Translations under genes and position numbers: made by a program
Source of the DNA: Escherichia coli
GTDB lineage: Bacteria > Pseudomonadota > Gammaproteobacteria > Enterobacterales > Enterobacteriaceae
Length of the DNA stretch: 64,000 nt
Assembly: GCF_003334405.1 (NCBI RefSeq)
Contig: NZ_QOWM01000003.1
Reading direction: 5' to 3' (one strand)
Shown: positions 1-64,000 of the stretch, one piece after another
Layout of the letters: every line of letters starts with the position of its first letter
How positions within the stretch are numbered: position 1 is the stretch's first letter
Notes under the pieces: model-generated
What the model was told of the DNA's origin: nothing
Databases searched by the model: none
Seen by the model: only the letters and a program-made list of their open reading frames with translations

Positions 1-860
1 ATCATCTGGGTCGCCGTGATTACCGCTCGGTTTAGCTGACGCGCACGACGGATCAACGCTTTCTGAATGCCGACCAGTTCCGGGTCGCCAATTTCCACAC
101 CGAGGTCGCCACGTGCAACCATTACCACGTCAGAGGCGAGGATGATGTCATCCATTGCATCCTGGCTGCAAACGGCTTCCGCACGTTCAACCTTGGCAAC
201 AATTTTCGCATCACATCCTGCATCGCGTGCCAGGCGACGGGCATAGTTCAGATCTTCGCCACAGCGTGGGAAGGAGACAGCCAGGTAATCTACGCCAATC
301 AACGCCGCAGTCTTAATGTCTGCTTTGTCTTTTTCGGTCAGCGCTTCAGCCGACAAACCGCCGCCAAGTTTGTTGATACCTTTATTGTTGGAGAGGGGAC
401 CACCGACGGTGACTTCGGTGAACACTTTCATGCCCTGAACTTCCAGTACTTTTAACTGGACGCGACCATCGTCCAGCAGCAGGATGTCACCAGGCACGAC
501 GTCAGCAGGCAGGCCTTTGTAGTCGATACCGACTTTTTCTTTGTCGCCTTCACCTTTACCCAGGTTGGCGTCGAGCAGGAATTTATCCCCAATATTGAGG
601 AAAACTTTGCCTTCTTTAAAGGTGGATACACGGATTTTGGGCCCCTGGAGGTCACCCAGAATAGCCACATGACGCCCCAGTTTTGCGGCAATCTCACGAA
701 CTTTATCCGCGCGCATTTTGTGATCTTCAGGCGAGCCGTGAGAAAAGTTCATACGTACAACGTTGGCACCCGCCGCGATAACTTTTTCAAGATTATTATC
801 GCGATCTGTTGCTGGGCCTAACGTGGTAACGATTTTTGTTCTGCGAAGCCTTCTGGACAT
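1..860 (-). CDS. pykA: Pyruvate kinase II, N-terminal ~286 codons; 3' end lies beyond window start
   Basis: Reverse-complement translation from the ATG at 858-860 reads [42 protein letters not shown]..., recognised as PykA. Not in the ORF track because no in-window stop. Confidence 0.9.
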
Positions 861-987
861 GTAATACTCCGTTGACTGAAACAACCAGGTGTTGCTTGAA
901 CATGAAATCCGAATGAAATAACGCCGCGATGGCGATAAATTAATCTCATTCGGATGTCGTATAAGATTAGGACAGTGACAGTCGTTT

Positions 988-1857
988 TTAGCGATCGTCA
1001 CTTAAATTAAGTAACTGCTTATCAAAACGCGATTCCTTCAGCGCTTCTTTGACCCGCTTCAAGTTATCTCTGAATTTTGCACCGCGTCGCAAAGTAAATC
1101 CTGTCGCCAGCACATCTATCACGGTCAGCTGTGCAAGTCGAGAAACCATGGGCATATAAATGTCAGTATCTTCCGGTACGTCGAGGGTAATTGCCAGCGT
1201 TGCTTCCCGGGCGAGCGGGGTACCCGCAGAGGTGAGGGCAATCACCATGGCGTCGTTTTCGCGTGCCAGCTGCGCCAGCTCGACCAGATTTTTTGTTCTT
1301 CCAGTGTGAGAAATCAGCACCACCACGTCTCCGTCGCTACAATTCATACAACTCATGCGTTGCAGCACGATATCATCGGAGTACACCACCGGAACATTAA
1401 AACGAAAGAACTTATTCATCGCATCGTGGGCAACGGCGGCTGAAGAGCCTAATCCGAAAAAGGCGATTTTTTTTGCCTGAGTGAGCAAGTCGACGGCGCG
1501 GTTGATGGCAGATTTATCCAGTGAATGACGGACATGATCAAGCGTTGCCATTGCGGACTCAAATATTTTCCCTGTGTATGATTCAACGCTGTCATCTTCA
1601 TTGACATTGCGATTAACATAGGGAGTGCCATTCGCCAGACTCTGTGCCAGATGAAGTTTAAAATCAGGAAAACCGCGCGTGTCCATGCTGCGACAGAAAC
1701 GATTCACCGTCGGTTCGCTAACATTGGCTTCCAGTGCCATAGCAGCAATACTCGAATGGATCGCGTTATCGGGCGAAGCCAGAATGACCTCGGCAACTTT
1801 GCGCTCTGATTTGCTCAAATGTTCCAGCTGAGACTGGATTTTTTCCAGCATATTCAT
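988..1857 (-). CDS. hexR: RpiR/SIS-family transcriptional regulator HexR
   Basis: Track ORF 289 aa ([31 protein letters not shown]...); divergent from zwf as in K-12. Confidence 0.92.
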
Positions 1858-2070
1858 GATGTAAAGAGACTCACGGGTAATGACGATTTCCGCACTGAAA
1901 GAAATCGAAATGCAGTTTTGTCAGATATTACGCCTGTGTGCCGTGTTAATGACAAAAGCAGATAAAAAAGTTGTTATTTTTTTTCATAACATGATCAGTG
2001 TCAGATTTTTACCCAATGGAAAACGATGATTTTTTTATCAGTTTTGCCGCACTTTGCGCGCTTTTCCCGT

Positions 2071-2133
2071 AATCGCACGGGTGGATAAGCGTTTACAGTT
2101 TTCGCAAGCTCGTAAAAGCAGTACAGTGCACCG
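2071..2133 (+). promoter_or_regulatory. Putative zwf promoter region with mar/sox-box-like element and -35-like TTTACA
   Basis: aatcgcacgggtggataagc resembles a SoxS/MarA/Rob box next to a TTTACA hexamer about 100 nt upstream of the zwf ATG. Placement by eye. Confidence 0.35.
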
Positions 2134-2194
2134 TAAGAAAATTACAAGTATACCCTGGCTTAAGTACCGGGTTAGTTAACTTAAGGAGAATGAC

Positions 2195-3670
2195 ATGGCG
2201 GTAACGCAAACAGCCCAGGCCTGTGACCTGGTCATTTTCGGCGCGAAAGGCGACCTTGCGCGTCGTAAATTGCTGCCTTCCCTGTATCAACTGGAAAAAG
2301 CCGGTCAGCTCAACCCGGACACCCGGATTATCGGCGTAGGGCGTGCTGACTGGGATAAAGCGGCATATACCAAAGTTGTCCGCGAGGCGCTCGAAACTTT
2401 CATGAAAGAAACCATTGATGAAGGTTTATGGGACACCCTGAGTGCACGTCTGGATTTTTGTAATCTCGATGTCAATGACACTGCTGCATTCAGCCGTCTC
2501 GGCGCGATGCTGGATCAAAAAAATCGTATCACCATTAACTACTTTGCCATGCCGCCCAGCACTTTTGGCGCAATTTGCAAAGGGCTTGGCGAGGCAAAAC
2601 TGAATGCTAAACCGGCACGCGTAGTCATGGAGAAACCGCTGGGGACGTCGCTGGCGACCTCGCAGGAAATCAATGATCAGGTTGGCGAATACTTCGAGGA
2701 GTGCCAGGTTTACCGTATCGACCACTATCTTGGTAAAGAAACGGTGCTGAACCTGTTGGCGCTGCGTTTTGCTAACTCCCTGTTTGTGAATAACTGGGAC
2801 AATCGCACCATTGATCATGTTGAGATTACCGTGGCAGAAGAAGTGGGGATCGAAGGGCGCTGGGGCTATTTTGATAAAGCCGGTCAGATGCGCGACATGA
2901 TCCAGAACCACCTGCTGCAAATTCTTTGCATGATTGCGATGTCTCCGCCGTCTGACCTGAGCGCAGACAGCATCCGCGATGAAAAAGTGAAAGTACTGAA
3001 GTCTCTGCGCCGCATCGACCGCTCCAACGTACGCGAAAAAACCGTACGCGGGCAATATACTGCGGGCTTCGCCCAGGGCAAAAAAGTGCCGGGATATCTG
3101 GAAGAAGAGGGCGCGAACAAGAGCAGCAATACAGAAACTTTCGTGGCGATCCGCGTCGACATTGATAACTGGCGCTGGGCCGGTGTGCCATTCTACCTGC
3201 GTACTGGTAAACGTCTGCCGACCAAATGTTCTGAAGTCGTGGTCTATTTCAAAACACCTGAACTGAATCTGTTTAAAGAATCGTGGCAGGATCTGCCGCA
3301 GAATAAACTGACTATCCGTCTGCAACCTGATGAAGGCGTGGATATCCAGGTACTGAATAAAGTTCCTGGCCTTGACCACAAACATAACCTGCAAATCACC
3401 AAGCTGGATCTGAGCTATTCAGAAACCTTTAATCAGACGCATCTGGCGGATGCCTATGAACGTTTGCTGCTGGAAACCATGCGTGGTATTCAGGCACTGT
3501 TTGTACGTCGCGACGAAGTGGAAGAAGCCTGGAAATGGGTAGACTCCATTACTGAGGCGTGGGCGATGGACAATGATGCGCCGAAACCGTATCAGGCCGG
3601 AACCTGGGGACCCGTTGCCTCGGTGGCGATGATTACCCGTGATGGTCGTTCCTGGAATGAGTTTGAGTAA
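2195..3670 (+). CDS. zwf: Glucose-6-phosphate 1-dehydrogenase
   Basis: Track ORF 491 aa, [33 protein letters not shown]..., with the RIDHYLGKE motif characteristic of G6PD. Confidence 0.97.
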
Positions 3671-3693
3671 TATCTGCGCTTATCCTTTATGGT

Positions 3694-3712
3694 TATTTTA
3701 CCGGTAACATGA
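3694..3712. promoter_or_regulatory. GntR-type operator-like palindrome upstream of edd
   Basis: ttttaccggtaacatg contains the perfect palindrome ttaccggtaa; edd-eda is a known GntR target. Its position upstream of the zwf terminator hairpin makes the assignment tentative. Confidence 0.4.
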
Positions 3713-3748
3713 TCTTGCGCAGATTGTAGAACAATTTTTACACTTTCA

Positions 3749-3784
3749 GGCCTCGTGCGGATTCACCCACGAGGCTTTTTTTAT
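3749..3784 (+). terminator. Rho-independent terminator after zwf
   Basis: GC hairpin cctcgtg...cacgagg followed by a T-run (cttttttt). Confidence 0.6.
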
Positions 3785-3904
3785 TACACTGACTGAAACG
3801 TTTTTGCCCTATGAGCTCCGGTTACAGGCGTTTCAGTCATAAATCCTCTGAATGAAACGCGTTGTGAATCATCCTGCTCTGACAACTCAATTTCAGGAGC
3901 CTTT

Positions 3905-5716
3905 ATGAATCCACAATTGTTACGCGTAACAAATCGAATCATTGAACGTTCGCGCGAGACTCGCTCTGCTTATCTCGCCCGGATAGAACAAGCGAAAACT
4001 TCGACCGTTCATCGTTCGCAGTTGGCATGCGGTAACCTGGCACACGGTTTCGCTGCCTGCCAGCCAGAAGACAAAGCCTCTTTGAAAAGCATGTTGCGTA
4101 ACAATATCGCCATCATCACCTCCTATAACGACATGCTCTCCGCGCACCAGCCTTATGAACACTATCCAGAAATCATTCGTAAAGCCCTGCATGAAGCGAA
4201 TGCGGTTGGTCAGGTTGCGGGCGGTGTTCCGGCGATGTGTGATGGTGTCACCCAGGGGCAGGATGGAATGGAATTGTCGCTGCTAAGCCGCGAAGTGATA
4301 GCGATGTCTGCGGCGGTGGGGCTGTCCCATAACATGTTTGATGGTGCTCTGTTCCTCGGTGTGTGCGACAAGATTGTCCCGGGTCTGACGATGGCAGCCC
4401 TGTCGTTTGGTCATTTGCCTGCGGTGTTTGTGCCGTCTGGACCGATGGCAAGCGGTTTGCCAAATAAAGAAAAAGTGCGTATTCGCCAGCTTTATGCCGA
4501 AGGTAAAGTGGACCGCATGGCCTTACTGGAGTCAGAAGCCGCGTCTTACCATGCGCCGGGAACATGTACTTTCTACGGTACTGCCAACACCAACCAGATG
4601 GTGGTGGAGTTTATGGGGATGCAGTTGCCAGGCTCTTCTTTTGTTCATCCGGATTCTCCGCTGCGCGATGCTTTGACCGCCGCAGCTGCGCGTCAGGTTA
4701 CACGCATGACCGGTAATGGTAATGAATGGATGCCGATCGGTAAGATGATCGATGAGAAAGTGGTGGTGAACGGTATCGTTGCACTGCTGGCGACCGGTGG
4801 TTCCACTAACCACACCATGCACCTGGTGGCGATGGCGCGCGCGGCCGGTATTCAGATTAACTGGGATGACTTCTCTGACCTTTCTGATGTTGTACCGCTG
4901 ATGGCACGTCTCTACCCGAACGGTCCGGCCGATATTAACCACTTCCAGGCGGCAGGTGGCGTACCGGTTCTGGTGCGTGAACTGCTCAAAGCAGGCCTGC
5001 TGCATGAAGATGTCAATACGGTGGCAGGTTTTGGTCTGTCTCGTTATACCCTTGAACCATGGCTGAATAATGGTGAACTGGACTGGCGGGAAGGGGCGGA
5101 AAAATCACTCGACAGCAATGTGATCGCTTCCTTCGAACAACCTTTCTCTCATCATGGTGGGACAAAAGTGTTAAGCGGTAACCTGGGCCGTGCGGTTATG
5201 AAAACCTCTGCCGTGCCGGTTGAGAACCAGGTGATTGAAGCGCCAGCGGTTGTTTTTGAAAGCCAGCATGACGTTATGCCGGCCTTTGAAGCGGGTTTGC
5301 TGGACCGCGATTGTGTCGTTGTTGTCCGTCATCAGGGGCCAAAAGCGAACGGAATGCCAGAATTACATAAACTCATGCCGCCACTTGGTGTATTATTGGA
5401 CCGGTGTTTCAAAATTGCGTTAGTTACCGATGGACGACTCTCCGGCGCTTCAGGTAAAGTGCCGTCAGCTATCCACGTAACACCAGAAGCCTACGATGGC
5501 GGGCTGCTGGCAAAAGTGCGCGACGGGGACATCATTCGTGTGAATGGACAGACAGGCGAACTGACGCTGCTGGTAGACGAAGCGGAACTGGCTGCTCGCG
5601 AACCGCACATTCCTGACCTGAGCGCGTCACGCGTGGGAACAGGACGTGAATTATTCAGCGCCTTGCGTGAAAAACTGTCCGGTGCCGAACAGGGCGCAAC
5701 CTGTATCACTTTTTAA
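3905..5716 (+). CDS. edd: Phosphogluconate dehydratase (Entner-Doudoroff)
   Basis: Track ORF 603 aa, ILVD/EDD dehydratase family; followed 36 nt later by eda. Confidence 0.96.
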
Positions 5717-5752
5717 GACGACAAATTTGTAATCAGGCGAGAGAAAACTCTG

Positions 5753-6394
5753 ATGAAAAACTGGAAAACAAGTGCAGAATCAATCCTGACCACCGGCCCG
5801 GTTGTACCGGTTATCGTGGTAAAAAAACTGGAACACGCGGTGCCGATGGCAAAAGCGTTGGTTGCTGGTGGGGTGCGCGTTCTGGAAGTGACTCTGCGTA
5901 CCGAGTGTGCAGTTGACGCTATCCGTGCTATCGCCAAAGAAGTGCCTGAAGCGATTGTGGGTGCCGGTACGGTGCTGAATCCACAGCAGCTGGCAGAAGT
6001 CACTGAAGCGGGTGCACAGTTCGCAATTAGCCCGGGTCTGACCGAGCCGCTGCTGAAAGCTGCTACCGAAGGGACTATTCCTCTGATTCCGGGGATCAGC
6101 ACTGTTTCCGAACTGATGCTGGGTATGGACTACGGTTTGAAAGAGTTCAAATTCTTCCCGGCTGAAGCTAACGGCGGCGTGAAAGCCCTGCAGGCGATCG
6201 CGGGTCCGTTCTCCCAGGTCCGTTTCTGCCCGACGGGTGGTATTTCTCCGGCTAACTACCGTGACTACCTGGCGCTGAAAAGCGTGCTGTGCATCGGTGG
6301 TTCCTGGCTGGTTCCGGCAGATGCGCTGGAAGCGGGCGATTACGACCGCATTACTAAGCTGGCGCGTGAAGCTGTAGAAGGCGCTAAGCTGTAA
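5753..6394 (+). CDS. eda: KDPG / 4-hydroxy-2-oxoglutarate aldolase
   Basis: Track ORF 213 aa, [53 protein letters not shown]... Confidence 0.96.
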
Positions 6395-6395
6395 A

Positions 6396-6431
6396 AGTCA
6401 AAATGCCCGATCGAGGATCGGGCATTTTTGT
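6396..6431. terminator. Bidirectional terminator between convergent eda and purT
   Basis: Hairpin gcccgatcgaggatcgggc flanked by an A-run upstream and T-run downstream. Confidence 0.6.
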
Positions 6432-6449
6432 AGCGTTTTTTTGCCGGGT

Positions 6450-7628
6450 TTAACCCTGTACTTTTACCTGTCCGGCGGCGTGCTTCGCGCGTTCAATGGC
6501 GTCAACAACACTCTCTGCAGTAGCCAGTGCCACCCCCAGACGACGGCTGCCATCAATTTCCGGCTTACCAAATAAACGAATCTGCAAATCTGCGCCTACG
6601 GCATTCTGCACATTATCAAACGTGACATTCTGACTGGTCAGTTGTGGCAGAATAACGGCAGAAGCTGCAGGACCATACTGACGGATCCCGCCAACCGGAA
6701 GTCCGAGGAAGGCACGTACATGCAGGGCAAACTCTGAGAGATCTTGAGAAATTAACGTCACCATCCCGGTATCATGTGGACGAGGGGAGACCTCACTGAA
6801 AATCACCTCATCACCACAGACAAATAGCTCGACACCAAACAACCCATAACCGCCCAGTGCCAGCACCACTTTACGGGCAATCTCCTGCGCACGTTCAAGG
6901 GCAAGCGGGCTCATTTGCTGTGGTTGCCAGGATTCACGGTAGTCGCCATCTTCCTGGCGATGACCTACTGGTGCACAGAAATGGACGCCATCCACCGCGC
7001 TGACGGTTAGCAGGGTAATTTCGAAGTCAAACTTAACGACGCCTTCAACAATTACGCGGCCCGCTCCGGCGCGACCGCCTTGCTGAGCGTACTTCCATGC
7101 CTGAGCAAGTTGCTCTGCAGAACGAATAAACGTCTGCCCCTTGCCGGAAGAGCTCATCACCGGTTTTACAATGCAGGGATAGCCAATGTCAGCAACCGCC
7201 TCGCGGAAAAGGCTTTCGCTATCGGCAAAACGATAAGTGGAAGTGGGCAGCTGCAGCTCTTCTGCCGCCAGGCGACGGATACCCTCGCGATTCATCGTTA
7301 ATTTCGTTGCGCGAGCGCAGGGGACAACATTCAGTCCTTCCTCTTCAAGTTGGATCAGCATATCGGTGGCAATAGCTTCGATCTCCGGCACGATATAATG
7401 TGGTTTTTCCAGTTCAACCACACGGCGTAATGCATCACCATCAAGCATATTAATGACATGGGAGCGATGCGCGACATGCATGGCTGGTGCGTCGGCATAG
7501 CGATCGACGGCAATCACCTCTACGCCGAGACGCTGACACTCGATTGCCACTTCTTTACCCAGTTCACCGGAGCCTAATAACATCACGCGAGTTGCTGCCG
7601 GACGCAGCGCAGTGCCTAATAACGTCAT
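6450..7628 (-). CDS. purT: Formate-dependent GAR transformylase (PurT)
   Basis: Track ORF 392 aa, ATP-grasp fold, [44 protein letters not shown]... Confidence 0.95.
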
Positions 7629-7665
7629 AACGAATATCCCCTGATTAATTCCGCGCGCAGTATAA

Positions 7666-7681
7666 ACGAAAACGTTTGCGT
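7666..7681. promoter_or_regulatory. PurR box upstream of purT
   Basis: acgaaaacgtttgcgt is a near-perfect match to the PurR operator palindrome ACGCAAACGTTTGCGT, 40-55 nt upstream of the purT start. Confidence 0.55.
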
Positions 7682-7724
7682 GTGTCTTTATTGCTGATGT
7701 TGATTTCTCAACCGAAAAGAAATA

Positions 7725-7744
7725 TACTGTATAAAATCACAGTT
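7725..7744. promoter_or_regulatory. LexA (SOS) box upstream of yebG
   Basis: tactgtataaaatcacagtt fits CTGT-N8-ACAG; yebG is a known SOS-inducible gene. Confidence 0.6.
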
Positions 7745-7761
7745 ATTATGAGAGGCTGCAA

Positions 7762-8052
7762 ATGGCGGTTGAAGTTAAATACGTAGTCATTCGTGAGGGC
7801 GAAGAGAAAATGTCGTTTACCAGCAAAAAGGAAGCCGATGCTTATGACAAAATGCTTGATACGGCGGATCTGCTTGACACCTGGCTGACAAATTCTCCAG
7901 TGCAAATGGAAGACGAGCAACGTGAAGCCCTTTCGCTATGGCTGGCAGAACAAAAAGATGTGCTGAGCACCATTCTGAAAACCGGCAAATTACCGTCCCC
8001 ACAGGTCGTCGGTGCTGAATCCGAAGAGGAAGATGCCTCACACGCGGCCTGA
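7762..8052 (+). CDS. yebG: DNA damage-inducible protein YebG
   Basis: Track ORF 96 aa, MAVEVKYVVIREGEEKMSFTSKKEADAYDKMLD... Confidence 0.9.
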   Translation: MAVEVKYVVIREGEEKMSFTSKKEADAYDKMLDTADLLDTWLTNSPVQMEDEQREALSLWLAEQKDVLSTILKTGKLPSPQVVGAESEEEDASHAA

Positions 8053-8070
8053 AGCAACTTGCGCTCCTGA

Positions 8071-8475
<405 letters not shown>

Positions 8476-8499
8476 TGGCTTCTGATAATTCGATTGACT

Positions 8500-8590
8500 G
8501 TTGGCGGATGCGGCGCGAGTGCCTTGTCCGCCCCAGAACGCACCACAATCGTAGGCCTGAGAAGACGCAACAGCGTCGCATCGGGCAATC
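8500..8590. repeat. REP/BIME-type extragenic palindromic repeats
   Basis: ggatgcggcgcgagtgccttgtccgcc and cgtaggcctgagaagacgcaacagcgtcgcatcgggc match the two REP consensus types (GCCGGATGCGGCG... and ...GCGTCGCATCAGGC) just downstream of yebF. Confidence 0.55.
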
Positions 8591-8801
8591 AGCATCAAAC
8601 AATGCCACTCAAAACGACAAACTACTTTCACCTAAAATACCCTTATCACCTGATATACAGTAAATACCTTACCTGGCGCGAATTTCTTTGAATAACGGCC
8701 TACCGCCCCGCTTATTTGCGCATCTTTTGTCTCGATATACATTTTCTGACATCCTCATCCGCTATGCTACAGGCACTAAAAATGGTTATTGAGGAGCAAA
8801 T

Positions 8802-9461
8802 ATGGCTAACTGGTTAAATCAACTGCAATCCCTGCTTGGGCAAAGCAGTTCTTCTACCTCCTCGTCTGCGGATCAGGGATTGGTCAAACTGTTAGTGCCA
8901 GGCGCATTAGGCGGACTGGCTGGGCTGCTGGTCGCAAATAAATCAGCACGTAAACTTCTTACGAAATATGGCACCAACGCGTTACTGGTTGGCGGCGGAG
9001 CGGTAGCGGGTACGGTGCTGTGGAATAAATACAAAGATAAAATTCGCGCGGCGCATCAGGACGAACCGCAGTTTGGCGCGCAAAGTACGCCGCTGGATGA
9101 GCGTACAGCACGTTTGATCCTTGCGCTGGTCTTTGCCGCTAAAAGTGATGGTCATATTGATGCCAAAGAACGTGCGGCAATCGACCAGCAATTGCGTGGA
9201 GCCGGCGTGGAAGAGCAGGGGCGTGTACTCATTGAGCAGGCAATCGAACAACCGCTGGATCCACAACGCCTGGCTACCGGGGTCCGCAATGAAGAAGAGG
9301 CGCTGGAAATCTATTTCCTGAGTTGCGCGGCTATTGATATTGACCATTTTATGGAACGCAGTTACCTGAATGCACTGGGTGACGCGCTGAAAATCCCCCA
9401 GGATGTTCGTGACGGCATTGAACGCGATCTCGAACAGCAAAAACGCACTTTGGCGGAATAA
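8802..9461 (+). CDS. yebE: Inner-membrane protein YebE (DUF533)
   Basis: Track ORF 219 aa, [26 protein letters not shown]... Confidence 0.9.
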
Positions 9462-9642
9462 TTCCGCTCTCTGGATAGCCTGAAGTTGACTATTTCGGGC
9501 TATCCAGAATCGCACAGCCATTTGAACAGGCTGATTTTCTCTGTCTGCATAACATTCGATATCCGCGCCATTACCTGTCATCATCTAAGCAATGACTCCC
9601 CTGTTTCGCTTGCATCCCCGGTGAGTTTTGCCACCCTTATAA

Positions 9643-12389
<2,747 letters not shown>

Positions 12390-12412
12390 GGCATGCTCCA
12401 GGCCGAAAAAGC

Positions 12413-13069
12413 CTAGCGTAATGGAATGATATCGCCTTGCCAACCCTGTGATGAACGCTGACCGACTAACAATAATGAACCACGATCGGCGCGAACGATG
12501 AGACGACCATATTCATCCCATAGTGCACTGTTACCACGGGCATTTGCCATCAGCACGGCAATCGAGTACTGATGTGAAAAAAATTGTAAGCGACGGGCCG
12601 ACGCCAGCAGGTCGGGTTCTCCCAGACATTGCCCTGTAGTAAACAGTGAACAGGTCGGGTCCATATCCATACCTTGCGGTTGTTCATCGACCACCGTGAT
12701 GGTTCTGGAACGACGGCCCAGACATGCACCATGACTCTGATGGTAGATCCCAGGCGTTTTTCGCCACGGTGCGAACACCGCAATTCCACGAATAAAGCGA
12801 TCGTTATATTCAACGGGAAGGCCGGCAATGATGGTCATTCGCCAGGTCGTTGCGGCATAACAAAGCGGGTCTAACAGTGAGAGATCGGGTGGGGCAGGAA
12901 GGGCACGTCGCGAATAATCACACCCCAGTAAAGAAAGCGATGGAAAAACTAACAGCTGACATTGTTGCCTGGCGGCGGCCCTCACAAACTCCAGATGATG
13001 AGCTACCTGTTCGGTGAGTGAGGTTTTACGAGGCTCATATTGCGCTGCTGCAACTTTCCAGAACGACAT
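12413..13069 (-). CDS. yobB: Carbon-nitrogen hydrolase family protein YobB
   Basis: Track ORF 218 aa, MSFWKVAAAQYEPRKTSLTEQVAHHLEF... Confidence 0.88.
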   Translation of the reverse strand: MSFWKVAAAQYEPRKTSLTEQVAHHLEFVRAAARQQCQLLVFPSLSLLGCDYSRRALPAPPDLSLLDPLCYAATTWRMTIIAGLPVEYNDRFIRGIAVFAPWRKTPGIYHQSHGACLGRRSRTITVVDEQPQGMDMDPTCSLFTTGQCLGEPDLLASARRLQFFSHQYSIAVLMANARGNSALWDEYGRLIVRADRGSLLLVGQRSSQGWQGDIIPLR

Positions 13070-13170
13070 AATGACTTCCTTTTCAAAAGGACTGCAAATT
13101 ATGAGTGCGGTTTAGAAAATACTCATAATTTAGCAGGCGTTATGTAAGAAAGTGTAACTCTGTATAAGTT

Positions 13171-13401
13171 TTATTTAAGTTTGGGCTCGTAAGGTAAACG
13201 TGACAGATTGACCGAAGCCAAACGGTGGGCAATAAGCCGCTCGCGAAACCAGCTGCGCAAATGTTCAGGCTGTTCACGTTCAACCGCTTCAGCGATCACC
13301 GGCATATTGTAGCGTTCTTTAAATGCCACCCCGGCCGCCGCCAAATCGACATTCACTTTATCCATTTCTGTTTGATCCAGTTTAGCCAGATTCTTCAGCA
13401 T
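13171..13401 (-). CDS. holE: DNA polymerase III theta subunit
   Basis: Track ORF 13171-13488 trimmed to [35 protein letters not shown]... (76 aa). Confidence 0.9.
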
Positions 13402-13539
13402 TCTTAATCTCCTCATCATTCGCGGGCAAAAGTTACTAAGAGTGAGCCAGGATGGCAAGCCGGAATTGATGATCCTCGACTCAGACATTAGACAAGGTTA
13501 TGCTCTGTAAAAAAGTTATTACAAAAAGGAATAGATAAT

Positions 13540-13914
13540 ATGGCTTCAACTGCACGCTCCCTTCGCTACGCGCTGGCAATCCTGACCACTTCGTTGGTGA
13601 CACCTTCCGTCTGGGCACATGCGCATTTAACGCATCAGTATCCTGCGGCAAACGCGCAAGTGACAGCTGCACCGCAGGCAATCACTTTAAACTTCTCGGA
13701 AGGTGTTGAAACAGGATTCAGTGGTGCAAAAATCACGGGGCCAAAAAACGAAAATATTAAAACATTACCGGCGAAGCGAAATGAGCAGGACCAAAAGCAA
13801 CTGATTGTTCCACTGGCCGATTCGCTGAAACCCGGAACCTACACCGTTGACTGGCATGTTGTTTCGGTGGACGGGCATAAAACGAAAGGACACTACACCT
13901 TTAGCGTGAAATAA
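13540..13914 (+). CDS. yobA: CopC-family periplasmic copper-binding protein YobA
   Basis: Track ORF 124 aa; signal peptide ending ...PSVWA followed by HAHL (N-terminal His typical of CopC). Confidence 0.9.
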   Translation: MASTARSLRYALAILTTSLVTPSVWAHAHLTHQYPAANAQVTAAPQAITLNFSEGVETGFSGAKITGPKNENIKTLPAKRNEQDQKQLIVPLADSLKPGTYTVDWHVVSVDGHKTKGHYTFSVK

Positions 13915-13917
13915 ATC

Positions 13918-14790
13918 ATGCTGGCGTTTACCTGGATCGCGCTGCGATTTATCCATTTCACCTCGCTGATGCTGGTTTTTGGCTTCGCAATGTACGGTGC
14001 CTGGCTGGCCCCCTTGACGATTCGTCGCTTGCTGGCGAAGCGTTTTCTGCGTTTACAACAGCACGCTGCCGTCTGGAGTTTGATCAGTGCCACTGCAATG
14101 CTCGCCGTTCAGGGCGGGTTGATGGGAACGGGATGGACAGATGTATTTTCGCCAAACATTTGGCAGGCTGTTTTGCAAACGCAGTTTGGTGGCATCTGGT
14201 TATGGCAAATTGTTCTCGCCCTCGTAACGTTGATCGTCGCCCTTATGCAACCGCGGAATATGCCACGTTTGCTGTTTATGCTCACTACCGCGCAATTTAT
14301 TCTGCTGGCGGGAGTGGGGCATGCGACGCTGAATGAAGGGGTAACAGCGAAAATCCATCAGACTAATCACGCGATTCACCTGATTTGTGCGGCGGCGTGG
14401 TTTGGGGGATTACTGCCGGTGCTCTGGTGTATGCAACTCATCAAAGGCCGTTGGCGACACCAGGCTATTCAGGCGCTGATGCGTTTTTCCTGGTGCGGGC
14501 ATTTTGCGGTGATCGGCGTACTGGCAAGCGGCGTGCTTAATGCATTGTTGATTACCGGATTTCCCCCCACGCTTACGACTTACTGGGGCCAACTCTTATT
14601 GCTCAAAGCCATCCTGGTGATGATTATGGTGGTCATTGCGCTGGCTAATCGTTATGTTCTTGTACCGCGCATGAGGCAGGATGAAGATCGTGCGGCACCC
14701 TGGTTTGTGTGGATGACTAAACTCGAATGGGCGATAGGTGCGGTAGTGCTGGTGATCATCAGCCTGCTTGCGACTCTCGAACCTTTTTGA
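13918..14790 (+). CDS. yebZ: CopD-family inner-membrane protein YebZ
   Basis: Track ORF 290 aa, polytopic membrane protein; start 4 nt after the yobA stop. Confidence 0.9.
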   Translation: MLAFTWIALRFIHFTSLMLVFGFAMYGAWLAPLTIRRLLAKRFLRLQQHAAVWSLISATAMLAVQGGLMGTGWTDVFSPNIWQAVLQTQFGGIWLWQIVLALVTLIVALMQPRNMPRLLFMLTTAQFILLAGVGHATLNEGVTAKIHQTNHAIHLICAAAWFGGLLPVLWCMQLIKGRWRHQAIQALMRFSWCGHFAVIGVLASGVLNALLITGFPPTLTTYWGQLLLLKAILVMIMVVIALANRYVLVPRMRQDEDRAAPWFVWMTKLEWAIGAVVLVIISLLATLEPF

Positions 14791-14802
14791 TGGATTACGA
14801 AA

Positions 14803-35489: not shown

Positions 35490-36461
35490 TTACTTATCGA
35501 TTTTGCTGATCAGATCCATCATTTTCAGTTTCGGATCGGTGGAAACCTTACGGACTTCCAGCTCAATACCGCGCGCATTCAGTTTCTTGAACGCCTCGAT
35601 ATCTTTTTCATCAACCGAAACCGCGTTATTCACCTGGGTTTTACCCTGACGGAATGCCATACCACCGACGTTAACAGAGGTGATTTTCACGCCGCCTTCA
35701 ACGAGACGCTCTACATCTGTTGGGTTGGTAAATAACAGCATTACGCGTTCGCCAGCATATTTCGGGTTGTTGTAGACGCGAATCATTTTGGCAACATCAA
35801 CTACGTGTGCTGTTACGCCCGGAGGTGCAACCTGGGTGAGCAGTGTCTTACGAACGGTATCCGCAGCCACTTCATCACTAACAACAATAATACGGGAGAC
35901 ATTGGTTTCTTTGGTCCAGCGGGTGGCGACCTGACCGTGAATCAGACGGTCGTCGATACGCGCAAGGCCAATAACCATGTAGTCGTTTGGCCCCATTGGT
36001 TTTGCCGGAGTTGGAGCCGCTTTTGGTGCTGCGGCAGCGGGTGCTGGCGCGGCTTTTTCAACCGGTTTGGCTTTCAGTGCTTTCACGCCTTCACGGCCTG
36101 TTTCTACTGCCAGTGCCACCAGTTCATCAAAGCTTGGGTCATCATCACGGGCCATTAACGTTTCCACGAGCATTGGAATGTTAACGCCTGCAATGACTTC
36201 ATAATGCTCTTTGTCGACGACAATGCGGCTGGCAGCATTGAACGGGCTGCCTCCCCATGTATCAACGAGAAACAGCACGCCTTTAGTGGTGTCGAGTTTT
36301 GCCAACTGAGCGTTGTACTTTTCAATCAGCGTTTCGGCATTTTCACCTGGAACGAAATCGATCCAGCCGACGTTTTCCTGCTCGCCTAACAGCATTTCTG
36401 CCGTTTTAAGCAACTGCTCTGCAGCCCAACCATGTGTGCCTATAACAATAGCAATGGTCAC
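35490..36461 (-). CDS. manX: Mannose PTS EIIAB component
   Basis: Track ORF 323 aa with an Ala/Pro-rich linker (KAAPAPAAAAPKAAPTPAKP) between the IIA and IIB domains. Confidence 0.95.
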   Translation of the reverse strand: MTIAIVIGTHGWAAEQLLKTAEMLLGEQENVGWIDFVPGENAETLIEKYNAQLAKLDTTKGVLFLVDTWGGSPFNAASRIVVDKEHYEVIAGVNIPMLVETLMARDDDPSFDELVALAVETGREGVKALKAKPVEKAAPAPAAAAPKAAPTPAKPMGPNDYMVIGLARIDDRLIHGQVATRWTKETNVSRIIVVSDEVAADTVRKTLLTQVAPPGVTAHVVDVAKMIRVYNNPKYAGERVMLLFTNPTDVERLVEGGVKITSVNVGGMAFRQGKTQVNNAVSVDEKDIEAFKKLNARGIELEVRKVSTDPKLKMMDLISKIDK

Positions 36462-36923
36462 TTGCTACCTCCTTTATTATCGTTAACACCTCAACGTGCC
36501 AGATGTATTTTTGAATCGTCGTCCACAATCGAATCGATTCAGATAAGGGCTACAACCAAAAACCCCTGCGTTTCGCGATTTATTTTAGATATCGAAAAAA
36601 TTATTTTATGTGATGAAGATCCGTAATTTAACTTTCGATTAGCAGAAATTTCGAAAGGTAAAATATCCTTGTCACATTCGTTTGCAAAGGAAGGTAAATC
36701 TTTGCCAAATCAGAGGCGTCTCTGATATGTTTAACTCCCGTTTAACAACCATGGAGTATAGGGCAGTAGCCCGCAGTATGGATCGTCACCGACGTCATTT
36801 CAGCATCAGGCCTTTTAACGCCTGCCTTTCTGGCACTCTATGCCGCACCTTTCGTTTGCATTTTGTCGTTACGCCTGCATTATTTCTGGCGTCGAATAGC
36901 TATTCCTTAAGCAGGAGCTTGTC

Positions 36924-38480
36924 ATGGAATTCTTAATGGACCCCTCAATTTGGGCGGGGCTACTCACGCTTGTTGTTCTCGAAATTGTGCTGGGTATCGA
37001 TAACCTGGTCTTCATCGCCATTCTTGCTGACAAACTGCCGCCAAAACAACGCGATAAAGCGCGTTTGCTGGGGTTATCACTGGCGCTGATTATGCGTCTG
37101 GGGCTGCTGTCGCTGATTTCATGGATGGTCACGCTGACCAAACCGCTATTTACCGTCATGGATTTCTCCTTCTCCGGACGCGACCTGATTATGTTGTTCG
37201 GGGGGATATTCTTGCTGTTCAAAGCAACAACCGAACTGCATGAACGGCTGGAAAACCGCGATCATGATTCCGGCCACGGTAAAGGCTACGCCAGTTTCTG
37301 GGTGGTCGTCACACAGATTGTCATCCTTGACGCCGTCTTCTCGTTGGATGCGGTAATTACTGCAGTAGGGATGGTTAACCATCTGCCGGTGATGATGGCG
37401 GCGGTAGTGATTGCGATGGCGGTTATGTTGCTGGCATCCAAACCGCTGACGCGATTCGTTAACCAGCACCCCACGGTGGTGGTGCTCTGTCTGAGCTTCC
37501 TGTTAATGATTGGTCTGAGTCTGGTGGCAGAAGGTTTCGGTTTCCACATTCCGAAAGGTTACCTGTATGCCGCGATTGGCTTCTCGATCATCATCGAAGT
37601 GTTTAACCAGATTGCGCGTCGCAACTTTATTCGCCACCAGTCGACTTTGCCGCTGCGAGCGCGTACTGCCGATGCCATCCTGCGTTTGATGGGCGGGAAA
37701 CGTCAGGCCAATGTTCAGCACGATGCCGATAACCCGATGCCGATGCCGATCCCGGAAGGTGCATTTGCCGAAGAAGAACGTTACATGATTAACGGCGTAC
37801 TGACGCTGGCGTCGCGTTCTCTGCGCGGGATCATGACGCCGCGCGGTGAAATAAGCTGGGTTGACGCTAATCTCGGGGTCGATGAAATCCGCGAGCAACT
37901 GCTCTCTTCACCGCACAGTCTGTTCCCGGTATGTCGCGGTGAACTGGATGAAATCATCGGTATTGTACGTGCTAAAGAACTGCTGGTGGCGCTGGAAGAG
38001 GGCGTTGATGTGGCGGCGATTGCTTCGGCGTCTCCGGCGATTATCGTCCCGGAAACCCTCGATCCGATCAACCTGTTGGGCGTGCTGCGTCGTGCTCGCG
38101 GGAGCTTTGTTATCGTGACCAACGAGTTTGGTGTGGTACAAGGTCTGGTCACGCCGCTGGATGTGCTGGAAGCCATTGCGGGTGAATTCCCGGACGCTGA
38201 CGAAACGCCGGAAATCATTACTGATGGTGACGGCTGGCTGGTAAAAGGCGGTACAGATTTGCATGCCTTGCAGCAGGCGCTTGATGTTGAGCACCTTGCC
38301 GATGACGATGATATCGCGACGGTCGCGGGCCTCGTGATCTCGGCAAATGGTCACATTCCCCGTGTGGGCGATGTGATTGATGTAGGGCCACTGCATATCA
38401 CCATCATTGAAGCCAATGATTATCGTGTTGATCTGGTTCGCATTGTTAAAGAGCAACCGGCGCACGATGAAGATGAGTAA
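36924..38480 (+). CDS. yoaE: TerC-family membrane protein with C-terminal CBS/CorC domains (YoaE)
   Basis: Track ORF 518 aa. Confidence 0.9.
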
Positions 38481-38483
38481 GCG

Positions 38484-40082
38484 TTAACGTAACGGCATAA
38501 TGGGCGTGATATGTCCATTATGCCGGGCGGGCGGCGGTTGGCTGCCCGCCAGCCATTTGGGAAAATCACGTAGCGGCATCGGCTGTGCGTACAAATACCC
38601 TTGCAAAATATGCACGCCATGACGGCGCAAATACTTCGCCTGTTCTTGCGTTTCCACGCCCTCCGCCACCAGTTCAATATTCAGTCTTTGCCCCAGCGCG
38701 ATGATGATATCGGTCACCGTCGAGTTAACCGCGTCAGAACCTATAGCTGCGGTAAATGACTTATCAATTTTCAGCACGTCAGGACGTAATGTTTCAAGCC
38801 AGGAAAACGAGCTGTTGCCGGTGCCGAAGTCATCAATCGCCAGTTTGACGTTTTTACGATGCAGCTCGCGGGCAATCCGATAATCAACATCCAGTAAGGC
38901 ATCGCGTTCGGTGATTTCGAGGATCAGTTGCTGAATCGGGTGAGCGCTAAACCAGTACTGATTGAGATCTTTTATCAGCACACCACGGCGAAAATGGCTG
39001 GGTGCGACGTTAATGCCAACATGAAACTGACTACTCATCGGGAAAACATGGCGCTGACGAATGGTTTCTGCCATCACATAGCGGGTCAGTGGCACAATTA
39101 AATGATGTTCTTCCGCGATAGGAATAAACACATCCGGTGAAATCCAGCCCTGACGCGGATTGTTCCAGCGCAGCAAAATCTCTACACCAATACATTGCTG
39201 GCTGCGCGCATTAAGCAAAGGCTGACAGAACAATTCGAACTCATGTTGCGCCAGGCCCAGATTGATTTCGCGGGAAAAGCTCATTCGGTAAGCGGTCGCC
39301 AGCCAGGCGATGTAGCCCACCAGTAAACTTAGCAGCACCGCCAGCGGTAATTGTGTTGGAAGATAGTGCCATGCCAGCGCCGTAGCCCCCGGACCATTAA
39401 CGTTAATGGTAAAAGGAAAGCGTTGCGAAGAAACCTGATAGTTTTCATTGTCTTCAGGTTGCGGAAGGGAATCTACCAGCCCATTACCATAGAGCAAATG
39501 CCGTTTGTCCACCGTCAGGCTGGCGCTACTGATTTGCGGCAGTTGTGGCTCAAGCAGCATTGCCGTCAGTAAGTCGATGTTAATCATCTCCATGACCCCA
39601 GCATTGCTACTGCCCGCTGCAGGCGTCCATTGAATCAAAACCGGACTGCCTTTAATCAGGGCACGGTCGATCGTCAGGCGTAAAAGTGGTTGCGGTGCAG
39701 GAAGTTCAGCCAGAATGTCCACGACGGGCACATTGCGATAACCAAAAATGCTGGAGCAATAAAGTGTGCCGTCTTGCACCAGGCCAATGGATCGCACAGT
39801 TTGGAGTTTTGCCGCCTGTTTACGTAATGGCAAATGGGCGACAGAGCAGGGCAGACCAATCAGCGGAAGCAAGACTTCGCTACCTGCCTGTAGGGGAAGC
39901 AGTACTTTATCTAATTCCTCTACAGCGTGATTGGCGAATTGTACTACCCGTTGTTGATTTAAGTTACGCTGTGAAATAAATCGCACGCTCAGGGTCGAAG
40001 CGAGCGTAACGAGTGCGCAAATCGTACAAACAATCATTCGATTACGACGATAGGTTTTAATGATCCGTTGTGCTTTTTGCAT
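38484..40082 (-). CDS. pdeD: c-di-GMP phosphodiesterase PdeD (YoaD), CSS-domain + EAL
   Basis: Track ORF 38484-40112 trimmed to MQKAQRIIKTYRR... (532 aa); EAL-type signature ...LILEITERDAL... seen. Confidence 0.88.
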   Translation of the reverse strand: MQKAQRIIKTYRRNRMIVCTICALVTLASTLSVRFISQRNLNQQRVVQFANHAVEELDKVLLPLQAGSEVLLPLIGLPCSVAHLPLRKQAAKLQTVRSIGLVQDGTLYCSSIFGYRNVPVVDILAELPAPQPLLRLTIDRALIKGSPVLIQWTPAAGSSNAGVMEMINIDLLTAMLLEPQLPQISSASLTVDKRHLLYGNGLVDSLPQPEDNENYQVSSQRFPFTINVNGPGATALAWHYLPTQLPLAVLLSLLVGYIAWLATAYRMSFSREINLGLAQHEFELFCQPLLNARSQQCIGVEILLRWNNPRQGWISPDVFIPIAEEHHLIVPLTRYVMAETIRQRHVFPMSSQFHVGINVAPSHFRRGVLIKDLNQYWFSAHPIQQLILEITERDALLDVDYRIARELHRKNVKLAIDDFGTGNSSFSWLETLRPDVLKIDKSFTAAIGSDAVNSTVTDIIIALGQRLNIELVAEGVETQEQAKYLRRHGVHILQGYLYAQPMPLRDFPKWLAGSQPPPARHNGHITPIMPLR

Positions 40083-40212
40083 GCGGGCCACCCTGTAAGC
40101 GTATGGCGACAAACGCCTGACGCAACAGTGGAAGTGTAGTGGGGAATATTACAGCAGACGAGAAAGCGGGTATAAATTCGCCCATCCGTTGCAGATGGGC
40201 GAGTAAGAAGTA

Positions 40213-41577
40213 TTAGTCACACTGGACTTTGATTGCCAGACCACCGCGTGAGGTTTCGCGGTATTTGGCGTTCATGTCCTTACCGGTTTCGTACATCGTT
40301 TCGATGACCTTATCCAGCGAGACGCGCGGTGCACTGGTGCGGCGCAGAGCCATCCGCGCGGCGTTAATCGCCTTCACAGAGGCAATGGCATTACGCTCAA
40401 TGCACGGCACCTGAACCTGCCCTGCAACCGGGTCGCAGGTTAAACCAAGGTTGTGTTCCATGCCAATTTCCGCCGCCACGCAAACCTGTTCCGGGCTACC
40501 GCCCAGCAGTTCTGCAAGACCCGCAGCAGCCATTGAACAGGCAACACCCACTTCGCCCTGGCAACCAACTTCCGCACCGGAAATAGAGGCGTTCATTTTA
40601 TACAATGCACCAATCGCGCCCGCTGCCATAAAGTAACGGGTATAGATGTCCGGGCTGACCGATTCAATAAAGTGGTCATAGTAAGCCAGCACTGCCGGAA
40701 CGATACCGCAGGCACCGTTGGTTGGCGCAGTTACCACACGACCACCGGCGGCGTTTTCTTCGTTAACTGCCAGCGCAAACATGTTTACCCAGTCAATGAC
40801 ATTCATCGGATCGTTAGACAGTTTATCGCTGGAAACCAGCATCCGGCGCAGGGCAGACGCACGACGTGGCACGCGCAGCGGGCCTGGCAGTACACCTTCG
40901 GTGTTCATCCCGCGATCGATACATGCCTGCATGGTTTGCCAGACATGCGCGAAATACTCGTCGATCTCTTTCTTGCTGTGCAGCGCCAGTTCGTTCTGCA
41001 TAGCGAGACCAGACAGCGAATAGCCGGTTTCATTACAGTACGCGAGCAGTTCGGTGGCAGATTTGAACGGATACGGCACGCTTACTTCGTTGGCAGCATC
41101 CTGACCAAAGTGTTCTTCATCGACGATAAAACCGCCGCCGATGGAATAATAAGTTTTGCTGTAGACGACTTCATCGCCGTTATAGGCGTGGATTTGCATA
41201 CCGTTTTCATGCAGCGGCAGGTTGCCGTTATGAAAACGCATCCCGTTGTCGCGCGGGAAATCCACTTCATGCCGTCCCTGTGCCAGCAGCAGACGTTCGC
41301 GCTCTTCTACGTCGCGAATAAAACCGGGAATACTGTCGATATCCACGGTGGCAGGTTCGTTACCTGCAAGACCCATAATAATGGCGATATCGGTGTGGTG
41401 GCCTTTACCCGTCAGCGACAGTGAACCATAAACGTCCACGGCAACGCGAGTAACGCTATCCAGTAAGCCTTTTTCGACCAGATCATCGACGAACTGTTTA
41501 CCTGCCTTCATAGGCCCTACGGTATGGGAAGATGAGGGACCAATCCCCACCTTAAACATGTCGAATAGACTAATCAC
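40213..41577 (-). CDS. sdaA: L-serine deaminase I
   Basis: Track ORF 454 aa, [33 protein letters not shown]... Confidence 0.96.
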
Positions 41578-41760
41578 GATAATACTCCTGACAAGGTGAC
41601 TGGACTTCCAGTAACGAACTAATAACAGCGCATAGTGTAAGAGGGAACGCGGCGACTGGCTTAACTATTCACATGAATTAAACTAATCAAAAACCGCGAT
41701 TTAACTAATATTGCGATGATTGTCTCAAGTAGTGTTTTGTAGATGTAAAGATAAGTATAG

Positions 41761-42339
41761 TCAGGGTTTCACACCAATTTGCAGCGCCAGCTCACGAATT
41801 ATGCCTGCGGTCATTCCCCATACAAAATACTGTTCGTACCAGGACAGCCATACCCGATGTGAATCACCACGGCGGTAGATATCTAAAGGGTGATAACGAC
41901 CCAGATGTAATGCCTGGGCGAGCGGCATTTCAAACACCGCCGAGACTTCATCTTCACTGGCGCGATACGGCAGATCGGGCGGGATAATGCCGACCACTGG
42001 GGTTACCTGGTAGCCAGTGACGCTATCGACGGGCGGCAGCACGCCGATAACTTCAACGGCGGAAGGCGGTATAGCGACCTCTTCTTCAGCTTCGCGCAGC
42101 GCGGCGGCGATAGCTGATGCGTCCGTGTCATCGACTGCACCTCCAGGGAATGCCACTTGTCCAGCGTGTTTACGCAGATGAATCGAACGCTGAGTCAGCA
42201 ACAACCCCGGTTGCGGTCGACGGACGATGGGGATTAACACAGCAGCCTGACGATGATTTAGGGTTTCCCGGTTAATTTGCGGGCGCAAAAGTTGAAAGCG
42301 CGATAAAAAATCATCAAGCGTCAGGCTACGGTATTCCAC
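41761..42339 (-). CDS. nudL: Nudix CoA pyrophosphohydrolase NudL (YeaB)
   Basis: Track ORF 192 aa, Nudix fold (...[23 protein letters not shown]...). Confidence 0.9.
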
Positions 42340-42342
42340 GTC

Positions 42343-43704
42343 TTACTTCTCCAGTTGCTTCAGGATACGATTAACTTTATCAAAAGTTTCCTGATATTCC
42401 GCTTCTTCCTGGCTATCGGCGACAATTCCACCGCCCGCAGAGCAGAAAATTTGTCCGTTAATGGCAGTCAGCGTGCGGATAGTAATACTGGTATCCATGT
42501 TGCCGCAAAAGCTCAAATAGCCAATGCTGCCGCACCAGGCATTGCGTCGCTGCGGTTCCAGTTCGTCGATAATTTCCATAGCCCGTACTTTCGGAGCCCC
42601 GGTTATTGAGCCACCAGGAAAAGCTGCGCGCAGCAGATCGCTGGCGTGTAACTGTTCTGGTAGTTGCGCCGTTATGGTGCTGACCAGATGATGCACGGCA
42701 GGGAAGGGTTCCACCACGAACAGCTCTGGTACTTTTACCGAACCTGCTACGGCAACACGACCGATATCATTACGCATTAAATCGACAATCATCAGATTTT
42801 CGGCACGATCTTTCGCTGAGTTCGCCAGTTTTACTGCTTGTTTGCTATCTTCCTGAGGATCGGGCAGGCGTGGTAGCGTGCCTTTAATCGGGCGGGTCTG
42901 GATTTCACTATTATCACAAAGAATAAACCGCTCTGGCGAAAGGCTTAAAATTGCACCCTGTTCAAGACGTAAAAAAGCGCTAAATGGCGCGCGGTTGGCC
43001 TGATTAAGCTGAAGGAATGCCTGCCATTCATCGCCAGAATAGGTCGCATGAAAACGTTGGGCGAGATTCACCTGATAGCAATCACCGCTGTGCAGATATT
43101 CCTGTACCTGGCGAAATTTTTCGCCGTACTGCTCGCGGGTCATATTGGATTGCCAGTCGGAAGTGAGCGTGAAATCTTCCTGCGGCGAGAATTGCTGGCT
43201 TTCCAGCCAGGCCCGACGGGCATTGACATCATTATGACTCAGCAAAGAAACTGTATGACGCTGGTGGTCGACAATGAGCGCCCAATCGTAGATACCCACT
43301 GCCATATCCGGCAGAACGATATCTTGTTCCGCAATTTCTGGCAGTGACTCAAAACGGCGGCCCAGATCGTAGCCAAACAACCCCAGTGCGCCGCCCTGAA
43401 ATGGCAAATCTTCGTTATGCGTTGGGCGAATGTCTGCGCGATCCAGCACCTGCTGGAGCACCTGTAGCGGGTCATCAGTTGTCGTTGTGCGTTTTTCGCT
43501 TTCACTAACAACGGTTTCTTTACCGAAAGTGGTTAAAGTGCAAATCGGCTCGGCGACCACAATATCAAAGCGGCTATACGGATGATCGGCATAGCCGGAG
43601 TGTAAAAGCATCGCCCACGGCAGGTGGCTTAAGCGGGAGAAATAAAATTCAGCGGCGTCCTGACGCCAGGGTAAAGTAATCACAGCGGGAGATAACGTCT
43701 TCAT
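42343..43704 (-). CDS. pabB: Aminodeoxychorismate synthase component I
   Basis: Track ORF 453 aa, chorismate-binding family. Confidence 0.95.
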   Translation of the reverse strand: MKTLSPAVITLPWRQDAAEFYFSRLSHLPWAMLLHSGYADHPYSRFDIVVAEPICTLTTFGKETVVSESEKRTTTTDDPLQVLQQVLDRADIRPTHNEDLPFQGGALGLFGYDLGRRFESLPEIAEQDIVLPDMAVGIYDWALIVDHQRHTVSLLSHNDVNARRAWLESQQFSPQEDFTLTSDWQSNMTREQYGEKFRQVQEYLHSGDCYQVNLAQRFHATYSGDEWQAFLQLNQANRAPFSAFLRLEQGAILSLSPERFILCDNSEIQTRPIKGTLPRLPDPQEDSKQAVKLANSAKDRAENLMIVDLMRNDIGRVAVAGSVKVPELFVVEPFPAVHHLVSTITAQLPEQLHASDLLRAAFPGGSITGAPKVRAMEIIDELEPQRRNAWCGSIGYLSFCGNMDTSITIRTLTAINGQIFCSAGGGIVADSQEEAEYQETFDKVNRILKQLEK

Positions 43705-43777
43705 CAGTCCTGACTCTACTGGCTATGTGCCGGGTAGCATGAAATAATTAGCGCCAACAATTTAGCAGGAGTTAACA

Positions 43778-43957
43778 ATGTTTGCAGGTTTACCTTCACT
43801 CACCCATGAACAGCAGCAAAAAGCTGTCGAGCGGATCCAGGAACTGATGGCACAAGGGATGAGCAGCGGCCAGGCAATCGCGCTGGTGGCAGAAGAGCTG
43901 CGTGCCAACCACTCCGGCGAGCGAATCGTGGCGCGTTTTGAGGATGAAGACGAGTAA
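43778..43957 (+). CDS. yoaH: Small protein YoaH (UPF0181, 59 aa)
   Basis: Not in track (<60 aa). Translates to [59 protein letters not shown], preceded by a GGAG Shine-Dalgarno. Confidence 0.82.
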
Positions 43958-44076
43958 CACACTAATCCGTATCGATTTCGTTATAGAAGCCGATGATCAT
44001 TTGATTGTGAGAAAAAGGACGCTTTTTATATGTGATTAAAAGCGTCCTGACCCATTTATGCTGATATAAATTTAAC

Positions 44077-44376
44077 TCAGACCAGTGCTTTTAGTTCTTC
44101 CTGCATATATGTTGAAAAGTATTCAGGATTTTTAATCACAGAACGTTCACCTGTCTCCATTTTTTTTGCCCATCCAACCATTTTTTCCGTGAACCCAGGG
44201 TTCCAGCCTTCCTGGTCAGCTCGCGCCGTAATATCAGCGGCACTCGCGGGTACTCCCAGTTCTTTTAAATATTTAAAGATTCCCTTCGCCGTGCTTTCAT
44301 TCATCGAACTTGGTGTTGGCGCTGATACATCCATGGCACCAATGAAATCCAGGGCTTTATCTATTACAGCAGGCAT
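44077..44376 (-). CDS. yoaC: DUF1889 protein YoaC
   Basis: Track ORF 44077-44436 (119 aa); annotated start probably the internal MPAVIDKALDF... (99 aa). Confidence 0.8.
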   Translation of the reverse strand: MPAVIDKALDFIGAMDVSAPTPSSMNESTAKGIFKYLKELGVPASAADITARADQEGWNPGFTEKMVGWAKKMETGERSVIKNPEYFSTYMQEELKALV

Positions 44377-44797
44377 ATTCTTATCCTTAAAATTAACCAT
44401 GTTATCGATAAGGCTATATATGACCTTAATTTGCATCTAATATCAAAGGGATTATAACGATATGGCACGAGTTAACCTGTTGACATTCAGGTGTTTTAAA
44501 GGTAGCAGCTCATGGTGTGTTATCCAGTAAGATGGAGAAATTTAACGGTCAGTCCGCACGCTATAACCAGATTGTTCAGCTAAGAAAGAAAACCAGAGTT
44601 GCTAATCAAAGGGCGAACACAACGGCATGTTTATGTTTATTTATATAGTTAGTTTTATAGATAAAATTGAAATTATAAATATAAATAATGAATTAGCAGA
44701 AGCATCAACAGTAATATCTTATTCTCTGGTCGATTTATGTAAAACCGACCAGTATTATCGATAAATTATCGTCTGACTTATTTTGCTTCGATAAAGC

Positions 44798-45142
44798 TTA
44801 CACCGCAGCCACAATCTTAATTTCAACTTTATACTTCGGGTTCATCAAACCCGCTTGTACCGTGCAGCGCACCGGCGCATGACCCGCGACAACCCAGGCA
44901 TCCCACGCTTTATTCATCGCCGCGAAGTCGTTTTTATCGGCCAGGAAAATGGTGGCATCCAGAATGCTCGATTTATTGCTGCCCTGTTTTTCCAGCACGG
45001 CGTCAATCTGTGCCAGCGTGTTGGCGGTTTGCTCAAAGGCATCGGCGTCGAGGTTTTCCGGTACACCAGTGTAGTAGAGCGTGTTGTTGTGGATTACTAC
45101 ATCAGACCAGCGGGCTTCAGCATCGATACGAACGATAGTCAT
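44798..45142 (-). CDS. yoaB: RidA/YjgF-family protein YoaB
   Basis: Track ORF 44798-45190 trimmed to MTIVRIDAEARWSDVVIHNN... (114 aa). Confidence 0.88.
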   Translation of the reverse strand: MTIVRIDAEARWSDVVIHNNTLYYTGVPENLDADAFEQTANTLAQIDAVLEKQGSNKSSILDATIFLADKNDFAAMNKAWDAWVVAGHAPVRCTVQAGLMNPKYKVEIKIVAAV

Positions 45143-45273
45143 CATTTTGTCCTCATTATACTTCCATTTTCGTGCTGCAAAGACTGCCACAATGTGAGGT
45201 CGCCGTCACCACTTCAACTGGCGAAAGCGCCCTCATCCTGACATAATCCCTGTTCAAATCAACAGGGGGTAGT

Positions 45274-47184
45274 GTGACGGACGATTTTGCACCAGACGGT
45301 CAGCTGGCGAAAGCGATACCAGGCTTTAAGCCGCGAGAACCACAGCGACAGATGGCGGTAGCCGTCACCCAGGCGATAGAAAAAGGCCAGCCGCTGGTGG
45401 TGGAAGCAGGAACCGGTACGGGCAAAACCTACGCTTACCTGGCTCCTGCGCTGCGGGCGAAAAAGAAAGTCATTATCTCGACCGGCTCAAAAGCGTTGCA
45501 GGATCAGCTCTACAGCCGCGATTTGCCAACAGTCTCAAAGGCATTGAAATATACGGGCAACGTGGCGCTGCTGAAAGGGCGCTCAAACTACCTCTGCCTC
45601 GAACGTCTCGAACAGCAGGCGCTGGCGGGGGGCGATCTGCCGGTACAAATCTTAAGCGATGTGATCCTGCTGCGCTCCTGGTCTAATCAAACAGTCGATG
45701 GTGATATCAGCACCTGCGTCAGCGTGGCGGAAGATTCACAGGCGTGGCCGCTGGTCACCAGCACCAACGACAACTGTCTTGGCAGCGACTGCCCGATGTA
45801 TAAAGATTGCTTTGTGGTCAAAGCACGTAAAAAAGCGATGGACGCCGATGTGGTGGTGGTAAACCATCATCTCTTTCTGGCGGATATGGTGGTTAAAGAG
45901 AGTGGATTTGGCGAACTGATCCCGGAAGCGGACGTCATGATCTTCGACGAAGCCCACCAGCTACCGGACATTGCCAGCCAGTATTTTGGTCAGTCACTCT
46001 CCAGTCGACAACTGCTCGACCTGGCAAAAGACATCACCATCGCCTACCGCACCGAATTAAAAGACACCCAGCAGTTACAAAAGTGCGCTGATCGTCTTGC
46101 CCAGAGTGCGCAGGATTTTCGTCTGCAACTCGGTGAGCCAGGTTATCGCGGTAACCTGCGTGAGCTGTTAGCTAATCCGCAAATTCAGCGGGCATTTTTA
46201 CTGCTCGATGACACCCTGGAACTTTGTTATGACGTGGCGAAACTGTCACTGGGGCGTTCCGCCTTGCTGGATGCGGCATTTGAGCGCGCCACGTTGTATC
46301 GCACACGGCTGAAGCGGCTAAAAGAGATCAATCAGCCGGGCTACAGCTACTGGTACGAATGCACTTCGCGCCATTTTACTCTGGCTCTCACGCCGCTCAG
46401 CGTGGCGGATAAATTCAAAGAGTTAATGGCGCAAAAACCCGGTAGCTGGATCTTCACCTCAGCAACGCTGTCGGTGAACGACGATCTGCATCATTTCACC
46501 TCGCGGCTTGGCATCGAACAGGCCGAGTCGTTGCTGTTGCCCAGCCCATTTGATTACAGCCGCCAGGCGTTACTCTGTGTGCCGCGCAATCTGCCGCAAA
46601 CCAACCAGCCAGGTTCTGCTCGCCAGTTAGCGGCAATGCTGCGACCGATCATCGAAGCTAACAACGGTCGTTGTTTTATGCTTTGTACCTCGCACGCCAT
46701 GATGCGCGATCTGGCCGAGCAGTTCCGCGCTACCATGACGCTTCCTGTATTGTTGCAGGGGGAAACCAGCAAAGGGCAACTGTTGCAGCAATTTGTCAGC
46801 GCCGGTAATGCGCTTCTTGTGGCAACCAGCAGTTTCTGGGAAGGGGTGGACGTGCGTGGCGATACATTGTCATTGGTAATTATCGACAAATTGCCGTTTA
46901 CCTCGCCGGATGATCCACTGTTAAAAGCGCGCATGGAAGATTGTCGTTTGCGCGGTGGCGACCCGTTCGATGAAGTGCAACTACCAGATGCCGTCATTAC
47001 TCTCAAACAGGGGGTAGGGCGACTGATTCGCGACGCCGACGATCGTGGCGTGCTGGTGATTTGTGACAATCGGCTGGTGATGCGTCCTTACGGCGCGACG
47101 TTTCTCGCCAGTCTGCCGCCCGCGCCACGCACCCGTGACATTGCCCGTGCGGTTCGTTTCCTTGCGATACCATCCTCCAGGTAA
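45274..47184 (+). CDS. yoaA: DinG-family Fe-S ATP-dependent helicase YoaA
   Basis: Track ORF 636 aa; Walker A GTGTGKT, DEAH box (FDEAHQL), and four-Cys cluster CLERL...C...CLGSDCPMYKDCF. Non-ATG start. Confidence 0.93.
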   Translation: MTDDFAPDGQLAKAIPGFKPREPQRQMAVAVTQAIEKGQPLVVEAGTGTGKTYAYLAPALRAKKKVIISTGSKALQDQLYSRDLPTVSKALKYTGNVALLKGRSNYLCLERLEQQALAGGDLPVQILSDVILLRSWSNQTVDGDISTCVSVAEDSQAWPLVTSTNDNCLGSDCPMYKDCFVVKARKKAMDADVVVVNHHLFLADMVVKESGFGELIPEADVMIFDEAHQLPDIASQYFGQSLSSRQLLDLAKDITIAYRTELKDTQQLQKCADRLAQSAQDFRLQLGEPGYRGNLRELLANPQIQRAFLLLDDTLELCYDVAKLSLGRSALLDAAFERATLYRTRLKRLKEINQPGYSYWYECTSRHFTLALTPLSVADKFKELMAQKPGSWIFTSATLSVNDDLHHFTSRLGIEQAESLLLPSPFDYSRQALLCVPRNLPQTNQPGSARQLAAMLRPIIEANNGRCFMLCTSHAMMRDLAEQFRATMTLPVLLQGETSKGQLLQQFVSAGNALLVATSSFWEGVDVRGDTLSLVIIDKLPFTSPDDPLLKARMEDCRLRGGDPFDEVQLPDAVITLKQGVGRLIRDADDRGVLVICDNRLVMRPYGATFLASLPPAPRTRDIARAVRFLAIPSSR

Positions 47185-47241
47185 TTTGTTACGGAGTATG
47201 GTATGATGCGCGCCTTTTTATTGATCTAAGCACGAAGACCC

Positions 47242-47937
47242 ATGCGAATTCTGGCTATCGATACCGCGACAGAGGCCTGCTCTGTCGCCCTGTGGAACGA
47301 CGGTACTGTCAACGCTCATTTTGAGCTTTGCCCTCGTGAACATACTCAACGAATCTTACCGATGGTGCAGGATATCCTGACCACCAGCGGAACTTCCCTG
47401 ACTGATATTAACGCTCTGGCTTACGGGCGCGGCCCCGGTAGCTTTACTGGCGTGCGCATTGGTATTGGCATCGCGCAAGGGCTGGCGCTTGGCGCGGAAT
47501 TACCGATGATTGGCGTCTCCACGCTAATGACGATGGCGCAAGGGGCGTGGCGCAAAAACGGCGCAACCCGCGTGCTGGCAGCCATTGACGCGCGAATGGG
47601 CGAAGTTTACTGGGCCGAATATCAGCGTGATGAAAACGGTATCTGGCACGGTGAAGAAACCGAAGCCGTACTCAAACCCGAAATCGTCCATGAACGAATG
47701 CAACAGCTTTCCGGCGAATGGGTGACGGTAGGGACGGGCTGGCAAGCTTGGCCGGATCTCGGTAAAGAGAGCGGGCTGGTTTTGCGCGATGGCGAAGTGT
47801 TACTGCCTGCTGCTGAAGATATGCTGCCGATTGCGTGTCAGATGTTTGCTGAGGGTAAAACGGTGGCGGTGGAACATGCCGAACCGGTTTATTTACGTAA
47901 CAACGTCGCATGGAAGAAACTTCCGGGCAAAGAATGA
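47242..47937 (+). CDS. tsaB: tRNA t6A37 threonylcarbamoyladenosine biosynthesis protein TsaB
   Basis: Track ORF 231 aa, [21 protein letters not shown]... Confidence 0.94.
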
Positions 47938-47976
47938 ATCTTAAGAGTATGCCCTGAGAAAAAAAGGAGTCGCACC

Positions 47977-48558
47977 ATGGCGGTTCAAAAGAATGTTATC
48001 AAAGGCATACTGGCAGGTACGTTTGCGCTAATGCTGAGCGGTTGTGTCACTGTGCCGGACGCCATTAAAGGCAGCAGTCCCACGCCGCAACAAGATTTAG
48101 TTCGGGTGATGAGTGCGCCGCAGCTGTACGTTGGTCAGGAGGCACGCTTTGGTGGCAAAGTGGTTGCGGTACAAAACCAGCAAGGGAAAACTCGCCTGGA
48201 AATTGCTACCGTACCGCTGGACAGCGGAGCCAGACCGACGCTGGGAGAACTTTCTCGCGGTCGCATTTATGCCGATGTGAACGGTTTTCTGGACCCGGTG
48301 GATTTCCGTGGACAACTGGTTACGGTAGTCGGGCCAATCACTGGTGCGGTTGACGGCAAAATCGGCAATACGCCCTATAAATTTATGGTGATGCAAGTAA
48401 CGGGTTACAAACGTTGGCATTTAACCCAGCAGGTGATTATGCCGCCTCAGCCGATTGATCCATGGTTTTATGGCGGTCGTGGCTGGCCCTATGGCTACGG
48501 CGGATGGGGCTGGTATAATCCCGGCCCCGCGAGAGTACAAACAGTTGTAACTGAATAA
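47977..48558 (+). CDS. yeaY: Slp-family outer-membrane lipoprotein YeaY
   Basis: Track ORF 193 aa with a lipobox (LSGC). Confidence 0.88.
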
Positions 48559-48587
48559 TTGCTTGTTTTTAAAGAAAAAGAAACAGC

Positions 48588-48604
48588 GGCTGGTCCGCTG
48601 TTTC
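48588..48604. promoter_or_regulatory. FadR-operator-like site (distal) upstream of fadD
   Basis: ggctggtccgctgtttc resembles the FadR consensus CTGGTCnGACCTG; also part of an inverted repeat after yeaY. Confidence 0.35.
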
Positions 48605-48673
48605 TGCATTCTTACGGTAAAGATAAAAATAAATAGTGACGCGCTTCGCAACCTTTTCGTTGGGTAATTATCA

Positions 48674-48690
48674 AGCTGGTATGATGAGTT
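48674..48690. promoter_or_regulatory. FadR-operator-like site (proximal) in the fadD promoter
   Basis: agctggtatgatgagtt about 75 nt upstream of the fadD start; fadD is a known FadR target. Confidence 0.45.
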
Positions 48691-48762
48691 AATATTATGT
48701 TAACGGCATGTATATCATTTGGGGTTGCGATGACGACGAACACGCATTTTAGAGGTGAAGAA

Positions 48763-50448
48763 TTGAAGAAGGTTTGGCTTAACCGTTATCCCGCGGACGT
48801 TCCGACGGAGATCAACCCTGACCGTTATCAATCTCTGGTAGATATGTTTGAGCAGTCGGTCGCGCGCTACGCCGATCAACCTGCGTTTGTGAATATGGGG
48901 GAGGTAATGACCTTCCGCAAGCTGGAAGAACGCAGTCGCGCGTTTGCCGCTTATTTGCAACAAGGGTTGGGGCTGAAGAAAGGCGATCGCGTTGCGTTGA
49001 TGATGCCTAATTTATTGCAATATCCGGTGGCGCTGTTTGGCATTTTGCGTGCCGGGATGATCGTCGTAAACGTTAACCCGTTGTATACCCCGCGTGAGCT
49101 TGAGCATCAGCTTAACGATAGCGGCGCATCGGCGATTGTTATCGTGTCTAACTTTGCTCACACACTGGAAAAAGTGGTTGATAAAACCGCCGTTCAGCAC
49201 GTAATTCTGACCCGTATGGGCGATCAGCTATCTACGGCAAAAGGCACGGTAGTCAATTTCGTTGTTAAATACATCAAGCGTTTGGTGCCGAAATACCATC
49301 TGCCAGATGCCATTTCATTTCGTAGCGCACTGCATAACGGCTACCGGATGCAGTACGTCAAACCCGAACTGGTGCCGGAAGATTTAGCTTTTCTGCAATA
49401 CACCGGCGGCACCACTGGTGTGGCGAAAGGCGCGATGCTGACTCACCGCAATATGCTGGCGAACCTGGAACAGGTTAACGCGACCTATGGTCCGCTGTTG
49501 CATCCGGGCAAAGAGCTGGTGGTGACGGCGCTGCCGCTGTATCACATTTTTGCCCTGACCATTAACTGCCTGCTGTTTATCGAACTGGGTGGGCAGAACC
49601 TGCTTATCACTAACCCGCGCGATATTCCAGGGTTGGTAAAAGAGTTAGCGAAATATCCGTTTACCGCTATCACGGGCGTTAACACCTTGTTCAATGCGTT
49701 GCTGAACAATAAAGAGTTCCAGCAGCTGGATTTCTCCAGTCTGCATCTTTCCGCAGGCGGTGGGATGCCAGTGCAGCAAGTGGTGGCAGAGCGTTGGGTG
49801 AAACTGACCGGACAGTATCTGCTGGAAGGCTATGGCCTTACCGAGTGTGCGCCGCTGGTCAGCGTTAACCCATATGATATTGATTATCATAGTGGTAGCA
49901 TCGGTTTGCCGGTGCCGTCGACGGAAGCCAAACTGGTGGATGATGATGATAATGAAGTACCACCAGGTCAACCGGGTGAGCTTTGTGTCAAAGGACCGCA
50001 GGTGATGCTGGGTTACTGGCAGCGTCCCGATGCTACCGATGAAATCATCAAAAATGGCTGGTTACACACCGGCGACATCGCGGTAATGGATGAAGAAGGA
50101 TTCCTGCGCATTGTCGATCGTAAAAAAGACATGATTCTGGTTTCCGGTTTTAACGTCTATCCCAACGAGATTGAAGATGTCGTCATGCAGCATCCTGGCG
50201 TACAGGAAGTCGCGGCTGTTGGCGTACCTTCCGGCTCCAGTGGTGAAGCGGTGAAAATCTTCGTAGTGAAAAAAGATCCATCGCTTACCGAAGAGTCACT
50301 GGTGACTTTTTGCCGCCGTCAGCTCACGGGATACAAAGTACCGAAGCTGGTGGAGTTTCGTGATGAGTTACCGAAATCTAACGTCGGAAAAATTTTGCGA
50401 CGAGAATTACGTGACGAAGCGCGCGGCAAAGTGGACAATAAAGCCTGA
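48763..50448 (+). CDS. fadD: Long-chain fatty acid--CoA ligase
   Basis: Track ORF 48697-50448 trimmed to the TTG start giving [24 protein letters not shown]... (561 aa). Confidence 0.93.
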
Positions 50449-50468
50449 GCGTTAAGTCAGTCGTCAGA

Positions 50469-50493
50469 CGCCGGTTAATCCGGCGTTTTTTTT
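50469..50493 (+). terminator. Rho-independent terminator after fadD
   Basis: Hairpin cgccggttaatccggcg followed by tttttttt. Confidence 0.7.
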
Positions 50494-50517
50494 GACGCCC
50501 ACTAAAGAGAAAACAAT

Positions 50518-51645
50518 TTGAATTACCAAATGATTACCACGGACGATGCGCTGGCTTCTTTGTGTGAAGCCGTCCGTGCCTTTCCGGCGATAGCCCTGGA
50601 TACTGAATTTGTTCGTACGCGCACTTATTACCCGCAGCTGGGGTTGATTCAACTTTTCGATGGCGAGCATCTGGCGCTAATCGATCCACTCGGGATCACC
50701 GACTGGTCACCGCTGAAAGCGATCCTGCGCGATCCGTCCATCACAAAATTTCTCCATGCAGGCAGTGAAGATCTGGAAGTGTTCCTCAATGTCTTTGGCG
50801 AATTACCACAACCCTTGATTGACACGCAAATCCTTGCTGCCTTCTGCGGACGCCCGATGTCATGGGGTTTCGCTTCCATGGTGGAAGAGTATTCCGGCGT
50901 TACGCTGGACAAGAGTGAATCGCGCACCGACTGGCTGGCCAGACCGCTGACCGAACGTCAGTGTGAATACGCAGCGGCGGATGTCTGGTATCTGTTACCG
51001 ATCACCGCCAAGCTTATGGTAGAAACGGAGGCCTCCGGCTGGCTACCTGCGGCGCTGGATGAATGCCGCCTGATGCAAATGCGTCGTCAGGAAGTCGTTG
51101 CGCCGGAAGATGCCTGGCGTGATATCACCAATGCCTGGCAATTACGCACACGCCAACTGGCCTGTCTGCAACTGTTAGCCGACTGGCGACTGCGCAAGGC
51201 GCGAGAGCGCGATCTGGCGGTGAACTTTGTCGTGCGTGAAGAGCATTTGTGGTCGGTAGCGCGTTATATGCCGGGAAGTTTAGGCGAACTGGACAGCCTG
51301 GGTTTATCCGGTAGCGAAATCCGCTTTCACGGTAAAACGCTGCTAGCGCTGGTGGAAAAAGCGCAGACATTGCCGGAAGATGCCTTACCGCAGCCGATGC
51401 TTAACCTGATGGACATGCCGGGTTATCGTAAAGCGTTTAAAGCGATTAAGTCGCTGATTACTGACGTGAGCGAAACGCATAAGATCAGCGCCGAATTGCT
51501 GGCATCGCGTCGGCAAATCAACCAACTGCTGAACTGGCACTGGAAACTGAAACCGCAGAACAATTTGCCGGAGCTGATTTCCGGCTGGCGTGGTGAGCTG
51601 ATGGCGGAAGCATTACACAATTTATTGCAGGAATATCCGCAGTAA
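50518..51645 (+). CDS. rnd: Ribonuclease D
   Basis: Track ORF 375 aa with a TTG initiation codon (established for rnd); DEDDy exonuclease and HRDC domains. Confidence 0.93.
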   Translation: MNYQMITTDDALASLCEAVRAFPAIALDTEFVRTRTYYPQLGLIQLFDGEHLALIDPLGITDWSPLKAILRDPSITKFLHAGSEDLEVFLNVFGELPQPLIDTQILAAFCGRPMSWGFASMVEEYSGVTLDKSESRTDWLARPLTERQCEYAAADVWYLLPITAKLMVETEASGWLPAALDECRLMQMRRQEVVAPEDAWRDITNAWQLRTRQLACLQLLADWRLRKARERDLAVNFVVREEHLWSVARYMPGSLGELDSLGLSGSEIRFHGKTLLALVEKAQTLPEDALPQPMLNLMDMPGYRKAFKAIKSLITDVSETHKISAELLASRRQINQLLNWHWKLKPQNNLPELISGWRGELMAEALHNLLQEYPQ

Positions 51646-51698
51646 AATCTTCCGAAGCCGGACTGGGCGCGCTCAGCGCCACATCCGGCTTCGGCAAA

Positions 51699-52664
51699 CT
51701 ACAAATCCAACACCAGGCGTTTACCCTTCGCACGCGAACAACAGATCAACATACTTTGCTGGCTGGCACGCTCTTCATCGCTAAAATATTGATCCCGATG
51801 GTCAGCTTCACCTTCCAGTATTGCTGTTTCGCAGGTTCCGCATACCCCTTCACGACATAAACATTCCACTTTCGCGGCTTTATTATTTTCAATAACCTGC
51901 AAAATAGTCATCTCTTCCGGCACCACAAACTCTTTTCCGGAACGGGCAAGCACCAGGGTAAATGCATCGCCGGTTTTGTCTTCGATAGCAAATTGCTCAA
52001 AGTGCAGCGTATCGGCGGCGATGTCCAGACGCGCAGCTTCACTTCTTACCGCTTCAATTAGCGCCTCGGGGCCACAGGTATAAACGTGTGTGCCAGGTTC
52101 GATATCCGCCAATAATCGCGCTAATTCCAGTCGTGTTCCGGTTGATGAATGATGCAAATGGACTTTCTCAGCCTGCGGATGCTGGACTAGCTCATCACGA
52201 AATGCGCAACTTTCTGGATTTCGCGAGCAGTAATGTAGCTGCCAGTCGACGTCGCTGTGTTGCAGCTCTGCCATGTGCGACAGGAAAGGGGTGATACCAA
52301 TACCGCCCGCGATAAACAGATGCTTTCTGGCTGAGGGAATTAGCGCAAACAGGTTATTAGGCGTTGAAATCGTTAACCGATCGCCCACTTTTACCTGCTG
52401 ATGCAAAAAGCGGGAACCGCCGCGCGAGTTTTCCTCCAGCCGAACGGCAATCTGATAACAAGAGGTGTCATGCGGCGAACTCAGTAGTGAATACGCATTG
52501 CTGTACTGGTTATCACCATCGCTCATCTGCACAATGACGTGACTTCCTCCGGTAAACGCAGGTAATGGTTTGCCATCGGTTGCCACCAGCGTGAAGCGTT
52601 TCACCTGTTCGGTAAGGGGTTCAACCTGGCTCACCTGTACTTCAAACATTTGATAGTCTGACAT
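51699..52664 (-). CDS. yeaX: Carnitine monooxygenase reductase subunit (YeaX/CntB)
   Basis: Track ORF 321 aa; FNR-like flavin/NAD domain plus C-terminal plant-type [2Fe-2S] motif CREGVCGTC. Confidence 0.9.
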   Translation of the reverse strand: MSDYQMFEVQVSQVEPLTEQVKRFTLVATDGKPLPAFTGGSHVIVQMSDGDNQYSNAYSLLSSPHDTSCYQIAVRLEENSRGGSRFLHQQVKVGDRLTISTPNNLFALIPSARKHLFIAGGIGITPFLSHMAELQHSDVDWQLHYCSRNPESCAFRDELVQHPQAEKVHLHHSSTGTRLELARLLADIEPGTHVYTCGPEALIEAVRSEAARLDIAADTLHFEQFAIEDKTGDAFTLVLARSGKEFVVPEEMTILQVIENNKAAKVECLCREGVCGTCETAILEGEADHRDQYFSDEERASQQSMLICCSRAKGKRLVLDL

Positions 52665-52719
52665 TGCTGTACTCCATCAAAAATCAGCCCAGCGGCGGAA
52701 AATACCGCCGCCGATGTCA

Positions 52720-53844
52720 TTAGTCCTTAAACACCTGCGCCAGCAGATTATGGAAATGGGCGATACCATGTTCGGAAATGCCACTACCGCTACTGTCGGC
52801 CATGATGCGCCCCTGACCACGATAGCCACGCGATTTCAGCCCTTTCTGTACGCTTTCAACCAGACGTAAATCTTCCGGACGGAACACATCGCGATACCAC
52901 TCAATCAGCGATTTTTGCTCGTCGGTTAACTCTTCATTGGTGAAGTAAATATCGTAGTTTTGCAGGGTAGTTTCAGAATCCACCGGGAATTCATAAATGA
53001 CCGTCATCATCCCTTTGATCGGGGTGACGTTCAGCATCGTGCACGGCCACAGCCAGAAACCGTGGAATGCCGCATCCGTACCCTCTTCAAATTTAAACGA
53101 CTGTTCGGACGGTTTGGCGAAACCGTATTGCAGCGTCCAGTTACCGTGCATGGTGTGCCAGTAACGATCAACCTGTACGGAGTCGGAGAAACCTGGATGC
53201 GCCGGACCACAGTGATAGCACTCGAGATAGTTATCGACAATGTTCTTCCAGTTGGCAGGCGTGCGGGTGGTAAAGCGGGCCGCCAGTTTCAGATCGTGGA
53301 CTTCCGGGCAGGCTTCCAGCACTTTCGCGCCCAGGCCGGGTAATTGATCTTCTACGCTGGTGGCGTTGGGGTCCATGTTGATGAAGACGAATCCGGCATA
53401 TTCTTCCAGACGCACCGGAACCAGTTGCGCTTTGTCGCTATCGAAATTGGCGACGTTTTCGCAGTTACGTGCATGGGCCAGGTTGCCATCGAGTTTGAAT
53501 GCCCATGCGTGATACGGGCAGGTAATCACATTTTTTGCTTTTCCTTCACCGCTCAACAACTGATGACCACGGTGCGGACACACGTTATAGAACGCGCGCA
53601 AAACCTTATCACGACCGCGTACCAGCACGATGCTTTCGCCAATGATCTCACGCGTCACATAATCATTGGCATTCGCCAGTTCGCTGCTGTGAGCGACGCA
53701 AATCCAGCTTTTGGCGAAGACGTTCTCTTTTTCGTGTTCAAACGCGTTCTGATCGGTATAAAAACGGGCAGGAATGGTCCACGCCTCTTGCGGGTTAGCG
53801 CAAAAATTTTCGGGTAGTACAAAGTCAGGGCTCAGATTGCTCAT
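52720..53844 (-). CDS. yeaW: Carnitine monooxygenase Rieske oxygenase subunit (YeaW/CntA)
   Basis: Track ORF 52720-53964 trimmed to MSNLSPDFVLPENF... (374 aa); Rieske motif CPHRGH...CPYHAW seen. Confidence 0.9.
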   Translation of the reverse strand: MSNLSPDFVLPENFCANPQEAWTIPARFYTDQNAFEHEKENVFAKSWICVAHSSELANANDYVTREIIGESIVLVRGRDKVLRAFYNVCPHRGHQLLSGEGKAKNVITCPYHAWAFKLDGNLAHARNCENVANFDSDKAQLVPVRLEEYAGFVFINMDPNATSVEDQLPGLGAKVLEACPEVHDLKLAARFTTRTPANWKNIVDNYLECYHCGPAHPGFSDSVQVDRYWHTMHGNWTLQYGFAKPSEQSFKFEEGTDAAFHGFWLWPCTMLNVTPIKGMMTVIYEFPVDSETTLQNYDIYFTNEELTDEQKSLIEWYRDVFRPEDLRLVESVQKGLKSRGYRGQGRIMADSSGSGISEHGIAHFHNLLAQVFKD

Positions 53845-53875
53845 AGGGATACCTTTATCGTTAGGATGATGGCGC

Positions 53876-55321
53876 TCAGTTGTCGCCTTTGAATACGGTT
53901 CCCGCAGGGAGCACTGGCGTTTTTTCCAGGGCTTCAACCGGTGTCTGCGGGAGATAATGTTCAACTTGATGAGCCGGAATGTCGGCGTAATCCTGTTTCA
54001 GCCAGCGAATAAACCCGCCGACTTTCACCAGTAAAATGACGAGGAAGGGAAGGGCTGTGAGCACGACGGTGGTTTTCATCGTTTCCAGCGAAGCACCGGT
54101 AAACAAGATGGAAAGCGGGATCAGAGTGATCACCACGCACCAGAAAAGACGCAGCCCACGGTCAGGATCGTCACCTTCCTGGAGATTACGCGTACTGGTC
54201 GCCGCCATGGTGTAGGCCACTGCATCCATATGCGAGGCAAGGAAAATAATCATCACGCCCAGGTATGCGGCGAGGAACAATTTACCGGCTGGCAACGACA
54301 TCAGAACTTGCTGTACAGCTGTTTCGCCGCCCAGTGTTTCCAGCACCTGTGGGACGTTGATTACGCCATTGATAAACTGATGAATGGCATAGCTTTCCAT
54401 TACGCCAAAGAAGAACCAGCAACCGACGGTGCTGCCGAGGATCAGTCCCCAGATAACTTCTTTAATCTTACGACCGCGGGAAACGCGGGTGACAAACATT
54501 GCTACGCCAGGGGTGTATGAGATCCACCACAGCCAGTAGAAAACGGTCCAGTTGCGGGTAAATGAACCATCGCCAAGCGGATCGGTGAATAAGCTCATTT
54601 GCAGGAAGTTTTGCGTGGTCAGGCCGATGGCATTGATGATGCTGTTGGTAATAAATTCGGTTGGGCCGACAATCAGCACCAGTAATGGCAGCAGGAACGC
54701 GCCCCAGCCAACCATTTTGCTCAGACGTTGCAAACCGTTGTTGATACCAATCCACGAGCTTAGGCAAAAAATGCCGCCGGAAAGCAGGATCACAAATGCC
54801 TGCACGGTGAAGTTATCGGGTAAACCGGTCAGCGCGGAAAGCCCACGGGTAAAGGTTGCTGCGGTAACAACAAGGGAAATGGTCAGTGCGCCGACAGTGG
54901 CGATCAGGAACATCAAATCGACCAGTTTTCCCCATGGGCCTTGCGGGCGAACGCCGGTAATAGCAGCAATAATGCCGGAAAGGCTCAGACCTTTGTTTTT
55001 CCGCACATGAAAGTGATAAGCCATGATTAATGAGGCCAGCGTATAAGTTGCCCAGGCGCTGATGCCCCAGTGGAAGAAAGAGTAGGGAACGCTAAATTCG
55101 AGTGCCTGTTGTGAACGCGGTGCGATATTTAATCCAGGTGTTTGATAATAATAGGCCCATTCAGCAACCCCCCAATAAAGCGTAGAAGAACCTAAACCGG
55201 CACAAATAAACATAAACAGCCAGGAGAGCGTGCTGTATTCCGGTTTTCCTTCGCCAAGACGAATATTGCCGTATTTACTGGTGGCTAAATAAATCACCAG
55301 TCCCATTGCCAGCAAAACCAA
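53876..55321 (-). CDS. yeaV: BCCT-family transporter YeaV
   Basis: Track ORF 481 aa, polytopic membrane protein. Confidence 0.9.
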
Positions 55322-55511
55322 TACCTGTACGGCGGAACCTAACGTACGCGTAACAAAATTTGCATGTTACATAAATTAAACAATTAAGAATACGGAAAGC
55401 CATAAAACACGAAACGGAAACAATAAAAGGTGAAATGACGCAGGTTATTTACTGCAAAGAACGAATAAAAAAACCGCGTCAGTGACGCGGTTCAAATAAA
55501 CTGGTTTGACC

Positions 55512-56597
55512 TTAACGCAAAATAATTTTGCAAATCGCGTCGGCAACCTGTGGCGTGGTGGCATTGCCTTTCATATCAGGTGTTTTCGGCCCGTGAGCAA
55601 TCACTTCTTCAATTGCTGCCAGAATACCGTTATGCGCTTGCTGGAAACGCTCATCGCCATTGCCGAGAAAATCGAGCATCATTGCCCCGGCCCAAATCGT
55701 GGCGATAGGGTTAGCAATATTTTTCCCGTAGATATCCGGCGCGGAACCGTGGACAGGCTCGAAGAGCGACGGGAAAGTGCGTTCCGGATTCAGGTTGGCG
55801 GATGGGGCAATGCCAATGGTGCCGGTGCAGGCCGGGCCAAGATCGGAAAGGATATCGCCAAACAAATTGGACGCCACCACCACATCGAATCGTTCCGGCT
55901 GCATCACAAAACGCGCGCAGAGAATATCAATATGCTGCTTGTCCCAGCGGATCTCCGGGTAATTCTCGGCCATTGCTTCCACTCGCTCATCCCAGTACGG
56001 CATGCTGATGGCTAAACCGTTCGATTTAGTGGCAGAAGTTAGTGTCTTACGTGGACGGCTTTGCGCAAGTTCGAAGGCATAACGCAAAATGCGATCGACA
56101 CCACGGCGGGTAAATACCGATTCCTGAATGACGACTTCATGCTCTGTACCTTCATTCACTCTACCGCCGAGCGAGGAATATTCGCCTTCGGTGTTTTCCC
56201 TGACCACGTAAAAATCGATGTCGCCAGGCTGTTTTCCCGCCAGCGGGCAGGGAACGCCAGGAAAGAGACGAACCGGGCGCAGGTTGACGTACTGGTCGAA
56301 TTCACGACGAAATTTCAGCAGCGAACCCCACAACGAAATATGGTCCGGAACGGTATCCGGCCAGCCGACGGCACCAAAATAGATGGCGTCGAAACGGCTA
56401 AGTTGCTCATGCCAGTCGTCCGGCATCATTTTACCGTGATGGCTGTAATACTCGCAGCTCGCCCACTCCATTTGCTCAAAACTCAAGGCGAAGCCCCAGC
56501 GCTCAGCGGCAGCCTGTAACACGCGAATCCCTTCAGGAAGGACTTCTTTGCCAATCCCGTCTCCCGGGATCGCAGCAATACGCATCGTTTTCATCAT
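55512..56597 (-). CDS. dmlA: D-malate dehydrogenase (decarboxylating)
   Basis: Track ORF 361 aa, isocitrate/isopropylmalate dehydrogenase family. Confidence 0.92.
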   Translation of the reverse strand: MMKTMRIAAIPGDGIGKEVLPEGIRVLQAAAERWGFALSFEQMEWASCEYYSHHGKMMPDDWHEQLSRFDAIYFGAVGWPDTVPDHISLWGSLLKFRREFDQYVNLRPVRLFPGVPCPLAGKQPGDIDFYVVRENTEGEYSSLGGRVNEGTEHEVVIQESVFTRRGVDRILRYAFELAQSRPRKTLTSATKSNGLAISMPYWDERVEAMAENYPEIRWDKQHIDILCARFVMQPERFDVVVASNLFGDILSDLGPACTGTIGIAPSANLNPERTFPSLFEPVHGSAPDIYGKNIANPIATIWAGAMMLDFLGNGDERFQQAHNGILAAIEEVIAHGPKTPDMKGNATTPQVADAICKIILR

Positions 56598-56699
56598 TGG
56601 GTTCTCACTTCCTGACCATCAAAATTGACAACATCACCATCCTATAATTGACTGAAAAGGAATTAATCCCCGTAACTGGTGAAACATAAAACACGAATC

Positions 56700-64000: not shown

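Follow-up and report, generated by a model that had tools for sequence, protein, structure and literature searches.

The 133 bp between purT and yebG in Escherichia coli are almost certainly the known back-to-back promoter region of these two genes, in which two simple-repression switches operate independently of each other, one exerted by PurR on purT and one by LexA on yebG. The window, which is the whole stretch of 64,000 nucleotides of E. coli DNA that was analysed, had earlier been read from its letters alone as holding a near-consensus PurR operator and a CTGT-N8-ACAG SOS box in this spacer, and thereby two unrelated regulons controlled back to back. This sequence-only reading is borne out by matrix scores, by Cho 2011 and by Belliveau 2018, with the refinement that the two controls are independent. 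The features of the region are as follows, counted from the first letter of the window.

6450 to 7628, minus strand: purT coding sequence, an open reading frame of 392 amino acids with the RefSeq name purT, formate-dependent GAR transformylase.
7659 to 7664, minus strand: predicted purT -10 hexamer TATACT (consensus scan, AAGACA-18-TATACT; Shimada 2014; conserved beside the PurR box across genera).
7666 to 7681, no strand assigned: PurR operator ACGAAAACGTTTGCGT, a 16-bp imperfect palindrome (consensus, matrix, ChIP-chip, Sort-Seq and conservation).
7683 to 7688, minus strand: predicted purT -35 hexamer AAGACA (consensus scan; Shimada 2014).
7700 to 7705, plus strand: predicted yebG -35 hexamer TTGATT (consensus scan, TTGATT-17-TATACT; Shimada 2014).
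7723 to 7728, plus strand: predicted yebG -10 hexamer TATACT (consensus scan; Shimada 2014), its final 4 bases within the LexA box.
7725 to 7744, no strand assigned: LexA (SOS) box TACTGTATAAAATCACAGTT with the CTGT-N8-ACAG core at 7727 to 7742 (pattern, matrix and published yebG box).
7750 to 7755, plus strand: probable yebG ribosome-binding site GAGAGG, read from the sequence, with the ATG 6 bp downstream.
7762 to 8052, plus strand: yebG coding sequence, an open reading frame of 96 amino acids with the RefSeq name yebG, DNA damage-inducible protein YebG.

Over 7400-8100 the sequence agrees with E. coli K-12 MG1655 at 100% identity, and a genome search found this stretch in all 5,426 of 5,426 complete E. 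coli genomes. The RefSeq annotation places edd, eda (kdgA), yebF, yebE and ptrB in the neighbourhood of the gene pair. The names purT and yebG given to the flanking genes from the letters alone agree with RefSeq and with NCBIfam equivalogs, the purT protein matching NF006766 and TIGR01142, both above their curated cut-off, and the YebG protein matching NF007475 with 206 bits against a cut-off of 161. The claimed length of 133 bp likewise coincides exactly with the open reading frame coordinates, the purT start codon on the minus strand ending at 7628 and the yebG ATG standing at 7762, which leaves 7629-7761 as spacer. The GAGG of the probable yebG ribosome-binding site is conserved in the alignment of compact spacers described below. 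An Rfam scan of 7300-8200 with an E-value of at most 1 matched no family and thus suggests neither a riboswitch nor a small RNA for the spacer, and no terminators were found across 7500-7900.

PurR is a repressor of the LacI/GalR family that takes hypoxanthine or guanine as corepressor. Its operator in the spacer, 37 bp from the purT ATG, matches the PurR consensus ACGCAAACGTTTGCGT, central CG included, with a single mismatch, and none of 100 shuffles of the window contained a match to this consensus with one mismatch or fewer. Position-weight-matrix scans for PurR and LexA together with published ChIP data had been proposed as the check on the two operators, and both boxes stand well clear of the rest of the window on leave-one-out matrices. 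For PurR the matrix was built from 27 sites of the Cho 2011 ChIP-chip table with the purT site left out, and ACGAAAACGTTTGCGT scored 23.87 bits on it, the runner-up in the window reaching 12.93. The operator outscores all 27 training sites (range 9.7-21.5 bits), although the agreement among these, as among the LexA boxes used below, is inflated because they were themselves picked by motif within ChIP or induced regions. From the exact score distribution the single-position probability of the PurR box is P = 1.4e-9, and matches this strong are expected 8.8e-5 times per 64 kb and 1.6e-7 times in the 133-bp spacer. The operator also agrees with every specified position of the ChIP-derived PurR motif ACGNAAACGTTTGCNT.

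Published occupancy and genetics point the same way. Table 1 of Cho 2011 has an entry for purT among the PurR ChIP-chip regions, its motif being identical to the operator, and the log2 enrichment of this region was 2.00 with adenine versus 1.02 without. In the same work purT was counted among the genes that PurR represses directly, and it was derepressed in a purR deletion. According to Belliveau 2018, Sort-Seq mapped the purT repressor site between -35 and -10, the repressor footprint appeared with adenine and was gone in the purR deletion, and PurR was recovered on the site by DNA-affinity mass spectrometry, for which hypoxanthine was needed.

The CTGT-N8-ACAG core attributed to an SOS box, CTGTATAAAATCACAG, is present at 7727-7742 inside the 20-mer TACTGTATAAAATCACAGTT, and this 20-mer ends 17 bp from the yebG ATG. 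The gene that it precedes is a classic LexA-dependent SOS gene. The bare CTGT-N8-ACAG pattern occurs twice in the window against 0.79 occurrences expected, and at least two were seen in 19 of 100 shuffles; the pattern alone is not significant, but the full 20-mer is. On a LexA matrix made from 17 boxes upstream of UV-induced genes (Thomassen 2010), with the yebG box left out, the 20-mer scored 20.60 bits and the runner-up in the window 11.88. The yebG box thereby falls inside the range of the training boxes (12.8-28.8 bits, median 22.6). The exact score distribution gives P = 7.3e-8, and matches this strong are expected 4.7e-3 times per 64 kb and 8.3e-6 times in the spacer. A search with the idealised LexA 20-mer TACTGTATATATATACAGTA allowing at most three mismatches had no hit at all. 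The yebG box has five mismatches to this string, each of them at the final base or within the variable centre, and a consensus-string search is therefore the wrong test, for which reason the matrix was used.

An identical LexA 20-mer upstream of the UV-induced yebG was given by Thomassen 2010, who also placed yebF under full LexA control. In a 2024 study of AZT exposure, yebG was induced 4.4-fold by AZT and showed a 9.7-fold lexA dependence, and Belliveau 2018 confirms for yebG the sites of LexA and RNA polymerase as well as induction by mitomycin C. In Salmonella the yebG box lies 17 bp from the ATG as in E. coli, induction by nalidixic acid was 41-fold, and a single-base variant of the box alters expression.

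The other CTGT-N8-ACAG match in the window, CTGTTCAAATCAACAG at 45250-45265, is found between yoaB and yoaA, directly before the start of yoaA, and scores 6.9 bits on the LexA matrix. In the 2024 study yoaA had a heterology index of 13 and a weak lexA dependence, and the match probably represents the weak box already known for yoaA.

A consensus scan for sigma-70 promoters found one promoter-like site per strand in the spacer, and the same two hexamer pairs were predicted for it by Shimada 2014 in genomic SELEX with RpoD holoenzyme. In the purT promoter the PurR box takes 16 of the 18 bases between -35 and -10; the -35 hexamer is partly conserved within the Enterobacteriaceae and not beyond. 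In the yebG promoter the LexA box begins within the -10 hexamer, of which it takes in the final four bases, and reaches over the expected start site. A TTG situated 23-25 bp upstream of the LexA box is conserved across genera, including those in which dbpA stands upstream, and the TA directly 5′ of the LexA 20-mer is conserved to at least 95% among 76 distinct sequences, above the first two positions of the box itself. Such conservation of the TA fits positions -12 and -11 of a -10 hexamer, and together with the conserved TTG it supports TTGATT/TATACT as the yebG promoter. For yebG the exact hexamers are predictions that draw on the scan, Shimada 2014 and conservation. Transcription would be expected to start at about 7735 on the plus strand for yebG and at about 7652 on the minus strand for purT. 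In Belliveau 2018 the RNA polymerase site of yebG lies 9 bp downstream of a computational annotation from 1997; TTGCTG at 7691, 9 bp upstream of TTGATT, would fit this 9-bp shift. From centre to centre the PurR and LexA boxes are separated by 61 bp, and 11 bp lie between the -35 hexamers (7688 to 7700).

The conservation of the layout was followed in 80 loci obtained by a YebG search with one genome per species, among them Escherichia, Citrobacter, Salmonella, Kosakonia, Klebsiella, Raoultella, Cedecea, Erwinia, Pantoea, Serratia, Yersinia and others. The LexA box upstream of yebG was retained in 79 of the 80 loci, at a distance of 14-38 bp and with 16.9-29.5 bits; the PurR box upstream of purT was retained in as many, at 35-87 bp and with 18.8-23.8 bits. 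A compact spacer of 128-141 bp was found in 59 loci, the MG1655 reference counted. When these 59 spacers were aligned, the best-conserved blocks were the PurR box, the purT -10 hexamer and the LexA box, and the most variable part was about 7689-7720, reaching from between the -35 hexamers to near the yebG -10 hexamer. The sole exception among the 80 loci was Yersinia nurmii, where the upstream DNA has been replaced.

In Y. nurmii unrelated DNA stands upstream of yebG (2440-2500 of locus L054), purT is not nearby, and the LexA box is reduced to its right half (ACAG) with a score of 7.6 bits. These features suggest that a rearrangement had its breakpoint within the LexA box, with a possible loss of SOS control. 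Variation was also seen closer to K-12. Other Escherichia lineages (L002, the GTDB E. coli representative, and L003-L005) carry yebG boxes stronger than the 20.6 bits of K-12, TACTGTATAAAAATACAGTT in L002 scoring 26.4 bits and a box ending in AAATTACAGTT 23.2 bits, and in these lineages the PurR box ends in C and not T. By analogy with the single-base variant of Salmonella, such natural variants of the yebG box could change basal yebG expression.

In some genera the two genes are no longer adjacent. The gap between purT and yebG is 1.7-2.1 kb in Yersinia, Serratia, Chimaeribacter and Edaphovirga, and in the two split loci whose open reading frames were read it holds a 460-amino-acid frame (Y. 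pestis L078, 1025-2407; S. quinivorans L065, 1030-2412), which in Y. pestis matches the equivalog of DbpA, an ATP-dependent RNA helicase. In the split loci the LexA box lies in the short dbpA-yebG spacer and the PurR box remains beside purT. Klebsiella spallanzanii carries an insertion between the two promoters, a dispersed intergenic repeat of 127 bp (L048, 2306-2432) that doubles the spacer to 261 bp and leaves both boxes intact. This repeat, which we take to be ERIC-like, occurs in E. coli genomes at a median of 6 copies each, none of them under an annotated feature. Splitting the pair thus parts neither box from its gene, and this speaks against the adjacency of purT and yebG being one regulatory unit. 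In Y. pestis the TATACT near the PurR box is displaced by about 13 bp, and the operator may there sit differently relative to the purT promoter.

That one or both boxes are functionless chance matches can be considered practically excluded and was rejected. The bare CTGT-N8-ACAG pattern is indeed no rarer than chance, but the full-length matrix scores are far above chance expectation, as their score-distribution probabilities show, both boxes persist in 79 of 80 loci from several families of Enterobacterales although the spacer around them has diverged, and published occupancy and genetics back both of them. A single operator shared by the two genes, of the ssb-uvrA type, was likewise considered and rejected, there being two operators, each over its own promoter, that can be parted by dbpA or by a repeat, and the Sort-Seq features in the accessible part of Belliveau 2018 being directional. 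More subtle would be a coupling of the two promoters that links the SOS response to purine supply without a shared operator. Firing of yebG on LexA release could then alter purT through supercoiling or polymerase crowding, PurR binding could affect yebG, or both could share an interaction with H-NS or sigma-S. Such coupling would tie DNA damage to purine synthesis and would be of modest interest. The short distance between the -35 hexamers speaks for it, as do the retention of the compact layout in many genera, the H-NS annotated in the spacer by Shimada 2014, and the RpoS holoenzyme SELEX, whose strongest peak in the genome is at the 5′ end of purT and which peaks again in the spacer. Against it, 61 bp separate the centres of the operators, each operator covers no promoter but its own, and neither box is lost where dbpA (about 1.7-2.1 kb) or the 127-bp repeat parts the genes. 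In the accessible part of Belliveau 2018 the same spacer was studied by Sort-Seq in both orientations, and regulation was directional and apparent only in the 60-bp region belonging to each gene. The available text of the AZT study mentions purT solely as an SspA-dependent gene, and yebG is absent from the available text of the PurR regulon paper (Cho 2011). We regard coupling as improbable.

There is a possibility, smaller than even and yet well above that of coupling, that two repressors give an incomplete account and that H-NS, sigma-S holoenzyme, SspA and possibly cAMP-CRP act here as well; this would be compatible with two switches since it adds inputs and does not exclude them. Effects of cAMP and H-NS on yebG were reportedly described by Oh and Kim in 1999. 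H-NS was marked in the spacer by Shimada 2014, and purT was constitutively SspA-dependent in the 2024 AZT study. Genomic SELEX with RpoS holoenzyme had its genome-wide maximum, 390-fold, in the 5′-proximal part of purT, and the yebG/purT spacer held another peak of 63-fold (Shimada 2017); the two correspond to about 7560 and 7680 of the window as estimated from the published MG1655 coordinates. No sequence feature accounting for the sigma-S SELEX peak was found in the 5′ part of purT or in the spacer. Nor does conservation favour further inputs, for about 7689-7720 is the least conserved part and the spacer holds no extra conserved block for another sequence-specific site, and the Sort-Seq features in the accessible part of Belliveau 2018 are RNA polymerase, PurR and LexA only.

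Two independent simple-repression switches therefore remain the preferred reading, which no finding contradicts, and the following mechanism is proposed. The purT promoter points leftward, with the PurR operator filling its 18-bp spacer between -35 and -10. When purines are plentiful, PurR with hypoxanthine or guanine would bind there and keep RNA polymerase off, and purT transcription would go down. The yebG promoter points rightward, and a LexA dimer over the end of its -10 hexamer and the expected start site would block initiation. Upon DNA damage, RecA-stimulated self-cleavage of LexA would lead to induction of yebG and, by read-through, of yebF. The occupancy by PurR, the purR dependence, the LexA dependence and the damage induction have been demonstrated in the published work above; we infer steric exclusion of the polymerase as the mode of repression at both promoters.

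The operators, the regulators and the promoter layout of this spacer were already known (Lomba 1997 as cited in Belliveau 2018; Cho 2011; Belliveau 2018), and the 2018 paper even devotes a figure to them. With its two simple-repression promoters set back to back, the region makes a clean textbook example and carries little weight as a discovery. A small addition comes from the comparison across genera, namely that each operator accompanies its gene where the pair has been split.

Compared with the PurR operators of the pur regulon (purF, purHD, purL, purMN and others), the purT box is likewise a 16-bp palindrome with a central CG, and it is one base away from the purHD and cvpA-purF sites. It sits between -35 and -10, as do the sites of 44% of PurR targets (Cho 2011). 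Nothing of substance distinguishes it from the other sites of Cho 2011, and it has the highest leave-one-out score. It thus shows the features of its operator family, being a palindrome with a score consistent with the PurR matrix, overlapping a promoter of nucleotide metabolism and being conserved with its gene. The yebG box shares the CTGT-N8-ACAG core and the AT-rich centre of the E. coli LexA boxes at recA, sulA, umuDC, dinI and others, and like these it overlaps the -10 hexamer and the expected start site and belongs to a damage-inducible, lexA-dependent gene. Its core, its score within the matrix range, its promoter overlap and its conservation with yebG are those of the LexA family, and its strength is middling, with a published heterology index of 6.3 (2024 study) and 20.6 bits against the training median of 22.6. 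Among divergent SOS pairs, ssb-uvrA likewise has a short common control region with a LexA box, but there the one LexA box is shared by both genes, whereas the box in front of yebG serves yebG only and purT has its own PurR operator.

Follow-up and report, generated by a model that had tools for sequence, protein, structure and literature searches.

The two imperfect inverted repeats that lie just 3' of yebF are REP units, and together they form a single doublet of the BIME-2 type, one Y unit and one Z2 unit joined by a short S linker, in the yebF 3' UTR. This is an ordinary REP/BIME in a typical position, and it is already known: EcoCyc lists it as REP135, classed as a tandem pair and flanked by yebF (upstream) and yebE (downstream), at MG1655 1929924-1930007 (Supplementary Table 15, bioRxiv 10.64898/2026.03.23.713779; positions from EcoCyc). 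Those coordinates convert to positions 8502-8585 of the DNA analysed here, and we find no difference between the catalogued element and ours. An earlier note on this DNA had placed a REP/BIME in the yebF-yebE spacer, an identification that the Y and Z2 units and the EcoCyc entry bear out.

Identity and class of the REP pair

The window, by which we mean the whole 64-kb stretch of DNA that was analysed, is the reverse complement of MG1655 NC_000913.3 1874509-1938508 apart from 10 single-base differences over 64 kb, and on this sequence agreement the DNA is assigned to a K-12-like E. coli; K-12 positions are obtained by subtracting the window position from 1938509. The differences fall at window positions 8228, 13089, 34759, 43480, 43670, 44897, 46583, 48251, 57043 and 62207, one of them within yebF and none in the spacer that separates yebF from yebE. 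Around that spacer are found purT (6450-7628, minus strand), yebG (7762-8052), yebF (8107-8475, with its TAA stop codon at 8473-8475 on the plus strand), yebE (8802-9461) and ptrB (9670-11730). A LexA-box-like palindrome, TACTGTATAAAATCACAGT, lies upstream of yebG at 7727-7745, which fits the annotation of yebG as DNA damage-inducible. The interval to which the earlier note had assigned the repeats, 8476-8801, is exactly the 326-bp yebF-yebE spacer; it does contain the REP pair, but as an extent it is too generous, since the pair is confined to 8502-8587 and its units make up 87 of the 326 bases, about a quarter.

Unit 1, of Y type, occupies 8502-8536 of the plus strand in the iREP orientation (nomenclature of Ton-Hoang et al., PMC3333891). 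It is composed of 8502-8532 and a trailing CCAG at 8533-8536, which represents a degenerate CTAC, and its sequence is TTGGCGGATGCGGCGCGAGTGCCTTGTCCGCC (8501-8532) followed by CCAG. Unit 2, of Z2 type, occupies 8551-8587 of the same strand in the REP orientation, with the sequence GTAGGCCTGAGAAGACGCAACAGCGTCGCATCGGGCA and an intact 5' GTAG at 8551-8554. Between them, at 8537-8550 on the plus strand, is a head-to-head (S-type) linker of 14 nt, AACGCACCACAATC, which has CGCACC in common with the 17-nt S linker of REP325, the canonical REP array between yjdM and yjdN in MG1655 from which our reference Y and Z2 units were read. The GTAG that REPs conserve 5' of the stem foot (PMC3333891) is intact in the Z2 unit but appears in the Y unit as CTGG on the minus strand (CCAG at 8533-8536), a match at two of four positions. 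The two arms, Y and Z2, are 81% complementary over 16 nt.

Consensus alignment, hairpin formation and copy number all confirm the description of these sequences as a pair of imperfect inverted REP-like units. Read on the minus strand, unit 1 agrees with the REP325 Y unit at 25 of 32 positions, and the Y unit scores 36 in local alignment, where 10 shuffled versions of the window gave no more than 27. Unit 2 agrees with the REP325 Z2 unit at 32 of 37 positions over its full length (blastn E = 9e-5 within the window) and with a general Z2 consensus at 33 of 37; the E values for this unit within the window range from 9e-5 to 4e-7, and its local alignment score is 54 where the best of 10 shuffled windows gave 28. 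A REP consensus search, which the earlier note had put forward as a check, therefore places both units above the shuffled-window maximum. The Rfam model RF02564 (naRNA4), which is built on REP325, has only two matches in the window, and both are here; their scores of 28.3 and 25.4 bits fall below the gathering threshold of 59.5 bits. The model expects a tail-to-tail arrangement of Y and Z2, and only one unit aligns well in each match. A strict degenerate REP pattern allowing up to 3 mismatches had no match at all, both units being too far diverged and having loops of differing length, and for this reason local alignment was used. In copy number, a 101-bp query spanning the pair finds at least 40 places per genome in 5,418 records, with a median of at least 40 across 5,426 E. 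coli genomes, and the adjoining 125 bp (8588-8712) find one place per E. coli genome. Both palindromes are REP units beyond chance, and members of a dispersed repeat family.

The composition of the element is that of a BIME-2, with Y (iREP) and Z2 (REP) units in inverse orientation joined by 14 nt. The tandem copies with s/l/r flanking motifs and the strain-variable copy number of BIME-2 were not seen; K-12, six divergent E. coli alleles and four further lineages of Escherichia each have a single pair. A reading as BIME-1, or RIP, in which a long L linker with an IHF site joins Y and Z1 units, was rejected, given that the second unit is Z2 (score 54) and not Z1 (score 25, which is noise), that the linker is only 14 nt long and that the spacer has no IHF consensus. 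The RefSeq annotation of NC_000913.3 carries no REP features anywhere, the RIP1 site near 5.6 kb included, and its silence at this spacer is consequently uninformative.

Two known kinds of element offer useful comparisons. Like REP325, which is the model BIME-2 and the source of naRNA4, the pair at yebF-yebE combines alternating Y and Z2 units with a short head-to-head linker carrying the shared hexamer, and it follows the first of two tandem genes, within that gene's 3' UTR. REP325, however, consists of about 12 near-canonical tandem units with tail-to-tail linkers, whereas here there is one degenerate pair, its units 78% and 86% identical to the references. The pair is also reminiscent of a REPIN, the doublet mobilised by RAYT (Bertels and Rainey, PMC3116915), in having inverted REPs with a short spacer and in being apparently lineage-specific; unlike a REPIN, its arms are of different REP types, one GTAG has been lost, and there is no sign of recent mobility at yebF-yebE.

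The claim that these are the only repeats of their family in the window survives in part. No other canonical Y, Z1 or Z2 unit was found in the 64 kb, as no other site scored above 25-27 against the three consensus sequences (the best shuffles reached 27-28) and naRNA4 has no further match; but a published table applies the label REP136 to the purT-eda terminator at window 6398-6431 (Table 16, bioRxiv 10.64898/2026.03.23.713779). That sequence, AAAATGCCCGATCGAGGATCGGGCATTTTT, is a bidirectional intrinsic terminator in the spacer between the convergent genes purT and eda, and it scores 12-17 against the Y, Z1 and Z2 consensus sequences, where noise reaches 28. A third REP unit at about 8670-8703 was considered and rejected, with an alignment score of 18 that is noise and a motif that is not conserved in other Escherichia species. 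At 8696-8703, on the minus strand and about 110 bp downstream of the pair, there is an exact copy of the 8-mer GTAGGCCG, the REP head motif, which has neither a hairpin nor any wider similarity; it could be the relic of a third unit, a suggestion that we rejected as unsupported. Elsewhere in the window, Rfam matches were to RyeA/SdsR, sroD, a cspA-type leader upstream of cspC and a manganese-riboswitch-like sequence upstream of mntP (listed, in that order, at 15265-15409, 50407-50492, 30898-31358 and 32952-33048), the last of these just below threshold at 41.6 bits against 45.

Distribution and evolution of the spacer

None of the 5,426 complete E. coli genomes lacks the REP pair: every one covers at least 80% of the 101-bp query, and a longer query of 481 bp is covered to at least 80% in 5,418 of the 5,426. 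The contiguous spacer is missing in only 8 of these genomes. In one clinical strain, Eco_70239, an IS1 has inserted in the C-rich part of the spacer at about window 8628 (L010 2253-2950), and in strain 50EVAW (hit H48) the spacer is also interrupted, at about window 8657.

To place this in a wider context we compared the length of the yebF-yebE spacer among 80 species-representative genomes, using the yebE locus of each. It measures 85-101 bp in Salmonella, Citrobacter, Pseudescherichia, Kosakonia, Phytobacter and the majority of the remaining genera that have yebF upstream; the few longer examples outside Escherichia are of 103-128 bp, with 264 and 415 bp in two genomes. None of the non-Escherichia spacers contains REP-like sequence (scores 10-21), and the short REP-free spacers have no counterpart of the C-rich tract that follows the pair in E. 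coli. When short spacers from Salmonella, Citrobacter and Pseudescherichia are aligned with the E. coli spacer, the match is confined to roughly its final 92 bp (8710-8801). Spacers of 279-327 bp with the same Y and Z2 pair, on the other hand, are present in four further lineages of Escherichia (L012, L013, L030 and L031). The segment 8476-8709 is thus an addition seen only in the genus Escherichia among the genomes sampled, with the REP pair at its 5' end and single-copy sequence behind. Since the outgroup genera have REP-free and mostly short spacers, the parsimonious reading of these alignments is that 8476-8709 was inserted in the Escherichia lineage.

Within E. coli the parts of the spacer have evolved at different rates. 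Among six divergent alleles, variable sites number 15 of 87 in the BIME (8501-8587), 11 of 122 in the C-rich tract (8588-8709) and 4 of 92, the lowest figure, in the yebE-proximal block (8710-8801), which makes the BIME the most variable and fastest-evolving part. The tetranucleotide that follows the Y unit forms a decay series, from CTAC in strain D8 through CCAC in three divergent alleles to CCAG in K-12 and an O157-like allele, and other Escherichia species keep more canonical versions of the element, for example CTTATCC and GATAAG. The Z2 unit of E. coli has mismatches in its outer stem that the other Escherichia species do not have, and in L013 a deletion has taken out GTAG and part of the linker.

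These observations count against the functional reading given below, in that the rapid evolution of the BIME (15 of 87 sites against 4 of 92) and the loss of GTAG from the Y unit fit weak or no constraint at the level of sequence, and they are the basis of the main rival explanation. By this account the pair is the decaying relic of a selfish REP or REPIN insertion, mobilised in the distant past by RAYT/TnpA-REP and with no selected function at this site; its hairpins would persist only owing to the youth of the element or to hairpin-templated repair, which maintains palindromes. Confinement to Escherichia among the genera sampled, the highest substitution density in the spacer, the stepwise loss of the tetranucleotide from CTAC to CCAC to CCAG, the outer-stem mismatches peculiar to the E. 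coli Z2 unit and the L013 deletion would all be expected of such a relic. Yet the pair has survived for a long time without deletion, as it occurs throughout the 5,426 E. coli genomes and also in lineages L012, L013, L030 and L031, its pairing has been kept with compensatory changes, and it is directly followed by a Rut peak of about 22-fold enrichment (described below), for which a pure relic would have no need. We therefore consider it doubtful that the pair is a relic and nothing else, while recognising this as the most serious of the alternatives.

A further possibility is that the pair acts at the level of DNA and not of RNA, by binding DNA gyrase, Pol I or nucleoid proteins or by serving as a live substrate for RAYT recombination. 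BIME-2 elements as a class have been reported to bind gyrase, and the Z2 unit at yebF-yebE has both the GTAG and the stem mismatch that TnpA-REP needs (PMC3333891). What is found here, however, is a single pair and not the tandem array typical of BIME-2; copy number does not vary at yebF-yebE among the sampled E. coli alleles, the GTAG of the Y unit has been lost, and the IHF consensus WATCAANNNNTTR has no occurrence in the spacer. REP325 itself is reported to have no measurable effect on chromosome compaction (bioRxiv 10.64898/2026.03.23.713779). An action on DNA appears to us improbable, and the earlier suggestion that the units might be targets of REP-associated transposases is weak, with only the Z2 unit keeping GTAG in this strain.

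Hairpins, the C-rich tract and Rho

RNA folding of the yebF 3' UTR, a second check named in the earlier note, gives a stable hairpin for each unit at about -19 kcal/mol. On the yebF-sense strand the Y unit folds at -18.5 kcal/mol (z = -2.6) and the Z2 unit at -19.6 kcal/mol (z = -5.5). The Y stem, on the plus strand, pairs 8503-8510 with 8525-8532 and 8512-8514 with 8521-8523, leaving C8511 and T8524 unpaired, and at this locus reads GGCGGAT/GTCCGCC where the canonical form is GCCGGAT/ATCCGGC, and so has a flipped pair. The Z2 stems, also on the plus strand, pair 8555-8560 with 8581-8586 and 8564-8568 with 8573-8577, separated by a GAA/GCA internal loop. Across 10 Escherichia sequences, standard pairs make up 97.3% of the pair cells; sliding the 3' partners by 1-3 columns lowers this to 32-46%. 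Compensatory double changes occur at two pairs, a G:C to A:U exchange in the Y stem of L012 and a C:G to A:U exchange in the inner Z2 stem of L030 and L013, and the observed covariation score was reached by none of 500 shuffles. This is suggestive of structural constraint on the stems but is not proof of it, as the 10 sequences are few and closely related, and one of them served to derive the structure.

A REP that lies no more than about 15 nt from a stop codon reportedly stalls terminating ribosomes. That mechanism was rejected here, the distance from the yebF stop codon to the first paired base of the REP hairpin being 27 nt.

The sequence behind the pair has a composition of its own. The single-copy tract at 8588-8709 on the plus strand, found only in Escherichia among the genera sampled, is the proposed Rho-loading (rut) region; in the 85 nt directly after the pair (8588-8672) there are 25 C and 5 G, the GC skew of the tract is -0.48 to -0.73, and the excess of C over G in 8588-8672 stands at the 99.9th percentile among all 85-nt windows in the 64 kb. 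The idea that 8588-8712 might belong to another repeat family was discarded, the sequence being single-copy in E. coli. Within the tract, at 8628-8663, is an imperfect 18-nt tandem direct repeat, TCACCTAAAATACCCTTA / TCACCTGATATACAGTAA, of 72% identity.

The earlier note had suggested that the units could act as terminators, and this would hold only in a modified form. An intrinsic, Rho-independent terminator was rejected: the Z2 hairpin is followed by AAUCAGCAUCAAAC, so that there is no U-tract after the hairpins, and a scan of 8476-8801 for intrinsic terminators found no terminator-like site. A Rho Rut peak on the sense strand, by contrast, both overlaps and follows the pair. This peak, M_R10_1669, lies at 1929797-1929982 on the minus strand with a log10 enrichment of 1.34 (about 22-fold) without NusG, and an almost identical peak, M_N10_2049, was obtained with NusG at a log10 enrichment of 0.98 (Delaleau et al., PNAS 2022, PMC9499579); we took both from Dataset S2 of that paper as reproduced in a supplementary table of bioRxiv 10.64898/2026.03.23.713779. 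Converted, M_R10_1669 covers window 8527-8712 and is sense to both yebF and yebE. The peaks derive from H-SELEX, a genome-wide in vitro selection for RNA segments that allow Rho helicase to load and unwind, in which Rut peaks cover about 4% of the genome and are present at 81% of validated Rho terminators (PMC9499579). Segment 8588-8672 has, then, the composition of a Rho rut site, and a published sense-strand Rut peak is found there both with and without NusG.

In these respects the locus resembles the Rho-dependent 3' ends capped by a stem-loop without U residues that were described by Dar and Sorek (2018, PMC6061677), where a stable GC-rich stem-loop is likewise followed by a region with more C than G. 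Unlike those cases, the Rut peak at yebF-yebE overlaps none of the bicyclomycin-sensitive transcripts of Peters et al. 2012 (table in bioRxiv 10.64898/2026.03.23.713779), and the yebF 3' end is not among the entries listed in the Term-seq supplement of PMC7815308. The general model for such ends is that Rho terminates downstream of a hairpin and the RNA is then trimmed back to it (Peters et al.; Dar and Sorek, PMC6061677), and REP325 itself has been reported to be in part a Rho-dependent terminator and an mRNA stabiliser (bioRxiv 10.64898/2026.03.23.713779).

On this evidence we think it probable, with confidence somewhat short of high, that the element provides exonuclease-blocking 3' hairpins and a terminator or insulator that depends on Rho and separates yebF from the Cpx-regulated yebE. 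The hairpins, having no U-tract, would not themselves stop yebF transcripts; instead, Rho would load on the unstructured C-rich RNA just downstream of the REP pair and end transcription ahead of the yebE promoter region or inside it. PNPase and RNase II, as 3'-5' exonucleases, would then degrade the RNA as far as the two GC-rich REP hairpins, and these would cap and protect the yebF (or yebG-yebF) message. Overall, the upstream message would be stabilised and Cpx-regulated yebE insulated from upstream transcription. A role as mRNA stabiliser, also raised in the earlier note, agrees with what is known of the family, with the stability of the hairpins and with the retention of pairing across Escherichia. 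Termination in vivo, the blocking of exonucleases at yebF-yebE and any selective benefit are what we infer from these features.

The yebE regulatory region and the origin of the junction

The last part of the spacer, 8710-8801 on the plus strand, does not belong to the REP element. Cross-genus alignments identify it as a conserved yebE upstream region, the only part of the spacer common to Salmonella, Citrobacter, Pseudescherichia and similar genera, and it presumably holds the Cpx-dependent yebE promoter, the 5' UTR and the ribosome-binding site. As a reporter has shown yebE to be Cpx-dependent in Citrobacter rodentium, and the Citrobacter sampled here have only the short spacer, the promoter should lie within these conserved 92 bp. 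The block at 8736-8801 upstream of yebE, GACAnTTCCTGACAnCCCCTCGCTTACnCT, is conserved across genera and has a GACA-N6-GACA direct repeat. Within it, CTCCTCA (8753-8759) is complementary to TGAGGAG (8789-8795) in the ribosome-binding region, and several of the pairs covary between genera; a candidate 5' UTR hairpin of yebE that might sequester the SD sequence has some compensatory variation but an RNAalifold energy of only -0.34 kcal/mol.

The location of the yebE promoter bears on a last alternative, that the BIME supplies a constitutive sigma-70 promoter for yebE, with its -35 element in the 3' arm of the Y unit and its -10 element in the linker. The suggestion has its origin in genomic SELEX with RpoD holoenzyme, which gave a peak in the yebF/yebE spacer with the predicted hexamers TTGTCC-15-CACAAT (PMC3946193), and this pair of hexamers occurs once in the window, at 8524-8529 and 8544-8549, inside REP135. 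The assignment of hexamers is, however, a best-match prediction within a low-resolution peak (PMC3946193); the actual spacing is 14 nt, the match to TTGACA/TATAAT, judged by eye, is four of six for the -35 and three of six for the -10, and a promoter scan of 8000-9700 found no site. Moreover, genera without the BIME keep Cpx-dependent expression of yebE, as the C. rodentium reporter indicates. That the element drives yebE in this way seems to us very improbable.

In proposing how the junction arose, we return to a combined terminator and 3' cap and extend it, tentatively and with less conviction than we attach to the function itself. A module of about 190-235 bp, comprising the REP doublet and the C-rich Rho-loading tract, may have entered the Escherichia ancestor with the yebF stop codon directly on one side and the ancestral regulatory region of yebE directly on the other, turning a compact and probably read-through junction into a Rho-dependent insulator. 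If this is true, the insertion would uncouple Cpx-controlled yebE from transcription on the SOS-inducible yebG-yebF side, and would be a concrete example, within one genus, of operon structure rewired by a REP insertion.

As a discovery the element carries little weight, REP135 being one of about 355 catalogued REP loci in E. coli K-12 and behaving as the family is expected to. Two additions are mildly interesting: the combination of a REP pair with a C-rich Rho-loading tract occurs only in Escherichia among the genera sampled, and the two lie between genes that in other genera are usually about 90 bp apart. The modest value of the locus is as a clean natural comparison, because yebF and yebE adjoin in the same way in closely related genera, which lack both the REP pair and the C-rich tract; the effects of a REP doublet and rut tract on the stability of the upstream mRNA, and on read-through into a stress-regulated downstream gene, could be tested there.

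Follow-up and report, generated by a model that had tools for sequence, protein, structure and literature searches.

Which regulators act in the region between manXYZ and yoaE of Escherichia coli, and how is this region divided between the two genes that are transcribed away from it? In the stretch of DNA analysed here (64,000 nt, hereafter called the window), manX encodes the PTS mannose protein IIAB on the minus strand (35490-36461), with a GTG start at 36461 according to both the ORF list and the RefSeq annotation, and its product passes the corresponding NCBIfam equivalog model with 611.7 bits (cut-off 400). On the plus strand, yoaE (mgpA; 36924-38480) is assigned to the TerC-CNNM/CorC cation transport proteins by the ORF list, RefSeq and domain matches, the domain search revealing a TerC-like N-terminal and a CNNM/CorC C-terminal part of the protein. 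A role of yoaE/mgpA in Mg2+ protection has been described (mBio 2025).

The two genes are divergent and separated by exactly 462 bp (36462-36923). An initial annotation of this DNA had given the gap the same coordinates, which agree with the ORF list, and had pointed to AT-rich tracts, which are real: GC content in the manX half of the spacer (36462-36700) is 0.356 vs 0.50 in the window. Its view of the gap as a long spacer upstream of manXYZ was correct for the coordinates but not for the content, since the gap is partly coding and its yoaE half is a separate, published control system comprising a CpxR site, a PhoP site and the small gene yoaL.

The region is almost invariant within the species. 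Positions 36300-37100 were matched in 5424 of 5426 complete E. coli genomes (with at least 99% identity in 5422 of the 5426), and the homologous stretch in complete E. coli genomes carries the annotation manX / yoaL / yoaE. For comparison beyond E. coli, 80 loci from other Enterobacteriaceae were fetched, of which 78 keep manX and yoaE in divergent orientation with a gap of 437-485 bp. Conservation was scored in 40 non-redundant Enterobacteriaceae sequences with less than 88% mutual identity (the 40 species referred to below), in which the mean identity of the spacer is 0.65.

The locus is a well-studied control region; earlier publications cover the control by CRP and Mlc, the binding of Cra, the sites for PhoP and CpxR, and yoaL. 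Within this framework, we conclude with a probability of about 85% that the 462 bp hold two divergent promoters, which are separated by about 160 bp and have regulator sites of their own. In the following, the evidence is presented from the yoaE end of the region toward manX.

The yoaL leader reading frame

The final 146 bp of the manX-yoaE "spacer" are coding sequence of yoaL, a leader ORF of 52 aa that RefSeq places on the plus strand at 36778-36936 and that overlaps the start of yoaE by 13 nt; what looks like a "long spacer" may contain a small gene that is already annotated. In all 40 species, the yoaL ATG at 36778 is invariant, the frame is kept despite in-frame indels (46-55 aa), and the stop codon TAA lies 13 nt past the A of the yoaE ATG. 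The N-terminus MDRHRR(H/Q/L) of the peptide is conserved as well, but its middle part is essentially free to vary. Because frame and stop are fixed while the middle is variable, selection acts on translation that reaches the yoaL stop and not on most of the peptide.

Two lines of published evidence demonstrate that yoaL is translated. Epitope tagging revealed the protein, at that time as a 69-aa version starting at 36727, and ribosome profiling later shifted the start downstream; replacing the yoaL start by a stop codon strongly lowers expression of a yoaE-lacZ fusion (preprint). The start codon of the 69-aa model, ATG 36727, lies inside the PhoP box described below. Neither this ATG nor the one at 36751 is conserved, in contrast to the invariant ATG at 36778. 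The figure of "13 codons upstream" given in the preprint disagrees with the distance of 17 codons that we count.

A Shine-Dalgarno sequence for yoaE (AGGAG, 36913-36917, plus strand) is located inside yoaL codons and is conserved. Its predicted pairing probability is 0.58 vs 0.79 in shuffled sequences, and it lies below the controls in 32 of the 40 species. A conserved block within yoaL (ACGCCTGC) was considered as an anti-Shine-Dalgarno element masking this site and was rejected, the Shine-Dalgarno sequence being less paired than in shuffles in those 32 species. Since the yoaE Shine-Dalgarno sequence is not masked, we favor termination-reinitiation over unmasking of a structure. A conserved ORF, a stop that overlaps the yoaE start and, from the literature, an effect of its translation on yoaE are what a coupled leader ORF is expected to display. 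We infer from these features that yoaL is the translationally coupled leader ORF of yoaE, with termination-reinitiation as the probable mode.

Simple reinitiation is not the only way in which translation of yoaL could matter. It could instead shield the leader from Rho-dependent termination, or the leader could be a Mg2+-sensitive sensor. The body of yoaL (36802-36909) is pyrimidine-rich (C 0.33, G 0.20, T 0.31), and C exceeds G in all 40 species even though the sequence is free to vary. Without translation of yoaL, Rho would in this case load on the leader and end transcription ahead of yoaE; the bias is a weak hint in favor of shielding, but in E. coli the ratio of C to G (1.55) is not exceptional, 14.5% of segments of the same length being equally skewed. 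The accessible yoaE Shine-Dalgarno sequence, for which no unmasking is needed, is likewise compatible with shielding or sensing. The leader ORFs of mgtA and corA, which control Rho termination there, are a precedent for such a role. Furthermore, the authors of the mBio 2025 paper suggest a Mg2+-linked role of the leader. Against protection from Rho, predictions yielded neither a terminator nor a stable structure, and the invariant stop 13 nt after the yoaE ATG is a prediction of reinitiation that protection from Rho does not need. We therefore regard shielding or sensing as rather unlikely and retain termination-reinitiation as the preferred mode of coupling.

Compared with the known leader ORFs pssL-pssA, mgtL-mgtA and corL-corA, yoaL shares the organization of a short translated upstream ORF that affects the downstream gene, with frame and stop conserved. 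It differs from them in the absence of predicted attenuator or terminator hairpins, in the 13-nt overlap, in the accessible yoaE Shine-Dalgarno sequence and in the positive direction of the effect.

Translation of yoaL itself may start from an unusual arrangement. Upstream of its ATG, on the plus strand at 36752-36772, a Shine-Dalgarno-like (A)GGAG (36753-56) is followed by TATA and by the hairpin GGGC-AGTA-GCCC (36761-72), which ends 5 nt before the ATG. The GGAG is conserved at 0.99, with CAGGAG present in most species, and its distance to the yoaL AUG is 19-21 nt in all 78 sequences. Subtracting the 4-bp core hairpin from this gap leaves 8-9 nt (29/48 variants, in which the core alone folds). 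Although 99.5% of the aligned stem cells pair, the stem hardly varies, a single compensatory change and five wobble changes being all that occurs, and covariation of GGGC with GCCC was therefore not significant (60 of 500 shuffles). From sequence and spacing, GGAG and the GGGC/GCCC hairpin may together form a split ribosome-binding site of yoaL.

Other RNA elements were searched for in the same region. An Rfam scan of 35000-38500 with E-values up to 1 returned no riboswitch or known cis-regulatory RNA, the only hit being a chance match to Alpha_RBS inside manX. The yybP-ykoY (Mn2+) riboswitch, which often precedes TerC-family genes, gave no Rfam match in the yoaE leader within this interval. 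YoaE residues 13-203 (36924-37530) match the NCBIfam "R_switched" models of YkoY and YjbE, which are riboswitch-controlled TerC proteins; despite this domain match, the yoaE leader contains a leader ORF instead of a yybP-ykoY riboswitch. Predicted folding of the manX and yoaL-yoaE leaders was not more stable than that of shuffled sequences (z = 0.17 and 0.67, respectively), and terminator prediction in the yoaL-yoaE leader returned none.

The promoter of yoaL-yoaE and its CpxR and PhoP sites

Upstream of yoaL, the family alignment shows a clear footprint that reads, in the direction of yoaE, TTGCAAA-N5-GTAAA, then TCTTTGCC, N13, and TCTCTGaTA-TGTTTA-N5-cGTTTAA, and then cAGGAGTAtA-GGGC-N3-4-GCCC-N5-ATGGAyCGTCACCGACGTC. 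Within this footprint, the promoter scan found only one good σ70 match on the plus strand (36702-36731), consisting of a -35 TTGCCA (36702-07), an 18-bp spacer and the extended -10 TGaTATGTT (36723-31), of which TG and TATGTT are conserved throughout the family. A transcriptional start of yoaL-yoaE near 36738 is predicted by this consensus promoter scan.

Immediately upstream of the promoter lies a CpxR box (GCAAA-N5-GTAAA, GCAAAggaagGTAAA; 36684-36698, plus strand) with one mismatch to the direct repeat GTAAA-N5-GTAAA. The match has a shuffle P of 0.05, and the box is kept in 38 of the 40 species. In Salmonella Enteritidis, phosphorylated CpxR gives a DNase footprint over GCAAAGAGATGT, to which the box at 36684-98 corresponds in position; the authors report that the site is conserved in E. 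coli, and CpxR contributes to the induction of yoaE in egg white in S. Enteritidis. In E. coli GZ04-0086, an IS1A is inserted at 36688-36696, flanked by a 9-bp target duplication (AGGAAGGTA). This insertion lies within the CpxR box, just upstream of the yoaL-yoaE -35, and moves the divergent promoters to a distance of ~0.8 kb.

A PhoP box (TGTTTA-actcc-CGTTTA, TGTTTAactccCGTTTA; 36728-36744, plus strand) extends over the -10 and the predicted +1 of the same promoter. Compared with the direct repeat (T/G)GTTTA-N5-(T/G)GTTTA it contains a single mismatch (shuffle P = 0.008), and a box with at most one mismatch is present in 29 of the 40 species. In Shigella flexneri, a sequence identical to TGTTTAactccCGTTTA has been listed as a PhoP box, gel-shifted and DNase-footprinted with phosphorylated PhoP. 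The footprint is reported there at -107 to -83, numbers that do not map in a simple way onto the yoaE ATG of E. coli.

What does PhoP do at this promoter? In Shigella, the ratio of phoPQ mutant to wild type for yoaE was 7.14 in the array and 3.18 in qRT-PCR, which indicates that PhoP represses yoaE. The S. Enteritidis CpxR study, in conflict with the original table, describes yoaE in Shigella as "upregulated by PhoP". In Salmonella, an mgpA'-'lacZ fusion is induced by high Mg2+, by a mechanism that the authors call unclear (mBio 2025). A box over the -10 and the predicted +1 is in the position of a repressor site, which agrees with the induction of mgpA'-'lacZ at high Mg2+. Phospho-PhoP therefore likely shuts off the yoaL-yoaE promoter by occlusion at low Mg2+. 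Like PhoP-repressed promoters, in which the box overlaps the core promoter, yoaL-yoaE has a direct-repeat box with one mismatch over -10/+1 and increased expression in a phoPQ mutant; here, the occlusion geometry depends on a predicted start position.

Could PhoP instead activate yoaL-yoaE? The box would then replace a -35 region, TATAGG (36757-62) would be the -10 of a second promoter, and the yoaL mRNA would be nearly leaderless. A distance of 12 bp between box and -10 is the usual geometry at PhoP-activated promoters, and TATAGG is indeed located 12 bp downstream of the PhoP box, within a block around 36752-63 that is highly conserved. This block, however, reads CAGGAG, a Shine-Dalgarno sequence, in most species, and the promoter scan does not call TATAGG. 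In this hexamer, position 6 is always G, and positions 3 and 4 vary without constraint; as the -10 of a PhoP-activated promoter it was rejected on this conservation pattern and the missing T at position 6. The "upregulated by PhoP" wording for yoaE in one paper points toward activation, but the 7.14-fold increase of yoaE in the phoPQ mutant and the induction of mgpA by high and not by low Mg2+ point the other way. We consider activation by PhoP improbable and keep repression through the box over -10 and +1 as the preferred reading.

The CRP site and the predicted Mlc/NagC and Cra sites of manX

On the other side of the region, the published 5′ untranslated region of manX has a length of 115 nt. 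Measured from the GTG at 36461, this length would place the transcriptional start at 36576 on the minus strand. A -10 element TAAAAT (36582-36587, minus strand; -11 to -6) is invariant in the 40 species and separated by 21 bp from TCACA. Close to the gene, the Shine-Dalgarno sequence AGGAGG of manX (36468-36473, minus strand) lies inside a conserved block around the ribosome-binding site (36462-36482, identity 0.91).

The TGTGA-containing element tgtgatgaagatccgtaattt (36609-36629, plus strand), which the initial annotation had suspected to contain a CRP half-site, overlaps a 22-bp CRP site TTATGTGATGAAGATCCGTAAT (36606-36627). Its two halves are unequal: TGTGA (36609-36613) is perfect and promoter-proximal, whereas TCCGT (36620-36624) is weak. 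Read on the manX strand, the perfect half TCACA occupies -37 to -33, the usual place of a -35 region. With the manX start taken from the published 115-nt UTR, the site is centered at -40.5 (36616.5), which is close to the class II position (near -41.5, over the -35).

Sequence matching does not single out this site. Relative to the 22-bp consensus AAATGTGA-N6-TCACATTT, it matches 7 of the 10 positions of the core TGTGA-N6-TCACA. With up to three mismatches, this core occurs 192 times in the whole window vs 232 expected, and its two occurrences in the manX-yoaE spacer are at chance level (P = 0.42). A rough 22-bp matrix, rebuilt from 15 classical sites, gives 36606-36627 a score of 7.05 bits, the highest in the spacer but below 14 of the 15 training sites; 38 positions in the window reach at least 7.05 bits, as do 37.5% of shuffled spacers (P = 0.375). 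The CRP weight-matrix scan by which the initial annotation had wanted its proposal to be judged, with a lack of hits counting against it, thus gives the site the top rank within the spacer, yet with a P of about 0.4 that does not exceed chance, and it cannot decide the question in either direction because the real CRP match itself scores no better than chance. Elsewhere in the window, the CRP-like sequences AAATGTGATATTGCACGCACTA (14.6 bits), TGTGAAATAAATCGCA (one core mismatch) and CTCCGTGATGCTCGTCACAAAT (12.2 bits), listed in this order for 30635-30656, 39970-39985 and 59156-59177, are much stronger than the manX site.

Conservation gives a clear answer. With a mean identity of 0.94 vs 0.65 for the spacer in the 40 species, the 22-mer is the most conserved of its length in the manX-yoaE spacer and belongs to the uppermost 1.1% of segments of this size. 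Across the alignment, from Escherichia through Cedecea and Shimwellia, TGTGATGAAGATCCGTAATTT hardly changes, and this holds for the poor TCCGT half as well. It is the class II position together with this family-wide conservation, and not the sequence match, that identifies the CRP site. Published work agrees: manX is a target of CRP in genomic SELEX, and control of manX by CRP and Mlc, which the initial annotation had called established, is attributed to Plumbridge (1998; Mol Microbiol 27:369) by the papers citing that work. The manX promoter has a known CRP site, of which the TGTGA is the perfect half. That it is a chance half-site without a role, CRP acting on manX from elsewhere or indirectly, is very improbable, since the chance-level consensus and matrix statistics and the TCCGT half far from consensus are outweighed by the highest CRP score in the spacer, the class II distance, the recovery of manX by genomic SELEX and a 22-mer whose weak half and 6-bp spacer are nearly invariant while its neighbors drift. 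A real and conserved CRP site may score at chance in matrix scans, and position and phylogenetic footprinting identify such sites.

The segment between -10 and CRP site (36588-36608) shows a variation of its own: if Escherichia, Salmonella and Citrobacter are set aside, most genera have 20 instead of 21 nt between the -10 and the TGTGA. If the manX start is unchanged in these genera, the CRP site would be centered at -39.5.

For the Mlc and NagC operators, we used the published rule of a quasi-palindrome in which only TT/AA at ±5,6 are invariant and the arms from ±7 to ±11 are AT-rich, A/T at ±11 marking Mlc sites and C/G high-affinity NagC sites. Matches to this rule in the spacer exceed those in dinucleotide shuffles (P 0.005-0.01) and fall into two clusters, so that the scan for Mlc suggested by the initial annotation was informative, unlike that for CRP. 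The predicted proximal operator (36579-36602) occurs in two registers centered at -14/-15 and covers the -10; its arms are AT at 10 of 10 positions with T/T at ±11, as in Mlc-type sites (shuffle P = 0.007), and its offset from the TGTGA is fixed in all 40 species. The predicted distal operator (36644-36667), found by the same rule scan, is centered at -79/-80 with arms that are AT at 8-9 of 10 positions, and its register 36645-36667 has G/C at ±11, the NagC type. A rule-compliant site is present at this offset in 28 of the 40 species, the remaining 12 failing the rule; the central bases vary while the TT-N9-AA frame is kept, and the identity of 0.61 is only average. The two operators enclose the CRP site, and a distance of 65 bp separates their centers.

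This arrangement resembles that of other class II CRP promoters with flanking operators for ROK proteins (NagC/Mlc), such as nagE-nagBACD and ptsG. Common to all of them are a CRP site at about -40 that replaces the -35, one operator over the -10 and a second one upstream with the CRP site in between, and the TT-N9-AA operator rule with AT-rich arms. The operator spacing at nagE-B is about 94 bp, compared with 65 bp at manX, and the manX CRP site differs from this class by its unusual asymmetry, a perfect half being paired with a poor one. The manX promoter reportedly carries CAP at -40.5 and two NagC sites, with Mlc on the promoter-proximal one. The operator positions predicted here, counted from the 115-nt UTR, presumably fit that map. 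The promoter studied by Plumbridge (1998) is the identical locus, for which no difference is expected.

A candidate site for a further regulator is located in the manX leader. A Cra (FruR) box (36528-36543; about +34 to +49) has the core TGAATCGATTCg (36530-36541), a near-perfect palindrome at about +36 to +47 of the manX mRNA. This core differs by one mismatch from the palindromic sequence TGAATCGATTCA, which was used as the Cra consensus for placing the box (shuffle P = 0.002). The conservation of the box is 0.90, and the core is present with at most one mismatch in 35 of the 40 species. In Salmonella, Cra binds PmanX in EMSA experiments and a cra deletion raises manXYZ mRNA levels. The Salmonella work predicts a single Cra box upstream of manX, which may be the one at 36528-36543. 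The coordinates of this box, like those of the Mlc/NagC operators, are those of predicted sites placed by scans of the present analysis.

The pairing sites of the small RNAs SgrS and UhpU were also considered as elements of the spacer and were rejected, both being located inside the manX coding sequence. Downstream of manZ, yobD (33250-33708) is co-transcribed with manXYZ according to 5′RACE data of a 2021 paper. If so, the manX control region would govern yobD, too.

A model of the divergent control region

Based on these observations, we propose the following model. On the manX side, RNA polymerase would start near 36576 from the -10 TAAAAT without a real -35, the place of which would be taken by a CRP dimer at 36606-36627, resulting in class II activation. 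Mlc, and NagC when abundant, would repress manX through the operator over the -10 (36579-36602), and the second operator 65 bp upstream (36644-36667) probably permits repression by looping, with the CRP site inside the loop. Cra would add to the repression of manX from the leader box at 36528-43. On the yoaE side, an extended -10 promoter (36702-31) would be aided by CpxR bound just upstream (36684-98) and is most likely silenced at low Mg2+ by phospho-PhoP, with the PhoP box (36728-44) covering -10 and start. From the resulting transcript, yoaL would be translated first, and ribosomes terminating 10 nt inside yoaE would hand translation over to the yoaE start.

CRP and Mlc control, Cra binding, the PhoP and CpxR footprints and the translation of yoaL with its effect on yoaE-lacZ enter this model from the literature. 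The present analysis contributes, for every site, its position, the statistics and its conservation throughout the family, and the loop, the start site of yoaL-yoaE, occlusion by PhoP and termination-reinitiation are the steps that we propose.

Several features of the yoaE side could have a common explanation. As a tentative joint reading, occlusion by PhoP would account for the induction of mgpA at high Mg2+, in combination with a split ribosome-binding site of yoaL and a reliance of yoaE on continuous translation of the leader, caused by the pyrimidine-rich and otherwise variable yoaL body. If this reading is true, both transcription and translation of a Mg2+-protection transporter would be coupled to the Mg2+ status of the cell. 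A PhoP box over -10/+1 together with a coupled leader ORF would provide a testable model for the control of mgpA by Mg2+.

Follow-up and report, generated by a model that had tools for sequence, protein, structure and literature searches.

The two enzymes of c-di-GMP turnover encoded in the 64,000-nucleotide stretch of Escherichia coli DNA analysed here (the window), the phosphodiesterase PdeD and the cyclase DgcP, are with high confidence best explained as previously described housekeeping members of the c-di-GMP network that are independent of each other and act through the mechanisms proposed below. The direct basis for this consists of gene identity, architecture, topology signals and signature residues, while activity in vivo is taken from the literature. 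Both genes are known and named members of the 29-gene GGDEF/EAL set of E. coli K-12.

The window corresponds to a K-12-like E. coli chromosome. In an in-register comparison, 10 of its 64,000 bases differed from the MG1655 record NZ_CP032667.1, and none of these differences fell within the coding sequence of pdeD or dgcP (Table 1). Gene order (pyk-zwf-...-manXYZ-yoaE-pdeD-sdaA-...-dgcP-nimT-nimR) is in reverse orientation with respect to NC_000913. Megablast searches of 5,426 complete E. coli genomes with positions 38300-40300 and 38000-62000 as queries returned 100% identical matches in many strains for both (K-12 MG1655 among them for the first query), annotated as yoaE / pdeD / sdaA ... dgcP / yoaF. 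Both are core genes of E. coli, the pdeD region being present in 5425/5426 and the dgcP region in 5418/5426 of these genomes (both >99.8%). An IS1 insertion was recorded within dgcP in a few strains.

Base for base, the two open reading frames are those of RefSeq WP_001295494.1 (pdeD) and WP_001310896.1 ('diguanylate cyclase DgcP') from K-12 MG1655. Each is preceded by a purine-rich, Shine-Dalgarno-like stretch located about 15 nt or less upstream of the start; the longer frames obtained mechanically from TTG codons at 40112 and 60923 do not coincide with the annotated starts. The initial annotation had described PdeD as an EAL phosphodiesterase with a periplasmic sensor, which was borne out by Pfam, by the presence of two transmembrane (TM) segments and by the RefSeq identity of pdeD. 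Its description of DgcP as a cytoplasmic GAF-GGDEF cyclase was likewise upheld by Pfam, the absence of any hydrophobic segment and RefSeq identity. The domain search that it had suggested assigned a CSS-motif and an EAL domain to PdeD, and GAF_2/GAF and GGDEF domains to DgcP (Table 1).

Table 1. Coordinates of the pdeD and dgcP genes, of their encoded domains and of neighbouring features in the window
Feature	Position	Strand	Evidence and remarks
pdeD (yoaD) CDS	38484..40082	-	1599 nt, ATG to TAA, 532 aa, internal stops 0
PdeD TM1 (residues 17-35)	39978..40034	-	Kyte-Doolittle 19-residue window score 1.91
PdeD periplasmic CSS domain (residues 43-240)	39363..39956	-	Pfam PF12792, E 1.8e-42
PdeD TM2 (residues 245-263)	39294..39350	-	Kyte-Doolittle score 2.06
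PdeD cytoplasmic EAL domain (residues 273-501)	38580..39266	-	Pfam PF00563, E 3.9e-58
dgcP (yeaP) CDS	59769..60794	-	1026 nt, GTG to TGA, 341 aa
DgcP GAF domain (residues 17-155)	60330..60746	-	Pfam GAF_2 4.2e-10, GAF 1.3e-8
DgcP GGDEF domain (residues 175-330)	59805..60272	-	Pfam PF00990, E 5.7e-41
yoaK, 32-aa small membrane protein	59638..59736	-	RefSeq; starts 32 nt after dgcP stop
yoaJ, 24-aa small membrane protein	59561..59635	-	RefSeq; last gene of probable dgcP-yoaK-yoaJ unit
Terminator-like hairpin, 10 bp stem	59516..59541	.	Terminator scan, plus strand; between convergent yeaQ and yoaJ

The cyclase DgcP, its sensor and its downstream genes

DgcP displays no hydrophobic segment and is predicted to be soluble. 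It scored 126 bits with TIGR00254, the generic GGDEF domain model of NCBIfam (cut-off 37), which was the sole NCBIfam model passed; equivalog cut-offs of that collection were reached by neither DgcP nor PdeD. The active-site set is present (D212, K217, N220, H225, D229, R251, GGDEF at 253-257 and K325), is invariant with DgcZ and DgcJ, and was also aligned with the solved TpbB and 4urs, whereas the degenerate neighbour CdgI reads EGEVF where DgcP reads GGDEF. Orthologues with 62-75% identity were found in Salmonella, Citrobacter, Enterobacter, Leclercia, Lelliottia, Huaxiibacter and Kosakonia. The active site was kept in 12/13 orthologue representatives, the E. fergusonii orthologue displaying GDDEF. 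As judged from these alignments, the GGDEF active site of DgcP appears intact, and a homodimer would join two GTP-loaded GGDEF half-sites to produce c-di-GMP.

A published residue table gives DD/KNDHDRGGDEF for yeaP (PMC3484386), and the same paper lists YeaP with verified cyclase activity, Ryjenkov 2005 being among the references cited there. Deletion of yeaP in strain CFT073 lowers biofilm in glycerol medium, a phenotype rescued by the cyclase WspR (PMC3484386), and Shigella DgcP makes c-di-GMP as one of four active cyclases (preprint PMC13320778). Another study places DgcP under vegetative control and among the more abundant cyclases (PMC5635695); its level rises at 37 °C in CFT073 (PMC12890032). 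At the I-site position, five residues before GGDEF, DgcP displays QNGE (244-247) versus RESD in TpbB. Since the RxxD I-site is absent from DgcP, and arginine occurs at that position in none of the 13 orthologue representatives, canonical allosteric product inhibition would not be expected for this enzyme.

Two genes for small membrane proteins, yoaK and yoaJ, lie downstream of dgcP. The terminator scan revealed no terminator-like site between dgcP and yoaK, nor anywhere before the hairpin that separates yoaJ from the convergent yeaQ and likely ends the transcripts of both. RNA-seq has assigned yeaP-yoaK-yoaJ to one transcription unit (OperomeDB, PMC4620388), and yoaK is probably co-transcribed with dgcP. 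Among seven genera examined, yoaK was located downstream of dgcP in six and yoaJ in all seven: the order dgcP-yoaK-yoaJ, with a spacing of about 32-47 nt, was shared by Escherichia, Salmonella, Citrobacter, Enterobacter, Leclercia and Lelliottia, Kosakonia displaying just yoaJ. DgcP might work as a unit with YoaK and YoaJ, which would anchor it at the membrane or act as its regulators in that location, an arrangement that we regard as unlikely. If true, a cytoplasmic GAF-GGDEF enzyme would gain a membrane-proximal, local output. As synteny among these close relatives extends over the entire neighbourhood, the shared order is a weak hint of such coupling. YoaJ has been reported as an RseP substrate (PMC10470546), and no function linking DgcP, YoaK and YoaJ was proposed in the literature searched.

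The N-terminal domain of DgcP belongs to the GAF superfamily, as judged from its profile match and predicted fold. Residues 1-172 were modelled with AlphaFold, with 30 orthologues as input (pLDDT 87.6); in the model, the GAF fold is succeeded by an uninterrupted helix of 35 residues (137-171). Foldseek searches with this model matched many GAF structures with probability 1.0 (TM-score 0.65-0.78, 9-18% identity). These matches, among them the GAF domain of the phytochrome-linked cyclase 5llw, were generic and dominated by phytochromes, so that no ligand of DgcP can be deduced from them. Connected to the GGDEF domain via the long helix 137-171, the GAF domain may control the cyclase through it.

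Every one of the 30 orthologue GAF domains carries C77 and C126, and almost all carry C98, a conservation that would suit a thiol redox or methionine-sulfoxide sensor related to MsrC, the GAF-type free Met-R-sulfoxide reductase. In Kosakonia, the distantly related GAF domain of a neighbouring gene (22% identity) has cysteines aligned with the two invariant ones, the best Pfam match of the DgcP domain is GAF_2, and msrC is itself encoded in the window. Such a sensor is nevertheless quite improbable: BLASTP comparison with the product of the window's own msrC gave no similarity (E 2.1), by which an MsrC-like origin was rejected at the sequence level, a sequence search against PDB chains returned nothing significant (best E 0.075, an unrelated channel domain and not a GAF) and the fold matches are generic. 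For specialists, the question is sharpened to the signal sensed by the GAF domain of DgcP, in view of the invariance of Cys77 and Cys126 and the lack of an I-site.

The phosphodiesterase PdeD and its possible periplasmic switch

The N-terminus of PdeD (MQKAQRIIKTYRRNRM) is rich in K/R, and hydropathy analysis revealed exactly two membrane-spanning segments, TM1 and TM2. From these, the loop between the segments is predicted to be periplasmic and the EAL domain cytoplasmic; positive-inside topology would also place the N-terminus in the cytoplasm. Hallmarks of the CSS class were found in this loop, namely domain PF12792 between two TM segments and two periplasmic cysteines, the second of which lies within a C-S-S motif. 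Indeed, PdeD has six cysteines and its periplasmic loop holds just Cys79 (LPCSVAH) and Cys109 (LYCSS). Their contexts align with those of PdeC Cys75 (QVCTPAH) and Cys106 (FLCSS), the pair shown by experiment to form a regulatory disulfide (PMC5897775).

When the EAL domains of PdeD, PdeC and PdeL were aligned, residues Q287, E301, L303, R305, N358, E389, T391, E392, D417, D418, K438, D440, E474, E477 and Q494 of PdeD proved invariant. All elements by which active EAL domains are recognised (ExLxR, N, ExxE, DD, K, E and Q) were thus present, and the published residue table gives EILR/QRDD/TE/ENEEDKEQ for yoaD, all of it consensus (PMC3484386). The domain could be aligned over its full length with the chains of PA3825 EAL crystal structures (E 7e-56) and with PdeL/YahA (E 2e-47). 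According to the initial annotation, both signature motifs were visible in the translations. This holds for GGDEF, which is literal in DgcP, but not for PdeD, whose tripeptide is E301-I-L; the sole literal EAL in the two proteins is a chance tripeptide at residues 157-159 of DgcP. EVL occurs at the signature in the solved EAL domains of PdeL (YahA) and PA3825, and EIL in PdeD appears to be a tolerated variant. Loop 6 reads DFGTGNSS instead of the usual DFGTGYSS, PA3825 having H at the variable position. On the whole, PdeD looks catalytically intact; the literature searched contained no purified-enzyme assay of it.

In PdeC and PdeB, a DsbA/DsbB-dependent disulfide lowers activity, whereas the thiol form is active, dimerises via TM2 and is processed by DegP/DegQ (PMC5897775). 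This redox and proteolytic control was demonstrated for PdeC and PdeB only; the authors expected the same switch for PdeD without showing it, and considered variations possible, such as an active oxidised form (PMC5897775). From PdeC and PdeB we infer a similar gating of PdeD. The protein would be an inner-membrane phosphodiesterase whose EAL domain hydrolyses c-di-GMP to pGpG with Mg2+/Mn2+, and its activity would be kept low by a Cys79-Cys109 disulfide made by DsbA/DsbB. Once reduced, it would dimerise through TM2 and turn active, and DegP/DegQ would cut it back to a TM2+EAL fragment that retains activity. Whether PdeD follows the periplasmic disulfide and DegP/DegQ switch of PdeC is the second question sharpened here for specialists.

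Evidence bearing on PdeD in vivo comes from the literature. According to a review, yoaD is induced by CsgD and YoaD lowers cellulose-dependent aggregation (Brombacher 2006 reviewed in PMC4646962), and another paper reports RpoS-dependent induction of PdeD in stationary phase (PMC5635695). A scan for consensus sigma-70 promoters upstream of pdeD found none, which is consistent with the reported RpoS dependence but uninformative. In Shigella, deletion of pdeD raises c-di-GMP (preprint PMC13320778). In CFT073, deletion of yoaD lowers biofilm, opposite to what would simply be expected of a phosphodiesterase (PDE); the deletion phenotype is rescued by the heterologous PDE VC1086 (PMC3484386).

Some of the above traits could be read as signs that PdeD, DgcP or both are degenerate c-di-GMP receptors or protein-protein regulators, like CdgI, BluF, YdiV and CsrD: EIL and the altered loop 6 in PdeD, to which PGAP gives merely the label 'EAL domain-containing protein', as well as the missing RxxD of DgcP and the GDDEF of its E. 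fergusonii orthologue. This is highly improbable. The published catalytic, metal and substrate residue sets are complete in both proteins, a variant tripeptide (EVL) and a loop 6 with a residue other than Tyr are encountered in the solved PdeL/PA3825 PDE domains, and genetic data point to activity (PMC3484386, PMC13320778). Degenerate catalytic motifs, named in the initial annotation as the finding that would speak against it, did not appear: upon alignment with solved or characterised enzymes, both motif sets proved intact.

Co-occurrence of pdeD and dgcP

As the initial annotation had pointed out, two enzymes of c-di-GMP turnover share the window. No third was detected, since a phmmer search of 806 six-frame ORF segments revealed no further EAL, GGDEF, CSS or DgcP-like GAF domain. 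Likewise, no c-di-GMP riboswitch was found in the window by comparison with Rfam, where matches were confined to SraC/SdsR, the cspA thermoregulator and sroD. The two genes are 19.7 kb apart and, since some 21 annotated, unrelated genes occupy both strands of the interval, belong to separate transcription units.

Chance was modelled by placing 29 GGDEF/EAL genes at random in 4.64 Mb. The expectation is about 0.4 such genes in 64 kb, a random window contains two or more with a probability of 0.06, and at least one pair no more than 22.3 kb apart arose in 98.5% of the random placements. The co-occurrence of pdeD and dgcP is therefore no more than chance predicts. Two additional genes, dgcJ and cdgI (dgcI), start about 1 kb past the end of the window, which brings 4 of the 29 GGDEF/EAL genes into some 30 kb (simulated P = 0.02); this value becomes 0.29 when the tandem dgcJ/dgcI is counted as one event.

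That PdeD and DgcP would form a functionally coupled cyclase/phosphodiesterase module, hence their shared neighbourhood, is extremely improbable: although both genes lie within one 64-kb window, and belong to the four-gene cluster just described, and although dgcP of other genera has an EAL gene close by (it is followed directly by a GAF-EAL gene in Kosakonia and, 1.1 kb downstream, by a CSS-EAL gene in Enterobacter), their distance, the intervening genes and the chance model all argue against it, as do their dissimilar regulation (RpoS-dependent for PdeD versus vegetative for DgcP, according to PMC5635695), the main-text passages of that same interactome paper on the two proteins, which give expression and no interaction, and the nature of the Enterobacter neighbour. 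The latter was rejected as a pdeD orthologue, its similarity to PdeD (25% identity) being restricted to the surroundings of the Cys pair. No evidence for a PdeD-DgcP functional pair was found in this analysis. Genome annotation is little affected by these results, and the joint presence of pdeD and dgcP in the window adds no new information.

Comparison with known systems

PdeC (YjcC) and PdeB (YlaB) are the characterised CSS-domain phosphodiesterases of E. coli K-12 closest to PdeD in organization, with the same succession of TM1, periplasmic CSS domain, TM2 and EAL domain. PdeD was listed together with them among the five CSS-domain members of K-12, PdeB/C/D/G/N (Herbst et al. 2018, PMC5897775). 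PdeD and PdeC carry their Cys pairs (C79/C109 and C75/C106, respectively) in the same contexts and share, in the EAL domain, 35% identity and every catalytic residue, PdeC displaying EAL and PdeD EIL. Their CSS domains, in contrast, are too diverged for BLASTP alignment and are linked solely by their match to the Pfam profile and by the surroundings of the cysteines. With PRK10551, the sole CSS-EAL equivalog model of NCBIfam, PdeD scored 319 bits (cut-off 461).

Among solved structures, the best matches to PdeD were the EAL domains of PA3825 (4y9o, 4y8e, 5mf5) and PdeL/YahA (4lj3, 4kie), which align with it at the ExLxR, N, ExTE, DDFGTG, KID, EGVE and QG motifs. They differ by being soluble or otherwise regulated, by the absence of a CSS sensor and by their EVL signature.

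For DgcP, the GGDEF domains of TpbB/YfiN (7a7e), a Thermotoga cyclase (4urs), PleD (1w25) and DgcZ (3tvk, 4h54) matched with E values from 2e-23 to 3e-13 and have the active-site residues in common with it. The sensors are different, GAF in DgcP as opposed to REC, CZB or periplasmic PAS/HAMP domains in these enzymes. A GAF-containing sensor joined to GGDEF by a long helical linker is encountered in the bacteriophytochrome-linked cyclase of Idiomarina (5llw, 6et7), whose GAF domain superimposes on the DgcP model with a TM-score of about 0.75 (about 14% identity) and whose GGDEF domain matches that of DgcP with E 5e-18. Unlike this protein, DgcP has neither PAS nor PHY domains and no sign of bilin binding, and the likeness between the two is confined to the mode of coupling.

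Variation and loss of dgcP and its small 3' neighbours

Gene dgcP, coding for a GAF-GGDEF diguanylate cyclase, was followed on its 3' side by yoaK and yoaJ (see table), coding for small membrane proteins of 32 and 24 aa, respectively, and no terminator-like site was found between the three genes. Across the compared loci L009-L014, dgcP was followed by both yoaK and yoaJ in Salmonella, Citrobacter, Enterobacter, Leclercia and Lelliottia, while Kosakonia retained yoaJ alone, without yoaK, at its dgcP locus. For Citrobacter and Enterobacter both small genes, and for Lelliottia and Kosakonia yoaJ, were absent from the gene calls and were detected via translation.

The dgcP gene itself displayed two kinds of variation. 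In alignment A3, the E. fergusonii orthologue (representative P0019, 78 member sequences) displayed GDDEF in place of the active-site GGDEF motif, and on this substitution the protein may be catalytically impaired. Furthermore, IS1 was found inside dgcP in several E. coli strains (e.g. LR-45, locus L005; database matches H13-H20), where the gene is broken into pseudogene fragments 909 nt and 126 nt long. Such interrupted copies represent natural gene loss in some lineages.

Other GGDEF and EAL genes, and the convergence of yoaE and pdeD

The tandem dgcJ/cdgI (dgcI) starts ~1 kb beyond the window end, which brings to four the number of GGDEF/EAL genes within ~30 kb, out of 29 in E. coli. With this tandem pair taken as a single event, the excess was not significant (P = 0.29). 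The 610-aa protein of Kosakonia sacchari displayed a GAF domain 22% identical to that of DgcP, both invariant Cys positions of DgcP being common to the two. The CSS-EAL neighbour in Enterobacter was considered as a pdeD orthologue and rejected.

Within the window, pdeD (minus strand, stop codon from 38484) is convergent with yoaE (plus strand, ending at 38480), only 3 bp separating the two stop codons. This gap leaves no room for an intergenic terminator; hence the two transcripts must either overlap or end within the opposite gene.

Coordinates of features in the window and in compared loci
Feature	Location	Description
yoaJ + yoaK	window 59561-59736	small membrane-protein genes directly after dgcP
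dgcJ + cdgI (dgcI)	K-12 locus L004 26465-29611 (about window 64978-68124)	tandem GGDEF genes
GAF-(GGDEF-like)-EAL gene, 610 aa	L010 3800-5632	Kosakonia sacchari, directly downstream of dgcP orthologue
CSS-EAL gene	L013 3643-4029	Enterobacter pasteurii, 1.1 kb downstream of dgcP orthologue
yeaV (BCCT family transporter)	window 53875-55356	PGAP pseudogene, 'incomplete; missing N-terminus'
SraC/RyeA + SdsR/RyeB	window 15265-15409	overlapping antisense sRNA pair (Rfam)
cspA-type thermoregulator 5'UTR	window 30898-31358	across yobF and cspC gene (Rfam)
sroD	window 50407-50492	Rfam
Single-base differences	window 8228, 13089, 34759, 43480, 43670, 44897, 46583, 48251, 57043, 62207	versus NZ_CP032667.1

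Relation to K-12

Ten single-base differences separated the window from MG1655 record NZ_CP032667.1, indicating a very close K-12 relative or variant record rather than that exact sequence. Across 38000-62000, FORC_081, H3 and NCTC9100 displayed 100% identity to the window. The yeaV pseudogene flag was present in both K-12 MG1655 and strain FORC_081, and the cspC gene beside yobF is labelled cspE by RefSeq. Finally, SraC/RyeA, SdsR/RyeB, the cspA-type thermoregulator and sroD are already known from K-12.

What the first reader, a model, noticed from the sequence alone, without database searches (positions are those of the whole stretch)
43705..43957. yoaH (59 aa) missed by the ORF track
A 59-codon ORF with a GGAG ribosome-binding site sits in the pabB-yoaC spacer and encodes the UPF0181 YoaH sequence; it is one residue under the 60-aa cut-off.
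Basis: partly seen in the sequence, partly recalled or inferred. Interest (0 to 1): 0.3.

Follow-up and report, generated by a model that had tools for sequence, protein, structure and literature searches.

The report
yoaH, a known small E. coli gene
The 59-codon reading frame is the long-annotated Escherichia coli gene yoaH (b1811), a real and conserved small protein of unknown function, so the finding is correct but ordinary.

Summary
An ATG-started 59-codon ORF lies at 43778..43957 (+), with AGGAG 6 nt upstream, between pabB (-) and yoaC (-). At a 60-aa cut-off the only ORF listed there is a 66-aa antisense shadow ORF. The stretch is 100% identical to MG1655 yoaH (b1811, NP_416325.1) and is present in 5425 of 5426 complete E. 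coli genomes. The protein passes the NCBIfam YoaH equivalog model (114 bits, cut-off 72) and Pfam UPF0181 (3e-29). Across 81 distinct Enterobacterales sequences the sense frame is under strong purifying selection (median dN/dS 0.08), while the antisense ORF carries stops in 78 of 81. An extended -10-like element, the Shine-Dalgarno sequence and the ATG are conserved across genera. AlphaFold2 predicts an acidic two-helix hairpin (net charge -6) with a disordered tail and no significant structural relative. The one added point is that the Vibrio cholerae homologue (49% identical) is VxrE, fifth gene of the vxrABCDE envelope-stress two-component operon. Function remains unknown; I infer a small protein-binding modulator. 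Already known, low interest.

The parts
43778..43957 (+). yoaH coding sequence (59 codons plus TAA); UPF0181/YoaH family protein, identical to MG1655 b1811
   Evidence: Median dN/dS is 0.08 over 2100 pairs, with third codon positions variable in 48/49 codons against 19/49 for second positions.
43767..43771 (+). Shine-Dalgarno AGGAG, 6 nt before the ATG
   Evidence: Read directly from the sequence. CAGGAG is kept in 17 of 19 genera aligned.
43719..43748 (+). Promoter-like element (inferred): CTGGCT as a weak -35, a 17-18 nt spacer, and an extended -10 TGAAATAAT at 43740-43748. The predicted transcription start is near 43755, giving a 5' UTR of about 23 nt.
   Evidence: GC(A/G)TGAAATAAT is conserved in 18 of 19 Enterobacterales genera while the flanks diverge. 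The consensus scan did not call it because the -35 matches only 3 of 6. The transcription start is not shown.
43775..43777 (+). ACA immediately upstream of the ATG; reported MazF cleavage site of the yoaH mRNA
   Evidence: Sequence. PMC5001579 Table 1 lists yoaH with the cleaved ACA at distance 3 from the start, polysome-associated.
44016..44048 (.). Hairpin between the convergent genes yoaH and yoaC (AGGACGCTTTTTAT / ATTAAAAGCGTCCT). The U-run follows it only on the minus strand, so it is primarily the yoaC terminator and possibly bidirectional.
   Evidence: -15.5 kcal/mol on + (z -3.7) and -17.0 kcal/mol on - (z -5.9). The terminator scan did not call it because the loop is 11 nt.
43762..43962 (-). 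66-aa antisense shadow ORF (GTG start). It is not a gene, but it is the only ORF of at least 60 aa listed here.
   Evidence: It carries stops in 78 of 81 distinct Enterobacterales sequences and has no PHROG or PADLOC match.
42343..43704 (-). pabB (aminodeoxychorismate synthase component 1), divergent neighbour; 73-bp intergenic region shared with yoaH
   Evidence: Divergent pabB|yoaH arrangement in 81/81 Enterobacterales loci examined (80 from the genome scan plus the E. coli locus L001).
44077..44376 (-). yoaC (DUF1889), convergent neighbour; Escherichia-specific
   Evidence: tblastn finds YoaC only in the three Escherichia loci.

Best explanation
Shown: the feature is yoaH (b1811), a genuine, conserved, expressed protein-coding gene. 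It encodes a 59-residue cytoplasmic protein of the UPF0181/YoaH family and is transcribed divergently from pabB. It was absent from the ORF track only because it is one codon under the threshold. Inferred: it has its own promoter (a conserved extended -10 about 30 nt upstream of the ATG) and is translated from a canonical AGGAG-ATG start. Predicted: the protein is a strongly acidic two-helix hairpin (helices 10-25 and 30-49) with a disordered acidic tail that is specific to Enterobacteriaceae. Inferred mechanism, about 0.35 on its own: it has no room for a catalytic site and no membrane or signal segment. It does have a conserved polar patch (Q13, E18, the G27-x-S-S loop, R42) on a conserved hydrophobic hairpin core. 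It therefore most likely acts by binding another protein as a small modulator. Its Vibrio homologue VxrE is co-transcribed with the VxrAB (WigKR) envelope-stress two-component system, which points to signalling or stress modulation. E. coli lacks that system, so the partner here is unknown. The confidence figure refers to the identity of the gene.
For: Identity: the DNA is 100% identical to MG1655 yoaH, NP_416325.1. It is present once per genome in 5425 of 5426 complete E. coli genomes and annotated as yoaH. Family: NF003476 equivalog at 114.2 bits against a cut-off of 72; PF03701 at 3.2e-29. Coding: median dN/dS 0.08, with a third-position excess of variable sites; ATG start in 82/82 sequences; SD and extended -10 conserved across genera. 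Synteny: sdaA-nudL-pabB | yoaH | yoaB | yoaA in the Enterobacterales loci. Expression: the mRNA is polysome-associated (PMC5001579) and is among the top up-regulated genes in a knockout transcriptome of another uncharacterised E. coli gene (PMC12356324). Phenotype: Salmonella single-gene deletions in both cassette orientations are outcompeted, with competitive index 0.16/0.15 on melon and 0.08/0.05 in LB (PMC12767474). Structure: the AF2 hairpin has pLDDT 95-98 across residues 11-40; net charge -6, pI 4.7, no hydrophobic run longer than 7. Vibrio link: the V. cholerae YoaH-family protein is 49% identical. It is the fifth gene after pntAB-HK(DUF3404)-RR-DUF2861-TraF_2, which matches the published vxrABCDE operon. 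In two further lineages a single ORF joins DUF2861 and UPF0181 directly after the same HK-RR pair.
Against: No experiment assigns a function. vxrE is dispensable for VxrAB-dependent VadR activation (PMC7695739) and for T6SS activation (PMC10268840), and it has only a minor colonisation defect (CI 0.70, PMC4441509). A role in Vxr signalling is therefore itself unproven. Gene context differs in three orders: pabB in Enterobacterales, vxr in Vibrio, and a DUF446 gene plus a pseudouridine synthase (PseudoU_synth_2) gene in Pasteurella, so context gives no common partner. No significant structural neighbour was found. A linker-joined homodimer model was of low confidence. The Salmonella phenotype has not been complemented and could in principle involve the adjacent pabB promoter.
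Confidence: 0.97

Rival explanations
1. YoaH is a minimal helix-turn-helix-like nucleic-acid-binding protein. As a dimer it might act as a small transcription factor on the divergent pabB promoter or other targets.
For: There are sub-threshold profile similarities of the helix-G-x-S-S-x-x-A-I segment to HTH-type domains: Pfam RsmI_C HTH (E 0.053) and HTH_63 (E 0.063), and in PDB the MerR-type CarA N-terminal domain 2jml (E 0.075) and the Mu transposase HTH subdomain 2ezk (E 0.43). The divergent arrangement with pabB is conserved, with a 73-bp shared control region.
Against: None of these matches is significant. The model has only two helices and no third helix or wing. The protein is strongly acidic, net -6 and pI 4.7, with a median core charge of -2 across the family. 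The whole sdaA-yoaA block is syntenic, so adjacency to pabB carries little information. Outside Enterobacterales the gene is not next to pabB.
Confidence: 0.12
2. YoaH/VxrE is a distant relative of the LTXXQ-motif envelope-stress proteins (CpxP, Spy, ZraP). It would act like CpxP as a helical-hairpin inhibitor or chaperone attached to a two-component sensor.
For: YoaH carries L-T-H-E-Q at residues 8-12. CpxP-type proteins are helical hairpins that modulate a stress-sensing kinase (established knowledge). VxrE sits in an envelope-stress two-component operon. Secreted repeat proteins such as P0206 and P0139, which were hit by YoaH, have units of the form LTPEQRQQV...G-K-T-P-x-E-I. P0206 hits both Pfam Metal_resist (the ZraP/CpxP clan, E 0.012) and UPF0181 (E 0.082) at marginal levels. 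In some lineages UPF0181 lies in one ORF with the periplasmic protein VxrC (DUF2861).
Against: Profile-profile comparison of the YoaH alignment with E. coli CpxP gives a probability of 1.4%. YoaH has no Pfam LTXXQ or Metal_resist hit. YoaH has no signal peptide or hydrophobic segment, so it should be cytoplasmic. The DUF2861-UPF0181 single ORF keeps an AGGAG plus ATG at the junction, so the small protein is probably still made separately.
Confidence: 0.07
3. The ORF is not functional as a protein. The conserved sequence would serve as the pabB promoter or regulatory region or as an RNA, or the antisense 66-aa ORF would be the real gene.
For: The pabB start is only 73 bp from the yoaH start, so pabB control elements must lie in or near this region. 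The antisense ORF is longer, at 66 aa.
Against: The substitution pattern is that of a protein under purifying selection in the + frame (dN/dS 0.08). The antisense frame has stops in 78 of 81 sequences. The family exists in other gene contexts in Vibrio and Pasteurella. There is no Rfam match. The mRNA is found on polysomes.
Confidence: 0.01

Closest known systems
E. coli K-12 YoaH (b1811, NP_416325.1; UPF0181, Pfam PF03701, NCBIfam NF003476)
   Same: Identical DNA and protein, with the same neighbours pabB, yoaC, yoaB and yoaA.
   Different: Nothing; it is the same gene. Its function is uncharacterised in the literature I could search.
Vibrio cholerae VxrE (VCA0569), fifth gene of the vxrABCDE (WigKR) operon
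   Same: Homologous small protein: 53 aa, 49% identity over 49 residues, E 6e-18. It belongs to the same Pfam family and shows the same conserved-core pattern in the family alignment.
   Different: VxrE is co-transcribed with a DUF3404 histidine kinase, an OmpR-type regulator, DUF2861 and a TraF_2 outer-membrane-like protein. E. coli yoaH stands alone next to pabB, and none of these genes is near it. VxrE lacks the [12 protein letters not shown] tail. The published VxrE phenotypes are weak.
CpxP/Spy/ZraP (LTXXQ-motif periplasmic helical hairpins)
   Same: An LTxxQ-like motif, a helical hairpin, and (for VxrE) association with an envelope-stress two-component system.
   Different: No detectable homology (hhalign 1.4%). 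YoaH has no signal peptide and is about a third of the size.
Helix-turn-helix domains (MerR-type helices 3-4, RsmI_C HTH)
   Same: A local helix-Gly-turn-helix pattern with marginal profile scores.
   Different: Scores are below significance, there are only two helices, and the protein is acidic.

Membership tests
UPF0181 / YoaH family (PF03701, NF003476) | Full-length match to the curated NCBIfam equivalog model above its cut-off | tested here: met
   114.2 bits against a cut-off of 72; residues 1-59 on profile positions 1-60 of 60
UPF0181 / YoaH family (PF03701, NF003476) | Significant Pfam PF03701 domain match | tested here: met
   i-Evalue 3.2e-29; residues 1-49 on model positions 1-49 of 50
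UPF0181 / YoaH family (PF03701, NF003476) | Single-domain protein of about 50-65 aa with the conserved core LTHEQQ..AVE.I..LM..G(M/I)SSG(E/Q)AI..VA..(L/I)R | tested here: met
   Alignment of 46 diverse members: A33 and I34 invariant; Q13, A16, E18, I20, L23, G27, V37, A38 and R42 at least 90% conserved
UPF0181 / YoaH family (PF03701, NF003476) | Orthologous position in Enterobacterales (divergent from pabB, convergent with yoaB) | tested here: met
   pabB lies divergently upstream in all 81 loci; yoaB/yoaA lie downstream in most
UPF0181 / YoaH family (PF03701, NF003476) | Evolves as a protein-coding sequence | tested here: met
   Median dN/dS 0.08; variable codon positions 29/19/48 of 49
UPF0181 / YoaH family (PF03701, NF003476) | The protein is actually made in the cell | not testable with these tools
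   Only indirect evidence: a polysome-associated mRNA in a published Poly-seq data set (PMC5001579)
VxrE, accessory gene of the vxrABCDE two-component operon | Sequence homology to V. cholerae VxrE | tested here: met
   49% identity, E 6e-18. The V. cholerae protein is the fifth gene after pntAB-HK-RR-DUF2861-TraF_2
VxrE, accessory gene of the vxrABCDE two-component operon | Encoded in an operon with a DUF3404 histidine kinase, an OmpR-type regulator and DUF2861 | tested here: not met
   The window and the 80 Enterobacterales loci have pabB and yoaB/yoaC as neighbours and no such genes. It is a homologue, not a member of a vxr system.
CpxP/Spy/ZraP LTXXQ family | Detectable profile homology to CpxP-type proteins | tested here: not met
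   hhalign probability 1.4%; no LTXXQ or Metal_resist hit in Pfam
CpxP/Spy/ZraP LTXXQ family | Signal peptide and periplasmic location | tested here: not met
   No N-terminal hydrophobic segment; the longest hydrophobic run in the family is 7. This is a crude test and localisation was not measured.
Helix-turn-helix DNA-binding domains | Significant match to an HTH profile, and a three-helix or winged architecture | tested here: not met
   Best E-values 0.05-0.075; two helices only; net charge -6

The most novel reading that the evidence does not exclude
YoaH and VxrE would form one family of small cytoplasmic modulators of stress signalling. The E. coli and Salmonella copy, orphaned from the Vxr system, would still act on a conserved partner and would account for the strong competitive defect of Salmonella yoaH deletions in rich medium. 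This would give a first function to a gene conserved throughout Enterobacterales, Vibrionaceae and Pasteurellaceae.
Probability: 0.15. Interest if true: 0.45.

Novelty: already known. Interest (0 to 1): 0.1.

Why it matters
As a finding it matters mainly as a quality check. A 60-aa ORF threshold hides a real, universally conserved gene and lists a spurious 66-aa antisense ORF in its place. Biologically, yoaH is one of the remaining uncharacterised E. coli K-12 genes. Linking it explicitly to Vibrio VxrE, and to a strong uncomplemented fitness phenotype in Salmonella, gives a concrete starting point for experiments. Nothing here changes current understanding.

Tried and rejected
2. Sequence searches of PDB, with the single sequence and with the family profile, gave nothing significant.
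3. Relation to CpxP through the LTxxQ motif was rejected by hhalign at 1.4%.
4. A homodimer test, with two copies joined by a 20-residue Gly/Ser linker and a duplicated alignment, gave mean pLDDT 51 and pTM 0.33. It offers no support, and the method is crude, so the result is inconclusive.
5. The Rfam scan of 43300-44900 found nothing at E up to 1.
6. A phage or defence origin is unlikely. There is no PADLOC hit. phrog_29644 matches at 1.9e-15, but the only phage record holding the gene is an unannotated 2.4-kb 'Salmonella phage' fragment, most likely chromosomal DNA.
7. The simple promoter/terminator scan called neither the yoaH promoter nor the yoaH/yoaC hairpin. Both were found by alignment and folding instead.
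8. The first genome-collection scan with the broad alignment failed for lack of a conserved block. The narrower alignment returned only Enterobacterales among its best 80 loci, so distant contexts were fetched protein by protein.
9. Literature searches for PF03701 and b1811 gave nothing useful.

Full report
**Observation**

The window holds an ORF at 43778..43957 on the + strand. It starts with ATG, runs for 59 codons and ends in TAA. It translates to [64 protein letters not shown] lies at 43767-43771, 6 nt before the ATG.

The ORF sits in the 372-bp spacer between pabB (42343..43704, -) and yoaC (44077..44376, -). With a 60-aa threshold, the only ORF listed in this spacer is an antisense one at 43762..43962 (-), 66 aa with a GTG start. 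The track would in addition show a shadow ORF on the wrong strand.

**Identity**

- The 253 bases 43705-43957 match 5425 of 5426 complete E. coli genomes, once per genome, at 95% identity or better, and are annotated as yoaH.
- They are 100% identical to MG1655 yoaH, b1811, NP_416325.1.
- The neighbourhood is sdaA-nudL-pabB (-), yoaH (+), yoaC (-), yoaB (-), yoaA (+).
- The protein matches the NCBIfam equivalog NF003476 'YoaH family protein' at 114.2 bits against a curated cut-off of 72, over its whole length.
- It also matches Pfam PF03701 (UPF0181) at 3.2e-29.

**Is it a real coding gene?**

ORF length alone is not evidence, since one search lists 45 ORFs of 30 aa or more in 4.5 kb. I therefore took the orthologous region from 80 Enterobacterales species.

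- All sequences have an ATG start.
- In 74 of 82 sequences (81 loci plus the window) the ORF is 59-63 aa.
- Over the ungapped first 49 codons, the variable columns by codon position are 29, 19 and 48 of 49.
- The median pairwise dN/dS is 0.08 over 2100 pairs.
- The antisense 66-aa frame carries stop codons in 78 of 81 distinct sequences.

Alignment of the upstream region across 19 genera shows islands of conservation in otherwise divergent sequence. These are CTGG (window 43719-43722), GC(A/G)TGAAATAAT (18 of 19 genera; window 43740-43748 reads TGAAATAAT, an extended -10), CAGGAG and the ATG. I infer a dedicated promoter with a start near 43755. The start site itself is not shown, and the simple consensus scan missed the element because its -35 is weak.

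Downstream, a hairpin at 44016-44048 lies between the convergent genes yoaH and yoaC. Its U-run is on the minus strand, so it is mainly the yoaC terminator. There is no Rfam match in 43300-44900.

**Published evidence**

- yoaH is listed among MazF-processed, polysome-associated mRNAs, with the cleaved ACA 3 nt from the start (PMC5001579). The window has ACA at 43775-43777.
- It is among the top up-regulated genes in a knockout transcriptome of another uncharacterised E. coli gene (PMC12356324).
- It is one of many ASKA overexpression clones recovered in an oxidant-resistance screen (PMC8228696).
- In Salmonella Typhimurium, transposon insertions reduce fitness on melon. Single-gene deletions in both cassette orientations are outcompeted, with competitive index 0.16/0.15 on melon and 0.08/0.05 in LB, but not in PBS (PMC12767474). 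This has not been complemented. pabB does not appear among that paper's hits, which argues weakly against a polar effect.

**The protein**

An exhaustive HMMER search of 1.84 billion cluster representatives found only 94 hits at E of 0.001 or below. The named members come from Enterobacterales, Vibrionaceae, Pasteurellaceae and Thorsellia.

The conserved core spans residues 7-44. A33 and I34 are invariant, and Q13, A16, E18, I20, L23, G27, V37, A38 and R42 are at least 90% conserved. The tail [12 protein letters not shown] is confined to Enterobacteriaceae and close relatives.

AlphaFold2 with this alignment gives a two-helix hairpin, H10-25 and H30-49. The pLDDT is 95-98 across residues 11-40, and the tail is disordered. 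The protein has net charge -6 and pI 4.7, with no hydrophobic segment that could be a signal peptide or membrane helix.

Structure and sequence searches of PDB gave nothing significant.

**Context outside Enterobacterales**

In V. metschnikovii, V. chagasii and V. cholerae the homologue is the fifth gene of a cluster. The order is a histidine kinase with DUF3404, an OmpR-type regulator, DUF2861, TraF_2 and then UPF0181, directly after pntAB.

This is the architecture published for vxrABCDE (VCA0565-0569), in which VxrA carries DUF3404 and VxrC carries DUF2861 (PMC4441509, PMC10237652). VxrE is therefore a YoaH homologue, at 49% identity and E 6e-18. The 2015 paper stated that the operon members resemble no characterised protein. 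Databases do name the Vibrio protein 'YoaH family', but I found no paper that draws the connection.

In two further lineages a single ORF joins DUF2861 and UPF0181 right after the same kinase-regulator pair. The junction keeps AGGAG plus ATG, so the small protein is probably still made separately.

In Pasteurella the gene follows a DUF446 gene and a pseudouridine synthase (PseudoU_synth_2) gene.

Published VxrE phenotypes are modest:
- colonisation competitive index 0.70;
- dispensable for VadR activation;
- dispensable for T6SS activation;
- transposon insertions 10-fold depleted in sub-MIC tobramycin.

**Mechanism**

The following is shown or predicted with confidence: a small, acidic, soluble helical hairpin under strong purifying selection. 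Everything beyond that is inference.

The protein is too small for a catalytic site and too acidic for direct DNA binding, and it has a conserved polar patch on a conserved hairpin core. It most likely works by binding another protein. The vxr linkage suggests stress or signalling modulation. I put about 0.35 on this.

The rivals are as follows:
- An HTH-like nucleic-acid binder. The supporting profile hits are marginal (E 0.05-0.08), and two helices and the acidic charge argue against it.
- A CpxP-like LTXXQ protein. It shares the motif and the two-component theme, but hhalign gives 1.4% and there is no signal peptide.
- A non-coding or antisense reading, which is excluded.

**Verdict**

The finding is correct in both observation and interpretation, and the gene is already known. 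Its practical value is as a warning about the 60-aa threshold and the shadow ORF. The modest added value is the explicit YoaH-VxrE link and the collected phenotypes.

Noticed in passing
window 43958-44800: The DNA between yoaH and yoaB, which includes yoaC, is AT-rich: GC is 28-45% against about 50-55% in the flanks. YoaC is found only in the three Escherichia loci. In most other genera yoaH and yoaB are convergent with stops only about 10-60 nt apart. This looks like an Escherichia-specific insertion of roughly 0.8 kb.
   Followed up: partly
window 44077-44436 (-): The yoaC reading frame is open for 119 codons from an upstream ATG at 44436, whereas RefSeq annotates 99 codons (44077..44376). 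The true start was not examined.
   Followed up: no
L082 1012-2118 and L091 3054-4151: A single ORF joins a VxrC-like DUF2861 protein (with signal peptide) to a YoaH-like domain, directly after a DUF3404 kinase and an OmpR-type regulator and with no TraF_2 gene. The junction keeps AGGAG plus ATG. It may be a read-through of two genes rather than a true fusion.
   Followed up: partly
proteins P0139, P0206, P0154: These are repeat proteins. P0206 carries a predicted signal peptide. Their roughly 55-residue units, LTPEQRQQV..KELREQGKTPQEIRAAIAEMLKGWG, resemble the YoaH core. They score marginally against both Pfam Metal_resist (ZraP/CpxP clan) and UPF0181. The source organisms are unknown.
   Followed up: partly
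L085 10370-16165: In one V. metschnikovii genome, filamentous-phage genes (Zot, a secretin, a gp8-like coat protein) lie just downstream of the vxrE homologue. Several V. cholerae genomics papers, some on the CTX prophage, turned up in the VCA0569 search, but I did not read what they say about that locus.
   Followed up: no
(E. coli genome collection): One of 5426 complete E. coli genomes has no match to the yoaH region, and in one genome the match lies on a record labelled as a plasmid.
   Followed up: no
L003 6178-8048: In one E. coli strain the yoaH-yoaC and yoaB-yoaA spacers are about 180 and 340 bp longer than in E. albertii and MG1655, which suggests small insertions such as repeat elements.
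   Followed up: no
L011, L012, L014, L031, L033-L035, L055, L065: In several Klebsiella, Kluyvera and Raoultella loci, yoaB and yoaA are not found within 6 kb downstream of yoaH. A few loci have yoaH ORFs extended to 78-103 codons, which suggests rearrangement or a lost stop codon at the 3' end.
   Followed up: no

Follow-up and report, generated by a model that had tools for sequence, protein, structure and literature searches.

The 421-bp AT-rich gap between yoaC and yoaB in Escherichia coli is probably a composite of ordinary parts set in a foreign islet: the 3' UTR of yoaB with a zone of Rho-dependent termination, a region bound by the regulator YhaJ, filler, and the predicted promoter and 5' UTR of yoaC. 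The main value of this reading is in tidying: an unannotated 421-bp gap of the best-studied genome is explained, and a place is found for three "orphan" signals from the literature, namely an RNA 3' end from Term-seq, a site of Rho action and a core peak of YhaJ ChIP. The region also offers a compact example of a one-gene foreign insert between convergent core genes that supplies a new transcript end and recruits host regulators.

The window, by which we mean the whole 64-kb stretch of DNA analysed, is oriented as the reverse complement of MG1655 at about 1.894 Mb (E. coli K-12). An earlier note, made from the letters of the DNA, had described an AT-rich gap of 421 bp without a called ORF. This description is accurate: the coordinates are exact, the GC content is 32.5%, and nothing is annotated in the spacer, either by PGAP or in the curated NC_000913.3. 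The spacer lies upstream of yoaC, as had been said; it also lies downstream of yoaB, a side that had gone unmentioned. Its GC content of 0.325 compares with 0.502 for the window, is lower still in 44600-44799 (0.28), and falls within the lowest 0.2% of all 421-bp windows in the 64 kb. Just two other stretches in the 64 kb are equally low (30108-30933 and 32862-33557). The string that the earlier note quoted as an example of the composition corresponds to 44637-44692. The spacer is single-copy and is present at 96-100% identity in 5412 of 5426 complete E. coli genomes. Conservation of its length and sequence, which the earlier note had named as part of what would refute its reading, holds within E. 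coli (96-100% identity in 5357 genomes) and fails across the genus, where the length ranges from 261 to 470 bp and the centre is 51-67% identical.

Table 1. Positions of the spacer, its neighbours and the features discussed in the text (numbering of the window)
Feature	Position	Strand	Remarks
Spacer	44377-44797 (421 bp)		Between yoaC and yoaB; MG1655 1893712-1894132
yoaC	44077-44376	-	Flanks the spacer
yoaB	44798-45142	-	Flanks the spacer
Low-GC islet	43958-44797 (840 bp)		Spacer, yoaC, terminator and gene remnant; separates the stop codons of the convergent genes yoaB and yoaH
Bidirectional terminator hairpin AGGACGCTTTT...AAAAGCGTCCT	44011-44052	both	Between yoaC and yoaH
yoaC 5' UTR, predicted, ~68 nt	44377-44443	-	SD AAGGA 44384-44388; second TTATCGATAA palindrome 44402-44411
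Perfect -10 TATAAT of the predicted proximal yoaC promoter	44451-44456	-	Predicted TSS ~44443-44445
Genus-conserved block CTGCTACCTTTAAAACACCTGAATGTCAACAGGTTAAC	44457-44512	-	Upstream of the -10; poor -35; candidate activator site (YeiE?)
Rho-dependent termination region	44490 (MG1655 1894019 +)	-	Resolution of hundreds of nt
Central AT-rich segment	44513-44720 (208 bp)		51-67% identity to other Escherichia, 24-47 gapped columns
Motif TTATAGATAAAATTGA assigned to the yoaC peak by the ChIP authors	44655-44670	+	Within the string quoted in the earlier note
Hypothetical distal promoter TTTACA-16-TAAGAT (9/12)	44716-44743	-	-35 44743-44738, -10 44721-44716, TSS ~44709
YhaJ ChIP-seq peak centres	44718-44758		K-12: 44738, 44740, 44742, 44758; UPEC CFT073: 44718, 44736
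RNA 3' end	44722 (MG1655 1893787 +)	-	4 nt past the hairpin; coordinate matched to sequence
RNA hairpin in the yoaB 3' UTR	44726-44752	-	11-bp stem, 5-nt loop: CUGGUCGGUUU-UACAU-AAAUCGACCAG
Conserved island TTATCGATAAATT	44755-44767		TTATCGATAA palindrome overlapping the exact H-NS high-affinity consensus TCGATAAATT (44758-44767)
TTAT(C/A)GATAA / TCGATAA boxes	44402-44411, 44655-44664, 44755-44764, 44788-44794		Strongly over-represented in the spacer

A one-gene islet between convergent core genes

The spacer belongs to an islet with a GC content of 0.371, against 0.502 for the window. The distribution of the islet was followed in a synteny set of 80 YoaB-centred loci from 80 GTDB species, in each of which the neighbouring genes were located; E. 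fergusonii was fetched separately. yoaC sits at the yoaB/yoaH junction in five of the 80 loci, all of them Escherichia, and in E. fergusonii; yoaC and the spacer are carried by E. coli, E. albertii, E. whittamii, E. fergusonii and three further Escherichia lineages. In every non-Escherichia locus examined the junction is empty or holds other cargo. The yoaB and yoaH stop codons are 0-7 bp apart in all ten of the non-Escherichia genera inspected directly, and most of the remaining non-Escherichia loci have the two genes separated by no more than tens of bp; the genera with a short junction include Citrobacter, Salmonella arizonae, Enterobacter, Klebsiella, Raoultella, Leclercia, Lelliottia, Kosakonia and Yokenella. 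Homologues of YoaC (DUF1889, 68-76% identity) occur in Kluyvera, Buttiauxella, C. amalonaticus, K. oxytoca, Raoultella and others, at unrelated loci. The DUF1889 gene follows a SIP-family gene in Kluyvera and in C. amalonaticus, where mug, rpoD and dnaG come next, and it adjoins fis in Buttiauxella. Similarity outside Escherichia is confined to ~50 nt upstream of the yoaC start codon (80% over 50 nt in C. amalonaticus, 89% over 27 nt in Buttiauxella).

A mobile-element origin was considered and rejected: there is no phage match, and the "plasmid" matches are mislabelled chromosomes or DUF1889 genes. Horizontal acquisition is well supported by the Escherichia-only synteny, the low GC content and the homologues of YoaC at unrelated loci. 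The view that this is leftover horizontally acquired DNA, one of two offered in the earlier note, is thus borne out by an islet of 37% GC that is restricted to Escherichia and occupies a junction whose stop codons abut in the ten other genera inspected directly. There is strong support for regarding the spacer as the non-coding left arm of a small, foreign, Escherichia-specific islet of one gene. The synteny shows that a low-GC yoaC segment of ~0.84 kb was inserted in the Escherichia ancestor between the abutting yoaB and yoaH stops. The islet resembles other single-gene ORFan islets between convergent core genes in its precise insertion between two stop codons, in a DUF1889 cargo that is found at different loci across genera, and in a junction that takes other cargo elsewhere. 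It differs from them in that no integrase, repeats or mobile-element signature was seen at it.

The cargo found at the junction in other genera is unrelated and of host-like GC (loci L025, L045, L083, L037, L028 and L064); examples are a 3.2-kb ABC transporter cluster, an ORF of 350-363 aa, and >4 kb of DNA in Kluyvera and Raoultella planticola. Within Escherichia, the yoaA-yoaH locus is a hot spot for small insertions. E. fergusonii (L085) has a DUF4177 gene and a second ORF of 70 aa between yoaA and yoaB (1811-2232), and ORFs of 257 and 40 aa without a family match between yoaC and yoaH (3546-4445). A 150-aa pentapeptide-repeat gene is intact in Escherichia sp. E1V33 (L005, 5175-5627, minus strand) and in E. 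whittamii (L006), on the same strand and after yoaH; about 30 bp of it (cTAATCCGTATCGATTTCGTTATAG) are left in K-12 at 43962-43990. Its ATG is mutated in K-12, which indicates that the islet was once larger. In E. coli D72, a pig isolate, the start of yoaC and most of the spacer have given way to a copy of IS1A (L002, 3020-3946), and what remains of the spacer is the last 80 bp adjoining yoaB. In Escherichia sp. MOD1-EC7003 (L004), yoaC and the terminator are 96% identical to K-12 and the spacer is of the short type seen in E. fergusonii, with an identity of 79% proximally and 44% centrally; such a mosaic suggests recombination within the islet. The bidirectional terminator between yoaC and yoaH arrived with the islet and now also terminates the core gene yoaH. 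Term-seq 3' ends at its hairpin lie at 44011 for yoaC and at 44052, where the signal is very strong, for yoaH.

Constraint, the yoaB transcript end and the predicted yoaC promoter

Constraint along the spacer was mapped by aligning K-12 with five other Escherichia species and scoring segments against the third codon positions of yoaC, which are 66-72% identical. By this benchmark the proximal 136 bp (44377-44512), at 88-90% identity across Escherichia species, are constrained, and the gapped central segment, at 51-67%, is not. The ~200 bp of the centre drift at or below the neutral rate, apparently as filler and as a zone of Rho loading and termination; ~150 bp of them are deleted in MOD1-EC7003 and E. 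fergusonii. The distal 77 bp are 58-64% identical overall, with two conserved islands, the hairpin and the TCGATAAATT box. Among eight diverse E. coli strains, variable columns make up 2.9% of the proximal, 11.1% of the central and 6.5% of the distal part. Judged by these alignments, about one third of the spacer is constrained; after the insertion, selection would have retained three short parts only, the stem-loop, the TCGATAAATT box region and the proximal 136 bp.

The earlier note had also raised the possibility of an uncharacterised transcript in the spacer, which is partly right. The RNA that crosses the spacer is the 3' UTR and read-through of yoaB, with an end at 44722 and a Rho site at ~44490, and not the product of an independent gene. 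The yoaB 3' UTR contains a hairpin that folds at -15.5 kcal/mol (z = -3.5 in its 101-nt context). It is kept in seven Escherichia lineages with two compensatory pairs (G-C to A-U and C-G to U-A), and 92% of its cells are paired, against 8-44% in slid controls, with the covariation drawn from seven sequences. In each of its three growth conditions, Term-seq has placed an "orphan" RNA 3' end just beyond this hairpin, at MG1655 1893787 (+) (Adams 2021, PMC7815308, suppl. file 1). A scan of the spacer for intrinsic terminators gave no terminator-like site, and the stem is followed by AGAAUAAGAUAUU, which has no U-run. DirectRNA-seq with and without bicyclomycin gives a Rho score of 3.15 (p 2.4e-6) at MG1655 1894019 (+), from low read counts (92/41 vs 67/94) and at coarse resolution (Adams 2021, PMC7815308, suppl. 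file 2). The yoaB-sense strand has more C than G across the spacer (74 vs 63).

The missing U-tract and the bicyclomycin-sensitive site ~230 nt further on suggest that yoaB transcription would run into the untranslated AT-rich tract, where Rho would stop it. Trimming would then shorten the RNA as far as the hairpin, so that the stem-loop would mark the stable 3' end of yoaB RNA and yoaC would be insulated from yoaB. As the yoaB transcript would thus end within the spacer, the inserted DNA had to provide a new end for yoaB. In the general model, Rho-dependent transcripts end at a protective stem-loop following 3' trimming. The spacer resembles terminators of this kind in that a stable RNA 3' end is found 4 nt past a stem that lacks a U-tract, and in that a bicyclomycin-sensitive region, with read-through when Rho is inhibited, lies downstream in untranslated RNA with more C than G. 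It differs in that here we infer the exonuclease trimming, and in that the Rho signal is modest.

At the other end of the spacer, the proximal 136 bp would hold the predicted promoter and 5' UTR of yoaC. Of the six Escherichia genomes in the alignment, five have the TATAAT intact, as does E. fergusonii; the sixth, E. whittamii, has GATAAT. A perfect -10 with a poor -35 points to a promoter that is activator-dependent. The start of yoaC itself has been annotated in more than one way. An upstream in-frame ATG at 44436 gives a yoaC of 119 aa and the ATG at 44397 one of 107 aa (MVNFKDKN-MPAV...), and both forms are found in some public records (P0003). E. albertii and Kluyvera have lost 1 nt and with it the upstream frame, and in the cryptic clades the ATG at 44436 is replaced by ACG, which argues that the 99-aa start is the true one.

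Regulator binding and H-NS-type boxes

The documented occupants of the spacer are two LysR-type regulators, YhaJ and YeiE, neither of which the earlier note foresaw. ChIP-seq targets of YhaJ include yoaC in K-12 (in two media), EHEC, UPEC and NMEC (Connolly 2019, 2020), and yoaC is called a known YhaJ-regulated gene by the ChIP authors (Connolly). We took the peak centres from SI Tables S3 and S4 of Connolly 2019 and from the Connolly 2020 dataset and mapped them for K-12 (1893751-1893771) and CFT073. The peaks overlie the hairpin and the box beside it; from there it is ~300 bp downstream to the predicted yoaC promoter. The motif TTATAGATAAAATTGA, the one named by the ChIP authors for this peak, lies 65-85 bp from the peak centres. 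Under a PWM derived from 18 further YhaJ sites in the literature, it reaches 7.8 bits, which is the best score in the spacer; the mean maximum of AT-matched shuffles is 8.7, and strong sites score 12-16. It is absent in MOD1-EC7003 and E. fergusonii and is not conserved outside E. coli. A 15-nt repeat has its copies 100 bp apart (AGTtTTATaGATAAA and AGTaTTATcGATAAA, at 44651-44665 and 44751-44765), one at the motif and one under the peak.

YeiE is reported from ChIP-exo to bind yoaC DNA on the upstream side of the RNAP site and to activate the gene (Gao 2018). For YhaJ, a comparison can be made with its core targets yqjF, ybiJ, yhaK and yhhW (Palevsky 2016; Connolly 2019, 2020), with which yoaC shares a peak that is reproducible in four strains. 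The yoaC peak differs from theirs in that it overlies the 3' end of the preceding gene and is ~300 bp away from the likely promoter, in a spacer without a strong TCA-N7-TGA / T-N11-A site, and in an assigned motif that is 65-85 bp off centre and missing in other Escherichia. LysR-type activators usually sit at -65/-35. Binding of YhaJ in vivo is documented here, at a position other than -65/-35 of the predicted proximal TSS.

The box under the YhaJ peak is also of interest with respect to H-NS. TCGATAAATT matches exactly the high-affinity H-NS motif tCGATAAATT (Lang 2007, PMC2094087), and is the sole exact match in the 64 kb. It is exact in two other species (L007 and L009) and has one mismatch in L005 and L006. 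The 10-bp palindrome TTATCGATAA that it overlaps has just two copies in the window, which lie 353 bp apart within the spacer (44402-44411, in the 5' UTR, and 44755-44764), so that perfect copies flank the predicted yoaC promoter; a copy with one mismatch, TTATAGATAA, lies at 44655-44664. Five of the 23 matches to TCGATAA in the window fall within the spacer, which makes up 0.66% of it. Candidate binders of these boxes are H-NS, YhaJ or YeiE. B2 strains have TTGTCGATAA at the distal box. Neither yoaB nor yoaC is in the tables of Higashi 2016, and we found nothing relevant on TTATCGATAA or b1810 in the published literature.

H-NS silencing of the yoaC promoter region, the other view offered in the earlier note, is plausible from the composition and the motifs. 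The DNA is AT-rich and lineage-restricted and contains a high-affinity motif, and a promoter in foreign, AT-rich DNA that is flanked by sites of the nucleation type gives a layout that resembles H-NS silencing. With H-NS-silenced xenogeneic regions such as proU and bgl (PMC2094087) the islet shares lineage-specific low-GC DNA, an exact tCGATAAATT, and weaker boxes scattered in the AT tract to either side of the promoter (44402, 44655, 44755, 44788). It differs from them in being tiny (0.84 kb, one gene) and in that its link to H-NS is a prediction from sequence. H-NS would nucleate at the TTATCGATAA/TCGATAAATT box and at the related boxes at 44655 and 44402, and would damp yoaC; YhaJ on the box region and YeiE nearer the promoter would counteract H-NS.

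Other readings of the spacer

Among the points that tell against the composite model are the distance of ~300 bp between the YhaJ peak and the predicted promoter, the missing strong YhaJ motif, the coarse Rho signal with its low read counts and the small number of sequences behind the covariation. At such a distance YhaJ could act by counter-silencing, or by activating a weak distal promoter. The latter would be a second yoaC promoter under the YhaJ peak, activated by YhaJ and followed by an AT-rich leader of ~330 nt with Rho attenuation near 44490, a reading that we consider unlikely. It draws on one of just two promoter-like sites that a consensus scan gave in the region; the K-12 YhaJ centres (44738-44758) fall at -29 to -49 of the putative TSS, the position expected for a LysR-type regulator, the Rho-dependent site is downstream on the same strand, and the ChIP paper describes yoaC as a known YhaJ-regulated gene. 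The site is, however, a 9/12 match, and the two weak sites of the scan do not exceed the shuffles, which give more. Its -10 is not conserved in other Escherichia (TAAGCG or TAAGAG), the proposed leader is unconstrained, and the read-through RNA may equally originate from yoaB. It is likewise doubtful that YhaJ atop the putative H-NS nucleation site is a counter-silencer and/or drives the distal promoter with its Rho-attenuated 330-nt leader. If this were true, yoaC, a foreign gene required for tolerance of boric acid, would be inducible by quinone or aromatic stress and would be joined to a core regulon by three layers, H-NS, a LysR regulator and Rho. An interplay of H-NS and YhaJ, if true, would make a small, tractable model of counter-silencing and a possible handle on the function of YoaC.

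It is improbable that the spacer, the yoaC promoter aside, has no function and is what remains of a decayed gene, or neutral junk brought in with the islet, on which the ChIP and RNA-end signals are incidental. Such a view accords with the drift of the centre at or below the neutral benchmark and its deletion in two lineages, with the visible loss of the pentapeptide-repeat gene from the other arm of the islet, and with the replacement of most of the spacer by IS1 in D72. It does not accord with a hairpin that has compensatory changes and a mapped RNA end, with the conservation of the TCGATAAATT block amid diverging context, or with YhaJ binding that is reproducible in four strains; nor does any reading frame or protein similarity remain of a decayed gene. 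A pseudogene remnant was sought with six-frame fragments against the non-Escherichia loci, and nothing fell below E = 0.06; blastn against the same loci matched the ~50 nt of the yoaC 5' UTR alone. The most improbable of the readings is that the spacer encodes an sRNA or small protein of its own, such as the plus-strand ORF 44532-44648 (38 aa, MEKFNGQ...) behind a TTGACA at 44480-44485. That TTGACA is invariant in the genus, and ORFs of 38-45 aa are present. The accompanying -10 is poor (TAGCAG), and the ORFs in the spacer, of at most 45 aa, are not conserved. We rejected the small plus-strand ORFs, which have no protein similarity, because in other Escherichia their frame is lost through an 11-nt indel and the peptides encoded there are unrelated. 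A search of the spacer region against Rfam at a permissive E-value gave chance matches only, to eukaryotic snoRNAs and, on the yoaC terminator, to a Streptococcus sRNA, and no Term-seq 3' end is listed on the plus strand (MG1655 minus) of the spacer (Adams 2021, PMC7815308). The spacer has no gene of its own; an sRNA, a small protein and a pseudogene were each looked for and not found.

In a screen of the Keio collection with boric acid, the yoaC deletion was the most sensitive mutant (PMC11502571). Structures of YoaC (DUF1889) have been solved (2ES9, 2JN8).

Follow-up and report, generated by a model that had tools for sequence, protein, structure and literature searches.

The DNA between the end of yeaY and the start of rnd is, with a probability of about 0.9, the classical yeaY-fadD-rnd segment of the Escherichia coli K-12 chromosome, in which every part is a regulatory feature described before (Table 1). 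The yeaY-fadD-rnd region is 100% identical to that of E. coli K-12 MG1655 and was found in 5,426 of 5,426 E. coli genomes. It lies within a window of 64,000 nucleotides, the whole stretch of DNA that was analysed. All the elements named in an earlier note, which had been made from the letters alone (the TTG starts of fadD and rnd, two FadR-like operators upstream of fadD, the fadD terminator and the small RNA SroD), are present where it placed them and are already in the literature; nothing in them is new. Because all four of its claims match published biology and add nothing to it, the importance of the analysis is mainly that of a correctness check, with several by-products of practical value: the RefSeq start of rnd, the design of fadD knock-outs and an example of weak start codons.

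Table 1. Features of the yeaY-fadD-rnd region, in window coordinates
Feature	Position	Strand	Remarks
Perfect inverted repeat straight after the yeaY stop codon	48579..48605	+	Terminator-like match; contains FadR site 2
FadR operator site 2, GGCTGGTCCGCTGTTTC	48588..48604	+	Weak, distal; within EMSA probe 48580-48612
CRP-cAMP binding probe (published)	48617..48664	+	Probe sequence maps exactly; block highly conserved in 79 species
FadR operator site 1, AGCTGGTATGATGAGTT	48674..48690	+	Overlaps the fadD core promoter; within EMSA probe 48664-48699
Shine-Dalgarno-like GGGG and in-frame ATG 48730	48721..48732	+	May serve as a second start, for a FadD of 572 aa
fadD Shine-Dalgarno sequence, GAGGTGA	48752..48758	+	Invariant or almost invariant among 80 loci; duplex energy -7.1 kcal/mol on average
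fadD coding sequence	48763..50448	+	TTG start, 561 aa, long-chain acyl-CoA synthetase; RefSeq annotation; AMP-binding ligase relatives in PDB
SroD RNA	50407..50492	+	Final 42 nt of fadD, then 3' UTR and terminator; Rfam RF00370
rnd promoter-like element inside the fadD 3' end	50411..50439	+	-35 GTGACG (50411-50416), 17-nt spacer, -10 GACAAT (50434-50439)
Outer helix CGTC (50462-50465) : GACG (50494-50497)	50462..50497	+	Encloses the hairpin and U-tract
Intrinsic terminator hairpin and eight T	50466..50493	+	3' end of fadD and SroD; also rnd leader hairpin and U-rich translational enhancer
rnd degenerate Shine-Dalgarno sequence, AAAGAG	50504..50509	+	8 nt before TTG; AGAGA invariant or nearly so in the alignment
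rnd coding sequence	50518..51645	+	TTG start, 375 aa, RNase D

The promoter region of fadD follows the published arrangement. Both of the operators proposed for FadR lie inside probes used in published electrophoretic mobility shift assays, in which the protein bound site 2 more than 10-fold more weakly than site 1 (Feng and Cronan, 2012). They also differ in conservation among 79 loci: most positions of site 1 are identical in about 0.9-1.0 of the sequences, compared with a moderate 0.5-0.8 per position in site 2. The CRP core, as located by eye, is AGTGA-N6-TCGCA at 48635-48650. A scan for the FadR motif had also been proposed. Against the 17-bp consensus ANCTGGTCNGACNTGTT, site 1 shows 3 mismatches and site 2 shows 5; the count of matches is not above chance, the window holding 6 matches of the quality of site 1 where 3.9 are expected. 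Because its matches fall within chance, the consensus scan was rejected as evidence by itself, and the claim of two operators rests on the EMSA probes and on cross-species conservation. The shorter core motif GCTGGTNNGNTG occurs 4 times against an expected 0.5, but this enrichment test is circular, the motif having been taken from the two sites themselves. The perfect inverted repeat that follows yeaY is probably the terminator hairpin of that gene, and FadR site 2 also sits within this terminator-like repeat.

The published transcription start of fadD is 60 bp upstream of the start codon, corresponding to 48703. A promoter scan with a cut-off of 9 of 12 missed the published fadD promoter, and its only match on the + strand (48689-48718) is inconsistent with the published transcription start and was discarded. 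The gene is transcribed from a sigma-70 promoter, its RNA beginning about 60 nt upstream of the coding sequence. FadR represses fadD through the strong operator over the core promoter together with the weak one farther upstream, and CRP-cAMP activates it.

Translation of fadD begins at a TTG codon (48763-48765), with the Shine-Dalgarno sequence GAGGTGA located 4 nt upstream. RefSeq places the start at the same codon and fadD is a member of the EcoGene verified-start set. Among 78 other Enterobacterales species the start codon is TTG in 74 and GTG in 4, so that one or the other is used in all 78. The start codon of rnd is likewise conserved across the same species, with TTG in 74, GTG in 3 and, in Edwardsiella, an ATG one codon upstream. 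This persistence contrasts with that of internal leucine TTG codons, which drift: they are kept in just 2-25 of the 78 species, compared with 74 of 78 for each start TTG, and where leucine is invariant in a column, the fraction of identical codons reaches at most 0.88 (fadD) and 0.79 (rnd). Both weak start codons are kept by purifying selection across the order, and their persistence would fit selection for translation that is low and tuned. Translation from UUG 48763 is driven by the strong Shine-Dalgarno sequence. The proximity of the two TTG starts, on the other hand, was rejected as a meaningful coincidence: annotated UUG starts number 81 among about 4,310 genes, and the neighbouring pair is not significant because a genome is expected to hold about 1.5 pairs of this kind.

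The earlier note had held initiation at an in-frame ATG elsewhere against a TTG start. For fadD this holds in part, as tetracycline ribosome profiling gives a weak signal at ATG 48730, 33 nt upstream of the TTG, which does not remove the TTG start. Of the two genes, only fadD has what was counted as a competing in-frame start nearby, owing to this ATG, and because the upstream codon is conserved, in frame and carries a reported initiation signal, the fadD TTG may not be the sole start. The gene could then have two functional in-frame starts, UUG 48763 (561 aa) and a conserved AUG 48730 that either yields a 572-aa proteoform or serves to load ribosomes for the weak UUG; this is a possibility to be taken seriously, though the balance is tilted against it. 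Of 79 species loci, 70 have the ATG in an open frame with fadD, but it is absent in several Yersiniaceae, and in two Chimaeribacter species the upstream ATG is out of frame and accompanied by a stop codon. The G-rich, Shine-Dalgarno-like box 5 nt upstream alternates between GGGG and GAGG among species, both of which are Shine-Dalgarno-compatible, and the mean duplex energy with the anti-Shine-Dalgarno sequence is -5.5 kcal/mol, compared with -2.2 kcal/mol for background ATGs. The Hon-yaku predictor also favoured the site. The published list of starts includes the entry "alt-N'(new) fadD -33" with a TetRP value of 4.04 and a CmRP value of 0 (Nakahigashi, 2016); the signal is weak and comes from one study. 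Substitutions in codons 2-7 of the extension number 34, 33 and 64 at the first, second and third codon positions, the third position thus changing about twice as often as either of the others. This constraint is nevertheless far looser than that of the true fadD coding sequence (49/44/79 against 13/6/94 substitutions by codon position), and the conservation of the block may alternatively reflect a regulatory motif in RNA or DNA. The published N-terminus of FadD is MKKVW, in line with the EcoGene verified set, and this counts against a second start.

For rnd, the reading frame begins MNYQMITTDD at TTG 50518-50520, and a stop codon lies four codons upstream of the TTG. The native RNase D is reportedly MNYQ at its N-terminus. 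The 375-aa RNase D of PDB entry 1YT3 is identical and begins MNYQ, Adams et al. worked with a curated K-12 record in which the gene starts at the TTG, and the literature describes a UUG start together with a U-rich enhancer. The TTG start proposed for rnd is therefore upheld by conservation, by the curated record, by the structure and by the UUG-start literature. RefSeq, in which the PGAP pipeline annotates the protein as WP_001307844.1, instead places the start at ATG 50530, 12 nt downstream. According to that annotation the protein would have 371 aa and the TTG would be just upstream sequence, a reading that is very improbable. PGAP uses this ATG in two genomes, and every one of the 57 Enterobacteriaceae loci sampled has the codon; in other families, however, it is replaced by TTG, CTG, ATA, TTT, TAC or TTA, while the upstream TTG and the residues N-Y-Q/T/S are conserved. 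Furthermore, there is no Shine-Dalgarno sequence before ATG 50530, and the TTG is the start in the curated K-12 record as well as in the PDB entry and in published work. RefSeq has probably misplaced the start of rnd, since several other families lack a start codon at the position of ATG 50530; this conclusion is drawn from sequence comparison. Translation of rnd starts at UUG 50518, and the Shine-Dalgarno sequence before it is weak.

The 3' end of fadD, which the earlier note had placed with its terminator at 50469-50493, is found as a hairpin and T-run. The hairpin comprises a G+C-rich stem of 9 bp (50466-50488) and is followed by eight T at 50486-50493. Published Term-seq 3' ends from three data sets fall in the T-run at 50489, 50491 and 50492. 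The stem is 99.7% paired in 46 Enterobacteriaceae species, and 68 of 79 species carry the motif CGCCRG..CYGGCG. T runs of 4-8 follow the stem in 54 of these 68 hairpin-matching species loci, and the other 14, of Yersiniaceae type, have 1-2 T. This intrinsic terminator ends the transcripts of fadD 20-45 nt beyond the stop codon.

The suggestion that SroD maps to the same site was likewise right: the Rfam search matched RF00370 (sroD) over model positions 1-86 of 86 with 115.2 bits (gathering score 50, E = 1.4e-22), and the literature agrees, describing SroD as an RNA from the fadD 3' end whose function is not known. A discrete RNA of roughly 86-90 nt is described in literature that cites the RNomics screen (Vogel, 2003), and its 5' end was originally defined by cDNA cloning. 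The 86-nt RNA is the terminator-protected 3' tail of the fadD mRNA, most likely released by endonucleolytic processing within the last fadD codons. The Rfam model draws a 5' hairpin with two 3-bp helices; among 46 Enterobacteriaceae the share of paired cells is just 64.5% in one and 66.7% in the other. A GC/CG swap occurs at one pair of this 5' domain, yet 24 sequences are unpaired at that pair, and the hairpin was set aside as weakly supported by covariation. Because this hairpin is poorly conserved, SroD is most likely a by-product. Alternatively, SroD could be a genuine trans-acting sRNA derived from the 3' UTR (like CpxQ, SroC and FarS) that ties fatty-acid uptake to other genes. Such a role would agree with SroD being a discrete RNA that forms an Rfam family by itself, with an (ARN)n-type motif at nt 31-54, with the conservation of the sequence across Enterobacteriaceae and with a fold more stable than those of shuffled sequences (z = -2.8). 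It is nonetheless unlikely: the literature reports no target or phenotype and no trans-acting function has been demonstrated, a biofilm phenotype is absent according to published work, SroD is published as not Hfq-dependent in Klebsiella, and the 5' hairpin is not conserved. The sequence conservation can be explained instead by the C-terminal codons of fadD, the candidate rnd promoter within them and the hairpin of the rnd leader, and the Rfam model matches only the family in which the embedded promoter-like element also occurs.

This element, a candidate promoter for rnd, would lie within the final 13 codons of fadD, with a predicted transcription start near 50446-50448. In 46 Enterobacteriaceae all bases of the -35 hexamer are invariant, as are A2, A4, A5 and T6 of the -10 hexamer, and the promoter-like bases remain invariant even at silent positions and in species whose protein sequence is different. 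The element is present in 52 of 79 loci, all of Enterobacteriaceae type. The rnd promoter described in earlier work is said to agree with it. The candidate scores 8 of 12 in the promoter scan and was therefore not reported at the cut-off of 9. With a promoter within the end of fadD, the rnd leader would contain the same hairpin and U-tract that terminate the fadD transcript. According to literature that cites Zhang and Deutscher (1992), translation of rnd depends on the U-tract as a ribosome-binding enhancer, which is needed for 30S binding.

An outer helix encloses the hairpin and U-tract and can form only in transcripts that read through the terminator or start at the rnd promoter. Its cells are 85-94% paired and 2 of its pairs are changed on both sides. 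None of 500 shuffles reaches the observed score, slid controls score far lower, and the fold has a z-score of -4.9. A different outer pairing is available in E. coli, between GCGUUAA (50449-50455) and UUGACGC; it is not conserved in Enterobacter-type sequences, and the proximal helix is preferred for this reason. Taken jointly, these features allow a tentative proposal that goes beyond the published segment and is, as a whole, rather doubtful. In this proposal, fadD would have a second initiation region at -33 nt, conserved throughout the order and consisting of the Shine-Dalgarno-like box and the AUG, that lengthens the protein by 11 residues or loads the UUG; the almost invariant hairpin, the U-tract and the covarying outer helix would act as one conserved cis-element that ends fadD transcripts and gates both read-through into rnd and the translation of rnd from the promoter within fadD, with SroD as just a by-product.

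These details are of use beyond the locus. The gene fadD is heavily engineered for fatty-acid production and the upstream AUG merits a direct test. Designs for knock-outs or start-codon changes could bring side effects if they leave out of account this AUG, SroD or the rnd promoter within fadD, and one published study of a fadD deletion already needed a control for SroD. The two TTG starts provide a clean example of weak start codons kept by purifying selection across a bacterial order.

The upstream region is like the dual-FadR-operator promoters of fadD and fadL (Black, 1992; Feng and Cronan, 2012), with the same two sites separated by about 68 bp, a CRP site in the interval and the same transcription start 60 nt before the start codon; there is no difference. 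The possible second start resembles the dual-initiation genes found by TetRP, among which fadD is listed with an alternative start at -33 nt (Nakahigashi, 2016); in fadD this start is a candidate. The SroD sequence is the type sequence of its family (Rfam RF00370; Vogel et al., 2003), located at the same site in the fadD 3' end and fadD-rnd spacer and ending at the same terminator. There is no difference in sequence from the Rfam family, whose annotated 5' hairpin is without comparative support outside close relatives. Like CpxQ, SroC, DapZ and Vibrio FarS (from fabB), SroD shares the terminator of its parent mRNA and has its 5' end inside or just after the coding sequence, and FarS also derives from a FadR-controlled lipid gene. 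In contrast to these RNAs, SroD is not known to depend on Hfq or to have a seed or a target, and the structure of its 5' part is not conserved. The rnd leader (Zhang and Deutscher, 1989, 1992) is the same as that described, with the UUG, weak Shine-Dalgarno sequence, G+C-rich hairpin and eight U at 50466-50520. Two traits not found in the available literature are added here to this known leader: the sequence of its hairpin is almost invariant across the order, and an outer helix with some covariation surrounds the U-tract.

The fadD-rnd region of the window (48400-50700) is 100% identical to that of E. coli K-12 MG1655 and is found in 5,426 of 5,426 complete E. coli genomes. The gene order is yoaA, tsaB, yeaY, fadD and rnd (+ strand), then yeaX (- strand). 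Window positions (w) are converted as U00096.2 = 1,936,533 - w and NC_000913.3 = 1,938,509 - w, verified against published coordinates. For comparison, the fadD-rnd locus was retrieved from 80 Enterobacterales species. The finding is already known, because every element described here has been reported before; the residual value lies in comparative evidence for SroD as a by-product, in a likely RefSeq start-site error for rnd and in a conserved upstream candidate start for fadD.

Features of the fadD-rnd region, in window coordinates
Feature	Position	Strand	Description
FadR-like box, site 1	48674-48690		upstream of fadD
FadR-like box, site 2	48588-48604		upstream of fadD
SD-like GGGG box and in-frame ATG	48721-48732		fadD leader, 33 nt upstream of TTG
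fadD start (TTG)	48763	+	opens 561-aa FadD frame
Sigma-70-like pair, GTGACG-N17-GACAAT	-35 50411-16, -10 50434-39	+	inside last 13 fadD codons
Outer helix	50462-65 with 50494-97		encloses terminator hairpin and U-tract
Terminator	50466-50493		fadD 3' end; 9-bp G+C-rich hairpin, then eight T
rnd start (TTG)	50518	+	opens 375-aa RNase D frame

Both fadD and rnd begin at TTG, as the earlier note had read them. The RefSeq annotation of fadD starts at this codon, the Hon-yaku paper counts fadD among the genes whose EcoGene start has been verified by experiment, and a 7-nt match to the anti-Shine-Dalgarno (anti-SD) sequence, GAGGTGA, ends 4 nt before it. The aligned codon is TTG in 74 and GTG in 4 of the 78 other species, with ATG in none of them, and an SD of the GAGGTG or AGGAG type lies upstream in every locus compared. 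The control was the set of 13 Leu codons that are TTG inside E. coli fadD: each is still TTG in only 2-25 of 78 species, including positions at which Leu never changes, and in Leu-invariant columns the same codon is never found in more than 88% of species. Conservation of the start codon, set beside this drift, indicates that what is maintained in this TTG is a start codon, and a weak one in particular.

At the rnd start the aligned codon is likewise TTG in 74/78 species and GTG in 3/78, Edwardsiella having an ATG one codon upstream; eight internal TTG codons used as a control stay TTG in 3-16 of 78. RNase D in the crystal structure (PDB entry 1YT3) has 375 aa and the N-terminus MNYQ, in the curated K-12 record that Adams et al. 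worked from the start lies 27 nt past the 3' end at 50491 (i.e., at 50518), and reviews cite UUG initiation and a U-rich translational enhancer for the rnd mRNA. RefSeq/PGAP instead annotates a 371-aa protein (WP_001307844.1) from ATG 50530 (50530-50532) in both genomes inspected. This codon is ATG only within Enterobacteriaceae (elsewhere TTG, CTG, ATA, TTT, TAC or TTA), the N-Y-Q/T/S residues upstream of it are conserved where the ATG is not, and no SD precedes it. The RefSeq start is probably wrong. In 1988 Zhang and Deutscher reportedly described a 1,128-nt rnd coding region from UUG, in exact agreement with the length of 50518-51645. The adjacency of two TTG starts was rejected as a meaningful coincidence: with 81 annotated UUG starts among ~4,310 genes, ~1.5 such pairs per genome are expected by chance.

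The sigma-70-like pair at the end of fadD is probably the rnd promoter. All six bases of the -35 element and A2, A4, A5 and T6 of the -10 element are invariant in 46 Enterobacteriaceae species, including three consecutive synonymous sites and species with different encoded residues; the element (50411-50439) is absent in other families. Transcription of rnd is predicted to begin ~70 nt ahead of the UUG, close to the stop codon of fadD; work of Zhang and Deutscher from 1989 is said to agree with this. The rnd leader would then contain the fadD terminator. The stem ACGCCGG...CCGGCGT of this hairpin is nearly invariant across the order (motif in 68/79 species, one-base variants in most other loci), which is unusual for a plain terminator. 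The outer helix, whose formation requires a read-through or rnd-promoter transcript, is 85-94% paired with some two-sided pair changes, and scores higher than every shuffle and every slid control. The helix is suggestive, not proven, given that the species compared are related and that the register is shifted in some lineages.

The leader varies among species loci. In Enterobacter-type leaders (L009, L010, L012, L016-L018, L021, L022, L026-L028, L035, L041, L042, L044, L046, L048) an ATG in the rnd frame comes after the U-tract, 9 codons (~27 nt) ahead of rnd: TTTTTTATGGGCGC. At this position E. coli has TTTTTTTTGACGCC. One Citrobacter amalonaticus genome (L052) carries a 1,636-bp insertion in the fadD-rnd spacer, and in two other species (L042, L047) the spacer measures 174-226 bp and includes additional hairpins.

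SroD, which the earlier note tentatively placed at the fadD 3' end and terminator, is recovered there by the Rfam sroD model (RF00370), with an end-to-end match at 50407-50492 (115.2 bits; gathering score 50). Elsewhere in the window, Rfam matches at 15265-15409 and 30898-31358 comprise the antisense overlapping pair SraC/RyeA (- strand) and SdsR/RyeB (+ strand) and a full-length match to the cspA thermoregulator model, by map position presumably the cspC locus. Three Term-seq data sets place 3' ends at 50489, 50491 and 50492, which lie 27-29 nt 5' of rnd and carry the label of primary fadD/sroD 3' end (Adams et al., 2021, supplement); one data set there also has a 3' end inside rnd (50626, ~108 nt into the CDS). 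Overexpression of SroD in a screen produced no phenotype, and the RNA was not Hfq-dependent in Klebsiella.

Across the 46 Enterobacteriaceae, pairing reaches 99.7% in the terminator stem and 65-67% in the Rfam-consensus 5' hairpin of SroD. Among the genera sampled, the model matches 10 of 11 in Enterobacteriaceae and 0 of 9 in other families, the same range as the promoter-like element embedded in the sequence. The poor 5' hairpin pairing and this shared range suggest that conservation of the family can be explained by the fadD C-terminal codons, the embedded promoter and the shared hairpin. The SroD 5' end (50407), with GAA before and UUA after, is a plausible RNase E-type site, and no promoter-like sequence was seen upstream of it; together these make processing the likeliest origin. 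The comparative tests thus favor SroD as a by-product of the shared fadD-terminator/rnd-leader element over SroD as an independent regulator.

Upstream of fadD, both FadR sites are established. Published EMSA probes map exactly onto the two operators that had been proposed (48664-48699, site 1; 48580-48612, site 2) and onto the CRP site (48617-48664); FadR binds strongly at site 1 and >10-fold more weakly at site 2, acyl-CoA releases FadR, CRP activates, and transcription starts 60 bp before the start codon, at 48703 (Feng and Cronan, 2012). Both boxes lie where the earlier note had put them, but the consensus scan is by itself uninformative: it gives 6 matches at ≤3 mismatches where 3.9 are expected, and site 2 departs from the consensus at 5 positions. 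Per-position conservation in 79 species loci is 90-100% for site 1 and the CRP box and about 50-80% for site 2. Site 2 lies within a perfect 10-11 bp inverted repeat (48579-48605) that immediately follows the stop codon of yeaY and is probably the terminator of that gene; this overlap may be why the site is weak yet conserved.

Initiation may also occur at ATG 48730, which 70/79 species loci share, in frame and open. A G-rich box (GGGG in some species, GAGG in others) lies 5 nt before it, with a mean anti-SD duplex energy of -5.5 kcal/mol, which falls between the values for background ATGs (-2.2) and for the SD of the fadD TTG (-7.1). The same site is listed as 'alt-N'(new) fadD -33' (572 aa, TetRP 4.04, CmRP 0; Nakahigashi et al., 2016, Table S5). 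Parsimony changes in extension codons 2-7 are 34/33/64 at codon positions 1/2/3, a bias owed chiefly to ACG ACG AAC, the three codons that follow the ATG; the true CDS has 13/6/94. However, the tetracycline ribosome profiling (TetRP) signal is weak, constraint on the extension is loose, several Yersiniaceae have no ATG, and in two Chimaeribacter species it is out of frame. We put the probability of a real second initiation site at about 0.35. The reported signal touches the reading of TTG as the start and does not overturn it, and an ATG 48730 serving as the sole fadD start is highly improbable. For fadD, the Hon-yaku predictor favored a site 11 codons upstream of the verified start; for iclR, as for fadD, both this predictor and TetRP flag an alternative start at a distance of exactly 33 nt (11 codons) upstream.

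Follow-up and report, generated by a model that had tools for sequence, protein, structure and literature searches.

The feature considered here sits at the junction of two convergent genes of Escherichia coli, in a window of 64,000 nucleotides (the whole stretch of DNA that was analysed, numbered from its first letter). On the + strand, rnd (50518-51645; TTG start, TAA stop at 51643-51645) encodes RNase D; on the - strand, yeaX (52664-51699; TAG stop at 51699-51701) encodes carnitine monooxygenase reductase. The spacer between them measures 53 nt, 43 of which are taken up by an imperfect palindrome at 51652-51694 that is extragenic and lies between both stop codons. From the rnd stop to its first paired base there are 6 nt, and its last paired base, at 51694, stands 4 nt from the stop of yeaX, so the overlap with the yeaX stop codon described in the original prediction was mistaken. 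The sequence of the locus is that of K-12, with no differences, and the palindrome occupies K-12 positions 1886815-1886857.

The upstream end of rnd has peculiarities of its own. The gene is a monocistronic unit in SMRT-Cappable-seq, the tables of which give for rnd only a transcription start site and that unit. The published start site (K-12 1888063, window ~50446) falls within the fadD stop codon, with the rnd TTG following at 50518; in the region between the two (50446-50518) lies the strong intrinsic terminator of fadD/sroD, its stem at 50466-50488 followed by a T-run to which Term-seq 3' ends map (K-12 1888018 and 1888020, window 50489-50491). As the terminator stands between start site and start codon, rnd transcripts must read through it in their own leader. 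Another Term-seq 3' end is internal to rnd (K-12 1887883, window ~50626, ~108 nt into the coding sequence; Adams et al. 2021) and scores about as highly as the end mapped at the fadD terminator.

The structure itself, which had been described as a GC-rich inverted repeat with a stem of about 11 bp and an internal palindrome, is real and its sequence exactly as quoted. The outer 5' arm CCGAAGCCGGA (51652-51662) pairs with the outer 3' arm TCCGGCTTCGG (51684-51694) over 11 bp with zero mismatches; a 3x3 bubble (CTG / ACA) then separates this stem from an inner one of 5 bp, GGCGC (51666-51670) with GCGCC (51676-51680), closed by the 5-nt loop GCTCA. As RNA the hairpin has minimum free energies of -33.9 (+ strand) and -34.2 kcal/mol (- strand), with z-scores of -7.4 and -7.3, respectively, and none of 200 dinucleotide shuffles was as stable. 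Its stability is thus far beyond chance, and in a scan of 45-nt folds across both strands of the 64-kb window it ranked first, at -35.3 against -28.0 kcal/mol for the runner-up. That runner-up (9466-9510, + strand) is a 17-bp stem just beyond the yebE stop codon; another stable fold, with a 15-bp stem (-26.2 kcal/mol), is found at 38488-38532 on the + strand.

Descent from a REP element was examined with a covariance model (R1) built from genuine Y-type units, of which K-12 supplied four (REP325 among them), other genera two and this window one, together with the literature consensus; it was run with filters off, and its E-values are only roughly calibrated. The hairpin gave a full-length + strand match (51653-51690; model positions 1-35 of 35) of 16.1 bits, with a roughly calibrated E-value of 0.033, in which the former GTAG head lies beside the rnd stop codon. 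This was the third-best match in the window, behind its two true REPs (8502-8536 with 48.7 bits, a member of the training set, and 8551-8587 with 29.5 bits), and the best background match reached 11.1 bits. Those two true REPs constitute the BIME between yebE and yebF (8502-8587), a Y-like unit lacking GTAG (head CTGG) beside a Z1-like unit that has it. In the model alignment, the inner stem and loop of the hairpin (51666-51680) are the counterpart of the GGCG...CGCC inner stem of Y-type REPs, and the - strand reads GCCGGATGTGGCG..., in agreement at 12 of 13 positions with the published REP consensus at its head, GCCGGATGCGGCGTGAACGCCTTATCCGGCCTAC.

The decisive evidence on ancestry comes from comparison with other Enterobacteriaceae, where tblastn picked out, among 80 rnd loci, those that have a convergent yeaX. 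Within Escherichia the flanks at the rnd-yeaX junction can be aligned, and the hairpins therefore occupy the same locus. The orthologue in lineage E69, GTAAGCCGGACAAGGCGCAACCAGCGCCGCATCCGGC, scores 41.3 bits with R1 (E = 4e-9) and is a near-consensus Y REP, identical to the published Y consensus at 28 of 30 positions outside the loop; that of Escherichia sp. E1V33 scores 29.6 bits, that of E. albertii 19.0 and that of strain SCPM-O-B-8794 14.9. Amongst the E. coli variants described below, a C-to-T allele scores 11.6 bits, whereas the short alleles do not reach the threshold. Set against the Y-type REP or palindromic unit (consensus GTAGGCCGGATAAGGCGTTCACGCCGCATCCGGCA; PMC3333891, PMC12306157), the hairpin shares the architecture and most stem bases, that is, GCCGGA, a 3-nt bubble, GGCG, a loop, CGCC, a second 3-nt bubble and TCCGGC, as well as an extragenic position between convergent genes and near their stop codons. 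It differs from it in its head (CGAA rather than GTAG), in its 5' bubble (CTG rather than TAA) and 3' bubble (ACA rather than GCA), in a longer loop, in five additional outer base pairs and in having no other genomic copy by BLAST. The head position is itself variable, reading CGAA in the window, GTAA in E69 and E. albertii and CTGA in E1V33, and in E. coli proper we take it to have mutated from GTAG/GTAA to CGAA; GTAA is also the head of one genuine unit of K-12 REP325, whose inner stem is likewise GGCGC/GCGCC. The first five nucleotides of the outer arm, CCGAA, sit where the GTAG head of a REP would be and pair with TTCGG in the 3' flank to add 5 bp to the stem. Two of these five pairs are missing in other Escherichia lineages. 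Only E. coli proper and Escherichia sp. MOD1-EC7003 have CCGAA, whilst the GCCGGA/TCCGGC core is invariant across Escherichia. The long K-12 allele has the mismatched bubble typical of a REP, which is an imperfect palindrome of ~35 nt; the short allele, a perfect stem, does not.

From these alignments, we read the hairpin as a decayed, solitary Y-type REP that has lost its GTAG head. The K-12 copy on its own is marginal (E ~0.03 on a rough calibration) and the short allele goes undetected, both of which speak against such descent; the reading draws instead on the orthologues at the same junction, which are far closer to a Y REP and bear out the original suggestion of a REP-like element. GTAG is needed for binding and cleavage by TnpA_REP (Ton-Hoang et al. 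2012, PMC3333891); the hairpin lacks it, and the element is thus presumably immobile. Other searches were less productive: Rfam at a permissive threshold returned no match in 51300-52000, and nhmmer with single Y, Z1 and Z2 consensus queries, an approach of low power, did not reach the hairpin and found only the E69 orthologue (E = 34). A strict regular expression for the Y core proved useless as a test of family membership, finding only rnd-yeaX orthologues and missing true REPs. The K-12 RefSeq record has no repeat feature at rnd/yeaX, an omission that is uninformative given that the record is equally blank at true REPs (the yebE-yebF BIME and REP325).

The original prediction also offered a bidirectional terminator for the convergent genes, a reading that finds no support as far as an intrinsic terminator is meant. 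In the rnd sense (+ strand) the stem is followed by CAAACUACAAAUCC (CAAACUAC...) and in the yeaX sense (- strand) by AAGAUUUUACUG (AAGAUUUUAC...), with no U-tract on either, where an intrinsic terminator would have 7-8 nt rich in U. TransTermHP-type tail scores of -1.56 and -1.85 miss the cut-off of -2.5, real terminators nearby scoring around -5 (that of fadD, 1.1 kb upstream, -5.0), and the hairpin was not called in a consensus terminator scan. The rnd-proximal flank is A-rich (AAAATCTT) and the yeaX-proximal flank reads CAAACTACAAATCC, which does not amount to a pairing of A-tract with U-tract; for comparison, the terminator after rnd in Kosakonia runs AAAAAAGGCAGA...TCTGCCTTTTTT. Curated Term-seq 3' ends from three conditions (Adams et al. 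2021, PMC7815308) include none between K-12 1886400 and 1887099 on either strand, and no mapped 3' ends for rnd or yeaX appear in the TERMITe supplements, the RepRanger supplements or the SMRT-Cappable-seq termination site tables. Both genes are weakly expressed, and the missing Term-seq end is weak negative evidence. Of the two checks proposed for the repeat, folding thus returned a stable structure whereas Term-seq mapped no 3' ends at the hairpin. As a canonical terminator of the intrinsic type, whether for one gene or for both, the hairpin does not qualify.

A different form of termination is suggested by published data from beyond the stem. In supplementary file 2 of Adams et al. 2021 (PMC7815308), a Rho termination region antisense to yeaX is reported at K-12 1886672 (- strand; score 5.03, p = 9e-8), where downstream/upstream reads change from 22/56 in untreated cells to 89/45 with bicyclomycin. 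The peak corresponds to window position 51837, 143 nt beyond the hairpin in the direction of rnd transcription, at the coarse resolution of a score computed in 800-nt windows from small read counts. Across 51695-51934 on the + strand, the untranslated RNA antisense to yeaX is C-rich, G-poor and rut-like, with a C/G ratio of 1.6-3.3 compared to 0.9 in the rnd coding sequence, which is as expected for a region of Rho loading. Transcription of rnd probably ends through Rho, downstream of the hairpin.

Several lines of background give this arrangement a precedent. At steady state, Rho-dependent transcripts have been found to end right after stable stem-loops that lack U-tracts and have rut sites just 3' of them; REPs often supply these stem-loops, which block PNPase and RNase II (Dar & Sorek 2018, PMC6061677), and the same pattern of Rho and stem-loop is attributed there to Peters et al. 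Harris et al. 2026 (bioRxiv 10.64898/2026.03.23.713779) describe REP325 as both a partly Rho-dependent terminator and an mRNA stabiliser, and place ~60% of REPs in the gaps of convergent gene pairs; REPs are as a rule extragenic and occupy 3' UTRs, the genes on either side being tandem or convergent. The rnd-yeaX hairpin shares with the U-less protective stem-loops (PMC6061677) a stable stem-loop right after the coding sequence, RNA with C in excess of G just 3' of it and, further on, a bicyclomycin-sensitive region of readthrough, but the steady-state 3' end that defines the class is not listed at the hairpin by Adams et al. 2021. With REP325 (yjdM-yjdN) it shares a REP hairpin in a 3' UTR for which partly Rho-dependent attenuation and protection from decay have been proposed; REP325, in contrast, strings together ~12 canonical units in tandem and lies between genes that themselves follow one another, whereas a single degenerate unit between convergent genes is found here.

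On balance, and by a narrow measure, we think it probable that the hairpin is a decayed, solo and immobile Y-type REP, fixed in the rnd-yeaX spacer of Escherichia, that acts as a U-less 3' stem-loop of both mRNAs. The hairpin would be transcribed into the 3' UTRs of both. RNA polymerase would read through it; on the rnd strand, Rho would then load on the C-rich untranslated RNA just 3' and terminate transcription within ~100-250 nt; finally, 3'-to-5' exonucleases would trim the transcript back to the hairpin, leaving the body of the mRNA protected. As the hairpin is palindromic, the same service could be rendered to yeaX, and converging polymerases may be slowed from either side. The structure, its single-copy status, the affinity to REPs, the lack of U-tracts and a published Rho-dependent region downstream are what is shown; exonuclease protection and any pausing or insulation are roles that we infer. 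It counts against them that a trimmed 3' end at the hairpin, which this sequence of events predicts, is absent from the lists of Adams et al. 2021 for either strand.

The main rival to a working 3' stem-loop is that the spacer, little constrained over its 53 nt, simply harbours a dead REP without function, its shape kept or perfected by replication template-switching in quasi-palindromes rather than by selection. The distribution of the element within E. coli bears on this from both directions. A blastn search with the 55-nt element found it in 5424 of 5426 complete genomes, at a median of one place per genome; apparent extra copies were rejected, the second places being self-matches of the palindrome on the opposite strand (40.1 bits for the short allele). 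Such near-universal presence, taken with the invariant GCCGGA/TCCGGC core, argues mildly against a neutral relic. Within the species, on the other hand, the element is polymorphic at high frequency, as a relic might be. Besides the K-12 form there are alleles with a single C-to-T change at 51668 or 51692, where in either case the rnd-sense RNA still pairs, as G.U, and the O157:H7 allele carries a C-to-T change in the flank, at 51649; that the stem changes keep a G.U pair only in the rnd-sense RNA constitutes two events, and the strand preference is not significant. In addition, around a quarter of genomes carry a short allele from which the 7 nt CGCCACA (51677-51683) are absent (1352 genomes in the 80-90% identity band). 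All outgroups have the long form, which makes the long allele ancestral and the 7-nt gap a deletion.

The nature of this deletion can be argued either way. The short allele is a perfect stem of 14 bp with an 8-nt loop and no bubble, at -31.9 kcal/mol, and collapse into a perfect palindrome is the product expected of template-switch 'correction'. Yet of the 23 distinct 7-nt deletions that the hairpin could suffer, loss of CGCCACA is the one that best preserves stability (-31.9 against -26.8 kcal/mol for the next and a mean of -21.8), and in this it also surpasses any deletion of 4-12 nt. That the deletion allele is nearly fully stable, and that the stem has been lengthened and not eroded in E. 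coli, count against simple decay. Strains with yeaX can carry the short allele, and so can strains that have lost the gene, such as ATCC 25922 and JA0265. In these two (loci L005 and L002:4347-4600, respectively) a deletion has removed yeaX, yeaW, yeaV and some of the tartrate dehydrogenase gene; what remains is ~8 terminal yeaX codons and pseudogene fragments followed by leuE, with the short-allele hairpin kept beside the breakpoint. Across the species, the match stops ~25 nt beyond the hairpin in ~1050 of the 5426 genomes.

Beyond E. coli the picture is similarly divided. All the rnd-yeaX junctions that were compared, from Escherichia as well as Citrobacter, have a strong hairpin despite differing sequences, and persistence across two genera through such turnover speaks against a relic. 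In favour of one, the hairpin of E. albertii is much weaker (-20 kcal/mol), the GTAG head has been lost, no double-sided compensatory changes occur among nine Escherichia sequences, where the covariation score stays at the level of shuffles, and in one Escherichia lineage the rnd reading frame enters the 5' arm with no apparent harm. That lineage is Escherichia sp. MOD1-EC7003 (L054:3120-3175), where TAC stands in place of the TAA stop of rnd and the frame gains seven codons (YNLPKPD), running through the 5' arm to a TGA inside the hairpin; the sequence 3' of its hairpin is unrelated to yeaX. The Citrobacter hairpins are strong and REP-like but match R1 in the opposite orientation (14-21 bits), which leaves homology beyond Escherichia uncertain. 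Further afield, canonical GTAG...CTAC REP/BIME pairs lie downstream of rnd in Enterobacter and some Kluyvera, and textbook terminators of A-tract, hairpin and T-tract in Kosakonia, Klebsiella, Raoultella and other Kluyvera. The first 110 nt after the rnd stop (loci L011-L086) turn over fully between genera, and the convergent downstream gene differs too. The site after rnd thus turns over but always carries a hairpin. Weighing these observations, we regard a functionless relic as unlikely, whilst granting that it is the most serious competitor.

A more ambitious reading of the same alleles is that the dead REP has been exapted as an insulator selected for its structure and shared by the two convergent genes: once the head recognised by the transposase was lost, selection on stability alone would have lengthened the stem and passed only the 7-bp deletion that keeps the fold, and the hairpin would set both 3' ends and damp the termination of translation in both genes. 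This seems to us improbable; were it true, the locus would offer a clean natural example of mobile REPs domesticated into gene-end elements.

The damping of translation can also be considered on its own, and is compatible with the protective stem-loop. Terminating ribosomes would have to unwind the hairpin and would stall, yielding less RNase D and YeaX. According to Liang et al. 2015, as summarised elsewhere, ribosomes terminating at a stop codon less than 16 nt from a REP are stalled by it, and the hairpin, no less stable than a canonical REP, lies within that distance of both stop codons, 6 nt from one and 4 nt from the other. There is, against this, no rnd or yeaX entry in the RepRanger supplements, and in Citrobacter the distance between hairpin and stop codons varies; we hold a translational damper to be quite doubtful. 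Least credible is a bidirectional intrinsic terminator, in which the hairpin in either transcript would release the polymerase where rnd meets yeaX. The convergent genes do have a GC-rich hairpin of great stability exactly between them, Kosakonia, Klebsiella and Kluyvera do have an A-tract, hairpin and T-tract after rnd, a short UUUU run does follow the stem by 4 nt on the yeaX strand and the collision model of bidirectional terminators does give a hairpin a role in pausing, but the rnd strand is without a U-tract and the yeaX strand has only that displaced 4-U run, the tail scores miss the cut-off, the hairpin is not called in the consensus scan, Term-seq has no 3' ends at the site, and bicyclomycin-sensitive readthrough downstream shows that, on the rnd strand, polymerases travel past the stem. 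What the hairpin does share with overlapping bidirectional terminators (Ju et al. 2019, as presented in bioRxiv 10.1101/2022.10.23.513370) is a single palindrome serving two convergent units, with possible pausing from both sides; unlike the canonical examples after rnd in Kosakonia and Klebsiella, it lacks the flanking pair of A-tract and U-tract, and no paired 3' ends are mapped to it.

Returning to the decayed REP as a 3' stem-loop of both mRNAs, one must keep its importance in proportion. The hairpin is real and very strong but ordinary, a REP-derived 3' stem-loop of an already known kind, and matters little beyond annotation, where it documents in the rnd-yeaX spacer of E. coli a degenerate REP-derived hairpin and not an intrinsic terminator. 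It does provide, at one locus, a graded series from the near-consensus REP of lineage E69 to the unrecognisable perfect palindrome of the short allele, and with it a view of REP decay alongside the 'perfecting' of a stem. Moreover, the two structural alleles that segregate at high frequency in E. coli may serve as a natural experiment on whether the shape of a 3' hairpin affects the expression of RNase D or carnitine monooxygenase reductase.
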